The position numbers and the translations under genes are program-made. A DNA stretch of 64,000 nt. Source: an uncultured Lentisphaerales bacterium. GTDB taxonomy: Bacteria > Verrucomicrobiota > Lentisphaeria > JABSQK01. Positions 1-64,000 of the stretch are shown one piece after another. The stretch spans positions 20,922 to 84,921 of the forward strand of contig CAYLNH010000004.1 in assembly GCA_964384625.1 (NCBI GenBank), read 5' to 3'. Positions within the stretch are counted from its first letter, which is position 1. Every line of letters begins with the position of its first letter. Below the pieces are notes generated by a model. The model did no database searches, had not been told where the DNA came from, and worked only from the letters and a program-made list of their open reading frames with translations.

Positions 1-1073
1 GCAAAGAGCTTCTGCCGCAGTCCGGTTGCTTTTGCCGCCGCCGCCGTCAGCGCTTCCTCGTCGGCTTTGGCGGCGGTGCCGGCCAATTCCTTGTCGACCA
101 GTTTGCTGTGCAGTTCACCCTCTGTCCGGGCAGCGGCCAGATAGTCGGCCGCTGTCGTCGTCTCTTTGGGGGCCTGCAGCACGGATTCATTGTGCAGCAC
201 AACCGCGCCGTCAGCCGCATCGACGACGGTATTGACGTCTTTCTTAAAAACAAAGCCCTTGCGGGCGGAATGGGTAACTGCGCCGCTCTTAACCGCCAGC
301 GCCGCACCGGCAACCGCGCTGTCACTCTTTTCCAGCGCACAGACGAACCGGGCGGGTTTGTCCTTTTCGGGTTTGACGGACAGCTTCGCGCCCTTGGCCA
401 CGCCGTACTCGATGTTCAACGCACCGCGTTTGACGGTGATGTCGGTGTAGCTGTTCTCTTTGCCTTCGTGGATAACGGCGACGATCTCAGTGCCTTTCTC
501 GACCACCGGCGCGTTGAAGGTGGCGCCTTCAGCGGGGAGGTCCTTGACTTTGAACCGGCTGGCAACCGAGATGCTCCCTTCCGAGCAGGTCACGGCATTC
601 TTGCGCGAGCCCTTTTGGGCAACCGCTTTCTCCGCCTCGGCAGCAGCTTCGAAGGACACTGTAAAGCGCGTTCCCAGGGCGCCGCAAACGGCAGTCGGCG
701 TTTCGACCTGCAGTTTCTGGCCCTTGGGGAACTTATCGAGTTTCAGCTTCACCGTCCCCTGTTCAAGTTTGAGGACCTTGAGCTTGGGGTTTCTGGTATC
801 GGCGTTGACCGCGAGCTTGCTCCTGGGCATCAACCGGAAGGTATTGCCGGGGGACAGCTCCAGATCCATGGTGGACCGGCGGCCGGTCTTGAGCACCGTA
901 CCGAACGGATACGCCGTCTCGGGTTTGACCGGCTTGTATCCCTTTTCCGCCTTGTACCGGCAATCGTTCTGCGTCTTCAGAACGGTGAACGTCTTGCCCT
1001 GTTCCCGGGCGCCGAGAGCAACAGCCCCCAGGGAAAGCCAGAATGCCAGCAGTACACGCCAATGCTGTTGCAT
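1..1073 (-). CDS. FecR-domain secreted protein (partial, runs off left edge)
   Basis: Manually translated frame from ATG at 1073 (MQQHWRVLLAFWLSLGAVALG, signal-like) with FecR-like motifs LKTGRRS, LEQGTV, VETPTAVCGALGTRF; absent from ORF track because no stop in window. Confidence 0.75.
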   Translation of the reverse strand, partial: MQQHWRVLLAFWLSLGAVALGAREQGKTFTVLKTQNDCRYKAEKGYKPVKPETAYPFGTVLKTGRRSTMDLELSPGNTFRLMPRSKLAVNADTRNPKLKVLKLEQGTVKLKLDKFPKGQKLQVETPTAVCGALGTRFTVSFEAAAEAEKAVAQKGSRKNAVTCSEGSISVASRFKVKDLPAEGATFNAPVVEKGTEIVAVIHEGKENSYTDITVKRGALNIEYGVAKGAKLSVKPEKDKPARFVCALEKSDSAVAGAALAVKSGAVTHSARKGFVFKKDVNTVVDAADGAVVLHNESVLQAPKETTTAADYLAAARTEGELHSKLVDKELAGTAAKADEEALTAAAAKATGLRQKLF

Positions 1074-1109
1074 TGCTATTCTCCCACAGCGATTCAGATT
1101 TCGAGGCGG

Positions 1110-1928
1110 CTACTTCAGATCCTCGGCATCGCCGTCAGCGCCTTCGACATCCGGCAAGACCTTGTCTTCCTGCACCTGCCGGCTTTCCACGCCGAGGCGT
1201 TCCTGCAGGAACTTGTGGAACTCCTCGAGGAACGGGGAATTCTCGGGGCCGAGCTTGGCGATCAGGATGAAGTTGATCAGGATTTTTCGTTCCGCGACTT
1301 CCTCGCGGGTGACCGGCGGCCCGTCCTTCTTCTGCAGGTAATAGAGCTGGGCGCTCAGTTTGTTCGCCTTCTCCGCGGCGGCATCGAAGTCAATCACATG
1401 CTGCCGCAGTTCTTCATCGAGGAATTCGATGAAGGTATCGCAGAGGAACTGCACGGGGGTCAGTTCTGGCTTTGTCTTTTTGGCGTCGGCATACTTGGCT
1501 TTCAAGGCCGGCGCTGACTCGCGGAGGTACTTGTTCAGCTCCGGGAAGAACTCTTTGCGAAGCTTGAGACTGATCTGATCGGCGTACCGGTCCATCTGGA
1601 CCTTGAGGAATTCCTCTGCCTGCGGCACAGCCTTCAGGGCCTCGTTGACAATCAGTTCAGCCCACTCCTCCTTGTTCGCATCGTACTGCCGGATCAACTC
1701 GCCCGGCTGCTCAACAATAAGGTTCACGGTCTGTTCGCCGTAGGTCTTGAGGCCTTCCGGCCCGATATAGCTGTTGATCTGATTGTATGCCCAGGCGGTG
1801 TAGAAGAGGACAATCACGACCAAGACGCCAAAGGTGATGAGCGTATTGCGAATACTCTTCGCCAGGCCCTGCTGTTCGGCAAGAACCGCGGCTTCCAGTT
1901 TTTCGAGGCGATCGGTTGCGTTCGTCAT
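1110..1928 (-). CDS. hypothetical single-TM helical protein
   Basis: 272 aa ORF; N-terminal coil, one hydrophobic segment, charged helical remainder; start overlaps stop of upstream gene. Confidence 0.8.
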   Translation of the reverse strand: MTNATDRLEKLEAAVLAEQQGLAKSIRNTLITFGVLVVIVLFYTAWAYNQINSYIGPEGLKTYGEQTVNLIVEQPGELIRQYDANKEEWAELIVNEALKAVPQAEEFLKVQMDRYADQISLKLRKEFFPELNKYLRESAPALKAKYADAKKTKPELTPVQFLCDTFIEFLDEELRQHVIDFDAAAEKANKLSAQLYYLQKKDGPPVTREEVAERKILINFILIAKLGPENSPFLEEFHKFLQERLGVESRQVQEDKVLPDVEGADGDAEDLK

Positions 1929-2800
1929 TATTGGCCACCTCCTTTCGGGGGCGCCGGCACTTCGGCCTGCTGTTCCCCGAGACCGGGAATCAACTCGTAC
2001 TTGATGCGGTCGATAAGCCCCTCCAGAAAATCGTTGAAAATCTCCTCGCGCATCTCCGCCTGCTTCGCGGGCGGGATGTCGCTGTCGGCCGAAAGCTGTT
2101 CGACGCGCTGGTCGATCACCCGCAGAACGGGGGCAAACTGGGCAATCCGCTCTTCGCCCCAGCCATGGATGCCGTCATACAGGTAGGACTCGGCTGCCTT
2201 GAATTCATCCTCCAGCTTTTTGCCTTCCAGTTCCGGGAAGATCTTATGAACTTCCGCTTCGGACTCATTCATGCCGGCGACCATGGCATCAAACAACTGC
2301 TGCTGAACGCGGGTTTCGGCATGTGTCTTGAGGTTGGCTGACAGCTCTTTGCCGGCGGCCTCGAACTCATCGGAGCGCGCCTCGAACTTATCCACGACCA
2401 GTTCCTGAAACTCAGGGACAACGCGTTCGGTAATCACCTTTTGCGAGCGTGCGACTTCCGGCGGGATTTTCGCCTTGGCGTCGGCGATCACGTACTTCAG
2501 CGCTTCGTCAATCCGCTTGTCGGGATGGGCCGACAACGGCATGTCCGACTCCGGGTTTTCGAATGCCTTCATCACGGCTTCCGGGTTGATCTGGTGGATA
2601 TACTTGTTGTAGTTCGCCATGATGCTGTAGCAGCGATACGCGAACAGCCCGAGAATCACAAGCACAAGAACGCTGCCGCTGACCGCGCACAGCCGCAGCT
2701 TGCTGCGTAATTCCCGATTCTTAACCAACATCTCCTCGATTCGAGCAATGCGTTGCTCGAGCTGGTCGTCGGATTGGGGGGCCAGTTTATCTTCGGCCAT
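1928..2800 (-). CDS. hypothetical single-TM helical protein
   Basis: 290 aa ORF; AGGAG/GAGG RBS; same architecture as neighbour. Confidence 0.8.
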   Translation of the reverse strand: MAEDKLAPQSDDQLEQRIARIEEMLVKNRELRSKLRLCAVSGSVLVLVILGLFAYRCYSIMANYNKYIHQINPEAVMKAFENPESDMPLSAHPDKRIDEALKYVIADAKAKIPPEVARSQKVITERVVPEFQELVVDKFEARSDEFEAAGKELSANLKTHAETRVQQQLFDAMVAGMNESEAEVHKIFPELEGKKLEDEFKAAESYLYDGIHGWGEERIAQFAPVLRVIDQRVEQLSADSDIPPAKQAEMREEIFNDFLEGLIDRIKYELIPGLGEQQAEVPAPPKGGGQ

Positions 2801-2885
2801 AAATCCTCACTCCTCCTGAGTGTTGCTTTTTTCTCTCTCGACCTCGTCTGCGGCTCCCCTGCCGCAGCAGAACCAAAACGCGGAC

Positions 2886-2914
2886 AATATAGGCAGACGC
2901 CGAATCGATTGCAA
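2886..2914 (-). promoter_or_regulatory. sigma70-like promoter TTGCAA-N17-TATATT
   Basis: Read on minus strand about 85 nt upstream of the 2800 start. Confidence 0.45.
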
Positions 2915-3128
2915 GCGTTCCGAGTCGGGTGCGCCGGGCCTCGATTATTGCCCTCGACATTCTGCTCAAAGATCCCGCGCCCTTGCGGTGCGGGGTTTCA
3001 GGATCAATCACCACGACCACGAGCGTCGCCACGTTGCGGTGCGTCAGCGGCCTGCCGACCGGACAGCCGTGAGCCGCGGGGGGCCGCAGCCACCCGGTTT
3101 ACGAAGAGGCTGCGCGAACAGTCCCGCC

Positions 3129-4535
3129 TCAGGTTCCACCGTTTTTCCCGCGGTCGGCGGCGGGCGCCGGCAACAGCCGGACCGCGGGATCCGGGGCCAA
3201 CCAGAGCGTCTTGATCCGGAACCGGGTTCGGCGCCCGATCCGCTTGCCGCCGCCCTCGTCGAGCTCATTTTCTCCGACCGAGTAGAATACTCGTTTCTTG
3301 GGGCTGTAGTTCCAGGCGGCACCGCTGAAGGGGTCGACCGGGAGTTTCTCGATGAACTCGCCCTCCAGGCTTTTCAGGTCGGGCGGCAGCTTATGGTGAC
3401 GCACGGCATAGGCCCGAATCGCCAGGAAGAGCTGAGCTGCCGCGACTTCGGCTTCGTTGCGCGCGATGCGCGCCCGCAGCCGCGCGAAGGGCCGGCTGAT
3501 CATCCAGAACAGATGCCGGCCGAGATAGTTTGGTTTGGTAACCAGGCGGAACGGCGAACCGATCGCCGGTTTTTTCACGGGCGGCAGGGGAGCCCGCTCC
3601 GGGTACGGCCGTTGCAGGTTTGCAATCTGCCCCCGCCAGTACTCGGCGTAAGCGGAACAGGTCCGGTTGACGCGCAACCCGAAGCGGTTCGTGCCGTACG
3701 GTTTCAGGAGCCCCTTGACTCCCGGGTAGGCGCCGGCGTAAGAGCGGGCTTTGATGGCTTCGGCATCGGCGCACCAGATGGCGTATTCCACGCGGCAGGC
3801 CGCGACGACGCCGGCGGTGTTGTGGCGGTACTGCCGCAGGTCATCGGCACATTCAATCAACACGTCCGGCGGCATCCGGGCTTCGTACATCTCGACCAGA
3901 CGGATCAGTTCCTCGACGGCCAGCCGCTGCAACCGCAGGCCCAGCGAAACGTGGGCCATGCTCCCGTCGGCGCCCTGCAGGCGCCAACCGAACTCGCAGA
4001 GCGTCACCAACAGGCGTGCGGCCCGCGGCAGCCGGTGCTTGTAAGACTGGTCCCGGGCTTCCAGAGCCTTGAGGCGGCCCAACTCCTGCCACCGCTCCAG
4101 ATAGCTGAGATCCACAGTGGAATCCGTCACCGCCGGGACTTGAAGTTCGGACAGCGCCATGGCCTCGTCGAACAGGGCCAAAGCCCTTTCGTTCCTGGCC
4201 AGGATCTTGTACATATGACGGCCATGGCGATGTTCGGCCGCCAACTCCTGCTCGACCGCATAGAACTCCGCCGTCGTCAGGCTGACGGCTTTCGCGGCAG
4301 CCTGGATCGGTTCGAACGCGTTCCGGGCCGCCGGGACGGCCTCGCGTCGGGGCAGGAGGTCGGCGTCATCCGGCGGCAGACCATCCCAGAACAGGCAATA
4401 GCCGGCAAACAGGCAGGCCCCGACCAGAAGCCCGCCCCAGACGGCCAGGCGGACGGGGCTCAGCGGGCGCCGGGCTTTCCCCGAAGATTCGTTTTCGGCG
4501 ACTGCCGAAGCTCCCTCGTCATGCGATTCCGTCAT
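3129..4535 (-). CDS. membrane-anchored protein with C-terminal GspG/pseudopilin-like motif
   Basis: N-terminal TM; C-terminal AIRAY..LPPDLKSL..LPVDPFSG..YSVGEN..DEGG. Confidence 0.7.
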   Translation of the reverse strand: MTESHDEGASAVAENESSGKARRPLSPVRLAVWGGLLVGACLFAGYCLFWDGLPPDDADLLPRREAVPAARNAFEPIQAAAKAVSLTTAEFYAVEQELAAEHRHGRHMYKILARNERALALFDEAMALSELQVPAVTDSTVDLSYLERWQELGRLKALEARDQSYKHRLPRAARLLVTLCEFGWRLQGADGSMAHVSLGLRLQRLAVEELIRLVEMYEARMPPDVLIECADDLRQYRHNTAGVVAACRVEYAIWCADAEAIKARSYAGAYPGVKGLLKPYGTNRFGLRVNRTCSAYAEYWRGQIANLQRPYPERAPLPPVKKPAIGSPFRLVTKPNYLGRHLFWMISRPFARLRARIARNEAEVAAAQLFLAIRAYAVRHHKLPPDLKSLEGEFIEKLPVDPFSGAAWNYSPKKRVFYSVGENELDEGGGKRIGRRTRFRIKTLWLAPDPAVRLLPAPAADRGKNGGT

Positions 4536-4562
4536 ACCGTGTCCGTACTCGGCCCATCCCGG

Positions 4563-5702
4563 CTACTTGTTCTTCAATGCCCGCTCTTCCTGCTCGCGCA
4601 TCTTGCGCCGGATGCGTTCCTTCTGGACCACGCGCCGGGCTTCGGCAACAGGGATTTCGTTCTGGTATTTGATGGCGTCCTTCTTGATCAACATGATCTT
4701 CGTCGGGCCGGCCGCGATCAGCATGCTGCCGTCTTCGCGTGTATCGATGACCATCGCGTTGATCTTCTTGTCGGCGGTAGTTGTGATCTCGAGGTTGGGG
4801 AACCAGAGCAGGAGATCCAGCTTGGTGGTCTGTCCCGGCTGCACGGTCACCACGGTCGCGGCGGTTTTTTCGCCGTGGAACTCAAGGACGACCTTGTGTT
4901 TGCCGGCGACCAGGCCGCTGAACAGGCGCGGCGCGGATTTGCGTGAGTTTTCGGCGCCGGGTTTGCCCGGGCCTTGGTCGTAGTTGTTCAGCAGCAGCTT
5001 CGCCGCGGCCGGCGTCGCCGTCACTTCGACCGCGCCCAACGCATTTTTCAGCTCCACGTGCCGCGCGGCCGGCTGATCCTTACTGATGGCCAAAGTGAAT
5101 TTCTCCGACTGAAACCCGATCTTCATGACGCGGAACCCATACTCCCCGGGCGGGACGGCGCCGGCGGTCAGGACGACGGGTGTCCGGCCGAGGACCTTGG
5201 GCCCCATCACGACAGTGGCGGCGGACGGGTTACTGGTGATGACACAGGAGCCGGCTTCCTGCCGCAAGGTGAACTTCCGCAGCTTACCGTCGTTCGGGAC
5301 TTCACAGAACTTATCCAGCGGCTCGTAGCCTTTCAGTTGAAAGCGGAGGGCGTGGCGGCCGGGCGGCAGCTTCTGCAGCATGGTCGGCGTTTTTCCCATA
5401 TCCCGGCCGTTGTACTGGATTTGAGCGCCGGAGGGAACGGTATCGACCCAGATAAAATCGGCTTGGGGAACGCCGGTCGGCTTGGCGGCGGGTTCGGCCG
5501 CAACGGGCGGGGTTTCGGCCGCGGGTTCTGCCGCAACGGGCGGGGTTTCGGCCGCGGGTTCTGCCGCAACGGGCGGGGTTTCGGCCGCGGGGTCTGCCGC
5601 AACGGGCGGGTCAACCGGTTGAGCGGCATCCTGGGCGGCCACCGGCCGGACAACGCCGAAGCCGGCAATGATTGTGGTGAAGATGATTCTCCGTATACTC
5701 AC
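4563..5702 (-). CDS. PEGA domain-containing secreted protein
   Basis: Signal peptide; repeated PEGA motifs (TVPSGA..GKTP..LPPGRH..LKGY; ITSNPSAATV..GRTP..PGEY). Confidence 0.85.
   Translation of the reverse strand: MSIRRIIFTTIIAGFGVVRPVAAQDAAQPVDPPVAADPAAETPPVAAEPAAETPPVAAEPAAETPPVAAEPAAKPTGVPQADFIWVDTVPSGAQIQYNGRDMGKTPTMLQKLPPGRHALRFQLKGYEPLDKFCEVPNDGKLRKFTLRQEAGSCVITSNPSAATVVMGPKVLGRTPVVLTAGAVPPGEYGFRVMKIGFQSEKFTLAISKDQPAARHVELKNALGAVEVTATPAAAKLLLNNYDQGPGKPGAENSRKSAPRLFSGLVAGKHKVVLEFHGEKTAATVVTVQPGQTTKLDLLLWFPNLEITTTADKKINAMVIDTREDGSMLIAAGPTKIMLIKKDAIKYQNEIPVAEARRVVQKERIRRKMREQEERALKNK
5488..5611. repeat. 33-bp intragenic tandem repeat (~3.7 copies) encoding PPVAAEPAAET
   Basis: Unit gcgggttctgccgcaacgggcggggtttcggcc repeated with few substitutions. 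Confidence 0.9.
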
Positions 5703-5729
5703 GGTGGTCTCCTTTCCAGATTACGACGA

Positions 5730-6044
5730 TCAATAATGCGGTCGCGGCTGTTTTTCCAGCACCGCTTCATCGATCCGAAAGTTCTCTTCCATGGCGGACC
5801 CGAGTTCTTCGCAGAACGGCAACGCCCGGTCGTCGAAGTAGGTGACCCTGCCGTTGGTTGTGGCCAGGCTTTCGATCCTGGCCACAAGTTCCTTGCGCCG
5901 ACCGCGGTCGTCGGTCGGCAGGAACACGTCATAGGTCTTTCGCGACCATCCCTCAACGTACAGCCGCATCCCGTGTTTTTCACATAAATCCCGAATCAGG
6001 AGGTCCAGTTTCTCCGCATCATCGGGCTGCTGCACTCGAACCAT
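5730..6044 (-). CDS. hypothetical protein
   Basis: 104 aa ORF tightly packed between def and the PEGA gene, normal composition. Confidence 0.7.
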   Translation of the reverse strand: MVRVQQPDDAEKLDLLIRDLCEKHGMRLYVEGWSRKTYDVFLPTDDRGRRKELVARIESLATTNGRVTYFDDRALPFCEELGSAMEENFRIDEAVLEKQPRPHY

Positions 6045-6053
6045 GCGCCGGGC

Positions 6054-6662
6054 TCACTTCTCTTTATTCCGGTTCTTCACCTGTTTTTTGCTGATCCGCT
6101 CCAATTCCGCCAGGGTATCCCCGGCAGCATCGAATTGCTCTTTCGGGATGCGCTCGACAAACAGTTTACCGGTCAGGTGGTCGCATTCATGCTGAATACA
6201 GCGCGACAGCAGCCCGCCACAGCGGTAGCCGACAGTCTCCCCGGCAAGCGTTTGAAAGGTCACCTGGACGAACTCCGGGCGCTCCACGTCGCCGTCGACG
6301 CCGGGTACGCTCAAGCAACCTTCGACGCGGACCTCCGTCTGTTCGGAGAAGTCGCTGAGCTTGGGGTTGATCATGGCCAGCGGCATCCGCGGCAACAGCG
6401 AGATCTCGCCCGGGGTAATTGCCGGGCGCTCGCCGACGTCGGGCGGGGGGACATCCAGGACGATCAGATTCAGGCTGACGCCGACCTGCGGCGCCGCCAG
6501 TCCGATCCCGTCGCTGTCGTGCATGGTGACGATCATCCGCTCGACCAATTCGCGAGTTTCATCGGTGATCGCGTCCACGTCGCGCGCGGGCCGTTTAAGG
6601 ACCGGGTGACCATATACGCAGATCTGCATGGGCTTCACGCGAGCCCGTCCGAACAGTTGCAT
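6054..6662 (-). CDS. def: peptide deformylase
   Basis: Motifs GIGLAAPQVG, EGCLS, QHECDHL; start may be the ATG at 6629. Confidence 0.97.
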   Translation of the reverse strand: MQLFGRARVKPMQICVYGHPVLKRPARDVDAITDETRELVERMIVTMHDSDGIGLAAPQVGVSLNLIVLDVPPPDVGERPAITPGEISLLPRMPLAMINPKLSDFSEQTEVRVEGCLSVPGVDGDVERPEFVQVTFQTLAGETVGYRCGGLLSRCIQHECDHLTGKLFVERIPKEQFDAAGDTLAELERISKKQVKNRNKEK

Positions 6663-6756
6663 GAAAAACGCCTTTCTGTGGTCAACTCATTCAACAGTAA
6701 AGGTACGCAGGAACCGGAGGAAATCAATCGCCGGCGCTTTGCCGCAGGGCAATCGG

Positions 6757-7140
6757 TCAGTCCTTTGACATGGTCAGATCGTCCGCCGTAAACATGGTCC
6801 GATCAGGGCCGGCGGAGATCAGTTCGTAGCCGCCAGTCTGCTTCAGGGTGATCTTGATCTGCTTGTTCCAGGCGTCCACCGTTGTCACCCGATGCTTGAC
6901 CAGGTATTCGGAATAGCGGGTCCTGATCGCGTTGATGTCGTACGGCGGTTCGTCGCCGGTTTCCGCGGCATACGCTGAGACCACGGCTTCCGCCGACGCG
7001 GCCAGGGCTGCCATGCGGGAGTTCGTCGACCGCACGCGCTGCCGCGGCAGGACGACAGCGAAGAGGCCGACGAAGAGGACGAAGAAAAGCACAACCACAC
7101 CGGCAAGCACGCCGATAAGAACATTCGTTTTCTGACTCAA
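6757..7140 (-). CDS. GspG-like pseudopilin C-terminal domain protein
   Basis: TM then DAWNKQI..YELISAGPDR..TADDL; TTG start at 7140 preceded by AGGAGG (alternative ATG 7197). Confidence 0.7.
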   Translation of the reverse strand: MSQKTNVLIGVLAGVVVLFFVLFVGLFAVVLPRQRVRSTNSRMAALAASAEAVVSAYAAETGDEPPYDINAIRTRYSEYLVKHRVTTVDAWNKQIKITLKQTGGYELISAGPDRTMFTADDLTMSKD

Positions 7141-7168
7141 ATTGCCTCCTTGACGCGGGCGCGGACGT

Positions 7169-7426
7169 TCAGTAGCGGATATGTTTGGCGTTGGCATTCG
7201 ACCGGACCCGGACCCGCTCCTTGCAGGCGGGGCAGACAACCAGAACCCGGCGGGGTTTGATGAAGAAGTCGTAATGGCATTTCGGGCACTGGCAGATCTT
7301 CAGTTCCGACGGTTCCCAGTGCCGGGTGGCGACGCGCAGGAACTGCCGGCCCCAGAGCAGCAGCAGCAGCAGCACGCTCAAGCAGATTGCCAGCGTGAAG
7401 AATGCCTCAATGCTGATTGAGATCAT
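7169..7426 (-). CDS. small TM protein with CxxC..CxxC zinc ribbon
   Basis: MISISIEAFF hydrophobic segment then CPKC and CPAC; GGAGG upstream. Confidence 0.7.
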   Translation of the reverse strand: MISISIEAFFTLAICLSVLLLLLLWGRQFLRVATRHWEPSELKICQCPKCHYDFFIKPRRVLVVCPACKERVRVRSNANAKHIRY

Positions 7427-8342
7427 ACCAGGGGACCTCCTCCAGTTCTCCTTCGCGGACAGTGGTCGGGAATTCCGGCCGGTACTTGAGACCGGGCACA
7501 TGTTCCCAATGGACGGTCAGGTACCGGGTGGACTCGATCCAGTTGCGACGCTGCACACCCGGGGGGGACGCCGCGATGCGGGCCAGGAACGCGCGCAGGT
7601 GGCGGGCGGCCAGATCGTCAAGCTTCGGATTGCCGCTGGACCGAACCAGCCGCACACGGGGCTGACTGCCGGCGGGCGGCGGCTCCAGCGCCTCGGCCCG
7701 TTTGACAACCCCCGGGGCGACCTGCAAGACGGTGGGCTCGCGGGCCGACAATTCGTCCGGCTTCAAGGCCTTCTGAATCGCGCCGATCGACAACAGCGGC
7801 AGCCCGCCGACGGCTTTGCCGTCGGCGTCGACCCAGTAGACACCGGCGGCGACCGGTTTGGGTTGGTCTGCCGTCGGCGCCGCTCCGGGCGCGGCGGCCT
7901 GTCTCTGATCGACGGCCGCCCAGAAATCAGTGAACGTCAGTCCAACCGGCGTCACAGCCGGCAGATAGGGGATCTCCGGGCCGAGGTCGGCCGGCAGGAT
8001 TTCCAACGGCCGGCGTTCGCGGCGGAATTCGCTGCGGCGGGAATAGAGATCCACATCATGGCGGCGCAGGAGCGGGTTGGTATCGGCCGGCTGGGTCATG
8101 ATGGTGGGGTCCATGACCGTGAGATAATCAATCAGCGGATGGAGTTTGGCCGGCAGCTCCCGCTTGTCCATCGGCAAGGCGACGCGGGCGACATCCGCCG
8201 CGACGCCTTCCTCAACCGCCGACCGCTGCATCTCGCCGCTGCGGAAAACGAACCCGGCCGTGGCGATCAGGAGCAAGACCAGAACGGCGGCCATAATCAT
8301 ATCCCGCAATGCCTGGCGGCGATGTCGGCGCGACCGGCTCAT
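7407..8342 (-). CDS. TonB-like energy transducer
   Basis: N-terminal TM, Pro-rich linker, C-terminal VRLVRSSGNPKLDDLAARHL; follows exbD. Confidence 0.6.
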   Translation of the reverse strand: MSRSRRHRRQALRDMIMAAVLVLLLIATAGFVFRSGEMQRSAVEEGVAADVARVALPMDKRELPAKLHPLIDYLTVMDPTIMTQPADTNPLLRRHDVDLYSRRSEFRRERRPLEILPADLGPEIPYLPAVTPVGLTFTDFWAAVDQRQAAAPGAAPTADQPKPVAAGVYWVDADGKAVGGLPLLSIGAIQKALKPDELSAREPTVLQVAPGVVKRAEALEPPPAGSQPRVRLVRSSGNPKLDDLAARHLRAFLARIAASPPGVQRRNWIESTRYLTVHWEHVPGLKYRPEFPTTVREGELEEVPWYDLNQH

Positions 8343-8806
8343 GGGACTTCCACCTTGCGGCCTTCAGTAACAATGAACAGCGTAATCTCCTGCCGCCGGC
8401 AAATGTCCATGATGGTGGTCAGGTCATCCAGTGGAACGTTCTTGTCGGCCCGCAGGATGACGATCGGCCGGCGCACCCGGGTCGATCGCGTGCGTTTGTA
8501 CTTGCCGAGCTCATTCTCGAGGACGTGAAAATCGGGGATCACCTTGGTATTGAAGAAGATCTCGCTGCCGTCCGACAGGCGGCGCATACTGATCACCAGC
8601 TTGTCGGCCGTGTCGAATCGAGCCTCAAGCACCTCCGGCAGCTCCACCTTGAAGCCGGGCACCTGCAGCAGGCTGCTGCCGAGCAGGATGAAAATGAGCA
8701 GCAGCAGGATAACGTCCACCAACGGCGTCAACATCAACCCGGAACCGGCGCGAACCGGCAGTCGACTGACGAAGTTGCGGACCTCGACCAGCGGCCTATC
8801 CGTCAC
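8339..8806 (-). CDS. exbD: biopolymer transport protein ExbD/TolR
   Basis: LTPLVDVILLLLIF and ILRADKNVP motifs; GTG start inferred. Confidence 0.88.
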   Translation of the reverse strand: MTDRPLVEVRNFVSRLPVRAGSGLMLTPLVDVILLLLIFILLGSSLLQVPGFKVELPEVLEARFDTADKLVISMRRLSDGSEIFFNTKVIPDFHVLENELGKYKRTRSTRVRRPIVILRADKNVPLDDLTTIMDICRRQEITLFIVTEGRKVEVP

Positions 8807-9857
8807 TTCCTTCACGGGCAGTCTCCTTGGGCTCGGCAGCCGGGCTTTCAGGTGGCTCGCGGCCGTCGTCGTCATCATCCTCGCGTAAGGTCCGCATAAA
8901 GAACTCCGTCGGCGTTTCGCCCGGCTTTTCCTTCTGCTCTTCCTCCCCGGCATCCTCTTTGGCGACAGCCGGTTTCGTCCCTGGGCCGAAACTCCGCATA
9001 AACGCCTGGGTCGGCGTCCCGCCCGTATCTTCCCCGCTGTCGTCATCGGTCACACGCCCGCGGAGGTTGCGCATGAGCTTACCGGCCTTCGACTCCGGGT
9101 CGAGTTCCTGCGTGTCGTCCACGACCCGCCGGGCCTTGGCCTGTTCCTGATCCTTCACCGAGGGCGCGGCTTCGACGGCGTCGGCCACGTCCTGCGGGGC
9201 GATCTCATGCTCTTCGACCGGCAGTTGTTCCGGGTTCTCACTGAGGAAGTAGATGATCTCGGCGGCGGCCTTGTCCATTTCAATCAGGATGTTGTCGATC
9301 AACTCGCGGAAGTAATTGTAACTGAGGTAGGTGGGGATGGCGACCGTGAGTCCGGCGGCGGTACTGATCAAGGCGCTCTGCAGGTCGCCGGCCATTTCGG
9401 TCATCGGCATGAAAATACCGGCCTTCGACTGGTCCATGTTCTGCAGAATGGACAGCATACCGATCACCGTGCCCAGCAAGCCGAGCAGCGGCGTCACGTG
9501 AACAATCGTGAGCAGCGCCTTCATGAAGCGCTCGAGTCGAGGCAGTTCGGAGAGACAGGCCTCGCGCGCGGCCCGGTACATCCCTTCCCGGCCCTCTTCG
9601 CAATGCATAATGGCCTGCCGCACGATGTGGGCGGCCGGCCCCGGAGTTTCGTCGCAGATGATCACCGCCTGTTTCACGTCCTGACTGCGCAGCGTGTTGA
9701 TCACACCGGGAAGGAAATCCTGCACATCGATCTGGGATCGACGCAGGCTGAGGAATCGCTCAATCACAATAATCAGGGCGATGACCGCGAAGACCAGGAT
9801 GACGGCCGTCACGAAGCCGCCCTTCATCAACATGTCAATCAATACGGATGCGGACAT
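8796..9857 (-). CDS. exbB: MotA/TolQ/ExbB proton channel with long acidic C-terminal tail
   Basis: TPLLGLLGTVIGM and ALISTAAGLTVAIP motifs. Confidence 0.9.
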   Translation of the reverse strand: MSASVLIDMLMKGGFVTAVILVFAVIALIIVIERFLSLRRSQIDVQDFLPGVINTLRSQDVKQAVIICDETPGPAAHIVRQAIMHCEEGREGMYRAAREACLSELPRLERFMKALLTIVHVTPLLGLLGTVIGMLSILQNMDQSKAGIFMPMTEMAGDLQSALISTAAGLTVAIPTYLSYNYFRELIDNILIEMDKAAAEIIYFLSENPEQLPVEEHEIAPQDVADAVEAAPSVKDQEQAKARRVVDDTQELDPESKAGKLMRNLRGRVTDDDSGEDTGGTPTQAFMRSFGPGTKPAVAKEDAGEEEQKEKPGETPTEFFMRTLREDDDDDGREPPESPAAEPKETAREGSDG

Positions 9858-10116
9858 ATCTTACCTTCCTTGCGAAGCCACGCCGCCGCGCCCGGCGCCA
9901 CGCCGAACGTTCGCAACGGGGTTGCACACGCGCCTCCTGCAGCTATATCCTCTTCGAATCCATACTATAGCGGCGATTCCGCGGTTTGATAAGGCCCGCG
10001 ACCAAAGATTATCGATTCATAGAAATTCAGCTGCAGGTCTGGAAATCTGCCTCCCAACTCACTAGAGTTGTGGCGGTGACAGCCCGGTGCGGTCACCTCA
10101 CACAAGGAGGTCCTTG

Positions 10117-10797
10117 ATGGCTGATGGATGCAATCCGACCGCAGGCGTGGACTGGGAAGATCCAGTTCTCGGCATGCCGTTTGTCTGGATCCCGAGCCTG
10201 AAGGTCTGGGTCGGCCGCTACACCGTCACCAATGCCGAATTCCGCGCCTTCCGGCCGGCCCATTCCAGCGGCGCCTTTGAAGGCCAGTCCCTGGACGGCG
10301 ACCGGCAGCCGGTGGTGATGGTCAGCTTCAACGATGCGATGGACTTCTGCAAGTGGCTGCGGCAAGAGGCCTGCGCCAAGGGCGTGGACGAACGCCTCAT
10401 CGTGCGCCTGCCGAGCCACAACGAATGGACCGCCTTCGCATCCTGCGGCACAATCCGCCGCTACCCCTGGGGCGATGACTGGCCGCCGACCTACGGCAAC
10501 TACGGCGACGAAGCGGCGAAGCGGGTTTTCACCGAGTGGGATATCATCAGCGGCTATGACGACGGCTTTGCGGTGAGCTGTCCGGTGGAGGAGGCGGGAG
10601 CCAACGACTGGGGCCTGTACGGCGTCGCCGGCAACGTCTATGAATGGACGTTCGAAGCCAACGGCACGGGGACGGAACTGCGCGGCGGCTCGTGGAGCAC
10701 CTACCAGAAACCGTACCTGACGCTGGCCAACCGGCTCCCCCGTGAGCCGTCAAGCCGACTGGTCAACTTCGGCTTCCGCATCGTCGTCGGCGACTGA
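10117..10797 (+). CDS. FGE/SUMF1-fold (formylglycine-generating enzyme family) protein
   Basis: VTNAEF, QPVVMVSFNDA, RLPSHNEW, YPWG, NDWGLYGVAGNVYEW, RGGSW, GFR; AAGGAGG RBS. Confidence 0.9.
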   Translation: MADGCNPTAGVDWEDPVLGMPFVWIPSLKVWVGRYTVTNAEFRAFRPAHSSGAFEGQSLDGDRQPVVMVSFNDAMDFCKWLRQEACAKGVDERLIVRLPSHNEWTAFASCGTIRRYPWGDDWPPTYGNYGDEAAKRVFTEWDIISGYDDGFAVSCPVEEAGANDWGLYGVAGNVYEWTFEANGTGTELRGGSWSTYQKPYLTLANRLPREPSSRLVNFGFRIVVGD

Positions 10798-10853
10798 GTC
10801 TGCCGTCGACGCCATTTCCTGTTGTTGCGGCCGGAGTTTGCCGGCAATACCGG

Positions 10854-11912
10854 TCACTCCGTGGGCAGGATCAGACTGCCGCGAACCGAGATGGACCGGA
10901 AGTGACCGCGCTTGCTCTGAAAGGTCAGTTCAACTCTGGTCGGTTGCCGACGCAGCCCCGCGGGAATCTGACGTTGGACAATGACGGTTTCATCGGGATT
11001 GACGATCAGCAGTTCATCGTTGCGTCGGACAACGGAGAAGCGGTTCTTCTTGCCGGTCAGTTGATCAGCCCGGACGGAGAGCTGCTGCTCCCAGAGCTCG
11101 ATCGTCAGCTTGTCGAAGTTCGCATTGGTCCGGAGGGACAGATTCCCGACACAGGTGAACCGGCTGGTCAGCTTCAGCTCTTGCTGGAAGTTCATCGCTC
11201 GCACGGTCCAGGACCGGCCGGCTTTCTTCCGTTCCTTTTCCCAGTACTCAGGTTTGCCTTTGATATCGAAGTGGCGCTTGAGTGTCTTGAAACCTTCGTC
11301 GACGGGGATCGTCAGGTTCAGGGCCATGGGATCGCCGGCCGGTTCGGTCGTTTTCTTGACCGCTCCCGGCGCCTTCGGCGGCTTCTTGCGGCCGTAGACG
11401 ACGTCGAGATCGATCGGGCGGTTCAGCACGGCATCCAGTTCGCCGCCAACGCCGACGGCCTTCAGTTTCTGCAGGCCGAGGATGACGCGATCCTGCTTGG
11501 GAAAGAAATGCTCCAGCGTCAGCAGATAAAGCAGGGCCAGGCGGTTGATCTCGATGTTCCGGTTCGGCAAGTCCAGCAGTTTTTCCGCGCGGCTCAACAT
11601 CACGCTCAGCAGTTTCTGCTCCGTCACGCGCACGCGCTCGGGTTTGAGCTTGATTTCGCGCTCGAGTTTGCCGACCACCAGGAGATAATCTTCGTTCAGC
11701 GGCAGGATGGCTCCGCCGAGACGCAGCAGCACAAGGCCGGACGGATCCGCGGGTCGACGCGCCAGACGATTCCGGCCGACGGCAATGGAGAACTCGGCAA
11801 TCTCTTCATCCAGGGTCTTCTTGTTCTTTGCTGCCGCGTCGAAACGGACACACACCCCCAGGCACGCGAGCAGGACCAGCATCCCCCAGAACTTTCCGGC
11901 GGAACTACCCAT
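10854..11912 (-). CDS. hypothetical secreted protein
   Basis: 352 aa ORF with signal-like N-terminus, co-oriented with neighbours. Confidence 0.7.
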   Translation of the reverse strand: MGSSAGKFWGMLVLLACLGVCVRFDAAAKNKKTLDEEIAEFSIAVGRNRLARRPADPSGLVLLRLGGAILPLNEDYLLVVGKLEREIKLKPERVRVTEQKLLSVMLSRAEKLLDLPNRNIEINRLALLYLLTLEHFFPKQDRVILGLQKLKAVGVGGELDAVLNRPIDLDVVYGRKKPPKAPGAVKKTTEPAGDPMALNLTIPVDEGFKTLKRHFDIKGKPEYWEKERKKAGRSWTVRAMNFQQELKLTSRFTCVGNLSLRTNANFDKLTIELWEQQLSVRADQLTGKKNRFSVVRRNDELLIVNPDETVIVQRQIPAGLRRQPTRVELTFQSKRGHFRSISVRGSLILPTE

Positions 11913-11915
11913 GAT

Positions 11916-12413
11916 CTACTTCTCTTCCGTCGTCTTGATTTCGGGCGCCGGCAGGATACGCAGCGCGCCTTTGTCCTGCACGAATGTCGCCAGCAGTTTG
12001 TGATCTGAACGCACCCAGGAACGATAGCGGATGGTGCTCTGCAGGCGCCTGGCATGGTCTTTGACCGGCAACGGTTTGATTGGTTCCTCGTACGCCGGCG
12101 TCGGATAAAATCGGCCGCCGGCAGTTTCGTGGGCCAGAAGAATCGCCAGAATCTGGGCGATCGAAAGGGTCTTGCCGTCCTTGCCGCGATAGTCCATACT
12201 GAATGCCTTCCCGGCGCGGAAAGATACGGTCACAATCAGGTCGTCCGCAGCGAACACCGCTGCTTTCACTTTGCCGGTGGCCTCGTCAAGGAATTTGTTG
12301 GTCGGTTTGCCGTACTGTTTGATGCACTGCTCGAGCGAATCCCCCCAGTTGGCCCGCACCGGAAAGGCCAGACAGACCAGCACGGCAATCCCGGCCAGAA
12401 CGCGATGGTTCAT
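11916..12413 (-). CDS. hypothetical secreted protein
   Basis: 165 aa; signal peptide ending VRA; AAGGAG RBS. Confidence 0.75.
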   Translation of the reverse strand: MNHRVLAGIAVLVCLAFPVRANWGDSLEQCIKQYGKPTNKFLDEATGKVKAAVFAADDLIVTVSFRAGKAFSMDYRGKDGKTLSIAQILAILLAHETAGGRFYPTPAYEEPIKPLPVKDHARRLQSTIRYRSWVRSDHKLLATFVQDKGALRILPAPEIKTTEEK

Positions 12414-12432
12414 ATTTCGACTCCTTCAGATT

Positions 12433-13215
12433 CTATTTCGACTGGAAAACAGTCAGATTATTCTTCACCAGGATGATTTCAAAGATGGCCTCATAGTCGT
12501 CCGGCTGAATTCCCATGGCTTCACGAAACTGTTTCATCAGCCCCTTTTCCGTACTGCGCAACACGCCGTCCACCATGGAAATCTCCAGCATATTGGCGAT
12601 CAGACAGAGCTTCTGGCTCTGATCATACTCATGACTCAACTGCTCGACCAGACGGACCGTGCCGACGCGCCGCAGGTATTCCAGGCCTCTGGCCACGGTT
12701 TCCGGGCTGTCGACCTGGCGATTCAGCAGTATCAGTTCCTCCGGATCGATATTGCCGTCAACCTGAATCAAGGCGTAGATGGCGGCACAGAATGCGACCA
12801 ACGGATCGAACTCAACGCCCGCAGCGGCCGGCAGCAGCGCTGTCGGCGGCTTGGCCGGCGCTGGCGGCGAGGCCTCCGCCCCTTCATGCTTCAGCGCGGC
12901 AATGGACTGCAGGACCCCCTCGTCCATCGCGGAGAACTTCAGGCTGTAATCACCGGCAGCACAGCGTACCTTGAGATGGGCAAACGGCCGGTCCTCGACG
13001 ACTTCCAGGGCTTCGATCGCGGCAACCGGCAGGCAGTGCTCCTCGATGGTCTCGCCAACGCGCCGGGAAAACAGGTAGAGGTTCGCTTCATCCGTAATGA
13101 TGTAGGTCTCACCGAGATCACCGCTCAGGCTGTTGAGGGACCGGCAACTGGCACAGATTGTGCCGGATTCGCTTTGGGCCTTGAAGCTCTGTTCGATTTC
13201 CAGCGGTAACGTCAT
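12433..13215 (-). CDS. TerB-like domain protein
   Basis: C-terminal ALIQVDGNIDPEE and ISMVDGVLRSTE motifs; start MTLPLE after GGGAG. Confidence 0.75.
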   Translation of the reverse strand: MTLPLEIEQSFKAQSESGTICASCRSLNSLSGDLGETYIITDEANLYLFSRRVGETIEEHCLPVAAIEALEVVEDRPFAHLKVRCAAGDYSLKFSAMDEGVLQSIAALKHEGAEASPPAPAKPPTALLPAAAGVEFDPLVAFCAAIYALIQVDGNIDPEELILLNRQVDSPETVARGLEYLRRVGTVRLVEQLSHEYDQSQKLCLIANMLEISMVDGVLRSTEKGLMKQFREAMGIQPDDYEAIFEIILVKNNLTVFQSK

Positions 13216-13477
13216 GGCAATCACTCCCGTGTTGTCGTCAAGTGGGCCATAACATCGTGGATCTCCGGGAGGAATGCAAGGACTGCCCGCCGCGCAAAAC
13301 TGCGCCCCCGACCCGGATCCGGCCGCGGTTGCCCCGGATTTTGCTTCTGCACCTTGAATCCTGTTGCATTCCCGGCAGTGTAACAACGTGCGGGTCAGGG
13401 CTTTGGTGTGCCCGCATCGCTTTCCTGACTGAAACAGCAGAAGCGTGCAGGCGGGCGTTTTACAGAAGGCAATTGCT

Positions 13478-14536
13478 ATGAGCAAGACGGTCGAAAAACA
13501 TCTGCGCATCGTGGCCAAGGTCCGCAGCGAAATCGTCGGCGGCAAATACCCACCGGACAGCCGGCTGCCGACATCGCGGGAATTGGCGGCCCGATTTAAG
13601 GCCAGCAGCGTCACGGTCAACCATGCCTTGCAGGTTCTGATTGCCGACGGCTTCATCCGCACCAACGGCCGTCACGGCACCTTTGTCGTCAGCAACCCGC
13701 CGCATCTGTTTCGCTACGGGCTGGTGTGTTTCGAGGGAGCCGCAGAGAAGAACCGTTTTTTCCGGTCGCTCCAGGCCGAAGCCGAGCGCTACAAACGCCC
13801 ACAATTGCGGCGCGTGGTCTCCTACCTGGGACTGGATCTCAAGAATGAATATGAGAGCTACGAGCGCCTGCTGGCCGACGTGCAGGCCGAACGGCTAGCC
13901 GGCCTGTTCTTCACGGTGCCCCCGTTCAAGCTCGCGGACACCCCCATACTGACCGCGCCCCGACTGCCGCGGGTGGCCATCATGTCCAAAGGCCCGCATT
14001 TCCCGGATATGCCGCGGATCGCCATGGACAATCGTTGCTTCGTCGACAAAGCCCTGCAGTACCTCGACGGCTGCGGCTGTCGGCGGCCGGCAATCCTGGG
14101 GTCGTCGGCGTTCCTGCAGGGGCACCTCGGGGATCTCGGCGCGGCGTTGGAGCACCATGGTCTGCACGTCCCGGACCATCACCTGCAGAGCGTCCACCTG
14201 GATGCCGCCCCTGCCGCCGATAATCTGGTACAACTGCTGTTCCACCGTGATTTTCCGGATCGCCCCGACGCGTTGTTCATCCTTGACGACAATCTGCTGC
14301 ACGCCGCCGTTGACGGCCTGCGAGCCGCCGGCTGTTCCCCCGATGAAGTACAGGTGATCAGCCATGCCAACTTCCCGATCGACGACCGCCCCGACTTCCC
14401 GGTGAAACTCCTGGGCTATGATGTCGGCAGCATTGTCCGTCGCGCCATCGAGATCATCGACCTCCAACGGCATGGCGAGACCGTCCCGCTGGTGCATTCG
14501 TTTGAGCCGTACTTCGACCACGAGCTCGGCAGCTGA
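13478..14536 (+). CDS. GntR-family HTH + LacI-type sensor domain transcriptional regulator
   Basis: RLPTSRELAARF..TVNHALQVL..GHGTFV-like wHTH; C-terminal RPDALFILDD. Confidence 0.9.
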   Translation: MSKTVEKHLRIVAKVRSEIVGGKYPPDSRLPTSRELAARFKASSVTVNHALQVLIADGFIRTNGRHGTFVVSNPPHLFRYGLVCFEGAAEKNRFFRSLQAEAERYKRPQLRRVVSYLGLDLKNEYESYERLLADVQAERLAGLFFTVPPFKLADTPILTAPRLPRVAIMSKGPHFPDMPRIAMDNRCFVDKALQYLDGCGCRRPAILGSSAFLQGHLGDLGAALEHHGLHVPDHHLQSVHLDAAPAADNLVQLLFHRDFPDRPDALFILDDNLLHAAVDGLRAAGCSPDEVQVISHANFPIDDRPDFPVKLLGYDVGSIVRRAIEIIDLQRHGETVPLVHSFEPYFDHELGS

Positions 14537-14640
14537 CGGCCAGACGAAGTATTGCCTGGCGCCGCGGGATCCGGTTGCACCCCGGCGGTGTCCAACCTAT
14601 TGTATCTTACCTTCGCACCGGGTCGAACTGAGTTGCACCG

Positions 14641-17094
14641 ATGAATCAAGCCGCAGCCGACAAGCCGAAACCGGCGGCACCGCCTGCCAAGCCGCCGCCG
14701 GCACAGCAGCCGGCGCCGCTGCACTGGGCCTATCTGCTGCTGTACATGGTCGGCATCACCGCCGCCCTGTGGCAGCATGGCCAACCGCAACTCACCCTGG
14801 TGCTGCTGATCGCCGCGGGCGTGGTCGGCATTCTGCCGTATGTCCCGGTTCCGCAACTGGGCGATATCAACCGCAAACTGATTCAGCATATGATCTCCGC
14901 CGTCGGCGTGATGTGGATGTTCATCCGACTGAACCACGGAACGCCGGCGGATCTGCTGCTGATCGAGGGGTTCACGATCATCGGGATCAACTTCGGTTTG
15001 GGCCGGTCCCCGAAGGAATTCGGCTATCTGCTCCTGATCGCCGCCACCGACATCGGCTACGGCGCCGTCATCCCGCCGCGCGCCGTTTACGTCTGGATGC
15101 TGCCGATCGGCATCGTGCTCTGCCTGCTGCTGCTCTACCACGGCCGGGCGGCGACGTTGGCCCGGCTGCGACAGATCAGAGCCATACAAACCGTTTCCCG
15201 GCGCAATGCCGTCGTCCTCGGAGCCCATGCCGTTCTGGTGCTCATCGCCTGGATGCTGCTGTTCTCGGTGATGCCGATCCGCAACCGGTCGCCCTGGCAG
15301 CGCGGCGCGGTCAGCAGTTCTTTCACCAGAGACAAACGCAATGAACTGCCCGACGACTTCCAGAAATGGATGACGTCCTCCTTCCAACAGACCGATCCGC
15401 GCGGTCGTCGCGAGACGACGCAGGGCAGTCACCCGACCCACGCGTCACGGCAGGCGAACCAGGTCGTCACCGGTGACGACAGCTCCATGGCCGCCGACGG
15501 CAACGGCGGCGGCAGCCCCGGGAAAGACCTGGTCATGCGGGTCGAGTCGCCGCTCAAGTTGTATTGGCTGGCCGCGCTCTACGATCGCTACGACGGCAAG
15601 ACGTGGCGCGCTACGCGAGCCATGCAGCGACAGACTGTCAACCTGCAGTTCGACCGCCGGCGCCGCGTGCCCGCCGTGCCGCAGCGGTACACCATCGAGA
15701 AGTGGATTTCTCCGGCGTTGTACTCCGCCTTCATGCGGAAACCGGGCACGACGATCGGCAGCCGGGGCGTGCCGACAATCCGGACGTTCTACGGCGAACG
15801 TTTCCTCAAGGGCCGGCGCCTGCCGCGGCTGCCGTTCAACTATTCCGTCCGTTCCGTCGTCGCCGACGCCGCCAGCAATCTCAGCCGCTGGTCCGAACGA
15901 ATCCCGCCCGAACACTACCTGCACCTGCCGGACCTGGATGAACGGATCCATCAGAAGGCGGCGGAACTCACCCGCGACGCCGCCACCCCGCTCGAGCAGG
16001 CGATGGCCCTGCGCGACTACTTCCGCCGTAACTACACGTACAGCCTGGAGACCCGGCGGCCGCCGGAAGACCGCGAAACCGTCGAATACTTCCTCTTCGA
16101 AATGAATGCCGGCCACTGCGAGTACTTCGCCGCCGCACTCGCCGTCATGGGCCGCTGTATCGGCCTGCCCTCCCGCGTCGCGACCGGCTTCGCCCCGGGC
16201 AACTACAACGTCATCAACGGCCGCTTCGAGGTCTACGAATATCATGCACACGCCTGGACCCAGATCTACATTGAAGGCATCGGCTGGCTCACGATCGACG
16301 GAACCCCCGCCGGCGCGCCGCAGATGGAGTCGAAAACCACGCCGCTCGGCATCGGCAGCCTGCGGGATCCGTTCTCCGATGAATGGCGCGTCACCACGCC
16401 GGAACTCGCCAGTGAGACAACCCGATTCGCCGAGACCGAAGAACGCTTTCGCACCAAAGCCCGGGCCGGCGGCGGCGGCGCCGCCGTCGCCCAGGCCATG
16501 GGCAAGCTCCTGGTCGCCACCCAGCGACATAAAATGAGAACCGGCAAGCCGGCGGCGGATGACCCGGAAGAACCGGCGGAACCGGGGGCGCTGAGGCGAA
16601 TTCGCGTGAACCTCGAAAACGCCTTCGAGGATGCCGTCAACCGGATCAAGGCGTTCCTTACCGGCCTGTCGACCCTCGACCTCGTCGCGGCGATCCTGTT
16701 CTGTGTCCTGGTTATTCTGCTCATCGTCCTCTACCCCGTCTGGCGGCGGCGGCGGCGGTTCCAACGGCAACTGCAGCTCTGCGAATCACGCTTCGCGGAA
16801 GCCGAGGCCGCCAGTGCCGACAACGCCGAAGTCTGCATCACGGCCTGCTACAAGATGCTCCGGGACCTCCTGACCCTGGCCGGCATGCCCCGCGATCCCG
16901 CCGAGGAACTGGTCGACTACGCCACCGGCCTGGATCGTCAGGGGCTGGCCTACAGCAAAGATGTGATGGCGGTTTTCGTCACCTATTTCGAGCTCCAATA
17001 CCATCCCGTCAAACCCAGCCTCCGCGAAGCCCACAGCGCCTTCGAACACGCCCGCCAGGCACGCGCCGCGCTTCGCCGGCAACTGGCTGTCTGA
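14641..17094 (+). CDS. TgpA-like membrane transglutaminase-domain protein
   Basis: Multiple TMs; triad motifs GHCEYFA, HAHAW, WLTIDGTP; C-terminal TM and tail. Confidence 0.9.
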   Translation: MNQAAADKPKPAAPPAKPPPAQQPAPLHWAYLLLYMVGITAALWQHGQPQLTLVLLIAAGVVGILPYVPVPQLGDINRKLIQHMISAVGVMWMFIRLNHGTPADLLLIEGFTIIGINFGLGRSPKEFGYLLLIAATDIGYGAVIPPRAVYVWMLPIGIVLCLLLLYHGRAATLARLRQIRAIQTVSRRNAVVLGAHAVLVLIAWMLLFSVMPIRNRSPWQRGAVSSSFTRDKRNELPDDFQKWMTSSFQQTDPRGRRETTQGSHPTHASRQANQVVTGDDSSMAADGNGGGSPGKDLVMRVESPLKLYWLAALYDRYDGKTWRATRAMQRQTVNLQFDRRRRVPAVPQRYTIEKWISPALYSAFMRKPGTTIGSRGVPTIRTFYGERFLKGRRLPRLPFNYSVRSVVADAASNLSRWSERIPPEHYLHLPDLDERIHQKAAELTRDAATPLEQAMALRDYFRRNYTYSLETRRPPEDRETVEYFLFEMNAGHCEYFAAALAVMGRCIGLPSRVATGFAPGNYNVINGRFEVYEYHAHAWTQIYIEGIGWLTIDGTPAGAPQMESKTTPLGIGSLRDPFSDEWRVTTPELASETTRFAETEERFRTKARAGGGGAAVAQAMGKLLVATQRHKMRTGKPAADDPEEPAEPGALRRIRVNLENAFEDAVNRIKAFLTGLSTLDLVAAILFCVLVILLIVLYPVWRRRRRFQRQLQLCESRFAEAEAASADNAEVCITACYKMLRDLLTLAGMPRDPAEELVDYATGLDRQGLAYSKDVMAVFVTYFELQYHPVKPSLREAHSAFEHARQARAALRRQLAV

Positions 17095-17139
17095 CCCGAA
17101 CCGCCGCCGCCAATCCACCGGAAAATCTCCGATTTCCAC

Positions 17140-17168
17140 TTGACACAAACACGTCGGAGGCCGACAAT
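17140..17168 (+). promoter_or_regulatory. sigma70-like promoter TTGACA-N17-GACAAT
   Basis: Perfect -35 with 17-nt spacer in intergenic DNA. Confidence 0.5.
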
Positions 17169-17196
17169 AGCCTTGCACAACATCCCCCCGAAGGCG

Positions 17197-17226
17197 CCCG
17201 GCGCGGATTTACCCGCCGGGTTTTTT
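17197..17226 (+). terminator. intrinsic terminator-like hairpin
   Basis: cccggcg/cgccggg stem followed by TTTTTT. Confidence 0.65.
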
Positions 17227-17264
17227 ATTGCGCTGAAACTACGCAATGGAGAGACGACTGCGGC

Positions 17265-17672
17265 ATGACTGCAAACCGGCATCAACAACTGCTGCGGATC
17301 ACCGTAGCGGTGATCACCATGGCTGTAAGCGGCTGCTTCTGGATAGGCGAAAAGATCGACCCCGCCGCCCTGCCGCCGCCCGCCCTGAAGCACTACGACG
17401 CCGATGTCCTGGTCCGCGTGGATTCGCTCCAGCCGCTGAAGCGTGACGACGTCATCCGCGCCTACAGCGCCGGGGTTGACATCGTCAAAGTGATCCAGGG
17501 TCGGAACTACCTGGCCAAGGGCCAGACCCTCGAGCTCGACGTGGAAGTAAGCTGCGTCAAATACGGCAAGTTGACGGCCGGCGAAACCGTGCGGCTGCGA
17601 CTTCTGCGGGTGCCCGGCAAGACGCCGAGGTTCCGTCTTACCCCCGGCGGCATCCTCCGCGAGTCCCGGTAG
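17265..17672 (+). CDS. hypothetical lipoprotein
   Basis: Hydrophobic N-terminus ending VSGC (lipobox-like). Confidence 0.6.
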   Translation: MTANRHQQLLRITVAVITMAVSGCFWIGEKIDPAALPPPALKHYDADVLVRVDSLQPLKRDDVIRAYSAGVDIVKVIQGRNYLAKGQTLELDVEVSCVKYGKLTAGETVRLRLLRVPGKTPRFRLTPGGILRESR

Positions 17673-17752
17673 CGAACCGCGAGCAGGTCAAGACCGCGCG
17701 CGGCTTTCCGGCAGGTAGCCGGTGCGGCCGGGCCTTTTCGCGATGGGCAGGA

Positions 17753-20734
17753 TCAGTACCACCAATAGCGGTCCAGCCCGCCGAGCTTGATGCTCAGCAA
17801 CGAGCCGACGATGGTGGCCACCAGTTCGCCGGCGATCAGGCCGATAAAGAAATTCCGGAATTTGACGTAGGTCTGTTGATTGCCGTATTTGCTGACCAGT
17901 GTTTTGAACAGCCAGCCGATCATGATCGAGCCCCAGTAACCGCGCAGCAACGGGTTGACCAGCATGATCAGCCCGATCGGATGCACCACCCAGAAGAAGT
18001 GCCGGCGGGAGATCAGGATCACCACCATCAACACGGCGCCGGCGATGTACCACCACATCATCCCCGTGTCGTCTACGGGGCTGCGCTCGATCATCGACTT
18101 CAGCGCGCCGAAGGTATGGCTGCGGGCAACATGGTGATAGTTCCAGCCGCGCATGGTGTTGGCGCCGTTGTGATAGCCAAGGATGATTGTCGCGCCGACG
18201 CTTACCACCATGGCCAGGACAATGGCGCCCATGACCGCCACATGATACCGCCAGCGGCTCATGCGCAGGTCGTCGCGCACCTTCAGCGAGTTGGCCATGG
18301 CCGGCGCAATAAAGGTCTTGATGTCGAAGAACAGGACCATCTGATAGACCCAGAGCGGCGCCATCAGCTTGGCTGAGGTCCACGCCTTGTCCATGCCGGT
18401 GAACGCCTTCAACAACTGGATCGGGCTGAAGTCGAACTTCAGACTGAGGATGCCGCCTTCCGCGACGGCGCGGGTCAGGCCGATCGTCACCACCAGCGCC
18501 ATGATGTAGAAGAAGATCGAATAGAAGATATTCGCTTTCATGATCCAGGTGAACGCGATGATCAGCCCCAGCGACGCCACCAGGAACGTGGCGGACGACA
18601 CCCGCAGCTCTCGGCGTTCGCTGTCGTCCAGCCGCATCAGCGACTTTTTGAAGAAACAGGCGAACAGGTACTCCCGGCACTTGTAGAGCACCACCAGGGC
18701 GAAGACAATCAACGCGCCGGCGCCCTGGGCGTTGCAGAAGCTGATCTTCAACGCTTCGTCCGCCTGGAACGAGCGGGCATCGACGCCGTAGCCGAGTTTC
18801 ACCAGAACCCAGATTTCGAGGATGTAAAAGATGTGGAAGATCCAGAGCGAAAATGAAATCCGCGACGGAATCAGAAAGGTCAGACCAATCAGGGAGAAGA
18901 AGATGACAAAACGCGTGCGTTTCACGGCATCCAGGAAGGTGCCGCCGAAGTACGGCACCATCTGGAACTCCAGCGAAATCGGATTGACGTTGGGGATAAT
19001 CTTCTGCCCGGTAAGATAGTTCCACACCAGGATTCCCAGGGACACCGCCAGACCGCCCCAGAACAAACCTTGACGGAACACCGGCGGGACGTTGCCCGTT
19101 TCCCCGTCGTCCTTGGCGCCCGCCAGGATCATCGGCAGCTGCGCCAACGGATAGATCAGCTTTTCATTGTGCGCCCACTGCCGGAAGATAAGCACGTTGA
19201 AACTCATCAGGATCACATAGGTCAGCAGGACGATGATGCCCCAGAACAGCAGCGGCCGGTACCAGATGGACCAGTCCACGTCGCCGACCAGGAAGCGCTG
19301 CAGCGACGCATCGAACAAGCGGAACTCCTGCATGATCGCCTGAAGCTCCGACCGCACGGCGCCGGGCGGCGGGGGGTCCTTCTGGTTGACGGCGGCCAGC
19401 AGGGCGGCGAGTTTGTCGCGGGTCAACTTCACCCGGTCGGCGACTTCGAGATGGGCGCGGACCTTCGCGTCGAGCTCCTCATTGATTGCCTTGATCTGTT
19501 TTTTCCGGGCCTCGGTTCCCTTCCTCACGTCCTTGATCTCGGCATCGAGCCGTTCAAAGTCTTCCATGGCGGCGAGGCGCCGCTGTTCGCGCAATTCCCG
19601 CAGCCGCTTCCAGGCCTCGCTCTGTTCCCTTTTAAGGGCGTCAAGTTCGCCTTCCATCGCCTCGCGATAGGCGTCCAGCGCGGGAATCGTACTGATGCTG
19701 TCGAGCAGTTCGACGGCGCGTTTAAGGTTGGGTGCGACGGCGGGTAGTTCCTCGCCGTCGGCGCCGGCCAACGCCTGTTCGGCCAGATGCAGTTCAGACA
19801 GGGCCTTCCGGCCGCGGCGCAGCCGCCGCAGACGATGGCGGTATCCGGTAAACCCCTCGCCGTGGACGTAGAGGATGCCCGGAATCGCCCGCAGCTCCTC
19901 CGGCAGACCGCGGCGAAACGTGCGGATCTGCTCGAATGAGTCCTGTTGCATCTCCACCAGGGCGGCGGATTCCTGTTCACGCGTCTCCTGCAGCGTGCGG
20001 ATCCGCTCGGGGAAGGTCCGCAGGACCGCCTCCAGGTCGTAGGCGGCGTCATACTTCTGCCAGCGTGCCGCCGCGCGCTCTTTGGAACGGGAGACGATGC
20101 GCACCTGCCAGCGCATGGCCTCGCGCGACTGGCGGTTGGCTTCGGTATCCGGCGCCTGCAGGAGGTCCTTGTACCGCCGCTGGATCTCGCGGTCGTCCTG
20201 CCGGGTGCGCTGCAGATCACGGGCGGCGTTGTAGACCTTCCGCGCCTGCCGCAGCTCGAGTGTGGTCTCGCGCAGCTTTGCCGCCGCCTGCCGCGTACCT
20301 TCTTCCGCAATGAACAGATGCTCCTCCATGAAGGGCAGGACATAGATGTTCCACTTGTACTGCTCGGTGTTCCAGTCCTCATTCGAGAGCCCGGAGATTA
20401 CCGGGACGAGCATGGCCGACAACCCGTACGTGCTGATGCCGCTGGAAACCAGGCCCATCAGGAAGATGATCAACAGTTCCCCGGCGGAGAACCGGCGGAT
20501 GAAGCGGACGAGCCGCAGGATCGGGTTGATCACCAGAACCCCGATGATCAGGAACAGAAACGGCAGGGTCGGAATCTGCGTCCCCGTCAGACTCATGTGC
20601 GGCGGGGTGTTCTCCTTCCAGACGGTCATCCAGGCGAACAGCCCGGTCAGGAACAGCCCGATCACGAATGCCCGCACCGTGATCTGCGGCGCTTTCGGTG
20701 TGTCTTCGTCCGGTTTTCTGTTTGGTTCTGCCAT
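17753..20734 (-). CDS. DUF6785/DUF6784-like polytopic membrane protein with large coiled-coil insert
   Basis: Many TMs; RQWAHNEKLIYPLAQLP, FSLWIF, HPIGLIM..YWGSIMIGW..KYG motifs; family name from recall. Confidence 0.75.
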   Translation of the reverse strand: MAEPNRKPDEDTPKAPQITVRAFVIGLFLTGLFAWMTVWKENTPPHMSLTGTQIPTLPFLFLIIGVLVINPILRLVRFIRRFSAGELLIIFLMGLVSSGISTYGLSAMLVPVISGLSNEDWNTEQYKWNIYVLPFMEEHLFIAEEGTRQAAAKLRETTLELRQARKVYNAARDLQRTRQDDREIQRRYKDLLQAPDTEANRQSREAMRWQVRIVSRSKERAAARWQKYDAAYDLEAVLRTFPERIRTLQETREQESAALVEMQQDSFEQIRTFRRGLPEELRAIPGILYVHGEGFTGYRHRLRRLRRGRKALSELHLAEQALAGADGEELPAVAPNLKRAVELLDSISTIPALDAYREAMEGELDALKREQSEAWKRLRELREQRRLAAMEDFERLDAEIKDVRKGTEARKKQIKAINEELDAKVRAHLEVADRVKLTRDKLAALLAAVNQKDPPPPGAVRSELQAIMQEFRLFDASLQRFLVGDVDWSIWYRPLLFWGIIVLLTYVILMSFNVLIFRQWAHNEKLIYPLAQLPMILAGAKDDGETGNVPPVFRQGLFWGGLAVSLGILVWNYLTGQKIIPNVNPISLEFQMVPYFGGTFLDAVKRTRFVIFFSLIGLTFLIPSRISFSLWIFHIFYILEIWVLVKLGYGVDARSFQADEALKISFCNAQGAGALIVFALVVLYKCREYLFACFFKKSLMRLDDSERRELRVSSATFLVASLGLIIAFTWIMKANIFYSIFFYIMALVVTIGLTRAVAEGGILSLKFDFSPIQLLKAFTGMDKAWTSAKLMAPLWVYQMVLFFDIKTFIAPAMANSLKVRDDLRMSRWRYHVAVMGAIVLAMVVSVGATIILGYHNGANTMRGWNYHHVARSHTFGALKSMIERSPVDDTGMMWWYIAGAVLMVVILISRRHFFWVVHPIGLIMLVNPLLRGYWGSIMIGWLFKTLVSKYGNQQTYVKFRNFFIGLIAGELVATIVGSLLSIKLGGLDRYWWY

Positions 20735-20741
20735 TGTCGAA

Positions 20742-22751
20742 CTACCAGAGGGTCGGTTGCAGCATTCGCGTGATGACATTGAACGCCATCGCGATCATCG
20801 AGGTGACGCCCAGGCCGCAGCCGAAACCGGCCAGGATGATGGTCACGAATTTCAGCCACATGTCTTTATATTTCCGCCGGAAATAGAACCGGCCGATGAA
20901 GGCTCCCAGAGCGGTACAGAAAATGGCGCCGGGGTTGCTCTGATTCAGGCCCCAGACGGCGCCGAACACCAGCATCACCGGCAGGCCGAGGCTCGACAGG
21001 GCGGCGAACAGCACGGACCCCGCGCCCATGCCCCAGAGGGCGTATTCAAAGTGCAGCGACTCCAGAAGCTGCGAGCCGCCTTCCAGCGTCGAAGTCAACC
21101 ACAGACAACGCTTCCGCAGCTGCAGCTCCCACATCAACTCGGTGTACGGATAGGCCGCCGACGGTATCGGCGCCATGCGCCAGAGCAGTTCAGATGTCAG
21201 GAACGAAGCCGTCACGATGATCGGCACCGTGAGCAGCAGGGTCTTGATCTGACTGATGATCTTCGTGCCGGTCAGCTCGAGAACGCGGAAACCGACGGTC
21301 TCGGGTCCGAGGTTCTGGATCGGCATCGGGGCGAACCAGATGTCAACACCTTTGTGGCCGGTCAGCAGGATGGTCATCTGTTTCAGATACGGGATGGCCA
21401 CGGCCTGGCCGCAGATGCCTTCCAATTTGGCGGTTGCATAGGAGATCAACGGCGTATAGACCAGGGCATAGAACGTCATGATCACCCAGGGATAGCCGTC
21501 CACCAGATAGGCCCCCAGGATGATCCAGGAGAAGGTACTGCCCAGGTAGATACCGACGGCACCGAAAATCGAGAAGTCCCCGCGGGCGACGTTGCCCTTG
21601 ACCAGGATGCGCCAGCCTTCTTTGAACCGCTCCGTAAAGCCCGGCACGTGGTTCAACTCGCGCGGCGTGGGACGCACCCAGGATTTGACGATGGACATCC
21701 CGGTGATGACGAATTTGCTGAAGGTCACCGCCAGCGTCAGGCCGATGCCGAAGGACAGGTAGAAGTCCAGGTGGTTCGCGAAGGTTGTATCGATGAAGCC
21801 CATGTCGGGCTGCCACGTCGACAGCACGCCGGCGTCCTGCAGAATCGGGTTGGCGAACCAGGTGAAGACCAGCCCGATCAGGGCGCCGATGACGCTCCAG
21901 AACGGCACGATCATGCCGGAGAGGAAGGCGCCGAAATTCAACACGAGATTAAACGGCACCGCCGGCAGCAGCCGGCCCACCTGCGGCGTGAAATCAATCC
22001 AGACCAGCGGGATCAACTCGATGCGCTTGGGTAACAACGCCCCGGTAATCATCGGCACACAGATATAGATCCCCCCCCAGATCAGGCCGAGGGCGCCGCC
22101 GATGGAAAAGCAGCGCCAGCGCCACGGTTCGCTGTGCCGGCGATCCGTCGCCAGCGCCGTGATGCCCGCGGCACTCACAGGCGCAAACGGGAACGGCAGT
22201 TTCTCCACGTCGCTGGCCAGCCGATACAGTACGTAGCCCAGGCCGTAGTTGTCGACCCGGCTGACGATCACGCCGAAGATGGTCAGCGCGATAATCGGCA
22301 ACCAGGCCTTGGCGAAAAAGGTCCGCCCGGCCAGTTGGATCTGCTCGGCCGACGGGAAAGCCCAACGGGGCAGCTCGGTCGCCAGTCCCAGGCCCTGGAC
22401 GTACTCCGACTGCGCCATGAACTGCTTGAACAGATACCCCGTAAACGGGTCCGCCAACGCCGCACCCGCCATGTAATGCAACGTATACAGCTCCTGGCTT
22501 TTCAAGTGTTTGAACGACCGTTTCGCCACTTCGGCGAAGAGAATCACCAGCACCCATTTCATCGCCTTGCCGATGCTGGCATCATTGCCGATGACCAGGC
22601 TCAGATAGTCCGTCGCCGGATTGACCAGGAACCCCAGGAACAAGGCGCCGGCGACGGTCTTCCAGTTGAAACCGTCCTCGAAGCCCTCCGCCGAAGGCGG
22701 CTTCATGATATTGCGATATTCGTTTAGTTCCTTGTCGTCTACGAAGGACAT
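20742..22751 (-). CDS. OPT-like (oligopeptide transporter-related) membrane protein
   Basis: Highly hydrophobic; DVEKLPFPFAPV and APIPSAAYPY motifs. Confidence 0.75.
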   Translation of the reverse strand: MSFVDDKELNEYRNIMKPPSAEGFEDGFNWKTVAGALFLGFLVNPATDYLSLVIGNDASIGKAMKWVLVILFAEVAKRSFKHLKSQELYTLHYMAGAALADPFTGYLFKQFMAQSEYVQGLGLATELPRWAFPSAEQIQLAGRTFFAKAWLPIIALTIFGVIVSRVDNYGLGYVLYRLASDVEKLPFPFAPVSAAGITALATDRRHSEPWRWRCFSIGGALGLIWGGIYICVPMITGALLPKRIELIPLVWIDFTPQVGRLLPAVPFNLVLNFGAFLSGMIVPFWSVIGALIGLVFTWFANPILQDAGVLSTWQPDMGFIDTTFANHLDFYLSFGIGLTLAVTFSKFVITGMSIVKSWVRPTPRELNHVPGFTERFKEGWRILVKGNVARGDFSIFGAVGIYLGSTFSWIILGAYLVDGYPWVIMTFYALVYTPLISYATAKLEGICGQAVAIPYLKQMTILLTGHKGVDIWFAPMPIQNLGPETVGFRVLELTGTKIISQIKTLLLTVPIIVTASFLTSELLWRMAPIPSAAYPYTELMWELQLRKRCLWLTSTLEGGSQLLESLHFEYALWGMGAGSVLFAALSSLGLPVMLVFGAVWGLNQSNPGAIFCTALGAFIGRFYFRRKYKDMWLKFVTIILAGFGCGLGVTSMIAMAFNVITRMLQPTLW

Positions 22752-25700
22752 GCTTCCGGGTCCTGTTGCGGGTCAGCCGGTGTCGCCCCGGCGGCTTCGT
22801 ACACGGGGAGTTCGTCGGGCGGCCCCTGGGTCACCAGTTCCCGCCCGCGGGCGACATACCAGGCCTGCTGCGTCGGGTCGACATTGCGCCAGTGCAGCAG
22901 CAGGGTGCGCATCGTAGTCAGGAACGGCTTGTTCGTCGTCACCCAGTTGGTGTCCTGGCCGGAGACGCGGTCGATGGTCATGTATAGCCGGTAGGTATCG
23001 ACGACCTCGTCGAACCTAGCGCGGTACGTGACCTCCTGGGTCACGCCCAGATCGAACGGCGCCAGGGCCATGGCGACCCGCAGCTCGTACCAGGGGCGGC
23101 CGGCGGCGTCATCGCCGCTTTCCGCGCCCTCGAACTGCGCCGTCAGATCACCCAGCGACACCTCGCTGCACGAGGCGAAATACTCGAACAGATAGTAGAT
23201 GATGCCGGGCGCCAGCTGCGGCTGATAGATGAACGGGAACGGTACGTGCATGGTCTGGCCGTCGTGCTCGGGCATCGTCCATTTCCGCCGGCCCGACGGC
23301 ACGGCCGTCCGCGTCGCCACATACGCCGGATACAAGGTGGACAGCAGCACCAGCCCCACGGCAAAGACAATCGCGTAGACGACAATCAACGAGGAGAAGT
23401 TGACGTTGATGCCGCTGAGCCAGCCGGTCGCCTTCAGGCCCAGTGAGATGAACTGACCGATCAGATAGCCGCCGACGGCGCCGATAACGCCGTACACCAG
23501 GGCTTCCGCCAGGAAGAAGGTGAAAATGTGCGTCGGATTCAAGCCGATCGCGTTGTAGATAGCGATCTCCGGTTTGCGCTCGTAAACGGTGCCGAGCAGT
23601 GAGTTGAGGATAATCGAACCGGCGATGATCAACGGGATGATCAACCGCGACTTGCCGCCGATCGATGTGCGGTAGTTGCTCCCGACATAGTACACGCCGG
23701 CGGCCATCGGCATGGTGCCCTCGTCATTGGACGTAAAGGTGTCGCGGCTGCCGATGTAGAACCGGGCGTCGCCGACGGTGAGCAGCAGCTCGATCAAGTC
23801 CCACAGCGCCGTCTCCGCGGCAGCCGCGCCGTAATCCGGCAGCCGCACCGAGATACTGTGGGGCGCCGCGCCGAACTCCTCCGCGGTCCCGGCCGGCAGG
23901 AAGGCCACGTTCGCCGGATCCATCACCAGGCCGTCGACCTCGGCTTCATCCAGTTCCAGGTCGCCCTCGTCCCCGCCTTCCTCGCTCTTCGGCTTCGAGC
24001 GAAACGGCAGCAGCGGCAGCGACGGATTCAGATCGCGCAGGTGCCGCATCCGGCCGTCGCCCAACAGGCCGACGACCTTGAACTCCTCGCCCATGAACCG
24101 CACGCGCACGTCCCGCAACGCCTCCGCCCCGAGCCGGGCATAACCGAGCGCCTCGGCGCCTTCCACCGACAGGATGATCTCACGCGCGTCGGCAGACGAG
24201 AAAAACCTGCCGTCAACGATGGCCATCGACTCCTTGAACAGCCGATCATTTGCCGGCAGGCCGACGATGGCGTGGACATCCATCCGGTTTCCGGGGGCGC
24301 CCGCCACCGCCAGCGGCCACGTCGGACCGTGCTTGCGAACGCGGCGGACGATCACATCGCCCTTGTCGGAATACATGTCGCGAAAGACCTGCACCGTGGC
24401 TTCGTCGATCGGCGCGCCCGCCGGCCAGTGATACAGCAGCCCGGTATACGGCGACTCCTCGGATTTGCGCAGGAACATCGGCCGCGTTGTTTTTGAGACG
24501 CTGGAGAACGCGAGCATGGTGAAAACCACCAGGACAATGGTGGTGGTGGTCAGCGTCGTCCGCACCCGCCGCCGTTTCATGTTCTGCACTCCCAGCAGCA
24601 GAGCCGTCTGGCCGACTGTCGAGTAGCCGACATCCTTGAGCCCGCTGGTCGTCTGGAACAACAGCGCCATCTCGTTGGAGAAGTTGGAGTGCAGGACATA
24701 CGTGACGAAACAGCCGATGGCCCCCAGGATGAACGCGATGAAAATGGCTTCCGGGTTCATGGCGATCGCAAAGGCCGGATGAATCAGACGGAACAGGATG
24801 TACATCGCCAGAAAAATCCCGGCGAAAGCGAGGAGTTCCTTCTCCATGCGGGTGAAGCGAAAGAGGAGTTTCTGCAGGAAGAAACAGAACGGCAGCATCA
24901 GGCCCATGTAGATCAGGATCGACTTGAGCAGGTCCCGGTTCATCTTGCGCAGTTCACTGTAGGCTTTGACCTGACTGCCCAGGGAACGGTAGGTCAGGAC
25001 CCGGGCACTGGCATGCGCCTCGTTCCCGGCTTCGGCCAGGGCGGCCTCGCGGGCGGTCGCGCCGCTTTCGAGGAAGTCCTCCATCAGCAAGTTGCGTATG
25101 CCCTTCATCTCCTCGGCGCGGAACCGGTTCAGCCACTCCATGTCGGCGGCCGCCTGCCGGTGCCAGTCCCGGGGAAAATCGCCGGCATCGAAGAACCCCG
25201 CTCCCTCGGGGTTGCCGGCGTCGGCATTGAGCAGACAGCGCCGATCATCGGTGATGACCAGAATCGACTCGGGCGTAAACCGGTAGTCCTTGCGCCAGAC
25301 GTAGACGGCCGCCGGCCCCGTTGACCGATGCGACTTGGCCGGCGACAGCGAACTCAGCCCGTGCACGCCGTACTTCTCGGGCTCCGACTTGGACTGGGCG
25401 CCTTTGATCCAGACCTTGTCCACGGTGATCGGACCCGCCTTCAGTGTGGTCGGATCGGTCCGGCCGTAGATCGGGATCTCGCGGCACGGGAACAACGGCA
25501 GCGTCTTCTGCCGGCTGAAATTCGTGTTGGAATTCATCTGGCGGGACGACTGGATGCGGCCTTTGTCGATTGTATACAGCACATCCCGGCCGTTTGGCCC
25601 CAGTTGGTAGGCAATCGGCGCCAGAACGTTCGGCTCGGTCAAGGCATAGAGCACGGCAAGCCCGGTCTCGCCGCTCATGCCCGTGTAGCAGTTGACCACG

Positions 25701-28129
25701 TCGCGGTTGGTCAGGAACGGCGTCGCCCGGTCGGCGCTGTACATCGCAATCAGAGTCTGGTCAATCGGGATGTCCGGTTTGGTCTTGCCGGCAAACTGGT
25801 CCATCGAAAACGTCTCCACCAGCACCGACCAGGGCCGGTTCTTCCACTTCACCTGTTTGACTTTCGGCAGGATTTCCGAGGCGCTCAAGTCCGGGTGGTT
25901 GAGCAGTTGCGGGAAAAACCGGCGCAACCAGCGCTGCAGCGTCAGGTAGCGGTCCGGATTCAGGCCGGCCAGATCGTCGGCCGGGCTGAACACCACGCCG
26001 TTGTAGCTGTGCACGTTCTTCAAGGCGAACGCCGGCAGCTGGCCGGCGCCCTGGAAGTACTGTGCCGGCGACGTTCCATCCGGGAAAAAATAATCTTCGT
26101 CGCGGCCGCCGGCGCGGGTCATGGTATCAACCCAGGGATTGCGCTCCACGCCGGCCGGCAACACGACCGCAGCGGCGATCTCTGTGCTCAATTGGCCGAA
26201 CTTGTGCGGCCACCGGCCCCGCCGCAGATGCGGGTGCAGCGAGCAGAACCCGATTCCCTCGGTGTGCGCGTCCAGGTCCAGCGAAATCACCAGCTTCGGC
26301 CGGCGCCGGCCAAGGACCTCCAGCAGTCGGGAGTTGTCCGTATCCATGTCGAGCAGGTTGCGGGCCTCGGCCTGATATTTCTCGAAGCGCACCAGCAGCA
26401 TGTCGCGAAATCCTTTCAGGAGTTTTCGCTGGACCTCGTTCGACGCAACCTGGTGGTAGTACGTCCGGCTGCTGCCGAAGCCGATGTCGATCTTGTTGAA
26501 CATCACCAGCAACCGCAACAGGTTCTTCTGACGCTGCTCCAGGACCTCCTGCTGCCGGCGACGTTCGGCGGCGTCGAGTTTCTCGCTCTTCGACAACGCC
26601 ATCCGTTCGAGCTTCACCTTGTTCAGCGCCCGTTTCACTTCTTCCTGCAGTTCGCTCTTCACATACCGCCGGGTCCCGGTGCTTTCGTCGAGCTTGGCGC
26701 GCCAGTCCTCGAACAACCACTCGTCCTCGTATACCGGCAGGGCCTTCTTCAGCAGTTCCGTCGCTGCGGCAAAATCGAGGGCGGCGAATTCCTCCATGTG
26801 TTTGATATTGGCTTCGAGTTCGGCCGTTGCCTCCTTGTCCTCATTGATCTTCGCCATCAAGCTCTTCTTCTCGGCCAGGACCGCGGCTCGAGCGGCGGCC
26901 AGCGCCGCCTGATAGTCCGGCTCGCTCAGCGTCTCGAGGTCCAACTCCGGCGGCCGGTTCAATTCCTCCGCCGCCGCCGCCTCGACTTGATCCCCGAGGC
27001 GATGCAGCACCTGGATCGCGGCAAAGAGCCGGTCCGCCGGCAGCTCCGGCTTCTCCAGTTTGAGCAACGAGTAATTCGTGTGGTACAAACGTGCCCGCCG
27101 CAAGCGTTTGGCCAGATCGTCGCGCACCCGCGCCACGCGCCAGTCGTCGCTGATCAACTGCCAGGCCAACACGCGTTCCCCAAGAAACCGCTGCGTATGC
27201 GCGTTGACCGCCACCAGCAACACCGAACGCTTCGTTGGCGTCTCGCGGAAATCCGCCAGCAGCTTGAGCAGCAGGTGCAGGTTCAGCAGCGACCGGGCGC
27301 CCGTCGCCCGTGCCGGGACGATACTGTTGGCATCCATCGGCGCCGTAAAAACGGCCACGTCATCCTTCAATTCCTCGTCCGCGCCCGGTACCAGAACCCA
27401 CAGGTTCCGCAGGTCCTGCAACTGCCATTTCGACGGCTGCGCCTGCACCTTGACGGACAACGGTTGCTGACGACAGGCCACCCGCAGCCTGGCGCCGGCC
27501 GCCGGCGGCACGAAAAAGCGCGGCACCGCCACCTCGGAGTCGTATAACTTGTTGTAACTATGAAAATATTGGTATTCTTCGGTGCCGATGAAGATAAAGC
27601 CCTTGACCCCGAACGTCAGCAACCGCAGCCATTCCGAGCTGCAGTTGTATTCCAGCAGCGCAATCGTCCCCTTCAGATCAACCCCGTGCAAACGTCGCAG
27701 ATCCGCATTCGTTCCCTGACCGAAATAGACCAGACGCGATTCGAACTCGGTCTCGGCGAAGTTGCCCGGACGCATCAACGTCGGATGCATCACCTCCAGC
27801 TCCACCTGCCCGACGGCCGGCGCCTGCAGCGACGTTGCGCCCGGGACGAATACCGGTGTCCGGAATCGCAGTTCGCCGGTCTCCAGGCCGCTGGCCTTGA
27901 AGCGCGCCGCCACCAGCCGGTCCAACGCCAGATTCCCCGGAGTGCCCGGGGCCCGGGCTGCGGGGCCTAAGGCACGCAACTCGTCCAGAACAAGTGACGA
28001 AGGGGCTTCCTGACCGACTACCGGCAGCAAAAACGCCAACACCCATAGGAAGACCAGCCATCGCTGGATACATCGTATGTCAACGCCGGCCGTGCCGAAG
28101 GAGCGCTGCCGGCGAATTCCATTTGTCAT
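22739..28129 (-). CDS. giant FtsX/MacB-type permease with N-terminal PA/peptidase M28-like region
   Basis: Signal peptide; M28-like segments; NMKRRRVRTTLT and VYERKPEIAIYNAIGLNP..FLAEA FtsX motifs; start uncertain. Confidence 0.8.
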   Translation of the reverse strand: MTNGIRRQRSFGTAGVDIRCIQRWLVFLWVLAFLLPVVGQEAPSSLVLDELRALGPAARAPGTPGNLALDRLVAARFKASGLETGELRFRTPVFVPGATSLQAPAVGQVELEVMHPTLMRPGNFAETEFESRLVYFGQGTNADLRRLHGVDLKGTIALLEYNCSSEWLRLLTFGVKGFIFIGTEEYQYFHSYNKLYDSEVAVPRFFVPPAAGARLRVACRQQPLSVKVQAQPSKWQLQDLRNLWVLVPGADEELKDDVAVFTAPMDANSIVPARATGARSLLNLHLLLKLLADFRETPTKRSVLLVAVNAHTQRFLGERVLAWQLISDDWRVARVRDDLAKRLRRARLYHTNYSLLKLEKPELPADRLFAAIQVLHRLGDQVEAAAAEELNRPPELDLETLSEPDYQAALAAARAAVLAEKKSLMAKINEDKEATAELEANIKHMEEFAALDFAAATELLKKALPVYEDEWLFEDWRAKLDESTGTRRYVKSELQEEVKRALNKVKLERMALSKSEKLDAAERRRQQEVLEQRQKNLLRLLVMFNKIDIGFGSSRTYYHQVASNEVQRKLLKGFRDMLLVRFEKYQAEARNLLDMDTDNSRLLEVLGRRRPKLVISLDLDAHTEGIGFCSLHPHLRRGRWPHKFGQLSTEIAAAVVLPAGVERNPWVDTMTRAGGRDEDYFFPDGTSPAQYFQGAGQLPAFALKNVHSYNGVVFSPADDLAGLNPDRYLTLQRWLRRFFPQLLNHPDLSASEILPKVKQVKWKNRPWSVLVETFSMDQFAGKTKPDIPIDQTLIAMYSADRATPFLTNRDVVNCYTGMSGETGLAVLYALTEPNVLAPIAYQLGPNGRDVLYTIDKGRIQSSRQMNSNTNFSRQKTLPLFPCREIPIYGRTDPTTLKAGPITVDKVWIKGAQSKSEPEKYGVHGLSSLSPAKSHRSTGPAAVYVWRKDYRFTPESILVITDDRRCLLNADAGNPEGAGFFDAGDFPRDWHRQAAADMEWLNRFRAEEMKGIRNLLMEDFLESGATAREAALAEAGNEAHASARVLTYRSLGSQVKAYSELRKMNRDLLKSILIYMGLMLPFCFFLQKLLFRFTRMEKELLAFAGIFLAMYILFRLIHPAFAIAMNPEAIFIAFILGAIGCFVTYVLHSNFSNEMALLFQTTSGLKDVGYSTVGQTALLLGVQNMKRRRVRTTLTTTTIVLVVFTMLAFSSVSKTTRPMFLRKSEESPYTGLLYHWPAGAPIDEATVQVFRDMYSDKGDVIVRRVRKHGPTWPLAVAGAPGNRMDVHAIVGLPANDRLFKESMAIVDGRFFSSADAREIILSVEGAEALGYARLGAEALRDVRVRFMGEEFKVVGLLGDGRMRHLRDLNPSLPLLPFRSKPKSEEGGDEGDLELDEAEVDGLVMDPANVAFLPAGTAEEFGAAPHSISVRLPDYGAAAAETALWDLIELLLTVGDARFYIGSRDTFTSNDEGTMPMAAGVYYVGSNYRTSIGGKSRLIIPLIIAGSIILNSLLGTVYERKPEIAIYNAIGLNPTHIFTFFLAEALVYGVIGAVGGYLIGQFISLGLKATGWLSGINVNFSSLIVVYAIVFAVGLVLLSTLYPAYVATRTAVPSGRRKWTMPEHDGQTMHVPFPFIYQPQLAPGIIYYLFEYFASCSEVSLGDLTAQFEGAESGDDAAGRPWYELRVAMALAPFDLGVTQEVTYRARFDEVVDTYRLYMTIDRVSGQDTNWVTTNKPFLTTMRTLLLHWRNVDPTQQAWYVARGRELVTQGPPDELPVYEAAGATPADPQQDPEACPS

Positions 28130-28274
28130 AATTGTGGGATTACCTTGTAGTCCCAAAACCGCCTACCCGTAAGATTACGGGAAAACCCGAGAGTTCCACC
28201 AGCCGTTCCCATTTTTGAAATATCGGGTTGCTCCGCACGTCTGTGCTCATATAGTACACCGCCACAGATACCGT

Positions 28275-28351
28275 GCGCCCGTAGCTCAGCTGGATAGAGC
28301 GTCTGCCTCCGGAGCAGAAAGTCGTGAGTTCGAATCTCGCCGGGCGTACCA
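28275..28351 (+). tRNA. tRNA-Arg (CCG)
   Basis: 77-nt cloverleaf GCGCCCG..CGGGCGT-A-CCA; anticodon stem TCTGC/GCAGA with loop CT-CCG-GA; TTCGAAT T-loop. Confidence 0.97.
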
Positions 28352-28398
28352 CCGGAGAACATCGAAGCGCCGGCCGACCCCGCGTCCGCCGGCGTCTT

Positions 28399-30495
28399 CT
28401 ATTCTATCTTCCCCCCCGCTCCAGACCGCTGGCCGCCGGCCGCCGGCCGCCACACCTTCACCCCGTACCGCTCCAACGTCGCCGTCGGACCAACGACCTC
28501 GCCGGTCAACAAATCCGTGCCGCTGGCGTTGAGGTCCACCTGGACCTCGGCATCGTTGAAGTTCAGCAGAAACACATAGCGGCTGTCGCCGTCGGTGCGA
28601 AGCTGCGCCGTGACGCCCGGCGGCAGATCCGCATCAAGCGCGCGCTTGATCGACAGGTCGGCAGTCAGTTTGCCGTAGAAATCCGTCAGGAACTCGGCGC
28701 TGTTGCGGGACGCCAGGTAGTACGCCCTGCCCTCGCCGAATTGGTTCACCGTACACGCCGGCGAACCGGCGAAATACTCGGTCGCAAACGTCGCCAGCAC
28801 TTCCGCGCCCTCGGCGTGGATCACGGAACACGTGTCTACCGCGTCATACTCGCCGGCCAGACCGAGAGGATTGTCCGCCGCCATCACGATCTTGACCGAT
28901 TCAGACGGCAGGCAGCTCTGGCTTTCCTCCTCCCAGACGCCGAAGACTTCGCGCAGGCCCTGCCCCGGCACGCCGCCGAGACAGCACAGGTCCGTCTCAT
29001 CCACGACACCGCTCCAATACGTCATCACCGCCGTGCCGCCGCCTTTGACAAACGCTTTCAGCCGGTCCGCAAAGCCGGGGCGCAGCATGTACGCCATCGG
29101 CGCCACCACCAGGCGATATGAATCCAACGGCGAGATCTGCTCGATCACGTCCACCGGCACGCCGGCATCCCAGAACGGGCGATAGTGCGCCAGGACCTCC
29201 TGCCGGTACTTGACGTTTTCGCCGAGGTAGACCCGAGCGCCGAAGTTCAACGCCCACTCATTCTCCCAGTCCTGAATAATCGCGACCTCCGGCTGTACCG
29301 TCGTGCCGACGACGTCGTCCAGTTTCTGCAGCGCGTCGCCCACCGCGGCAACATCGCGGAACACGCGCGTGTTCTCGTGGCCGGCATGGTCGACCACCGC
29401 GCCGTGGAACTTCTCGCAACACCCGCGGCTCTTGCGCCACTGGAAGTACTGTACCGTATCCGAACCATGGGCCACCGCCTGCAGACTCGAGAGCAAATGC
29501 ATGCCCGGCTCTTTGCGCTTCTTTACCCGGCAACGCGTCGGAATGCTCGGTACGCTCTCCATCAGCATAAACGGTTTGCCGCCCTTCATGGCACGGTTGA
29601 TGTCGTGCTGCAACGCCGTGCGCGCCGCTTCCAGCGCTTCGTCCCCGGTCTCATGCCAGTTCGGGTAGGAGTCCCAGGACACCACGTCCACCGCCCGCGC
29701 AAAGGCCCAGTAGTCCAGCGTCGGGCTGCCCGTCATGAAGTTCGTCGTCACCGGGATGTTCGGCGTCAACTCTTTCAGCGGTGCCGTTTCGGCGTTGAAG
29801 AAATCGATGGTCTGCGCCGTCTTGAACCGTTCCCAGTCGAGCATCAGCCCGTGCAGACAGGTGTCGGTCGGGACGACATAGTCCCAGTCGGGAAAGGAGT
29901 GCGACCAGAACGACGACCAGTAGGCCGCGTTCAGTTTTTCGATGTCGTTGTCATAGCGCGCCCGCAGCCACGCCTGAAATGCGGCGTAGCACAAGGCACA
30001 GTGGCAGTCGCCGCCGTTGTACTCGTTGGACGCATGCCACACCAGCAACGCCGGGTGATCGGCGTAGCGTTCGGCCAATCGCGTGTTGATCGCCACGCAC
30101 TTGTCACGATAGACCGGCGAGGTCCGGCAGTGATTGTGCCGCCCGCCGTGCGGCTGGCGGGCGCCGTCGGCGTTCACCCGGCGAACTTCCGGATAGGCCC
30201 GGCTCATCCAGGCCGGCTTCGAACCGCTCGGGGTCGCCATCACCGCATACGCGTTTTGCGCCGCCAGTTTATCCATGATCGTGTCCAGCCAACCGAACTC
30301 GTACTGTCCCTCCGCCGGCTCCAGGGCCGACCAGGCAAAAATCCCGACCGACATCGCATTGCAGCCGGCCAACTGCATCAACCGCATGTCCTCGTCCCAG
30401 ATCTCCGGCGTCCGGATCCATTGATCGGGGTTATAGTCGCCGCCGTGCTGCATATGCGGGCACTTCGGGTGAATCGGGGGGAAACGTGTTGTCAT
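28399..30495 (-). CDS. beta-galactosidase, GH42
   Basis: GGDYNPDQW, GIFAWSALEP, WHASNEY, FMLME, FQWRKSRG..EKFHGA motifs. Confidence 0.95.
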   Translation of the reverse strand: MTTRFPPIHPKCPHMQHGGDYNPDQWIRTPEIWDEDMRLMQLAGCNAMSVGIFAWSALEPAEGQYEFGWLDTIMDKLAAQNAYAVMATPSGSKPAWMSRAYPEVRRVNADGARQPHGGRHNHCRTSPVYRDKCVAINTRLAERYADHPALLVWHASNEYNGGDCHCALCYAAFQAWLRARYDNDIEKLNAAYWSSFWSHSFPDWDYVVPTDTCLHGLMLDWERFKTAQTIDFFNAETAPLKELTPNIPVTTNFMTGSPTLDYWAFARAVDVVSWDSYPNWHETGDEALEAARTALQHDINRAMKGGKPFMLMESVPSIPTRCRVKKRKEPGMHLLSSLQAVAHGSDTVQYFQWRKSRGCCEKFHGAVVDHAGHENTRVFRDVAAVGDALQKLDDVVGTTVQPEVAIIQDWENEWALNFGARVYLGENVKYRQEVLAHYRPFWDAGVPVDVIEQISPLDSYRLVVAPMAYMLRPGFADRLKAFVKGGGTAVMTYWSGVVDETDLCCLGGVPGQGLREVFGVWEEESQSCLPSESVKIVMAADNPLGLAGEYDAVDTCSVIHAEGAEVLATFATEYFAGSPACTVNQFGEGRAYYLASRNSAEFLTDFYGKLTADLSIKRALDADLPPGVTAQLRTDGDSRYVFLLNFNDAEVQVDLNASGTDLLTGEVVGPTATLERYGVKVWRPAAGGQRSGAGGKIE

Positions 30496-30558
30496 CTTGC
30501 GCTTTCTTGCCGGCTTGGGGTTTCAATGAGTGCGCCAATGGCGCCGAATCGATGTGCC

Positions 30559-30586
30559 AGTATACAAAGCAATCGCCGCACTGCAA
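30559..30586 (-). promoter_or_regulatory. sigma70-like promoter TTGCAG-N16-TATACT for the GH42 gene
   Basis: Read on minus strand about 65 nt upstream of start. Confidence 0.45.
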
Positions 30587-30648
30587 CACCGGAAGACAGA
30601 CTGTTGCGGGGGGGAGCCACTGCATGCCGCCGGGCGCTGGCATAGGAC

Positions 30649-30688
30649 AAAAAAAGCGGACCCCGGCCGTAATCGGCCAAGGGTCCGC
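30649..30688 (-). terminator. intrinsic terminator
   Basis: Minus strand gcggacccttggccg-atta-cggccggggtccgc followed by T7. Confidence 0.7.
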
Positions 30689-30926
30689 CCCGGGGGGATG
30701 GGATCTTCTTGCTGCCGCTGAGCGGCTTCTTTTCACCCTATGTATTCACGGCAACTCTCCGAGTTATGTCGGACAGAACTCTTTTTTCCTGCTTTTTCCG
30801 GCCACCTGATTCTCTCACGAAAGCTTGGCGGAATCTTCACCTTGGCGGGCGCTTTCAGCTTTCCATCGGGCTGCGCGGGAGTTATTGTGGGAGGTGGCCG
30901 CAACTGATTACGAAACGAGAGGCCGA

Positions 30927-32309
30927 ATGAGCACGGAATTCAAACGCAATATCCTCTGCATCGGAGCCGGGTATGTCGGCGGCCCGACGATGGCGATGAT
31001 CGCCGCAAAATGCCCCGACTGCCGAGTTGAGGTGGTCGACATCAACGCCGAGAAGATCGCCGCCTGGGCGTCGGGCGAGCCGCCGATTTACGAACCGGGG
31101 CTGCAAGATGTCGTCGCCGAGGCAATCAACCGGAATCTGTTCTTCAGTACCGACATCGGCACCGGTATCGAGCGCGCCGATATCATCTTCGTCAGCGTCA
31201 ATACGCCGACAAAGACCTTTGGCCGGGGCGCCGGCATGGCCGCGGACCTGCAATACTGGGAGAAGACCGCACGACAGATCAAACAGCACTCCGCCGGCGA
31301 TAAGATTGTGGTTGAGAAGAGCACCTTGCCGGTGCGCACGGCCAAGGCCATGGAACGCATTCTCCATGCCGGCGACAAAGACGTCCACTTCGAGGTGTTG
31401 TCCAACCCGGAGTTTCTGGCCGAAGGCACCGCGATGCAGGACCTGGAAACCCCGGATCGCGTCCTGATCGGCGGCCACGACACGGAGAGCGGGCGGGCCG
31501 CGGTTCAGGAGTTGGTTGAAATCTACGCCCACTGGGTACCCCGCGAACGAATCCTCACGACCAGCGTCTGGTCCAGCGAGCTCTCAAAACTGGTGGCCAA
31601 CGCCTTCCTGGCCCAGCGCATCAGTTCGATCAACAGTATTTCCGCCATCTGCGAAGCGACCGAGGCAAATATCGCGGAGGTCTCCCGCGCGATCGGCATG
31701 GACCGCCGTATCGGCGCCCGCTTCCTCAACGCCAGCGTCGGCTTCGGCGGCTCCTGCTTCAAGAAGGACATCCTCAATCTCGTCTATCTTTGCGAACACT
31801 TCGGCTTGCCGCAAGTTGCCGACTACTGGCGTCAGGTAGTGGCGATGAACGACTTCCAGCGCACGCGCTTCGTGCAGCGGATGGTCAGCAGCATGTTCAA
31901 CACGGTTGTCGGCAAACGTATTGCCCTGTTGGGCTTCGCCTTCAAAGCGGATACCGGCGACACCCGGGAGAGTCCGGCGATCTACATTGCCCGGCAACTC
32001 CTCGAAGAACGCGCCGACGTCGCGGTCACCGACCCGAAGGCGCTGCCGAACGCAAAGATCGATCTGGCGGATGTTGCCGACCAGGTGGAGTTTGCCGACG
32101 ACCCGTATGCCGCCGCCGAGGGCGCCCATGCCCTGGCAATCCTGACCGAGTGGCAGGCATACCGGGAGCTTGACTACGAACGGATCCATGCGGCCATGAT
32201 GCAGCCGGCATTCATCTTTGACGGCCGCAATATCCTCGACCACGGTCGACTCTACGAAATCGGCTTCAACGTCTACCCGATCGGCCAGCCCCCACTGGTC
32301 CATATCTAG
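30927..32309 (+). CDS. ugd: UDP-glucose 6-dehydrogenase
   Basis: [37 protein letters not shown]. Confidence 0.96.
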
Positions 32310-33274
32310 CCGCGTTCGCAGGCGATGACGCTCTCAAGAATATCGGTGAGCGATCGGGTCGCCCGCCAACCAATGAGCTGGTTGACCCGGCTGGTATCCG
32401 GGACGCGGCGCTGCATGTCTTCAAACCCCGGCGCGTAGGCCTGGTCGTAGGAAATCTTGACGATGTCGGATTCGCTGCCGGTCAGTTCTTTCACCTTGAC
32501 GGCCAGTTCGCCGATTGAGACCTCCTCCGTCGAACCGAGATTGTAAACCCGGCCCGGGGCCTCTTCGTGTTGGGCCAATCCGACCAGCCCGTCGACCACG
32601 TCGCGTACATCACAGAAGCAACGGCACTGCTTGCCGTCGCCGAAGACCGTGATCGGTTTCCCATCCAGCGCCTGCCGCACGAAGCGCGGGATCACCATGC
32701 CGTAGCGCCCTGTCTGCCGGGCGCCGACGGTGTTGAACAGCCGCACCTGAACGACCTCCAGGGCGTGCTCGTGGGTATAGGCGAAGCCGAGGAACTCGTC
32801 CACCATTTTGCTGGCGGCATAGGCCCAGCGACTCCGGCAGGTGGGGCCCAGCAGGACATCGTCGTCTTCCTGGAAGGGGATTCTGCTGCCCTTGCCGTAG
32901 ACCTCCGAGGTGCTGGCCAGGAGAACCCGGCAGTTGTAGCGCAGGGCAGCGGCCAGAACCGCCTCTGTCCCCATGATGTTGGTCGAGATCGTGTGGACCG
33001 GGTGCTCGACGATCAGCATGACACCGACGGCGGCCGCCAGATGTACGACGACATCGGCCTCGGAGGCCAGCCGATCCAGGACGATCGGATCCGTAATGCT
33101 CGCCCGGGCAAACTGGAAGTCGGTCTCGGGCAGGAGGTGCTGGATGTTCTCGATCCGGCCGGTGGACAAGTCGTCAATCACACGGACGCGATGGCCTTGC
33201 GCCAACAGTTTTTCGCAAAGATGCGAACCGATAAAGCCCGCCCCGCCGGTAACCAGATAGGTCTGGGATTCCAA
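32306..33274 (-). CDS. NAD-dependent epimerase/dehydratase (extended SDR)
   Basis: [31 protein letters not shown]. Confidence 0.93.
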
Positions 33275-33279
33275 TGTCT

Positions 33280-33840
33280 TTATTCCTTCTTCTCCGGAGT
33301 GCACACCAGCATGCCGTCGCGGAGTTGCCCGGCCTTGTCGGGAGCGCCCAGTTGGCGGACCAGTTCCAGGGCGAATTCGACGGCAACCCCGGCGCCCTTG
33401 CCGGTAACAATGCGGCCGTCGACTTCGACTCGCGCGCCGGTGCAGGTCGCGCCGGACAGGCGATCCTCGAAACCGGGATAGCAGGTCACAGCTTTGCCGT
33501 CGGTCACGCCGGCCGCAGCCAGGGCGATCGGCGCGGCACAGATGGCGCCGAGCAGTTTGCCGTCTGCGGCCGCCCGGCGCAATACGTCGCGCACCGCCTC
33601 GTTCTTCGCCAGGTTCGCGGCCCCGGGCATGCCGCCGGGCAGAACGACGGCGTCAGCCTCCCCCGCGGCAGTCAAAGCGGCGTCGGCCTTGATCGTCACA
33701 TTGTGCGCCCCGACAACGTCCGCAGTTCCGGCGACGCTGAGCACATTCACCTTGAAGTCGGCCCGGCGGAGGACGTCGATGATCGCAATCGCCTCGATCT
33801 CCTCGAAGCCGGGCGCCAGCAGCACGTCAATAATCGGCAT
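33280..33840 (-). CDS. DJ-1/YajL/PfpI family protein
   Basis: GFEEIE, LPGGMPGA, AICAAP. Confidence 0.93.
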   Translation of the reverse strand: MPIIDVLLAPGFEEIEAIAIIDVLRRADFKVNVLSVAGTADVVGAHNVTIKADAALTAAGEADAVVLPGGMPGAANLAKNEAVRDVLRRAAADGKLLGAICAAPIALAAAGVTDGKAVTCYPGFEDRLSGATCTGARVEVDGRIVTGKGAGVAVEFALELVRQLGAPDKAGQLRDGMLVCTPEKKE

Positions 33841-33847
33841 GGTGGAT

Positions 33848-34732
33848 TTACTCCTGATTGACCGCGATGCCGATGGTTTCCCCGGTCAGCACGCGAGTTT
33901 CATGGCCGGCGGCGGAATTGTTGACCAGATCGTCCGAGAACCGGATCATCCCAGGCTCGAAGATCAGGATGATGGTCGAGCCGCCATACTGGAAGTAGCC
34001 CTTTTCCCGCATCTTGGTGCAGGTCTTGCCGGTGAACGTTTGCACAATACTGCCGACGCCGAAGGCGCCGACCTCCAGGTAACAGAACCGGCCGAAGTAC
34101 TTGCTCTTGATAACGGTGAAGCTGCGTTTGTTGGCGCAGAACACGTTGACGCCGGATCCCAGCGCGATGGGATTCACCGAATGATAGGCGCCCTTGATCG
34201 TCCTGGTTTCAAGAATATCGCCGCCGCAGGGGAAGTGAAACCGGTGGTAATCCCCGGGGCACAGGCGAATTGTCGCCAGAGCGCCGCTGCGGTACTCCCG
34301 CGCGACGCGGCCAAGGAGGTCCTGAACGCGAAACTTGGCGCCCTTCACCGGAATGAACTCGTCGTCGGCCAACTTCGGGTAGACCAGGATCCGGCCGTCG
34401 GCCGGACAACTGTAGACATTGGGGGATTGATCGCAATCTCGAGCCCCGGGTTTCAGCCGCCGGGTAAAGAAGGCGTTGAAACTGCCGAAGGACGAGTCGC
34501 GAAACTCGCTGGTGTCCACATTGTAAGTCTTGATCACTTTCTTGATGTGGAGCTTCGACAGAAACGACTTGTAGTAGAGGGCGAGCAGCCGGGTCGCCAG
34601 CGAATTTGTAAACCAACCGCCGGGCTTGCCCTTCTTGTATGAGGACGCGATGAACCCGCCGGCCAGCACCTGCTCTTTGCAAAGCTTCTGGCTGCCTCTC
34701 TCGTAGTATTGGATCGTAACTGGTTTGCCCAT
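33848..34732 (-). CDS. psd: phosphatidylserine decarboxylase
   Basis: FNAFFTRRLK, CPADG, RLCPGDYHRFH, GYFQYGGST self-cleavage motif. Confidence 0.93.
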   Translation of the reverse strand: MGKPVTIQYYERGSQKLCKEQVLAGGFIASSYKKGKPGGWFTNSLATRLLALYYKSFLSKLHIKKVIKTYNVDTSEFRDSSFGSFNAFFTRRLKPGARDCDQSPNVYSCPADGRILVYPKLADDEFIPVKGAKFRVQDLLGRVAREYRSGALATIRLCPGDYHRFHFPCGGDILETRTIKGAYHSVNPIALGSGVNVFCANKRSFTVIKSKYFGRFCYLEVGAFGVGSIVQTFTGKTCTKMREKGYFQYGGSTIILIFEPGMIRFSDDLVNNSAAGHETRVLTGETIGIAVNQE

Positions 34733-35385
34733 TGCCGTATCCTGAAACTGTTCGTGGTTTCTCCCCGGAACCGTGCCAGTACTGAAACTGTAATACCGTC
34801 GGCAGGCCAACGCAAGGCATCGCCCGCAACCGGAGGACGGGAGTCGAACGTCAGTGGCGGGGAAGGCTCCCGCTCGCCGTTTTCCCACCACCGGCGGACC
34901 CGTATCAAACAGGAATGCTTTTTGTCCTGCTTCCCAGGGGAAACAACGATTGCCCGCTCATGCGGCAGCCGGAAATTAGGGAGCTCCTTGCATGCCGGAC
35001 GAATCCGCTGCAACCGGCCACCCGGATTCGCCCACACCGACAAATGCGGCTTGCCTGACTGCCGGGTTATCACCCCGGGATGCCCATCATTCCGATGATG
35101 CCTGTGCTGCTGCCTTTTGCGCCGGTTCCCCGTGGCCGGCAAGCGTAAATATCTCGACTTTGGCAACAGCAAGGCAACGTCCGGCAACTCGAATCTCATC
35201 CAACTATTTCAGCAAAAGCACCTTGCGACTCAATCTGGCTTGGCCGGACAGGTCCCGGTAAAAACCCAAAAAAGCGGCACGCCCCCCTTGAAATGGCCTT
35301 TGGCGTTTTGTATACCATCAACCAGAAGGCGAAGACTCGCTCGAAGATTAGCTCATACAAACCCACCAAAGTAGAAGGAGAGGAA

Positions 35386-35886
35386 ATGAGGAACAAGAAG
35401 AGAAAAGGTTTCACGCTGATTGAGCTGCTGGTCGTGGTTGCCATCATCGCCATCCTGGCGGGGATGCTGCTGCCGGTCCTCAGTAAAGCACGTGAAAAAG
35501 CCCGTCGCGTCAACTGCGCCGGCAACCTGAAACAGATCGGTCTGGCCCTGTTGATGTACTCCGGTGAAAACAGCGGTTTCTTCATCAACGCGAACGAAGC
35601 CGGGACCAGCAACCTGGAGCCGCTGAACACGGAAGGCGTGCTGAACAACGGCAAGGTCTATGGCTGCCCGAGCGCAACCAACCTGAAAACCACGGCCGCG
35701 GTCACCAATTACGACTACGTTGGTTCCGGCCTGAAAGACGATAACGCCGATCCGACGGCCACCACGGTCGCCCGCGACGAATCCGGCAACCATCCGGATA
35801 ACCAATGGATGAACGCCCTGTTTGTCGATGGTCACGTCGAAGGCTCGAAGCCGGACGGCACCAAGACCTGGAACACCTTCTATTAA
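35386..35886 (+). CDS. prepilin-type N-terminal cleavage protein with C-terminal H-X9-DG motif
   Basis: [36 protein letters not shown]; [12 protein letters not shown]; AAGGAG RBS. Confidence 0.93.
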
Positions 35887-35921
35887 ACCGAAGGCGTAAC
35901 AGGCGATACGTCTGTATTATT

Positions 35922-35955
35922 CAGCGCGAGGTCTCCGACCTCGCGCTGCTTTTTT
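35922..35955 (+). terminator. intrinsic terminator
   Basis: 12-bp perfect stem cagcgcgaggtc/gacctcgcgctg followed by a T-run. Confidence 0.85.
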
Positions 35956-36125
35956 AAACGGACGGGAAGCCGGCGGCGAGGACAGGCAACGGAGCTCGCG
36001 ATCGTGTACGGCTTCCGCCGCCGCGCCTGGAAAGAAGCACATGTGCCCGGCGGCCGCGAGGATGCTTGCAGGGAGGGGCATCCCGGAGTATAGTACAAGC
36101 GATTCCAGCGCCGGGAAATACCAAC

Positions 36126-36764
36126 GTGCAGCCCACCGAACAGCAAAGCCTGATCCGTCTCAAAGTCCTTTCCCTCGGGGTCATGGGCACGAACTGTTAT
36201 GTCCTGGCCAACCCGGCGGGCGATGCCCTCGTCATTGACCCCGCCGGCGACCCGGAGGTCATCGGCAAGTATCTGGAATCCGAAGAACTGACACCCGCGG
36301 CAATTCTGCTGACGCACGCGCACTTCGACCACATCCAGGCAGTGCCGGATCTGGCGGCAAAGTACGATCTGCCTGTGGTCCTTCACCCCGAGGATGAGTT
36401 TATTCTGGCCAGCCCGGATAACGCCATGCCGCCCATGATCCCGGCGATTCGGGCCTGCCCGCCGACGATACCCGAGTTGGTCGACCAACCGGCCGGCCTG
36501 CATTTCGAAATGCTGCACACCCCCGGCCATTCGCCGGGCAGTGTCAGCTACTACTTCCCCGCTCTCAGGGAGGCCTTCGTCGGCGACACCTTGTTCTGCC
36601 GGGGCATCGGTCGCGACGACCTGTGGGGCGGCGACCACGCAACGTTGATCGCATCCATCCGCAATGTCCTGTTGGCGCTGGATGATCGGGTCCAGGTCTA
36701 TCCCGGCCATGGCCCGGATACTACTATCGCCCTGGAGAAGCAGCAGAACCCGTTTCTTCGTTAG
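36126..36764 (+). CDS. MBL-fold metallo-hydrolase (glyoxalase II-like)
   Basis: THAHFDH, HTPGHS, GDTLF, PGHG; GTG start inferred. Confidence 0.92.
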   Translation: MQPTEQQSLIRLKVLSLGVMGTNCYVLANPAGDALVIDPAGDPEVIGKYLESEELTPAAILLTHAHFDHIQAVPDLAAKYDLPVVLHPEDEFILASPDNAMPPMIPAIRACPPTIPELVDQPAGLHFEMLHTPGHSPGSVSYYFPALREAFVGDTLFCRGIGRDDLWGGDHATLIASIRNVLLALDDRVQVYPGHGPDTTIALEKQQNPFLR

Positions 36765-36770
36765 GAACGC

Positions 36771-38870
36771 ATGTCCTCCTACGTCTTGACACCGCAAGGC
36801 GAGCTCTTGGTTGACAAACTGCCCCTGTTCACCGGGATAACGCCGCAATTGACCCTGGCTCAAGCCGACCCGGGTGGATTCCTGATCGCGCACAATCCGG
36901 TGGCCGGCAGGCAGGAATTCAGCCTGGGACGGTTCTGCGGGGTCGAGGGGTTCCTGGCGCTGTATCGTCCGGAACCGGCGGCCATGGCGCCGAACACCGG
37001 ACTGGAAGAACGGGACATCCTGCCCGAAACACAGTTTCTCCTCGCCAAAGACTTCGCCGCGCGCTTCATCCTCCTGATCCCCCTGGTCGAAGCCGCGCAC
37101 CGCAGCGCCCTGCGCGGCACGCCGGATGACGGCATACAGATCGTCTGCCACGGCGACGCTCCGGCGCCGACATGCACTTTGGTGTACGTCGGCGTCGGCA
37201 TGGACCCATTCCTGTTGGTCCGCGACAGCTGGGCGGCAATCGCCGGGGCCGGCCAAGGTCGCCACCGGCGCGCTGCGGCCACAACGGCCGCGCCGGATGA
37301 ACATCTGAAGTGGTGCACCGCCGGAATTGCGGATGAACTGACGAACGCCGCAATCCTCGACGGCATCGCCCGGCTCAACGGCCAACGCCCTTTTCCGCTG
37401 GGGTTGTTGCTGGACCATCGCTGGCAGACGGAAAACGCCAGAGGCGAGTTGACCGGCTTCGAGCCAAACCCCTTACTGGGACAGGATCTGGCGGCCTGTG
37501 TCGCTGGTTGGCGCCGGGCCGGCGTCAACCATGTGGCTGTCAGCCATCCCCTGACCGGCGGCAGAGCCGGTGTGGCTGCCGACGCCTTCCGGAAGTTTCC
37601 GACCGATACCACGCCTGTCCGGTACGCAGAGGATGTCCTGCACCACCGTCCCGACCTCTTTGACCCGGCCGCCGTGCGTCTGCCGGCCGGCGACCAGGTC
37701 GGCGGCTTCTACGCCGAATTCTACCAGTTCCTGCAAGACCGCGGGGTGGACGATGTTGTGGTTGAAGACGACGGCCTGGTGGAAGGGGCAGCTCCCGCCA
37801 TGGACGGGCGAGTGCAGACCCAGCGCCGGTATTGGCAGGCGGTTGCCGCCGCCGCGTCGACCGCGTTCGACTGCCGCATCACCCAAAGCGGCGGATCGAA
37901 TGAAGCCCTGTTCAGCGCCGCTGCCCCAGGCGCATTTCGCCTCGGCGGCTCGGCCAACTCGCAACAACTTGAGAAACAAAGCGGAATCGTCTATGCCAAT
38001 GCCTGCGCCAGCCTGTTTCTGGCCGATCTGCGGCAGCCGGATTGGGGGCCGTTTCACACCAGCGGGCCGGCCGGCTTCTTCAATGCCGCCGCACGCAGCG
38101 TCAGCGGCGGCCCGGTCATCATCGCCGACGCCCCCGGTGAACACAATCAGGAGGTCCTTGACAAGCTCATGCTTGCCGACGGCTCGCTGCTGCAGCCGAC
38201 GGGGAGTGCCCGGCCGACGCAGGATTGCCTCTTTGAGGATCCCCGCACGGATGATGCTGTCCTGAAGATATGCAACAGCAACACGCTCGGGCATGTCATC
38301 GGCGTCTTCAACTGCCAGTACCATGAACAGAAACAGAAACGTCATTTCGTCGCGGGTACCATTCGGCCGAACGACATCCCCGGACTCTCCGGTGAGGTCT
38401 TCGCCCTCTACTCGCACCAGGCGGCAAAGCTGACCGCCTGCCGCCGGCAGCAACGGGTCTCCGTCTGGCTCAACGACTTCGGGTTTGAGATCATCACCGT
38501 CATGCCGGTCCAACACGGCTTCGCCGCCATCGGTCTGGCCGACCGATTCAACAGCGGCGCTGCCGTCGAGTCGGTCGATTTTGCCGACAGCAAGCACTGC
38601 CGCGTCCGCTTGCGCCATGGCGGCCGCTTTGTCGCCTGGGCCGAAGTCGAACCGGAGGCGCTGATACGCAATGACACACACTTCCCGTTTGAGTACGACC
38701 GACGGGAGAAGAAACTGCAGACCGAGCTGCCCACGGACGGGCCGATCGAGCTGACCATTCAGCTTGGCGAACCGGCCCCGGCTGAGCCCCGGCCAACCGC
38801 CATGGACTGGACGCCCTATGTGCGGGACTCGAGACGGAAGCTGGTCTTCCGCCTGCCGCCGACGGACTGA
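36771..38870 (+). CDS. Sip1/raffinose synthase (GH36)-related protein with degenerate active site
   Basis: PETQFLL, QPDW, AAARSVSGGP..D.PGEHN, RPTQDCLFEDP, GVFNCQ, FAAIGL..FNSGAAV. Confidence 0.8.
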   Translation: MSSYVLTPQGELLVDKLPLFTGITPQLTLAQADPGGFLIAHNPVAGRQEFSLGRFCGVEGFLALYRPEPAAMAPNTGLEERDILPETQFLLAKDFAARFILLIPLVEAAHRSALRGTPDDGIQIVCHGDAPAPTCTLVYVGVGMDPFLLVRDSWAAIAGAGQGRHRRAAATTAAPDEHLKWCTAGIADELTNAAILDGIARLNGQRPFPLGLLLDHRWQTENARGELTGFEPNPLLGQDLAACVAGWRRAGVNHVAVSHPLTGGRAGVAADAFRKFPTDTTPVRYAEDVLHHRPDLFDPAAVRLPAGDQVGGFYAEFYQFLQDRGVDDVVVEDDGLVEGAAPAMDGRVQTQRRYWQAVAAAASTAFDCRITQSGGSNEALFSAAAPGAFRLGGSANSQQLEKQSGIVYANACASLFLADLRQPDWGPFHTSGPAGFFNAAARSVSGGPVIIADAPGEHNQEVLDKLMLADGSLLQPTGSARPTQDCLFEDPRTDDAVLKICNSNTLGHVIGVFNCQYHEQKQKRHFVAGTIRPNDIPGLSGEVFALYSHQAAKLTACRRQQRVSVWLNDFGFEIITVMPVQHGFAAIGLADRFNSGAAVESVDFADSKHCRVRLRHGGRFVAWAEVEPEALIRNDTHFPFEYDRREKKLQTELPTDGPIELTIQLGEPAPAEPRPTAMDWTPYVRDSRRKLVFRLPPTD

Positions 38871-39075
38871 CCTCCTGCTTCGCGCCAACCGGGGAATGCC
38901 CCAGCCACTGCAGCCACGTCCTGCAATCGCATGGCTACCCAGGCACCGGACTCCTGTTCTGCAAAGTACTTTGTAATAATGAAAAAACGCCGCTTCCGGG
39001 GAAATCCCGGATGTTTCCGGCTTTACTTCTGCGGAAAATGCCGCTATAGTAAAGTAGAGTCCTACGGAGAATCAG

Positions 39076-39495
39076 ATGAACACATTAAAAACAGCCTTAA
39101 AACCGTTCAAACTGGTCCTCCCGGCCTTGATCTGTGCCGCCTGGGTCACCGGCTGCGCCACCGCGCGCCGCCCGGCGCCCCCCACGCCGGCCGGATCTTC
39201 CTCGTCGCGGCAAACGGCCCCCGCGCCCGCTGCCGAGGAGAGCATCCCCGAGCTGCTGCGGAAAGCCCACACCGCCTTCCGTCAGCAGTATTTCAACGAG
39301 GCGGTCCTGCGCTACCGCGAAGTCGAGCGGTCCTACCAGGGCCACGCGGAACGCGCGGCCGACCGGATTGCCGACTGCTACCTGTTCCTGGGCGACCAGA
39401 AACGGGCGATCGAGGCGTATCGCCGCGCTCTGAAGAAGTACCGCTCGCGCCATGCGGGCGACATGCTCGAGAAGATCAACCGGGAAGGTATCTGA
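39076..39495 (+). CDS. TPR-containing lipoprotein
   Basis: Lipobox VTGC, Pro/Ser linker, IADCYLFLGDQKRAIEAYRRAL. Confidence 0.8.
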   Translation: MNTLKTALKPFKLVLPALICAAWVTGCATARRPAPPTPAGSSSSRQTAPAPAAEESIPELLRKAHTAFRQQYFNEAVLRYREVERSYQGHAERAADRIADCYLFLGDQKRAIEAYRRALKKYRSRHAGDMLEKINREGI

Positions 39496-39507
39496 GAACG
39501 GCGGGCC

Positions 39508-39798
39508 TCAGCTGGCCCGCAGGAATTCCGTTTCGTAGTCGCTGATGCGGCAGTTCCCGATTTGCTCCACGTGTTCCACCACTTTGCACAACACCTGATT
39601 GCAGAAGCTCTGGTCGTTGCTGACGACCACCACCCCCAGCACAGCCAGGTTCCAGACATCCTGCGCCTCGATTTCGGCAACGGAAACGTTGAACTTGTTG
39701 CGCACCCGGTCTTTGATACGGTTCAGGACCGCCCGTTTATCTTTGAGCGAAGTCGCATGATCGATATCGAGTTCGAGCGTCAGAATACCCAGTACCAT
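39508..39798 (-). CDS. DUF503 (YlxP-like) protein
   Basis: SLKDKRAVL..NKFNVSVAE..QD motif. Confidence 0.9.
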   Translation of the reverse strand: MVLGILTLELDIDHATSLKDKRAVLNRIKDRVRNKFNVSVAEIEAQDVWNLAVLGVVVVSNDQSFCNQVLCKVVEHVEQIGNCRISDYETEFLRAS

Positions 39799-39862
39799 AA
39801 CAGCCTCAAGCAGAATGAAGCCCAAATATAGGCGGCAGCCGCGAGAAGACAAACGCCGTTGT

Positions 39863-40027
39863 CGGGTTTTGGCGAGCCCCCGTGAATGTTGATGCAGCCG
39901 ACAGACGTCCTGCGGACCGCCTCAGACGGTCTGCTTCCGAGCGTGGCCGTCCCGACCTCTTGGGAGTCGGGATCTCGTCCGCGCATCCCCGACTTCTGTT
40001 GAGAACATTGATGCTCGGCAAAACCCG
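39863..40027. repeat. structured intergenic element, copy 1 (dispersed repeat or candidate ncRNA)
   Basis: Closed by cgggttttggcgagc/gctcggcaaaacccg inverted repeat; core 39892-40011 homologous to 61117-61219. Confidence 0.8.
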
Positions 40028-40340
40028 TATCGAGCTTTCGTTGAGCGATCGCGTGCCGCCCGCCCTGAGACGGGAACAGCCCGGGGTTTTTTGGCTCGGT
40101 CACCGGCACCCGGGTGGTTGCCGCCCCGGTTTCCGCCGCCGCGGCCGGTCGGCTGCCCGCAGTGGCCGGGAACCCGAAGAGACCAGGTGTAAAACTGCAG
40201 GTGACGGAGCCGCACAGAACGCCGGGGCCGACCGCTTGAGAGTCAGGACGCCATATGGGAAAAACGGAACGAGACGGGGCGCGTCGTTGCGAGCCCCCGG
40301 CGTTCACGCTTCAGAATGAGAAATCTTACCTGCATCCGGG

Positions 40341-40368
40341 TTGAAATGGGTGGGTGACCGGATATAAT
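40341..40368 (+). promoter_or_regulatory. sigma70-like promoter TTGAAA-N16-TATAAT
   Basis: Near-consensus, about 45 nt upstream of the 40415 start. Confidence 0.6.
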
Positions 40369-40414
40369 TGAGCAATCATTGCCGATCCCGATCAAATCGG
40401 CTGGGGAAGGAGTC

Positions 40415-41149
40415 ATGGCCCTGGATCAAGCATCATCGTTCAGCCAGGCGATCACCAAGAAGGACAGACTTGGTGTGGAGTTCTGCTATATCCCGCGGAT
40501 GCGCTTTCTCCGCGGCGAGGGCAAACAGGTGGACGAGATCTTCTCCCCCTTCTACATCGCGAAATATCCGGTAACCAAAGCGCAATTCCACGAATTCCTG
40601 CGGGACACCGGTTACGACTACAGCCCGATTCACCTGGAACTGATGGACCGGATCTCGCCGGATCCGGACTGCCCCGCAACGCCGGTCAGTTGGTGGGATG
40701 CCAAGTATTATGTGCGTTGGCTGCGCTACCAGACGCAGGAATATTACAGCCTGCCGATGGAAGTGGAATGGGAAGCCGCCTGCCGCGGGACGGACGGTCG
40801 CCGCTACCCCTGGGGCAGTGATGACCCCACGGATCTGCATGCCTGTTTTTCTGCCGGTTCCGTACGCGAGGCAACCGACATTGTCGGCACGCATCCACTG
40901 GGCAACTGCGCGTTCAACTGCTGCGACATGGTGGGCAACGTCTGGGAATGGTGCCTGGATTCCATTGATGAAGACGGGGAGATTCACGTCCTGCGGGGCG
41001 GCTCCTGCCAGGAATCCGTGGCCTCCTGCACCTGCACCTCGCGATCCTTCATTTCCCCGGCCAATCTGCGCGTCAATTACGCCGGTTTCCGGGTCACCTA
41101 TCTGCCGGACCAGATGTTCGAAGAATACTGCAAGGCACACGCAGGTTGA
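40415..41149 (+). CDS. FGE/SUMF1-fold protein (Cys-rich variant)
   Basis: YPVTKAQF, PVSWWDA, LPMEVEWEAACRG, YPWG, DMVGNVWEW, LRGGS, GFR; AAGGAG RBS. Confidence 0.9.
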   Translation: MALDQASSFSQAITKKDRLGVEFCYIPRMRFLRGEGKQVDEIFSPFYIAKYPVTKAQFHEFLRDTGYDYSPIHLELMDRISPDPDCPATPVSWWDAKYYVRWLRYQTQEYYSLPMEVEWEAACRGTDGRRYPWGSDDPTDLHACFSAGSVREATDIVGTHPLGNCAFNCCDMVGNVWEWCLDSIDEDGEIHVLRGGSCQESVASCTCTSRSFISPANLRVNYAGFRVTYLPDQMFEEYCKAHAG

Positions 41150-41200
41150 ACGTCCGGTCGCCGGTTATAGAGATTCACCCCTCAACGAGACAAGACAAAC

Positions 41201-42553
41201 GTGGGTAGACTGTTTGGCACCGACGGCGTTCGCGGCAAGGCGAACGCGCATCCCATCACACCGGAAATCGCACTCAAGCTGGGCAAGGCCTTGGCCAGAA
41301 CCTTTAAGGCCTCCGGCCACGGCTCGCAGCGCGCGGTCATCGGCAAGGACACCCGGCTGTCCGGGTATATGCTGGAAAGTGCGATCACCAGCGGCATGGT
41401 CAGCATGGGGATGGATGTGTATCTGGTCGGGCCGTTGCCGACGCCGGCGGTCGCCCACCTGACCCGATCCATGGTTGCCGCCTGCGGCGTGATGATCACA
41501 GCCAGTCACAACCCGGCTGACGACAACGGCATCAAGATCTTCGGCACCGATGGATTCAAGCTCTCCGACGCCCTCGAGGAACAGGTGGAAGACCTTGTTC
41601 TCGGCGGCGAGATGGATGCCGATCATATTCGCAACGACCAGATCGGCAAAGCCCATCGTATCGACGACGCCCGCGGCCGGTATATCGAATTTGCCAAATC
41701 CACCGCCCTCGACCTCGACCTGCACGGCCTGAAAATCGTCGTCGACTGCGCCAACGGCGCAGCCTATATGCTCGGCCCGATCATCCTGCGGGAGTTGGGC
41801 GCCCAGGTCATCAAAGTCGCCACCGATCCCGACGGCTACAATATCAACCTCGGCTGCGGCGCCACCAGTCCGGCGGCTGTCGGCGCCAGGGTGCGCGACG
41901 TCGGCGCCGACATGGGAATCGCTTTTGACGGCGACGCCGACCGCGTTGTCTTCTGTGATGAACACGGTGAAGTGGTCCAGGGCGACCGCATCCTCGGTCT
42001 GTGCGCGCTGGGACTGCAGGCCGAAGGCCGGCTGGCGAAGGATACCGTTGTGGTCACTGTAATGAGCAATCTGGGACTGCACAAAGCGCTTGAGCAACGG
42101 GGCATCCAGACCGTGGTGACTCCGGTGGGCGACCGCAGCGTGATCGAGGCAATGCGGCGCGACGGCTACAATTTCGGCGGTGAGCAGTCGGGGCACATCA
42201 TCTTCATGGACCACGCGACCACGGGCGACGGCATCGTCAGTGCGCTGCAGTTGCTGAAACTGGTTCAACAGGAGAACAAGTCGCTGCGCCAGCTGGGCGA
42301 CTTCATGGACGTCTTCCCGAGCCGGCTGACGAATCTGAATGTCCGCCGGAAGGTCCCCCTGGACAAGGTCGACAACCTGCAGCAGGCCCTGAACGACTGT
42401 TCCGCGGCGTTGGCCGGGACCGGTCGTCACCTGGTCCGCTACTCCGGCACGGAAAATAAGCTGCGCATCCTGGTCGAGGCTGAAAACGAAGCCGACGTCG
42501 ATTTCTGGACCGACCGCCTGAGTACGGCCGTCACGGCGGAGTTGGGGCAATGA
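41201..42553 (+). CDS. glmM: phosphoglucosamine mutase
   Basis: FGTDGVRG, GKDTRLSGY, TASHNP, FDGDADR, GGEQSGH, RYSGTE. Confidence 0.97.
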   Translation: MGRLFGTDGVRGKANAHPITPEIALKLGKALARTFKASGHGSQRAVIGKDTRLSGYMLESAITSGMVSMGMDVYLVGPLPTPAVAHLTRSMVAACGVMITASHNPADDNGIKIFGTDGFKLSDALEEQVEDLVLGGEMDADHIRNDQIGKAHRIDDARGRYIEFAKSTALDLDLHGLKIVVDCANGAAYMLGPIILRELGAQVIKVATDPDGYNINLGCGATSPAAVGARVRDVGADMGIAFDGDADRVVFCDEHGEVVQGDRILGLCALGLQAEGRLAKDTVVVTVMSNLGLHKALEQRGIQTVVTPVGDRSVIEAMRRDGYNFGGEQSGHIIFMDHATTGDGIVSALQLLKLVQQENKSLRQLGDFMDVFPSRLTNLNVRRKVPLDKVDNLQQALNDCSAALAGTGRHLVRYSGTENKLRILVEAENEADVDFWTDRLSTAVTAELGQ

Positions 42554-43455
42554 AAGCTGAATTCCTGCCGTCTGCTCTGAGCCACGACAACTTCCTGCCG
42601 CTGACCAGTGGCCGGCAGCTGGCTGACTGCCCGGTCGCGAACGCGACCTTGCATACCGTGCAAACGGCCGAACTGGAAACTGCCGGGCTCGGAGAGGCCG
42701 CCGAACCGACTGCCCTGACGCTTTACATCTTTGACAATGCCTGGATCGACGAACGCGACCTCAACACCCTCGGCCAGACCGACATGCCGGTCGTCCTGCA
42801 GGACGTACACGGCGATGTGCTGGCCTGGACCGCTGCCGAAGCGGCTGTTGACGATACTGCCGACCTCCTCGTTACTGAACACTCGCTGCTGTTGCGACAC
42901 TCCTGGGACCTGCTGGCGCTGAACGCCCGATTGCTCAGCCGCAACTGCAAAGATGAAATCCTGGGGGACGTGGCCGACTGCGTCAAAGTCGACGGCACGA
43001 TTCGCGTCGGCGCCGGTACGCGCATCCTGCCCGGAACATACATCGAGGGTAATGTCGTCATCGGCAAGGACTGTAAGATCGGGCCGAACTGCTACCTGCG
43101 CGGACCGACAGCCATCGGCAGCGGCTGCCATGTCGGCAATGCGGTCGAAATCAAAGCGAGTATCCTGATGGACGGCGTCAGCATCGGCCATCTGAGCTAC
43201 GTCGGCGATTCCATCATCGGCTGCCGCACAAACTTCGGCGCCGGCACAATCACGGCGAACCTGCGGCATGACGGCGCCAACCAGCGGTCGGAGATCAACG
43301 GGGAACTGGTCGACACCCGCAGGCGCAAGCTCGGCGCCGTCATCGGCGACGACGTACACACGGGCATCAACACCAGCATCTATCCCGGCCGCAAGCTCTG
43401 GCCCGGCGTCTCCACGCTTCCGGGGGAAATCGTCAAATGCGACGTAAAGGGCTGA
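42550..43455 (+). CDS. GlmU-like hexapeptide-repeat acetyltransferase with vestigial N-terminal domain
   Basis: IGPNCYLRG, GNAVEIK, HLSYVGDSIIG..NFGAGTITANLRHD, RRKLGAVIGD; ATGA overlap with glmM. Confidence 0.85.
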   Translation: MKAEFLPSALSHDNFLPLTSGRQLADCPVANATLHTVQTAELETAGLGEAAEPTALTLYIFDNAWIDERDLNTLGQTDMPVVLQDVHGDVLAWTAAEAAVDDTADLLVTEHSLLLRHSWDLLALNARLLSRNCKDEILGDVADCVKVDGTIRVGAGTRILPGTYIEGNVVIGKDCKIGPNCYLRGPTAIGSGCHVGNAVEIKASILMDGVSIGHLSYVGDSIIGCRTNFGAGTITANLRHDGANQRSEINGELVDTRRRKLGAVIGDDVHTGINTSIYPGRKLWPGVSTLPGEIVKCDVKG

Positions 43456-43457
43456 CA

Positions 43458-43862
43458 ATGGCAACGGAGCACTCCTTCGGGATCGTGGCCTTTCACGCGG
43501 GCGATGTCCTGATTGTACAACACAGCGCCGGCCACTGGGGATTCCCGAAGGGCCACGCCAGGAAGGGAGAAACGCCGTTGGCCGCGGCGGCTCGCGAGTT
43601 TGAGGAAGAAACCGGCGTGACGGTGTATGAAATCCTGGACCTCCCGCCGCTGGTGGAGGAATACACGCTGCGCCGAAAGAAGAAGATTGTGCGCAAGGAT
43701 GTGACCTATTTCCTGGCCCGCGTCGACGAACCCGCCTGCCGGATCCAGGAAGAGGAACTGCTGGATCTGGCCTGGGTGACGCCGGACATCGCCCGCTCCC
43801 GACTGACCTTCGAGGAAAGCCGCCGGATCCTGGCCCAGGCTCTCGCCGCCTGGCCGCGGTGA
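43458..43862 (+). CDS. NUDIX hydrolase (Ap4A hydrolase-like)
   Basis: HWGFPKGH..GET...AAAREFEEETG. Confidence 0.9.
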   Translation: MATEHSFGIVAFHAGDVLIVQHSAGHWGFPKGHARKGETPLAAAAREFEEETGVTVYEILDLPPLVEEYTLRRKKKIVRKDVTYFLARVDEPACRIQEEELLDLAWVTPDIARSRLTFEESRRILAQALAAWPR

Positions 43863-44056
43863 TTCCTTCACCAATTGACTCCGATTCGGGCCGACGGCGA
43901 ATAGAGGGGTGTAACCCTGAAGGTGGTATGATTACCCGTCTGCTCCTGAACGGCCTGCTCCTGACGGCGGCGTGACGGCAGCCGGCGAAACCGACGGCGA
44001 TTGAGCCGCCAACCAATCCCTCACCCGCCAAACTCCAGGTGGACCGGAGGTCGACC

Positions 44057-46096
44057 ATGGAAGCAAATCGACTGGCGAATGAGTCCAGTCCCTATCTGCT
44101 GCAGCACGCGCACAACCCCGTCGACTGGTATCCGTGGGGCGAAGCAGCCTTCGCCCGGGCGGGGGCAGAAAACAAGCCCATATTCCTGTCCATCGGTTAC
44201 GCCACCTGCCACTGGTGCCACGTGATGGAACGAGAGTCGTTCGAAGACGAAGATGTCGCCGCCCTGCTCAACCGCGACTTCGTCTGCATCAAGGTCGACC
44301 GTGAAGAACGGCCGGACATCGACGCGGTCTATATGACGGTCACGCAGGCGATGACCGGGCGCGGCGGCTGGCCGATGACAATCGTCATGACACCGGAAAA
44401 AAAGCCCTTCTTCGCGGGCACCTACTTCCCCAAGGAGAGCCGGCCCGGCCGCGGCATCGGCATCCTCGAATTGCTGCCGGCCCTGGCCAAAGCCTGGCGC
44501 GAACAACCGGACGACGTCCGGCAGACCGCCGACCGGGTCACGCAAGGAATTGCATCCGGTTCGACCCTGGCGGCGGAAGACCTGCCGGCAAAGATCCTCG
44601 ACACGGCCGAAACTCATCTCGCGGCCGCCTTCGACGCGGACCACGGCGGTTTCGGGTCGGCGCCGAAATTCCCGACACCGCAGAATCTGGTGTATCTTCT
44701 GCGCCGCTATTCCCGCCGCAGGGATCGCAAACTGCTGGACATGGTCGAAACCACCCTGTTGGCAATGCGCCTCGGCGGCGTCTACGACCACATCGGTTTC
44801 GGGTTCCACCGGTATTCAACGGACAGCCGCTGGCTGGTACCGCATTTCGAGAAGATGCTGTACGACCAGGCTTTGCTGGCCATCGCCTACCTGGAGGCGT
44901 ACCAGGTGACCGGCAACGACCTCTACGCCCGGACCGCGCGCGAAATATTCAGATACGTCCAGCGCGATCTGACGGATCCCGCGGGCGGCTTCTACAGCGC
45001 TGAAGACGCCGACAGCGAAGGCGAAGAAGGGAAATTCTATCTCTGGCGCCGGCAGGAACTCAAGGACCTCCTTGGCAACGACGCGGACGGATTTATCCAG
45101 GCGTACGGCGTTGTCGCCGCAGGCAACTACAACGACGAAGCCACCGGCCGCAAGTCCGGCGCCAACATCCTGCATCTCTCGGACAGCAAGGACATCGACC
45201 GGTTTGAGAACCAGCGGTCGCGCCTGCTGCAGGAACGGACTACGCGTCCCCGGCCATTGCTGGACGACAAGATTCTGACGGACTGGAACGGACTGATGAT
45301 TGCCGCCCTGAGCCGCGGCGCCCAGGTCCTCGACGAACCGGCCTACGCGGCTGCGGCCACCCGCGCGGCCGACTTTGTGCTCACCCGGCTGCGCCGCCGC
45401 ACCGGCGAACTCATGAAGCGTTTCCGCCGCGGCAAGGCCGGACTCCCGGCGCATCTGGAAGACTATGCCTTCCTGGTCTGGGGCCTGCTTGAGCTCTATG
45501 AGGCCCGGCTGGAAACAGCGCCTTTGAAAGCGGCGCTGGAGTTGAGTGAAATCATGATCCGCCAGTTCCGGCATTCCGACGGCGGCTTCTACCTGACCGC
45601 AGCGGACAGCGAGGCACTGCCCTACCGGCATATTGACTTCTATGACGGCGCCATTCCGTCGGGCAACGCCGTGGCGGCGGCAAACCTGCTCCGCCTGGCG
45701 CACATGACCGGCCGCGAAGACTTGCGGGACGAGGCGCACGGCATCTTCAGGGCGGCCGCCGGCCGCGTCAAGGCGCATCCCCGGGGGTACCTGGCCCTGT
45801 TGAGCGCCCGTGACTTCGCCGCCGGCCCGGTACGGGAAATCGTCATTGCCGGCGACCCGGAAGACGACGGCGCGGCCGCCATGATCAAGGCAATCCGGCA
45901 ACACTACCTGCCGCGCCGGGTGCTGTTGCTGCACCGCCCGGACGATCGGGAGTTGGCCGCCATTGCCCCGTACATCGATCCCCTGCGCCCCATCGACGGC
46001 AACGCCGCCGCCTACATTTGCGAGAACCACACCTGCGCCCTGCCGGTGGGAACAGTCCGGGAAATGCTCGAAAACCTCGGAGTGGGCAAGCCTTGA
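44057..46096 (+). CDS. YyaL/SSP411-like thioredoxin-domain protein (DUF255)
   Basis: [38 protein letters not shown]; GGAGG RBS; possible 5' extension to 43928 through a TGA. Confidence 0.95.
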
Positions 46097-46098
46097 AT

Positions 46099-46566
46099 TC
46101 AGGCGTCCTTCTTTTTCTTGGCCGCCTCGCGCAACAACTGGTTGATCGTCTCGGTAAACCGGGAGATCTCGAAATCCCCTTTCAGCAACACCGCATCCGT
46201 CTGTTCACGGATGCGCTCGAACTCCTCGTAAGACAGCGAAAGGCCGGTCAGCGCGATGATCGGCAGTTCGGCATAGCGCTCCGAATTCCGCACATACTCC
46301 ACCAGCTTCCAGCCGCTCTGGACCGGCATCAGCAGGTCCACCACCAGCAAGTCAAAGCCCTGCTCGTCATCCCGCAAGTAATCCTCGCCTTCACTGCCGT
46401 TGCCGGCCATTACGGTGATGAACCCCTGCGCCGTCAGAATCCGACCGAAAAACTCAAGCAGGAACTTGTCGTCGTCGACCAATAGAATCCGTTGGGATTT
46501 CAGCGGCGGGGTAATCCGGTACAGCGGGATTTCTTCGGTCTTGTCCGGCTTGGGTTTGGTTGGCAT
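46099..46566 (-). CDS. single-domain response regulator receiver
   Basis: ILLVDDD, VVDLLMP..SG, IIALTG, LLKG. Confidence 0.9.
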   Translation of the reverse strand: MPTKPKPDKTEEIPLYRITPPLKSQRILLVDDDKFLLEFFGRILTAQGFITVMAGNGSEGEDYLRDDEQGFDLLVVDLLMPVQSGWKLVEYVRNSERYAELPIIALTGLSLSYEEFERIREQTDAVLLKGDFEISRFTETINQLLREAAKKKKDA

Positions 46567-46720
46567 GCGTGATAATACCTCTGTCCGTCTGCCCCCGGTA
46601 ATCAGGGCGTCAACGGGTTGATTCGGCAGGCTTCCGAAGTCTAGTAGCGCCTACCGGCTTACTATAGTTGTCAGACCGCCGAAATCAACCTCTCGAATGC
46701 AACGCAAACGGGTATGAACA

Positions 46721-47227
46721 ATGTCTCCTTCGCCAACAGAAACAAACCGGTTTACGATCCGCCCGATGGTTGCCGACGAAGTGGCCGCGGTCGCCGCGAC
46801 CCTGCAGTACTACGCCAGTCGTGCCGTTCTGTTGTGGCGAGAACCGGAGGAGATCCTGGCCCACCTGGACAGCTTTCTGGTGGCGGCAGATCAGGAGAGC
46901 GTCCGCGGCTGTGTCGCCCTGCAGGACTTCGGCAATGGACTGTACGAGGTGCGCTCGCTGGCAGTCCACCATGAATATACCGGGCGCGGCATCGGCGCCG
47001 CTCTGGTTCAGGGCAGTATTGCCAAAGCCCGGGGGCAACAGGCCAGAGAGGTCTTCGCTTTGACCAAGAAGGTTGCCTTCTTCCAACGGTTCGGGTTCCG
47101 CCTTGAGGCGAAGGAGCGCTTCCCACAGAAAGTCTGGCGTGACTGCCAGAAGTGCCCGAAACGGGAGCATTGCGATGAGACGGCCGTGGCAATCTGGCTC
47201 TCGGCCCCGGAATCAGACAAGGAGTAG
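46721..47227 (+). CDS. GNAT N-acetyltransferase (short ArgA-like)
   Basis: EVRSLAV..GRGIG, VFALT, FPQKVWRDCQKCPK..CDE. Confidence 0.88.
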   Translation: MSPSPTETNRFTIRPMVADEVAAVAATLQYYASRAVLLWREPEEILAHLDSFLVAADQESVRGCVALQDFGNGLYEVRSLAVHHEYTGRGIGAALVQGSIAKARGQQAREVFALTKKVAFFQRFGFRLEAKERFPQKVWRDCQKCPKREHCDETAVAIWLSAPESDKE

Positions 47228-47255
47228 TTGACAATCCCATCAGTCGCACTAGTGT
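47228..47255 (+). promoter_or_regulatory. sigma70-like promoter TTGACA-N16-TAGTGT
   Basis: Perfect -35 directly after the GNAT stop codon. Confidence 0.45.
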
Positions 47256-47489
47256 GCGACCTCGAAAATTCGGCGCACAGGATTTGTGGCTCCGAATACC
47301 GGTGTCCGCCCCTTCAGGGCTGGCGCCGATCATGGCTGGTGCTTCGCCTGGAGCAGTCCTGGTTCCCGGCGCGGCATCAGCAACGATCAGCGCGAGCTGC
47401 TTGAGGAGACGAACAGCAAAGTCGAGGGCCGGACATGCACCGGGCCTTGCTTTCAGAAATTGTAGAGTACGCTCAACTGGAGATTGACC

Positions 47490-47672
47490 ATGCCCCAGAT
47501 CAAAGGCAAACGTCAGGTTGTGATCCTTGAATGCACCGAAGCCAGAGGCGAAGGCAAACAGCCGTCCCGCTATATGACGACGAAGAACAAGGCCAATACG
47601 CCCAAGCGCCTGGAGCTGAAGAAGTACAACCCCTTCCTGCGGCGCCACACCCTGCATCGCGAAATCCGCTGA
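47490..47672 (+). CDS. rpmG: 50S ribosomal protein L33 (non-zinc form)
   Basis: [41 protein letters not shown]. Confidence 0.95.
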
Positions 47673-47685
47673 CACAGGCTCCCTG

Positions 47686-48078
47686 ATGGCAACGCTGTTC
47701 ACCAGGATCATCCACGGCGAGATCCCGTCCCACAGCATCGCGGAGGATGATCAATTCTTCGCCTTTCTGGACATCAACCCGATCAACCCCGGGCACACGA
47801 TCGTCGTCCCCAAGGTGGAAACCGACCGCTTCTTTGATCTTGACGAGGCAGATCTGAGCGGCATCCTGCCGTTCGCCAAGCCGATCGCTGCAGCGATCGA
47901 AACGGTGGTCGACTGCAACCGGGTCGGTCTACTGGTGGCGGGCCTGGAAGTGCCGCATGCGCACCTGCATCTGGTGCCGATTACGGGCACCGGCGAACTG
48001 ACCTTCGCCAAGGCGAAAGCGGCGGACCTGGACGACCTGGCGGCAATGGCAAAGAAGATCCGCAACGCCCTCGGCTGA
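47686..48078 (+). CDS. HIT family protein
   Basis: AFLDINPINPGHT, VPHAHLHLVP. Confidence 0.93.
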   Translation: MATLFTRIIHGEIPSHSIAEDDQFFAFLDINPINPGHTIVVPKVETDRFFDLDEADLSGILPFAKPIAAAIETVVDCNRVGLLVAGLEVPHAHLHLVPITGTGELTFAKAKAADLDDLAAMAKKIRNALG

Positions 48079-48085
48079 TTCCGGG

Positions 48086-49138
48086 TCAGTCGTCTTCCTC
48101 TCGCTCGAGTTCCGCCAACCGTCGCTCCAGCCGGCGCACGCGCTTGAGCAGGTCCGGCAACTTCCGCAAGGCAGCCGTCTCCCGCATGAAATCCCGACGG
48201 TCCCGACCCGGGAAGCCGACCAGTTCCGCGCCGGGCTCCACGTCACCGAAGGGCGCGGTCTTGGCCATGAGCTTCGCGCGATCGCCGACTTCCAGGTGAC
48301 CGGGCACCCCGGACTGACCGAAGAGCGCACACAACCGGCCAAGCCGGGCGCTGCCGGCAATGCCGACCTGGGCCATCAGAAAACTGCCCTCGCCCACAAC
48401 CACATTGTGCGCCACCTGCACGAGGTTGTCGATCTTGACGTTGCGCTGAATCCAAGTTCGCCCGAAACGCGCCCGATCAACTGTCGTACCGGCGCCGATT
48501 TCGACGTCGTCATCAATCTGCACAATGCCGCGCTGCGGCAGCTTCAAATGCGGGCCGCCGGTGGGGTCCGGCTCGAAGCCGAAACCATCGCTCCCGATCA
48601 CCGCGCCGCAATGGATGATCACGCGATGCCCGATCTGCACGCGTTCGCGAATGGAGACGTTCGGGTAGATCCAGCAGTCATCGCCGATCCGGGCTTCCGT
48701 CCCCACGTACACGCCGGCGCCGATAATCGTGTTGTCGCCAATCACCGCATCGGCTTCAATCACCGCACAGGCCCCCACGTGCACACCCGTCCCGAGCTCC
48801 ACCCCGGCGGCCACAACAGCTTGCGGACTGATGCCGGGGACCGGGCGGGGGGGCGGCGGCAGGAACACGTCGATGATCCGGCTGAATGCGGCTGAGGGAT
48901 TGTCGCACTTCACCCAGCAGCACCCCGCCGCCGATTCGCCGGCGAAGTCCGTCGGCACGAGCACGATTGCGGCCCGGGAGGCAGCAACCTGACCGGCATA
49001 TTTCGGGTTGGCCAGGAACGACAGCTCCCGGGGGCCGGCTTCACCCAGTCCCGCCACTCCGGAGACCACTGCGGTCTCGTCACCAACCAGTTCGCCATCC
49101 ACCTGGGCGGCAATCTGCTTCGCCGTCAAACTCGGCAT
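48086..49138 (-). CDS. lpxD: UDP-3-O-(3-hydroxyacyl)glucosamine N-acyltransferase
   Basis: LSFLANPKY, IGSDGFGF, KIDNLVQVAHN. Confidence 0.96.
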   Translation of the reverse strand: MPSLTAKQIAAQVDGELVGDETAVVSGVAGLGEAGPRELSFLANPKYAGQVAASRAAIVLVPTDFAGESAAGCCWVKCDNPSAAFSRIIDVFLPPPPRPVPGISPQAVVAAGVELGTGVHVGACAVIEADAVIGDNTIIGAGVYVGTEARIGDDCWIYPNVSIRERVQIGHRVIIHCGAVIGSDGFGFEPDPTGGPHLKLPQRGIVQIDDDVEIGAGTTVDRARFGRTWIQRNVKIDNLVQVAHNVVVGEGSFLMAQVGIAGSARLGRLCALFGQSGVPGHLEVGDRAKLMAKTAPFGDVEPGAELVGFPGRDRRDFMRETAALRKLPDLLKRVRRLERRLAELEREEDD

Positions 49139-49142
49139 CGGC

Positions 49143-49787
49143 CTAATCCTTCTTCGCGGGCGCCGGCACCAGCGGCGGAATTTCCGGACCGCGGCCGGGG
49201 ACGCTCCCGCCCTTTTCCGGCTCTTTCCCGGCGGGCAGCTTCTTCTCGTGGCCTTTGTTGATCGCCGCGATAAACGCGTCGGTAATGTCGAGTTGCTCCT
49301 GGGCGTACAGCACGACCACGGGCCGGGAATTGTCGAGTACGATGGTGTAGCCCTTCTTCTTGGCAAAGTTCTGCATCAGCGTCGTCAACTCCTTGAAGAT
49401 CCGGGTCTGTTCCGTCTGGGAGAACCGTCCGAAATCCCGTTTCTTCTGCTTGATCTTACGCTCGATCGCGATGACGCTCTGCCGGATCTCGCCTGCTTCT
49501 TTGGCCTTGGCGCGGCGGGCATCTTCGTTGAGCGCCGGACTTTCCATGGCCTGTCTGGCCTTCTGGAACTCCGCCAACCCGCGTTGGCGCTGTTTCTCCA
49601 GACTGGCCACATCCAGTTCCAGCTCCTTGTTCTTGTACTCCAAAAGCTGCTTGAGCTGCTGTGATTTCCAGTATGTGGCAAACGCCTTCTGCAGCTTGAC
49701 AGTGGCGATCTTCTGCTGTCCGAATGCCGGTACCCAAGCCCCAATCAGCCCCAGGACCAACACCAACCTGACTACGCTAATCCTCAT
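49143..49787 (-). CDS. skp: OmpH/Skp periplasmic chaperone
   Basis: Signal peptide, KIATV, coiled coil, AKKKGYTIVLD..VLYA..DIT; upstream of lpxD. Confidence 0.85.
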   Translation of the reverse strand: MRISVVRLVLVLGLIGAWVPAFGQQKIATVKLQKAFATYWKSQQLKQLLEYKNKELELDVASLEKQRQRGLAEFQKARQAMESPALNEDARRAKAKEAGEIRQSVIAIERKIKQKKRDFGRFSQTEQTRIFKELTTLMQNFAKKKGYTIVLDNSRPVVVLYAQEQLDITDAFIAAINKGHEKKLPAGKEPEKGGSVPGRGPEIPPLVPAPAKKD

Positions 49788-50310
49788 TGTCTTTCCGTTC
49801 GTTTTCAGTTTCGGCCTCCAGATTCTTGACGTCCTCGGCCAGATTCTCTACCACGGCCCCGAAACGTTCCTCGTTCGCCGCGTCGGCTTCGATCAGCTTC
49901 TGATGGGCGAGCAGACTGGTCTTGCCCTGCTCCAGGAGCTCGTCACCATGCTTGCCGGCCTCGTAGATGCTGAGCCATTCGCCGCCGGCCAGCTCGGCAT
50001 CGGAGAACGCGAACAGCCGTTTGACGCCCAACTCAACCAGCAGCCGCAGGTTCTCCGGGGTCACCCGGGCGATTTCCAGTTGCTCATGCTTCCGGCGCAA
50101 ATCCAGGGCGAACTTGGTCAGGACCCCCATGAACGTGCTGTCCATGTTGGGGCACTCGTTCAAGTCGACGACCAGACGGGTCACACCTTCGCCGAGCAGC
50201 TCTTCGACAAACCGCCGAAAACACGTACTGCAGGCGAACGTCGCACGCCCCACCACCCGGATGTATGCTGTATCCTCGGCGAATGCCGCCAAGATCCGAG
50301 TATCCGTCAT
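49777..50310 (-). CDS. STAS-domain anti-sigma factor antagonist-like protein
   Basis: IRVVGRATF, VVDLNECPNMDSTFMGVL. Confidence 0.88.
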   Translation of the reverse strand: MTDTRILAAFAEDTAYIRVVGRATFACSTCFRRFVEELLGEGVTRLVVDLNECPNMDSTFMGVLTKFALDLRRKHEQLEIARVTPENLRLLVELGVKRLFAFSDAELAGGEWLSIYEAGKHGDELLEQGKTSLLAHQKLIEADAANEERFGAVVENLAEDVKNLEAETENERKDNED

Positions 50311-50407
50311 GGTCTTTGGTTTCCCTGGTTTCGCACCGGCTTTTCGTTTTATTATAGGTTCGACGCCCGGCATTGCCACAGACTTCGGCGGGATATGTCC
50401 GCAAGAT

Positions 50408-50848
50408 TCAACCGCAGACCACTTCGCGCCCGCCGGCAACATGCCGGATCCAGACGTGGATGACCGGCCGGTCCGCGAACAATTCCGGGGCGCGCTCGGG
50501 CCATTCGATCAGCGTCACCCCGGCGTTGTCGTCAAGGTAATCCTCCAAGCCGAAGCTCAGCGCGTCCTCAACGCCGTGCAGCCGGTACAGGTCCACATGG
50601 TATAGACGCAGCGAATCCCCGACATATTCCTGCAGGATCGTGAATGTCGGGCTGGTGACCGGCACAAAGACCCCCAGGCCCCGGGCAACGCCCCGGGCGA
50701 ACACGGTCTTGCCGGCGCCCAGATCGCCGTGCAGCGCCACCAGCTCCCCGCCCGTCAGCTTCCCGGCCAGTTGCCGGCCGAGGGCCTCGGTGGCGGCTTC
50801 ATCCGGCGTCTGCACGGCATCGCGCCAGGATGTGGAGGCGGTTGTCAT
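50408..50848 (-). CDS. tsaE: tRNA threonylcarbamoyladenosine biosynthesis ATPase
   Basis: GDLGAGKT, VTSPTFT, HVDLYRL, IEWPE. Confidence 0.95.
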   Translation of the reverse strand: MTTASTSWRDAVQTPDEAATEALGRQLAGKLTGGELVALHGDLGAGKTVFARGVARGLGVFVPVTSPTFTILQEYVGDSLRLYHVDLYRLHGVEDALSFGLEDYLDDNAGVTLIEWPERAPELFADRPVIHVWIRHVAGGREVVCG

Positions 50849-50996
50849 CGAGGTCTGTTCCGGGTTCGTGAAAGCATCCGAATAGTATGAATCAAAGCCG
50901 GCGAAAAGCAACCGTCCACACGCATGGTCTGTTGCTTTCAGCGGCTTGTCAGATATAGTACCGTTGTCTGTCAGGCGCAACCGGAGGACTACATTT

Positions 50997-51299
50997 GTGA
51001 GAGAACTGATTGACACCTACCTCGACGCAACCGTGGTTGTCGATACCGACAGCGACTACAGCTTCATCGGCACGCTCCTCGGCAGTGACGCCAAGTATCT
51101 GCGACTCGGTGAGGTCGCGATCTACGACGAGAACCAGATTCGCGTCTCGCTGGAGGAGTACCTGATTGAGTCGGTCAAACTGGGATGTCCAACGTCGCGT
51201 CGGGAGATGCTGGTCCGCTTGAACCGCGTGATCAGCCTCAGCCGGCTGGCCGACATCGTGGACCCGATGCAGGACGACAATGCCGAACCCGGCGAATAG
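50997..51299 (+). CDS. small Sm/LSM-like domain protein
   Basis: GGAGG + GTG start; VVVDT..FIGTLLGSD..YLRL (Sm1-like) and MLVRLNRVISLS (Sm2-like). Confidence 0.65.
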   Translation: MRELIDTYLDATVVVDTDSDYSFIGTLLGSDAKYLRLGEVAIYDENQIRVSLEEYLIESVKLGCPTSRREMLVRLNRVISLSRLADIVDPMQDDNAEPGE

Positions 51300-53424
51300 A
51301 AAGCCGCTGCTGCCGCGGCGGCGCGGCACCGCGGCCTGTTTATGCTGGGCCCTGGTCTGGCCGCTGCTCGGTTTCGCCGTTCTGGCCAAGGCCCCGCTGG
51401 TGGCGGTTTTGGCCATCGCGGCAATGATCCCGGCCGTTATCACCGGGCGTTCCCTGCGCACCACGACCCGGGCCCTGGTCTATGCCGCCACTGCGGCTCT
51501 GATCGTCAGCTTTGTCATCCGCGAGGTCTACACCATTGACGCGGAACGCTTTTTCTTCCCGGTGGAGTTGATTGTGCCGTTCCTGGCGACGTTGGCGGTC
51601 GGCCTGCTCTACCTGGAACAGAGCCCCCGGGTCATCGCCGCCTGTCTGGCCTGTGCGCTGGCGGCGCAGTTGGCGATCGGCACCTGCCTGAACAACCCCG
51701 ATGCCTTTGTCGTTGCCATCGCGCCCGACGTCCTGCCGCGCTCGATCAGCAACGCCTTGCGCGATCGCTTCATTGTCTTTATCACCGCCATGATTCTGCA
51801 GGCGGGCGGCGTGCTCATGCTGTTGGTCAACGAAGAGCAGTTCGCCAGGATCCAGCGGCGGCATTCGACGCGCGTCTATATCAAGGGCGCGCTGGTCATG
51901 TTCACCGCGCAGTTGATGGTCTTTGCCGTGGGCGCCGGTTCCATCTGGGGCGTCCGGATTCTGTTTCCCAAACTGGATGCGCTGTTCAACCCGCTGTATC
52001 GCGAATACCTGCGGCGCGGTCGGGGCGTGCGGATCTTTCCCGAGGACGCCAACCTGCGCCAGACACTGGACGCCAAACGCGGCGACGACGAACAACAGCC
52101 GGCGCTGTATGTCCATGGCCCGATGCCGCCCGGCTACCTGCGCGGCAGGGTGTACCGCACCTACGGCAACGGCATCTGGACCAACAGCGGCGAAACCCGG
52201 GCGCTCCCGCTTGATGCGGTCGGCGGCGGCGTCAGTGCCCGACGCTACAAGGAATCGCAGACCCCGATCGACGACCTGCAGCAATTGGACATTCATGCGG
52301 CCGGTCGGTTTCGCAGCGATGTGTTGTTCTCCAACGGCCGGCCCGCGGCGATCGAGTTGATCGCCAACAGTCTCGGCCGCACGCCGGACGGCATGCTGAG
52401 CCCGAAATCCTGGGATGCCGAGGGGGGGTACAGCCTCTATTTCGGCCGGCTCAGCCAGACCGCGGCCTGGCCGGAACCAACGCCTGCGGACGTTCATCTC
52501 CAGGTGCCGGTGGAGATTCGCCCCGAACTCGAACGCCAGGTACGCAAGATCGGCATTCCCCCCGGCAGTTCAACGGAAGCACGAGTGCGCCTCACCGCCC
52601 ATCACCTGTTGAACAACTACACCTACAAACTCAACCCGGAGTTGCCGCCGCGGGACATTGACCCCGTCCTGTATTTCCTCGAGACCCGCGGCAACGGCCA
52701 TTGCGAGTACTTTGCTGCCGCGGTCGTACTGCTGTTGCGGGCCCAAGGCGTCCACGCCCGGTACGTCACCGGCTTCGTCTGTCTCGAGAACCGCACCGAC
52801 GAGCTGTGGATCGCGCGTCTCGGCGACTGCCACGCCTGGGCGGAAGCCTGGACGCCGACGTCCGGCTGGACCCTGGTCGAAGCCACGCCGGCGGCCGGCG
52901 TCCCCGGCGGCAGCGATCGTGCCGGGGCTTTTGCGGGACCGCTCGAAACGCTCAAAGCATTTGCGGCAAGTCTCTACTCGCAGGTCAAGCGCGGCTACTT
53001 CGCGGAGGCTGTCTACAGTCTGCTCCGCGGCCTTCGCGATCTGATTGTCTGGTTGTTCTGGAGCGGGCCGGCATACCTGGGCTGGTCCTTGCTCACCGCC
53101 GCCCTCGCGGCGACCGGCTGGCTCCTCTACCGGCGGCACCGCGCCCGCCGCGGACCGGCCGCCCGCCAACGCAAACTGCGGGAACTGTCGCTCTCCCTCG
53201 AGAGCTTCCTGGCCCGCTACGGCATTCGCCGCAAAACCACCCGGACACTGCGGGAAGCCGCCCGCTTCGCACTCAGCCGCGGTGTGCCGCGAGCCGAAGA
53301 ATTCCTCGGCTACATCACGGAGTATGAGTTGCTGCGGTATTCGAGGCAAGCCACGCCGGACGACGTCAGCGATTTCGCCGACCGCTTCAACCGCTGGCTG
53401 CGCACCCCGCCGGGGACCGCCTGA
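51280..53424 (+). CDS. TgpA-like membrane transglutaminase-domain protein
   Basis: Multiple TMs, YLRGRVY, GHCEYFA, CHAWAE, WTLVEATP. Confidence 0.9.
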   Translation: MPNPANRKPLLPRRRGTAACLCWALVWPLLGFAVLAKAPLVAVLAIAAMIPAVITGRSLRTTTRALVYAATAALIVSFVIREVYTIDAERFFFPVELIVPFLATLAVGLLYLEQSPRVIAACLACALAAQLAIGTCLNNPDAFVVAIAPDVLPRSISNALRDRFIVFITAMILQAGGVLMLLVNEEQFARIQRRHSTRVYIKGALVMFTAQLMVFAVGAGSIWGVRILFPKLDALFNPLYREYLRRGRGVRIFPEDANLRQTLDAKRGDDEQQPALYVHGPMPPGYLRGRVYRTYGNGIWTNSGETRALPLDAVGGGVSARRYKESQTPIDDLQQLDIHAAGRFRSDVLFSNGRPAAIELIANSLGRTPDGMLSPKSWDAEGGYSLYFGRLSQTAAWPEPTPADVHLQVPVEIRPELERQVRKIGIPPGSSTEARVRLTAHHLLNNYTYKLNPELPPRDIDPVLYFLETRGNGHCEYFAAAVVLLLRAQGVHARYVTGFVCLENRTDELWIARLGDCHAWAEAWTPTSGWTLVEATPAAGVPGGSDRAGAFAGPLETLKAFAASLYSQVKRGYFAEAVYSLLRGLRDLIVWLFWSGPAYLGWSLLTAALAATGWLLYRRHRARRGPAARQRKLRELSLSLESFLARYGIRRKTTRTLREAARFALSRGVPRAEEFLGYITEYELLRYSRQATPDDVSDFADRFNRWLRTPPGTA

Positions 53425-53501
53425 CGCGCCGGACGCCGACCCACTCCCGGGATCAGCGCCCTGCCCGATAAGCAGACAGGGGCCGCGGCGCGCACTCCCC
53501 C

Positions 53502-54401
53502 TCAGTGAAGCTGCCGGCGCGTTTCGTTGAGCTGGTAGATCACCTCAACGTAGTTCATCCCCGTGTCGATCGGCTGATAGATGATCCCCCATTCGCGGCA
53601 ACGCTCCTGCCAGTACCCCCGGAAGGCCGCGACATTCGCGGCCTGCTCTTTCCGCAACGCAACCAGATTGACCGGCAGCAGTTCGCCGCTCTCGGCATCC
53701 TCCAGGTGCGTGACGTCGTCAAACGGCAGCTCGATCTCCGCCTGATCGAGGATATGGAAAAGAATCAACTCGTCCTCCAACCCGGCCAGTTCCTCCATCG
53801 CCTGTTCCACCCGGTCCTCATCCTCCTCCAGATCCGTGCAGACGATGATCCGTCCGCGATGGCGCCGCAACTGCGTCACCGAACGAACCATGGTCGGGAA
53901 GGAATCGGCGCGGCCCGGCTCCAGTTCCGTCAGCTTCGCGTAGATCAGGTCCAGCTGGCTGCGCCGGGAGCGCGGCGGAATGTGATGCAGATCCTTGGCG
54001 TCATAGACCAGCAGACCCACTTGATCCTGCTGGCCCATGTGCAGGCAGGCCAGGCCCGCCAACAGGTTGGCCGCATACTCCAGTTTGCTGATCCGGCCGC
54101 CAAACCGCCACGCCATCGAAGCCGTCGCATCCAACATCAACATCAACTCCAGGTTCGTCTCGGCTTCGAAGCGCTTGACGAACAGGCGTTCCGTCCGCGC
54201 GTACACCCGCCAGTCGAGCAAGCGCGGGTCGTCCCCCGGGACGTACGGCTTGAAATCACTGAACTCCGTGCTGAACCCGCGGCGCCGACTGCGATGGACG
54301 CCGTAGCTCAGGCCGTCGGTGATCGTCTTCGCGACCAGATCGATCCGGCCCAATCGCTGGATGAAGCCCGGGTCGAAATACTTCGTGTCGATCGCCGTCA
54401 T
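53502..54401 (-). CDS. DUF58 domain protein
   Basis: GVHRSRRRGFSTEFSDFKPYVPGDDPRLLDWRVYART, LDATASM. Confidence 0.93.
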   Translation of the reverse strand: MTAIDTKYFDPGFIQRLGRIDLVAKTITDGLSYGVHRSRRRGFSTEFSDFKPYVPGDDPRLLDWRVYARTERLFVKRFEAETNLELMLMLDATASMAWRFGGRISKLEYAANLLAGLACLHMGQQDQVGLLVYDAKDLHHIPPRSRRSQLDLIYAKLTELEPGRADSFPTMVRSVTQLRRHRGRIIVCTDLEEDEDRVEQAMEELAGLEDELILFHILDQAEIELPFDDVTHLEDAESGELLPVNLVALRKEQAANVAAFRGYWQERCREWGIIYQPIDTGMNYVEVIYQLNETRRQLH

Positions 54402-56625
54402 GGCAGGAGAGCGTGGTACAAAATGTTGACGCTGAGAATGGCGGCGGATTCCTTCTTGAAGCCGATCACCGACTCATGCAGACCCTCGGACATGTCGCTG
54501 ACCATGTCCACCGGGGCGTAGACCAGAACCCAACGGCCTTCCCGACGAATACCGTACAGCGGCGCCCATTCCCGCTTCAAAGCCCGCTGGTAGGCGCGCG
54601 TGCCTTTCGCCGGATGTTTCGTCAGATCGAACGGCTTCTTGAACAGCGAGTCCGACGGCGGGATGCGTTCGAATTTGTCGTTCGGGAACGTCTGCTTCAC
54701 CAGCTTGCGAAAACCCAGATTGAACTCCTTGCTGCTGCAGGCGTTGGTGGCGAAGATCGTGCCGCCGTTCTGCACATAGGTTCGGAGGTTTACCACATCG
54801 GCTTCCTTCAGCGCCGGGTCATCATAGCCGGTGACGAACAAGACGGCCGACTGGAAGAGATCGTTCCGTCGCGGGCCGACATAGACCTCCCCGTCGAAGC
54901 GCGGAAAATCGTCGCGCAGCTTAAGGACCTCCTTGAGGGTGGCGAAGTAGCGGGGCGCCGCGTACCAGTTGCCGCCGTGCTTGAGCCGGCCGAACGCCTG
55001 GCGGAACTGCTTGCTTTTCCGCGCCTTCAACCGTTTGATCTGGTCAGCCGTCAACGCCACGCGCGCGGGCGGCTCGTCCAACTGCACTTCGTCGAGTTTC
55101 TCGCCGGCCTTGCGGTTCTGCAGCGCCCAGGCGACGATATTGGTGGCCACCTTGCCGGCCCGCAGCAGATCGCGTTGAACGTCGAGATCGCCGTTCAGCG
55201 GGCAGGAGATGTTGCGCCGCAAGATCAGCACGTTCAGCCGTTTGCAGCCGGCGCGGAACTCCAGCGCCGACACGTCCTTCAGTTCCAATCGGTGCTTGAT
55301 CCAGGTTACCGGGTGGTCCTTGTTGATCGGGATGAACTTCGGGTTCAGGTCCGGATACATCTCCTTGCACAACGTCTGCTCGAAGGCCCGGACGAAGTCC
55401 ATCTCGTCACAGGTAACCTCGGCAACCACAGTGCCGCCCTCATCAAGGAACGACTTGAGGAACTCGATCTCTTCCGGTGCTGCCTTGAATGTCTCCCGGC
55501 CGTTGACGAAGATCATGCTGGCCTTGGCCGCCGGCGAATCAAGCCGGTCCAGCCTGGCCGGCAGCCAGTCGAGGTTGCGTTCGAGAGCTTTGCCGGCGAT
55601 CCGGCACCAGTTCTGGACGTCCTGGTGTTGATTGTTCCAGTCGCCGTCCCAATGCCATTTGGCAATGGCAATCGGCGCTTTGCCTTTGGCCAGAAACAGC
55701 AGTGCGAAGGCCTTGTCCGGCACGGTCCGGATGCGTTTCATATCCTGCTGTTTCAGAATCCACGTCGCCCCCCAGCGGTACCAGTCGACGCCGGCAATGT
55801 CTTTGATGCCGAGGAAGATCGCCACCCGTTCCAGGGCGTAGAGCGCGTAGTAGCGGCGGCTGTTGGTGAAGACGTTGCCCGGAGTGCCCTTCTTCATGCG
55901 GCCGGCGATCCAGGAGAGGGCGGCGTACATCCCTTTGTTCCGTTCGTATTCGCCGCAGGCCCGGGGCTTGCGCTCGAGCTTTTCGCCCAGCAGATGAAGG
56001 CTGGCCAGACCGGCCAGCGTCATGGCTTCGGTCTTGACGCGGGAGCCGCCGACATAGCCCCAGGAGCCGTCGCGCTCCTGCGTGTTCAACCAGTGCTGGC
56101 GCGCCCGCTTTTTCAATCGCGCGTCCACGGTGATGCCGCAGCGTTCCGCCGCCGCGATGCCGAGAACCGCAAACTGCGTGTTTGAATTGTCATGGCGAAT
56201 GCCGTTGGCGCCGCGGGCATCGTAGGTCCAGGCGCCGTTGCGGGCCTGAGCGGTCTCAAGATAGCCGTAGGCCCGTTTGATGCGGGTCCGGTAGCGTTTG
56301 GGATCGACCTGTTCCAGCGCCACCGCGACCAGCGCTTCACTGTAAACCCGGGAGTCCGAGTGCTCGGCCACGTACCGGGTCGCCTGGCGCACCACCGGAT
56401 GGTCATTGGGCAGATTCGCCCGTTTCAGGGCCAGTAGACACAGCGCCGTACAGCCCACCGTGTAGCTGGAATAACTCCACGAACCGTCGCGGGACTGGCT
56501 GTCGCCAAGTTCCCGGATCAACGCTTTGATGCAGACGTCCACATCGCGGCTGCCGATGTCCTGCGCGCCCGCGGCGGGCGGGTACAGCAGCAACAGCGCC
56601 GCAAACCAGGCTGCAAACAGGCGGT

Positions 56626-56629
<4 letters not shown>
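54398..56629 (-). CDS. secreted prenyltransferase/squalene-cyclase-repeat protein with two DUF4159-like domains
   Basis: Signal peptide; QxxDGSW repeats, DNSNTQFAVL, YYALYALER, DWYRWGA, FALLFL; two FLDEGGT/YVQNGGT domains. Confidence 0.8.
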
Positions 56630-57984
<1,355 letters not shown>

Positions 57985-57991
57985 GCCCGAA

Positions 57992-59614
57992 TCAGTCCTT
58001 CTTGATTTCCTGTCCGCGATTCACCGCGAAATTCTGCGCGATCATCCGATACCGTGCCTGCTTCTCGCGGCTTTGCATCGCCGCCAGCCGCCGTAGACCG
58101 GTGTAAAGCTTTCCCGGCGCCACCTTGTGCCACTTCTGCGCCGCGGCTTTTTCTTCGTCGTTGAGCGTTCTGCCGTCCTGCGCCGCGCAAATTGCCGGCG
58201 GCGGCACCGGCGCCACCCGCAAGCCGCGGCCGAGGACGTCCCAGGGAAAGTCTCCAATAAACGCGGTTGCCTCAAAATTCAAGGGCGTTTCAAGGATGCC
58301 CCAGACCGAGTCAAAATATTTGCCGGCATGCAGTTGCTTGAGGATCGCCGGCACCTTGTTCTCGGCCTGGGCATAGTCGAACCGAGCCAGGGCCTGCTGC
58401 CAGAGCGGATGCCGCCGCACCTGAAGGGCGGTATACGACGCGTCAAAGGGATCCTCCACATGGCTCAGCCACGGATTCGTCAGCAGTTCCTGCGGCGACA
58501 GCGTCGTCTCCTTCAAAGCGAATTTCCGGTACGTCCGCTCCTCCCAGATCCGCCGCATCGGCAGCGTCAGACCCGACCAGATCTCGAGACCTTTTGCCGC
58601 GTCGACGGCGCCCGGGTCGTTCAGCCGCAGCCCCTCGGCAAACGCCGTCCCGACGGCCCCGCGGTACCAGGCCTTGAGACTGTCGTCGGCCCCCAGGTAG
58701 ACCTGCCGTTCCTCGCGCAGAACCTGCTGGAACAGCGGCCAGATGTACGCTTCATTGAGCGCCGCAGCAAACGCCCGATGGGCAACAGCAGGGTCGCGGC
58801 GCCGGGGGAGCTTGCGCTTCCAGTACAGCCGCTTGGCCAGACTTTCCCCCGGCAGTTCCGTGTCGATCACAAACTCGATCACCGGCACCGGGCATTTGGA
58901 CCGGCGCGCCAGTTCGGCATGCAGATTCACCAGCAGCCCGTACAGCAAGGCCGCCGGCAGAATGTCGTAGTCCGCCAGCTGCAGCGATAACGGCGCCGCC
59001 CGAAACAGGGCATTGGCGCGGGCCAGATCGGCGCGACGCGGCTCGGGATACAGCCGCTTCCGGACCTCCGGCGCCAATCCCGCCCAGTAGTCACGCAACG
59101 CGGTCACCTCCCGCTGCAGCGCCGGGTTGAAGTTCCGACGCAGCGAGCCGAAGGCCGCTTCCGCCACGGCGCGGACGCCGGCGTCGTCCGGCGAGCCCTG
59201 GAGCAACAAGTTGATTGCCCCCTCCAGGTCTCCCTGCCGCGCCAGCGCGGCCGCGGCCTGCCGCAAGCGCGGATCCGTCCGCCAATCCATCCGGGGCGGC
59301 CCGGTCTCCGGCTCCCGGCGCCCGGGGGCGCCCGGCTCATTTACCGCCGCCGGCCGGCCGTTCGCCGGTTCCTCGGGCAGCGGCGGCACGGCAATGCGGT
59401 CGCGGCGGCCGGCCCGGCGGAACTTGCCGAGATCCCGCCAGACGCCGCGCACCAGCACGGCGAAACCGATGCCGACAGCTGCCAGCAACACCAGAACCGC
59501 AAGCCAGACCCCCCGCTGGTGGCGGGCCAGCCGGCGATCCGCCCGCCGCAGAACCTCACGCCAACGCCCGTGGACCGGGGTCGATGAACGGCGTTTCGTT
59601 GCCTGTAACGACAT
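57992..59614 (-). CDS. hypothetical membrane-anchored protein
   Basis: 540 aa; TM, Pro-rich linker, helical domain; 7 nt upstream of the FHA-MoxR gene. Confidence 0.7.
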   Translation of the reverse strand: MSLQATKRRSSTPVHGRWREVLRRADRRLARHQRGVWLAVLVLLAAVGIGFAVLVRGVWRDLGKFRRAGRRDRIAVPPLPEEPANGRPAAVNEPGAPGRREPETGPPRMDWRTDPRLRQAAAALARQGDLEGAINLLLQGSPDDAGVRAVAEAAFGSLRRNFNPALQREVTALRDYWAGLAPEVRKRLYPEPRRADLARANALFRAAPLSLQLADYDILPAALLYGLLVNLHAELARRSKCPVPVIEFVIDTELPGESLAKRLYWKRKLPRRRDPAVAHRAFAAALNEAYIWPLFQQVLREERQVYLGADDSLKAWYRGAVGTAFAEGLRLNDPGAVDAAKGLEIWSGLTLPMRRIWEERTYRKFALKETTLSPQELLTNPWLSHVEDPFDASYTALQVRRHPLWQQALARFDYAQAENKVPAILKQLHAGKYFDSVWGILETPLNFEATAFIGDFPWDVLGRGLRVAPVPPPAICAAQDGRTLNDEEKAAAQKWHKVAPGKLYTGLRRLAAMQSREKQARYRMIAQNFAVNRGQEIKKD

Positions 59615-59658
59615 GGCGCTGATATCCTCAGTTCTGCTGCACCGGTGTCCCCGTTCGA

Positions 59659-60954
59659 TCAGCGAGGCTTGATCACAAACAACCCGGTGGTGATGGTCAT
59701 GGCTTGACCCAGGGACATGCGCTTCTGCTCATGTCCTCGGCCCCACGAGTCCGTGTAAACGACTTCCTTGGTCTTGGCATTGTAGCCGATGATCAGCCGC
59801 ATATGACCTCCCGACGCCTGCGGCAAATTGCGTTCTTCGACCAATCCGAGAATCACACTCCAGGCCAGCGGCAGGCCGTCCTCGATGTTCTCACGAATGG
59901 CTTCCTCGAAATCGGAGACCACCGACGACCGTTTCATGCGCGCCGCCTGCAGCAGTTCAAGGTCCATGGCGGCGAATGTCCTGTTCAGTTGAATCGGCCC
60001 GCGCCGCGGCAGCTTGATCGCCGCCTTGTCCGCGCGGCGCGCCAGCCGGTTGTAGTCGCGGACAATGCGCCGGACATCGTCCACGTCGAGCATCGTCTCC
60101 GTCTTCACTGAAATCCGGAATTTGCCGCGGATGCGCTTCAGCGCTTCCAGCAGTTCCTGCGGGCTGGTTCCCAGTTTGCCGGTATTCGCGATCTGCGCGA
60201 TTTCATGCTGATCCACCCGCCGACCGAAGTACTGCAGGATGCGCGCCGTCGCGGCGCAGGCACAGTAGCCTTTGCGGCCCTGATCCACCATCGGCACGCC
60301 GCGGATGAGCATATCTTCCTGCCGGGTGGTCACCACCCGACCGCGCAGTTCGCGCTTGCCCACCGCGTCCTTCACAATGTCCAGATTGCTCAGGCCGCGA
60401 TCCTCATTAAACGGCAGCACGCTGAGCCGGACGTATTCCGAACGGTAGCGGCGACGGCCGTCGACTCGCACCTTGCCGTCCTTGTAGTCGAGCCGGAACA
60501 GTACGCCGTGTCGCACCCAGAGGAAGGAATCCTTGTCCGTCGCCCCGGTGCTCCGGCGGCTCTTCGGGTCCTCCCCGGTCAACTCCGTCAGAACGGCCGC
60601 CGCTTTCTCAACCAGCGCGTCGAACTCATCCTCCGGAAGCATCTCGCGATCGCCGCGATTGTAGAGGCTGAGGGCGACGCTGCTGAGTCTGCCATGTCGG
60701 AACCGGACCAGAACCTCCACCACCGGCAGTCCTTTGAAACGCATCCCTTCGCCGACCGCGCGCAAGGAGGTCTTGTTCTTTGAGGTCCAGGTGAAGCGGG
60801 CAGTCTTGCCGTGGTCCCGGGCGAAACTCAGTGCCGTACTGCGGAACAACTGCTGGTCGGTGCACAACTTCGCCAGATCCTCCCCGCTCCAGACCGCAGC
60901 GACAACAAAGAAAAGCCCGGCGGCGATGCCCCGGCATGCCCGCTGTACGTCCAT
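59659..60954 (-). CDS. C39-like cysteine peptidase family protein
   Basis: VPMVDQGRKGYCAC, GGHMRLIIGYN, YTDSWG; AAGGA RBS. Confidence 0.8.
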   Translation of the reverse strand: MDVQRACRGIAAGLFFVVAAVWSGEDLAKLCTDQQLFRSTALSFARDHGKTARFTWTSKNKTSLRAVGEGMRFKGLPVVEVLVRFRHGRLSSVALSLYNRGDREMLPEDEFDALVEKAAAVLTELTGEDPKSRRSTGATDKDSFLWVRHGVLFRLDYKDGKVRVDGRRRYRSEYVRLSVLPFNEDRGLSNLDIVKDAVGKRELRGRVVTTRQEDMLIRGVPMVDQGRKGYCACAATARILQYFGRRVDQHEIAQIANTGKLGTSPQELLEALKRIRGKFRISVKTETMLDVDDVRRIVRDYNRLARRADKAAIKLPRRGPIQLNRTFAAMDLELLQAARMKRSSVVSDFEEAIRENIEDGLPLAWSVILGLVEERNLPQASGGHMRLIIGYNAKTKEVVYTDSWGRGHEQKRMSLGQAMTITTGLFVIKPR

Positions 60955-61039
60955 GAAAGGTCCTTCTTGATTCACGGTTGCTTGTTCACAAAATATACGG
61001 GCAAATTGGTCTGCCGACAAGTCTGAGTCCGCGGTCAAC

Positions 61040-61443
61040 GTAAGCCCTCGTCTGCTGCCCTCCTCAGCATCCCGTCCCAACTTTCAAGAGGTCGGAAACC
61101 TGCGCTACTTGGGATAATGCAACCGGCAGACGTCCTGCGGACCGTCTCAGACGGCCTGCCTCCGAGCGTGGCCGCGGTCGTCTCGACCGCGCATCCCCGA
61201 CTTGTGTCGGGAACATCGAGGATCTGTCACCTGCATTCAGTTCGCGCCGAACCCGTTCTCCGTTCTCCTGCCGTTCTGGTTGGCAGGTCAACCAGAGCGG
61301 CAGGAGAACGGAGGGGGGCTGCCGTTTGCTGCAGTTGACCGATCCTGAAACTCCGCACTGCAAGCTCCTACGCCGAGGCTTCGGCGCTCAAGAGGGTGCG
61401 CGATCTTTATGCCGAATGCAGAGGGCAGTGATCGAGGGCTTAC
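61040..61443. ncRNA. large nested structured element, copy 2 (candidate ncRNA or MITE)
   Basis: 23-nt terminal inverted repeats (19/23), 25-bp hairpin at 61258-61313, enclosing stem ~61220-61345, core shared with 39892-40011. Confidence 0.55.
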
Positions 61444-61563
61444 ATTTGGGTTCCCACGTGCACTTGCAATTGAGGCGGGTTCAGACATAGTACAGGTTCG
61501 AATCTTCACCGGCAGGGGGAACGGTCGACGACGGCCTTGGAGTTGTTGGATTGAGGTCTACCA

Positions 61564-61854
61564 GTGGGTAAAGAGACTGCTCAGATTACAAGATGCTTTG
61601 TGGTCCCGAATGAATTGGGACTGCACGCGCGGGCGGCAACCCGCTTGACCCAGGTGGCCTCGCAGTTTGAGGCGAACGTCCACATCCGGCTCGCGGGCGA
61701 GGACAATCCTGCCGCCAACGCCAAGAGCGTGCTCGATCTGCTCACCCTCGGCGCCGCCAGAGGCAGCCGCCTGAATGTCATCATCTCCGGAGCTGACGCG
61801 GCAGCCGCGGACCAGGCCATTGCCGAGCTGTTCGAAAACAACCTGGGGGACTGA
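61564..61854 (+). CDS. ptsH: HPr phosphocarrier protein
   Basis: NELGLHARAA and NAKSVLDLLTLGA. Confidence 0.92.
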   Translation: MGKETAQITRCFVVPNELGLHARAATRLTQVASQFEANVHIRLAGEDNPAANAKSVLDLLTLGAARGSRLNVIISGADAAAADQAIAELFENNLGD

Positions 61855-61857
61855 CCT

Positions 61858-62415
61858 GTGACCGACCCGGCTTCCCAGCCGCTTGATTCGGCCGCTCTCG
61901 ACATTGCCCGCCGCCCGGATTACCGCTGGGTCGTGGCGCATACCCGGCCCCGCTGCGAAAAGAAGTTTCACGAGTTCTGCCGCACGCACGAACTGCTCTC
62001 CTACCTGCCGTTGCAACGCAGCATCCGGCGCTACCAGCGGCAAGTCAAGGAGTTTATGGTGCCGATGTTCTCCGGCTATGTCTTCGCTCAGGTGAATGCC
62101 GAGCAACACGCCGACGTCGGCAATTGCCGGCAGGTGGCGGAGATCCTGGTTCCCGACCGGCAGATGGAAGAGCAACTGATCCTCGAGCTCCAGGACATCC
62201 AGCGGATCGAACAGCTCACGCGCGCCGGCGAACTCGTCGTCCGCCCGGAAATCGAAGTCGGCCGCCGCGTGCTCATCAAAGCCGGCCCGCTGGCCGGGGT
62301 CAACGGCATTGTCTGCCGCCGCAAAAACAAGGTACGGCTGACCGTGAATGTGGAGATGATCGGCCAATCCGTGACCCTGGAATTGGATGCTGCCGAAGTT
62401 GAGATTGACGATTGA
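61858..62415 (+). CDS. NusG paralogue (RfaH/UpxY-like antiterminator)
   Basis: WVVAHTRPRCEKK, YLPL, PMFSGYVF; KOW-like GRRVLIKAGPLAGVNG. Confidence 0.88.
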   Translation: MTDPASQPLDSAALDIARRPDYRWVVAHTRPRCEKKFHEFCRTHELLSYLPLQRSIRRYQRQVKEFMVPMFSGYVFAQVNAEQHADVGNCRQVAEILVPDRQMEEQLILELQDIQRIEQLTRAGELVVRPEIEVGRRVLIKAGPLAGVNGIVCRRKNKVRLTVNVEMIGQSVTLELDAAEVEIDD

Positions 62416-62490
62416 GCTTCGGGCGGCAACTATAGTGGCGGAGAATCCCGGTCGGGGCGCAGTAAACACGGAGATAAAGGAATTCCCGAT

Positions 62491-64000
62491 ATGTGTGGAA
62501 TTGTTGGCTATATCGGCGGTGAACCCGCCCTGCCGATCCTGCTGGAAGGCTTGCGGCGGCTGGAGTATCGCGGCTATGACTCGGCCGGCCTGGCGCTCGT
62601 CGACAACGGCGAAGTCCGCCTGGCGCGGTCCGTCGGCAAAGTCGGCGCCCTGGCAACTCAGACTGCCGCTGAACTGAGCGATCACCCGGGCCGGGTCGGT
62701 ATCGCCCATACCCGCTGGGCCACGCACGGCGCCCCGACGCAGGCCAACGCGCACCCGCATCGCGACGATCAGGCCGAGTTCGTCTGTGTCCACAACGGCA
62801 TCATCGAAAACTACCGCGCCCTGCGCGACCAACTGAAGCGCAAAGGCCATACGTTCACGTCGGAAACCGACAGCGAAGTCATCCCCCACCTGATTCGCGA
62901 GTTCTACCAGGGCGACTTCCTCCAGGCTGTCGCCGCGGCCCTCGGCCAGCTCGAAGGCACCTACGGCATCGCAGTCGTCAGCAAACACCACCCGGACCAG
63001 TTGATCACCGCTCGCCGCGGCAGCCCGATTGTCGTCGGCCTCAGCGATACCGAGAACATCGTCGCCAGCGATGTGTCCGCAATTGTCGAACACACCCGCA
63101 ATGTCATCTATCTGAATGACGGCGACATTGCTCTGGTGACGGCGGACGACGTCAATATCCGCAACCTTGACAATGTACCGGTGGCCCGTGACGTACAGGC
63201 CGTTGAATGGGATGTGGAGGCCGTGGAAAAGAGCGGCTACGATCACTTCATGCTCAAGGAGATCTTTGAACAGCCCGAAGCCATCCGCAACGCCATCCGC
63301 GGCCGGCTCGACCACGAAGTCGGCAGCGCCATCCTCTCCGGCCTGAACATGACGCCGCAGGACCTGGTCCACATCAACCGTGTCATTATCGCTGCCTGCG
63401 GCACCTCGATGCACGCCGGCATGGTCGGCGAATACTTCTTCGAGGACCTCGCGGACCTGCTCAGCGAAGTAGAACAGGCCGCCGAATTCCGCTATCGCAA
63501 CCCGATCATTGACGGCCGGTCGCTCATCGTTGCCGTCAGCCAGTCCGGCGAGACCGCCGATACTCTGGCCGCCCTGCGCGAGGCCAAGATGAAAGGCGGC
63601 CAGGTCGCCGGCCTCTGTAATGTCGTCGGCTCCACCATCGCCCGGGAAGCCGGTCGCGGCGTCTACCTGCACGCCGGCCCCGAAATCGGCGTCGCCTCCA
63701 CCAAGGCGTTCACCTGCCAGGTCTCCGTACTCCTGATGATGGCCCTCAAATTCGGCCGCGCCCGCCGCTATACCCGCGACGCCGGCCTCGAACTCGCCGA
63801 AGAGATCGAGTCCATCCCCGACCTAGTTCAACAGGTCCTGGACCACACGGACGAAATCAAGGCCGCCGCCGAACGCTGGGCCGATTGCGCAAACTTCTTC
63901 TTCATCGGCCGCGGCTACCTCTACCCCGTCGCCCTCGAAGGCGCGCTGAAGCTGAAGGAAATCAGCTACATCCATGCCGAAGGCTACCACGCCGCCGAAC
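62491..64000 (+). CDS. glmS: glutamine-fructose-6-phosphate aminotransferase (partial, runs off right edge)
   Basis: MCGIVG, LEYRGYDSAG, HTRWATHG, HNGIIEN, SQSGETADT, EGALKLKEISYIHAEG. Confidence 0.98.
   Translation, partial: MCGIVGYIGGEPALPILLEGLRRLEYRGYDSAGLALVDNGEVRLARSVGKVGALATQTAAELSDHPGRVGIAHTRWATHGAPTQANAHPHRDDQAEFVCVHNGIIENYRALRDQLKRKGHTFTSETDSEVIPHLIREFYQGDFLQAVAAALGQLEGTYGIAVVSKHHPDQLITARRGSPIVVGLSDTENIVASDVSAIVEHTRNVIYLNDGDIALVTADDVNIRNLDNVPVARDVQAVEWDVEAVEKSGYDHFMLKEIFEQPEAIRNAIRGRLDHEVGSAILSGLNMTPQDLVHINRVIIAACGTSMHAGMVGEYFFEDLADLLSEVEQAAEFRYRNPIIDGRSLIVAVSQSGETADTLAALREAKMKGGQVAGLCNVVGSTIAREAGRGVYLHAGPEIGVASTKAFTCQVSVLLMMALKFGRARRYTRDAGLELAEEIESIPDLVQQVLDHTDEIKAAAERWADCANFFFIGRGYLYPVALEGALKLKEISYIHAEGYHAAE

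Follow-up and report, generated by a model that had tools for sequence, protein, structure and literature searches.

Positions 61040 to 61443 of the DNA analyzed here (the window, a stretch of 64,000 nucleotides) hold 404 bp (G000:C4:81961-82364) that can base pair with themselves almost completely. Does this stretch encode a structured RNA, or is it a mobile element? A preliminary description, made from the sequence alone, had proposed either an undescribed large structured RNA or a modular non-autonomous mobile element. Comparison of copies across the genome (7.5 Mb, 466 contigs, 92.9% complete) bears out the second proposal: the outer element and the ~100-nt core within it belong to two multi-copy families, A and B, that have separate TIRs and duplicate different lengths of target (8 bp and 6 bp, respectively). 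The locus is very probably a composite MITE, in which an outer A element (most likely an IS66-family deletion derivative or mimic) carries a nested B element and the fold is not evidence of an RNA gene. The structured RNA proposal fared poorly, as both strands fold equally, copies lie in either orientation, there is no Rfam match, mismatches show no wobble asymmetry, and nothing similar was found outside this genome.

Locus and fold of the element

The element lies in a 609-nt gap between two divergent genes. The minus-strand neighbor is a C39-like peptidase gene (Pfam Peptidase_C39_2) with a likely ATG at 60954, and the plus-strand neighbor is an HPr gene (PTS-HPr) starting at 61564, followed on its 3′ side by a NusG-like gene and then by a long open reading frame that continues up to the window end. 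A sigma-70-like promoter match, TTGTCG-17-TATATT, is located at 61020-60992 on the minus strand, directly outside the left end of the element and pointing toward the peptidase gene; it was left intact by the insertion. No promoter-like site or intrinsic terminator was found within 61040-61443, and the ORFs there are short (43 to 99 aa) and overlapping, on both strands, within a palindrome.

Every arm, stem, core, and hairpin that had been placed within 61040-61443 is present at its position (Table 1). Of the 23 positions in the left arm, 19 match the reverse complement of the right arm. The sequence at 61075-61114 is a decayed form of the CCCGAC..GTCGGG hairpin of the A family, in which the tcccaa/ttggga pairing replaces the former pairing. 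The plus strand of the element folds at −214.5 kcal/mol, compared with −157.1 ± 6.2 for shuffled sequences (z = −9.33), and none of 100 shuffles folded as well. The minus strand folds at −218.0 kcal/mol (z = −9.77), which is equal to or slightly better than the plus strand. The suggested RNAfold comparison with shuffles therefore gave a strong fold on both strands. A plus-strand bias toward G-U-compatible mismatches, which had been taken as a sign of RNA-level structure, is unsupported for the whole element, given the equal or better fold of the minus strand. The almost complete pairing belongs to the DNA level and consists of inverted repeats nested in inverted repeats.

The very strong z-score would fit a large structured noncoding RNA with pairing kept at the RNA level, whose copies would be a dispersed RNA gene family or cis-regulatory leaders. 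We consider this reading quite improbable. Equal folding of both strands is the behavior of a DNA palindrome and not of a strand-specific RNA. No Rfam family reached its gathering score in the element: a search of the whole window with Rfam 15 at gathering scores returned only a tRNA elsewhere in the window. A permissive search gave 10 subthreshold matches, all to eukaryotic miRNA precursor models (20 to 38 bits, against gathering scores of 74 to 297), and these fall on both strands of the long hairpin. Further evidence on this reading comes from the copies and is given with them below.

Table 1 Features of the 404-bp element and related copies (window positions unless a contig is named)
Feature	Position	Strand	Basis
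Very probable composite MITE, outer A with nested B	61040..61443	.	Longest of 41 two-ended A copies
Left TIR of A, GTAAGCCCTCGTCTGCTGCCCTC	61040..61062	+	247 such termini in genome, 6 in reversed-sequence control
Right TIR of A, reverse complement GTAAGCCCTCGATCACTGCCCTC	61421..61443	-	Terminus scan
Left subterminal region of A, tcccaa/ttggga stem	61075..61114	.	Alignment of 16 A copies; fold
Left 6-bp target duplication of B, TGGGAT, degenerate	61110..61115	.	Sibling C47 has GAGGAT
Nested 102-bp MITE B (three-hairpin core), TIRs GATGYNNCCGACAGAAGTC / GACTTCTGTCGGGNACATC	61116..61217	+	35 two-ended copies
Right 6-bp target duplication of B, GAGGAT	61218..61223	.	Alignment, flank comparison
Central domain of A, closed by GGATCTGTCACC / GGTGACCGATCC	61220..61345	.	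43 genome loci, 39 kept
Stem ggatctgtcacctgca / tgcagttgaccgatcc	61220-61235 / 61330-61345	.	Encloses hairpin 61258-61313
Long hairpin, 25-bp arms, 6-nt loop, one T:G pair	61258..61313	.	Arms covary across copies
cgcac..gtgcg stem holding cgccgaggcttcggcg (61371-61386)	61354-61400	.	Sequence
~30-nt hairpin indel module, cgccgaggcttcggcg	61363..61392	.	Alignment; coverage drop at q326-352
Second B copy in window, 119-bp variant, different middle hairpin (GTCCCGACCTCTTGGGAGTCGGGATCTC)	39891..40009	+	B copy alignment
Copies of second MITE family	G000:C31:28165-28418; C2:103860-104114; C8:48140-48567; C368:3761-4188		BLAST of element; scan for paired termini

Two repeat families and their nesting

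The genome-wide BLAST search proposed for finding copies was productive, as parts of the element match 221 places. Coverage along the 404-nt query (positions q1 to q404) has sharp breaks at q76/77 and q178-181 and weaker ones at q325/326 and q352/353. These divide the element into A (q1-76 plus q181-404), B (q77-178), and a ~30-nt hairpin, which some A copies contain but the closest siblings of the window copy (on contigs C23, C47, and C144) do not.

Termini of A (GTAAGCCCTCG... TIRs, 23 nt) were located with a 22-nt consensus allowing up to 5 substitutions. The genome contains 247 of them, compared with 6 in a control scan of the reversed genome. At 129 of the 247 the element runs off the contig end within 400 nt, and 41 copies, 90 to 404 bp long, have both ends on one contig. 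The A family, with ~120 or more copies, is a lineage-restricted burst. Contig depth summed over the repeat modules reaches hundreds to thousands, compared with about 11 to 12 on the flanks, a figure that is not a copy number. In the alignment, A occurs as a form of ~295 bp, as shorter deletion derivatives of 102 to 193 bp (e.g., with a deletion between CGGGA repeats), and as composites. With 129 of its termini at contig ends in an assembly of 466 contigs, the family is among the main reasons why this genome assembly is fragmented.

Target duplications were examined by comparing, for n = 2 to 12, the n-base flank ahead of the left end with the one following the right end. Mean identity was 0.75 at n = 8 and 0.20 to 0.33 at every other length. 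Among the 41 two-ended copies, the 8-bp duplication is perfect in 16 and has one mismatch in 11 (27 of 41 with at most one). The other 14 have at least two mismatches, and 3 of these resemble a boundary offset of 1 to 2 nt. The GTAAG ends noted previously as IS66-like fit that family once these sibling copies, with their 8-bp duplications, are compared. The 404-bp element and its family are short (<~600 bp) and noncoding, have TIRs, and occur as many dispersed copies, as MITEs do. Duplications of fixed length are found in both families (8 bp for A and 6 bp for B); the window copy of A does not have one.

Two further observations concern single A termini. At window position ~2933 (G000:C4:23854) there is a lone A-type terminus that is degenerate, carries R-type subterminal sequence, and has no partner within 700 nt. 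The termini at G000:C44:5745 and C29:40677, on different contigs, have a common 8-nt flank, CTGCGAAT; they could represent a single locus present twice in the assembly, or different alleles of strain variants.

B is an independent 102-bp MITE with GATGC..CCGACAGAAGTC repeats and a 6-bp duplication. In 38 near-full copies aligned with their flanks, the left limit of similarity is GATGC... and the right limit is ...ACATC. Both ends are present in 35 copies, exactly 102 bp long in 28 of them, and the TIRs of ~19 nt are conserved. Flank identity was 0.73 at n = 6 versus 0.21 to 0.39 at other lengths, with 11 of the 35 duplications perfect. The core of the window element and the second B copy in the window are 78% identical over q78-180 by BLAST.

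B occupies the same site in 5 of 16 aligned A copies. The remaining 11 lack it, and their empty site reads TACTTGCGGATCTGTC. B is flanked by TGGGAT/GAGGAT in the window copy and by GAGGAT on both sides in the sibling on C47. Comparison of the filled and empty sites shows that B inserted into an A element. The empty-site check proposed earlier thus succeeded for B. For A no empty site could be shown: there was no match in 40 related genomes and no element-skipping joint in the contigs of three DNA runs. Two sibling composites have the same architecture as the window copy. The first, C23:20910-21284 (375 bp), has the TSD AATGGCGC/AATGGCGC and is 85% identical to the window copy over q3-402; the second, C47:5335-5703 (369 bp), has the TSD GTCAACAT/GTCAATAT. 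Since each has an 8-bp duplication of its own, the composite moved as a unit. Very probably, the 102-bp B, a second and unrelated MITE, inserted into A, with the left subterminal region on one side of it and the central domain on the other, before the composite A lineage spread, and A plus B then transposed together. The other differences between copies reflect hairpin-sized indels and probably also recombination between copies. The locus is a clear case of a MITE-within-MITE insertion in which the composite afterwards transposed as a unit.

B-related sequences also occur in other settings. A degenerate A-like central domain (GGCTCGGTCACC...GGTGACGGAGCC) is found at about 40093-40218, ~85 nt downstream of the 119-bp B variant at 39891-40009, and together the two look like the remains of another composite. 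A second MITE family has GTAAGTACTCGACC / GTAAGTGCTCGACAAACC ends (GTAAGT-ended), 8-bp duplications, and a length of 254 to 255 bp; its 428-bp copies on C8 and C368 each hold a B element. Tandem arrays with a period of ~55 nt, at G000:C154:5640-5880 and also on C259, C360, C25, and C80, are built on a 17-nt hairpin, GCGGTCGAGACGACCGC, identical to the middle hairpin of B.

The preliminary description was correct that no 8-bp duplication flanks the window copy: only 1 of 8 positions agrees between CGGTCAAC and ATTTGGGT on its two sides, although sibling copies do have a duplication. The window copy is mosaic, with a right end (q322-404) that shares 96% identity with the copy on C309 and a left part of 325 nt whose identity to siblings is at best 83 to 87%; the 30-nt module, missing from its closest siblings, is present. 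Probably, then, the window copy is a recombinant. Most likely, the duplication would have been lost through recombination between two A copies, with the intervening DNA deleted. In the excerpted text of PMC6778807, recombination between IS66 copies is reported to leave mismatched flanks.

The missing duplication and the mosaic structure would also be expected if the copy were an assembly chimera, a contig joined through a repeat of more than 120 copies whose flanks are not truly adjacent, and short k-mer contigs of a source-like run cannot link both flanks. Several results make such a chimera very improbable. The composite architecture is real, being present on C23 and C47 with independent duplications, and the interior of the window copy is covered by exact contigs at 10 to 14x. 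Further, neither flanking 8-mer nor its reverse complement occurs at any other assembled flank of the 247 A termini, so that no orphaned flank is seen, which is evidence against a simple mis-join. Synteny around the peptidase gene was compared in family-level relatives; the homologue in G001 (35% identity) has different neighbors, with no HPr gene in the 4.2-kb locus, which does not bear on whether the junction in the window is native. Recombination between copies is the preferred account of the window copy.

A central hairpin with covarying arms

The central domain was compared at 43 genome loci, of which 4 were dropped as poorly aligned and 39 were analyzed. The hairpin arms are 95.4% complementary within a copy and 71% alike between copies. 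There are 29 distinct left arms, and for 30 of the 39 copies no arm matches better than the partner from within that copy. In the 31 copies that could be anchored, both arms have changed at 12 of 21 stem positions, with 62 compensated and 38 uncompensated cells. Most compensated states are common to 5 to 11 copies, and unpaired changes are mostly copy specific. The long hairpin is preserved as a structure and not as a sequence. Something acts on this structure, and a purely junk-DNA picture does not explain the covarying arms.

Such covariation would also speak for an RNA, as would the central domain being on average 2.7 kcal/mol more stable in the plus orientation (26 of 39 copies; Wilcoxon P = 0.014). 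The orientation bias, however, derives largely from one subfamily with inherited positions, and the copies are not independent. The hairpin mismatches comprise 19 G:T, 14 A:C, and 19 others in 958 pairs, with about 9 of the 19 G:T being one inherited position by reading of the alignment rows; there is no convincing strand asymmetry in them. In 14 of the 39 copies (with gc or at at the center) the hairpin is palindromic through its center, with no real loop, which favors a DNA-level process. B, analyzed in 28 copies, shows 0 compensated of 31 pairs, and the target duplications show that the copies spread by transposition.

Gene context bears on the same question. By crude gene calls, under which 86% of the genome is coding, 33 of the 41 A copies lie between genes. 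The copies are enriched upstream of genes, as leaders would be: 17 lie in divergent, 18 in tandem, and 1 in convergent contexts, with 5 at contig edges, against a baseline by intergenic length of 25% divergent, 54% tandem, and 21% convergent. In the tandem contexts, however, 6 A elements run with the gene direction and 5 against it. B is distributed in much the same manner (13 divergent, 15 tandem, and 2 convergent, with orientations in tandem contexts of 9 versus 6). Both families are common between divergent genes, and convergent gaps hold 1 of 36 A copies and 2 of 30 B copies, compared with about 21% of intergenic length. By these crude calls, the scarcity of A and B between convergent genes could reflect insertion preference or selection.

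On the preferred reading of A as a mobile DNA element, the paired arms may have been kept because a new copy can arise only from one whose hairpin is intact. Compensated changes are sublineage wide and unpaired ones copy specific, a pattern consistent with selection for an intact hairpin among lineages as they replicate. Alternatively, template switching might resymmetrize the arms, as in template-switch correction of quasi-palindromes. Selection of the former kind has been argued for REPINs in the excerpts of PMC3116915. Whether by a need of an IS66-type transposase for a hairpin or cruciform, or by host use of a regulatory structure in promoter regions, the central palindrome of A may be functional, although we think this unlikely. 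If true, a hairpin needed by the transposase would be a structure-dependent step not described for the IS66 family, and a hairpin needed for mobilization would provide new information on IS66-family transposition, which is poorly understood. In any case, the A hairpins are a clean natural data set of compensated versus uncompensated changes in a mobile-element hairpin, and the family is a trap for structured-RNA scans based on fold energy.

IS66-type ends and comparison with known repeats

The GTAAG(C) ends together with the 8-bp duplication are an IS66-family signature, and A most likely arose by deletion from an IS66-family insertion sequence, or else mimics such ends. An 8-bp target duplication is given for IS66 in the excerpts of PMC6778807. 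Partial texts on two members provide further ends: ISDge4 (ISBst12 group) ends in GTGAC/GTAAC, with a repeat of 8 bp (PMC12898284), and ISPsk01 has the IR GTAAGCGTCCGG... (PMC12888890). A has IRs beginning GTAA/GTAAGC and the 8-bp duplication; a cognate transposase with the same ends was not found in the fragmented assembly, which does not amount to proof of absence. No full-length element with A termini is assembled, and no transposase adjoins any A terminus. In a search for a parent among 8-bp-flanked pairs of termini up to 8 kb apart and unpaired termini away from contig ends, all interiors were of MITE type.

The IS66-type genes in the genome are a truncated DDE_Tnp_IS66 gene at the start of C111 (C111:2-1126) and a 41-residue fragment on C66; no IS66 TnpB was found in this 92.9% complete assembly of 466 contigs. 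The C111 gene has no adjoining GTAAGCCCTCG end except that of a separate 171-bp MITE with its own duplication, and the transposase fragment appears to have an end different from that of A. At this locus (L031, G000:C111:1-1954) the truncated transposase gene is preceded by a DUF6788 ORF, and upstream there is a perfect 20-bp hairpin containing GGTAAGCCC, plus an A+T-rich stretch. The locus abuts the 171-bp A-type MITE (TSD TTTGCCTC) and an 87-aa ORF that may resemble the C terminus of an RND efflux pump.

The element is restricted to this genome in all collections searched. There were 0 matches in 40 related genomes, which also speaks against an RNA gene family; pattern scans of 185,579 species genomes gave 0 matches each to the A terminus and the B core, and plasmid and phage collections gave no match to the element. 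A single 22-mer match in a metagenome lies inside a 354-aa ORF without repeat features and was taken as chance. An IS66 DDE match is present in only 3 of 14 other genomes of the order, and no A terminus was found at the IS66 loci of those 3 relatives.

The GTAG motifs mentioned in the preliminary description might suggest a different origin, a REP/REPIN-type element mobilized by a RAYT (an IS200-like Y1 transposase). The genome has 9 Y1_Tnp matches. Four of these are strong, and each of the four is a single gene with GTAG-type REPs of its own on its flanks. Those REPs, however, are unrelated in sequence to any module of the element, and the termini of the element are long inverted repeats beginning GTAAG. 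Y1 single-strand transposition is not known to make target duplications, but A and B make duplications of 8 bp and 6 bp. A GTAG-head REP flanking a RAYT gene without a duplication is thus not what A and B present. Compensatory changes, which the central hairpin of A also shows, are reported for REPIN hairpins in the excerpts of PMC3116915. A RAYT origin of A and B is almost certainly wrong, and we ruled it out on the grounds that the four RAYT genes have their own, unrelated REPs. As an observation in its own right, the genome holds at least four separate REP/RAYT systems, with RAYT-like Y1 transposase genes at G000:C42:4751-5104, C28:35002-35340, C152:6488-6826, and C6:7253-7594, each flanked on both sides by its own multicopy REP with a GTAG head.

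We read the 404-bp locus as an IS66-type MITE specific to this lineage, with a second MITE nested inside it; elements of this kind are known. It can be compared with three groups of repeats. Modular or mosaic repeats and nested MITEs (BOX, ERIC, Correia/NEMIS, and bcr1) are, like A plus B, intergenic and palindromic, with variable modules and hairpin-sized indels. BOX and Correia are counted among the modular bacterial repeats. ERIC, NEMIS, and bcr1 appear as bacterial repeats, and compensatory changes are reported for bcr1, in excerpts of PMC3116915 and PMC3184786. Unlike in these repeats, the modules of A plus B can be shown to be distinct transposons, each bounded by TIRs of its own and each duplicating a different length of target (8 bp for A and 6 bp for B). 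REPINs, with their RAYTs, resemble A in having a hairpin kept by compensatory changes, an extragenic location, and a pattern that suggests selection at the level of the replicating element (excerpts of PMC3116915); A and B differ from them in having target duplications and long TIRs.

The third group comprises MITEs derived from the IS66 family, including its single-ORF ISBst12 group. No description of an IS66-derived MITE was found in the literature covered, including PMC3189936 and PMC12888890, a result that is not proof of absence. With such elements A has in common the GTAAG(C) TIRs, the 8-bp duplication, small size, noncoding sequence, and multiple copies. Its copies with mismatched flanks are a further likeness, being expected after recombination between IS66 copies according to the excerpted PMC6778807. 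A differs in that no parent IS has matching ends, and its TIR past GTAAGC is private to this genome. Its copy number (about 120 or more) is far above that of any IS66-type gene in the genome, and A is set apart further by its long internal covarying palindrome.
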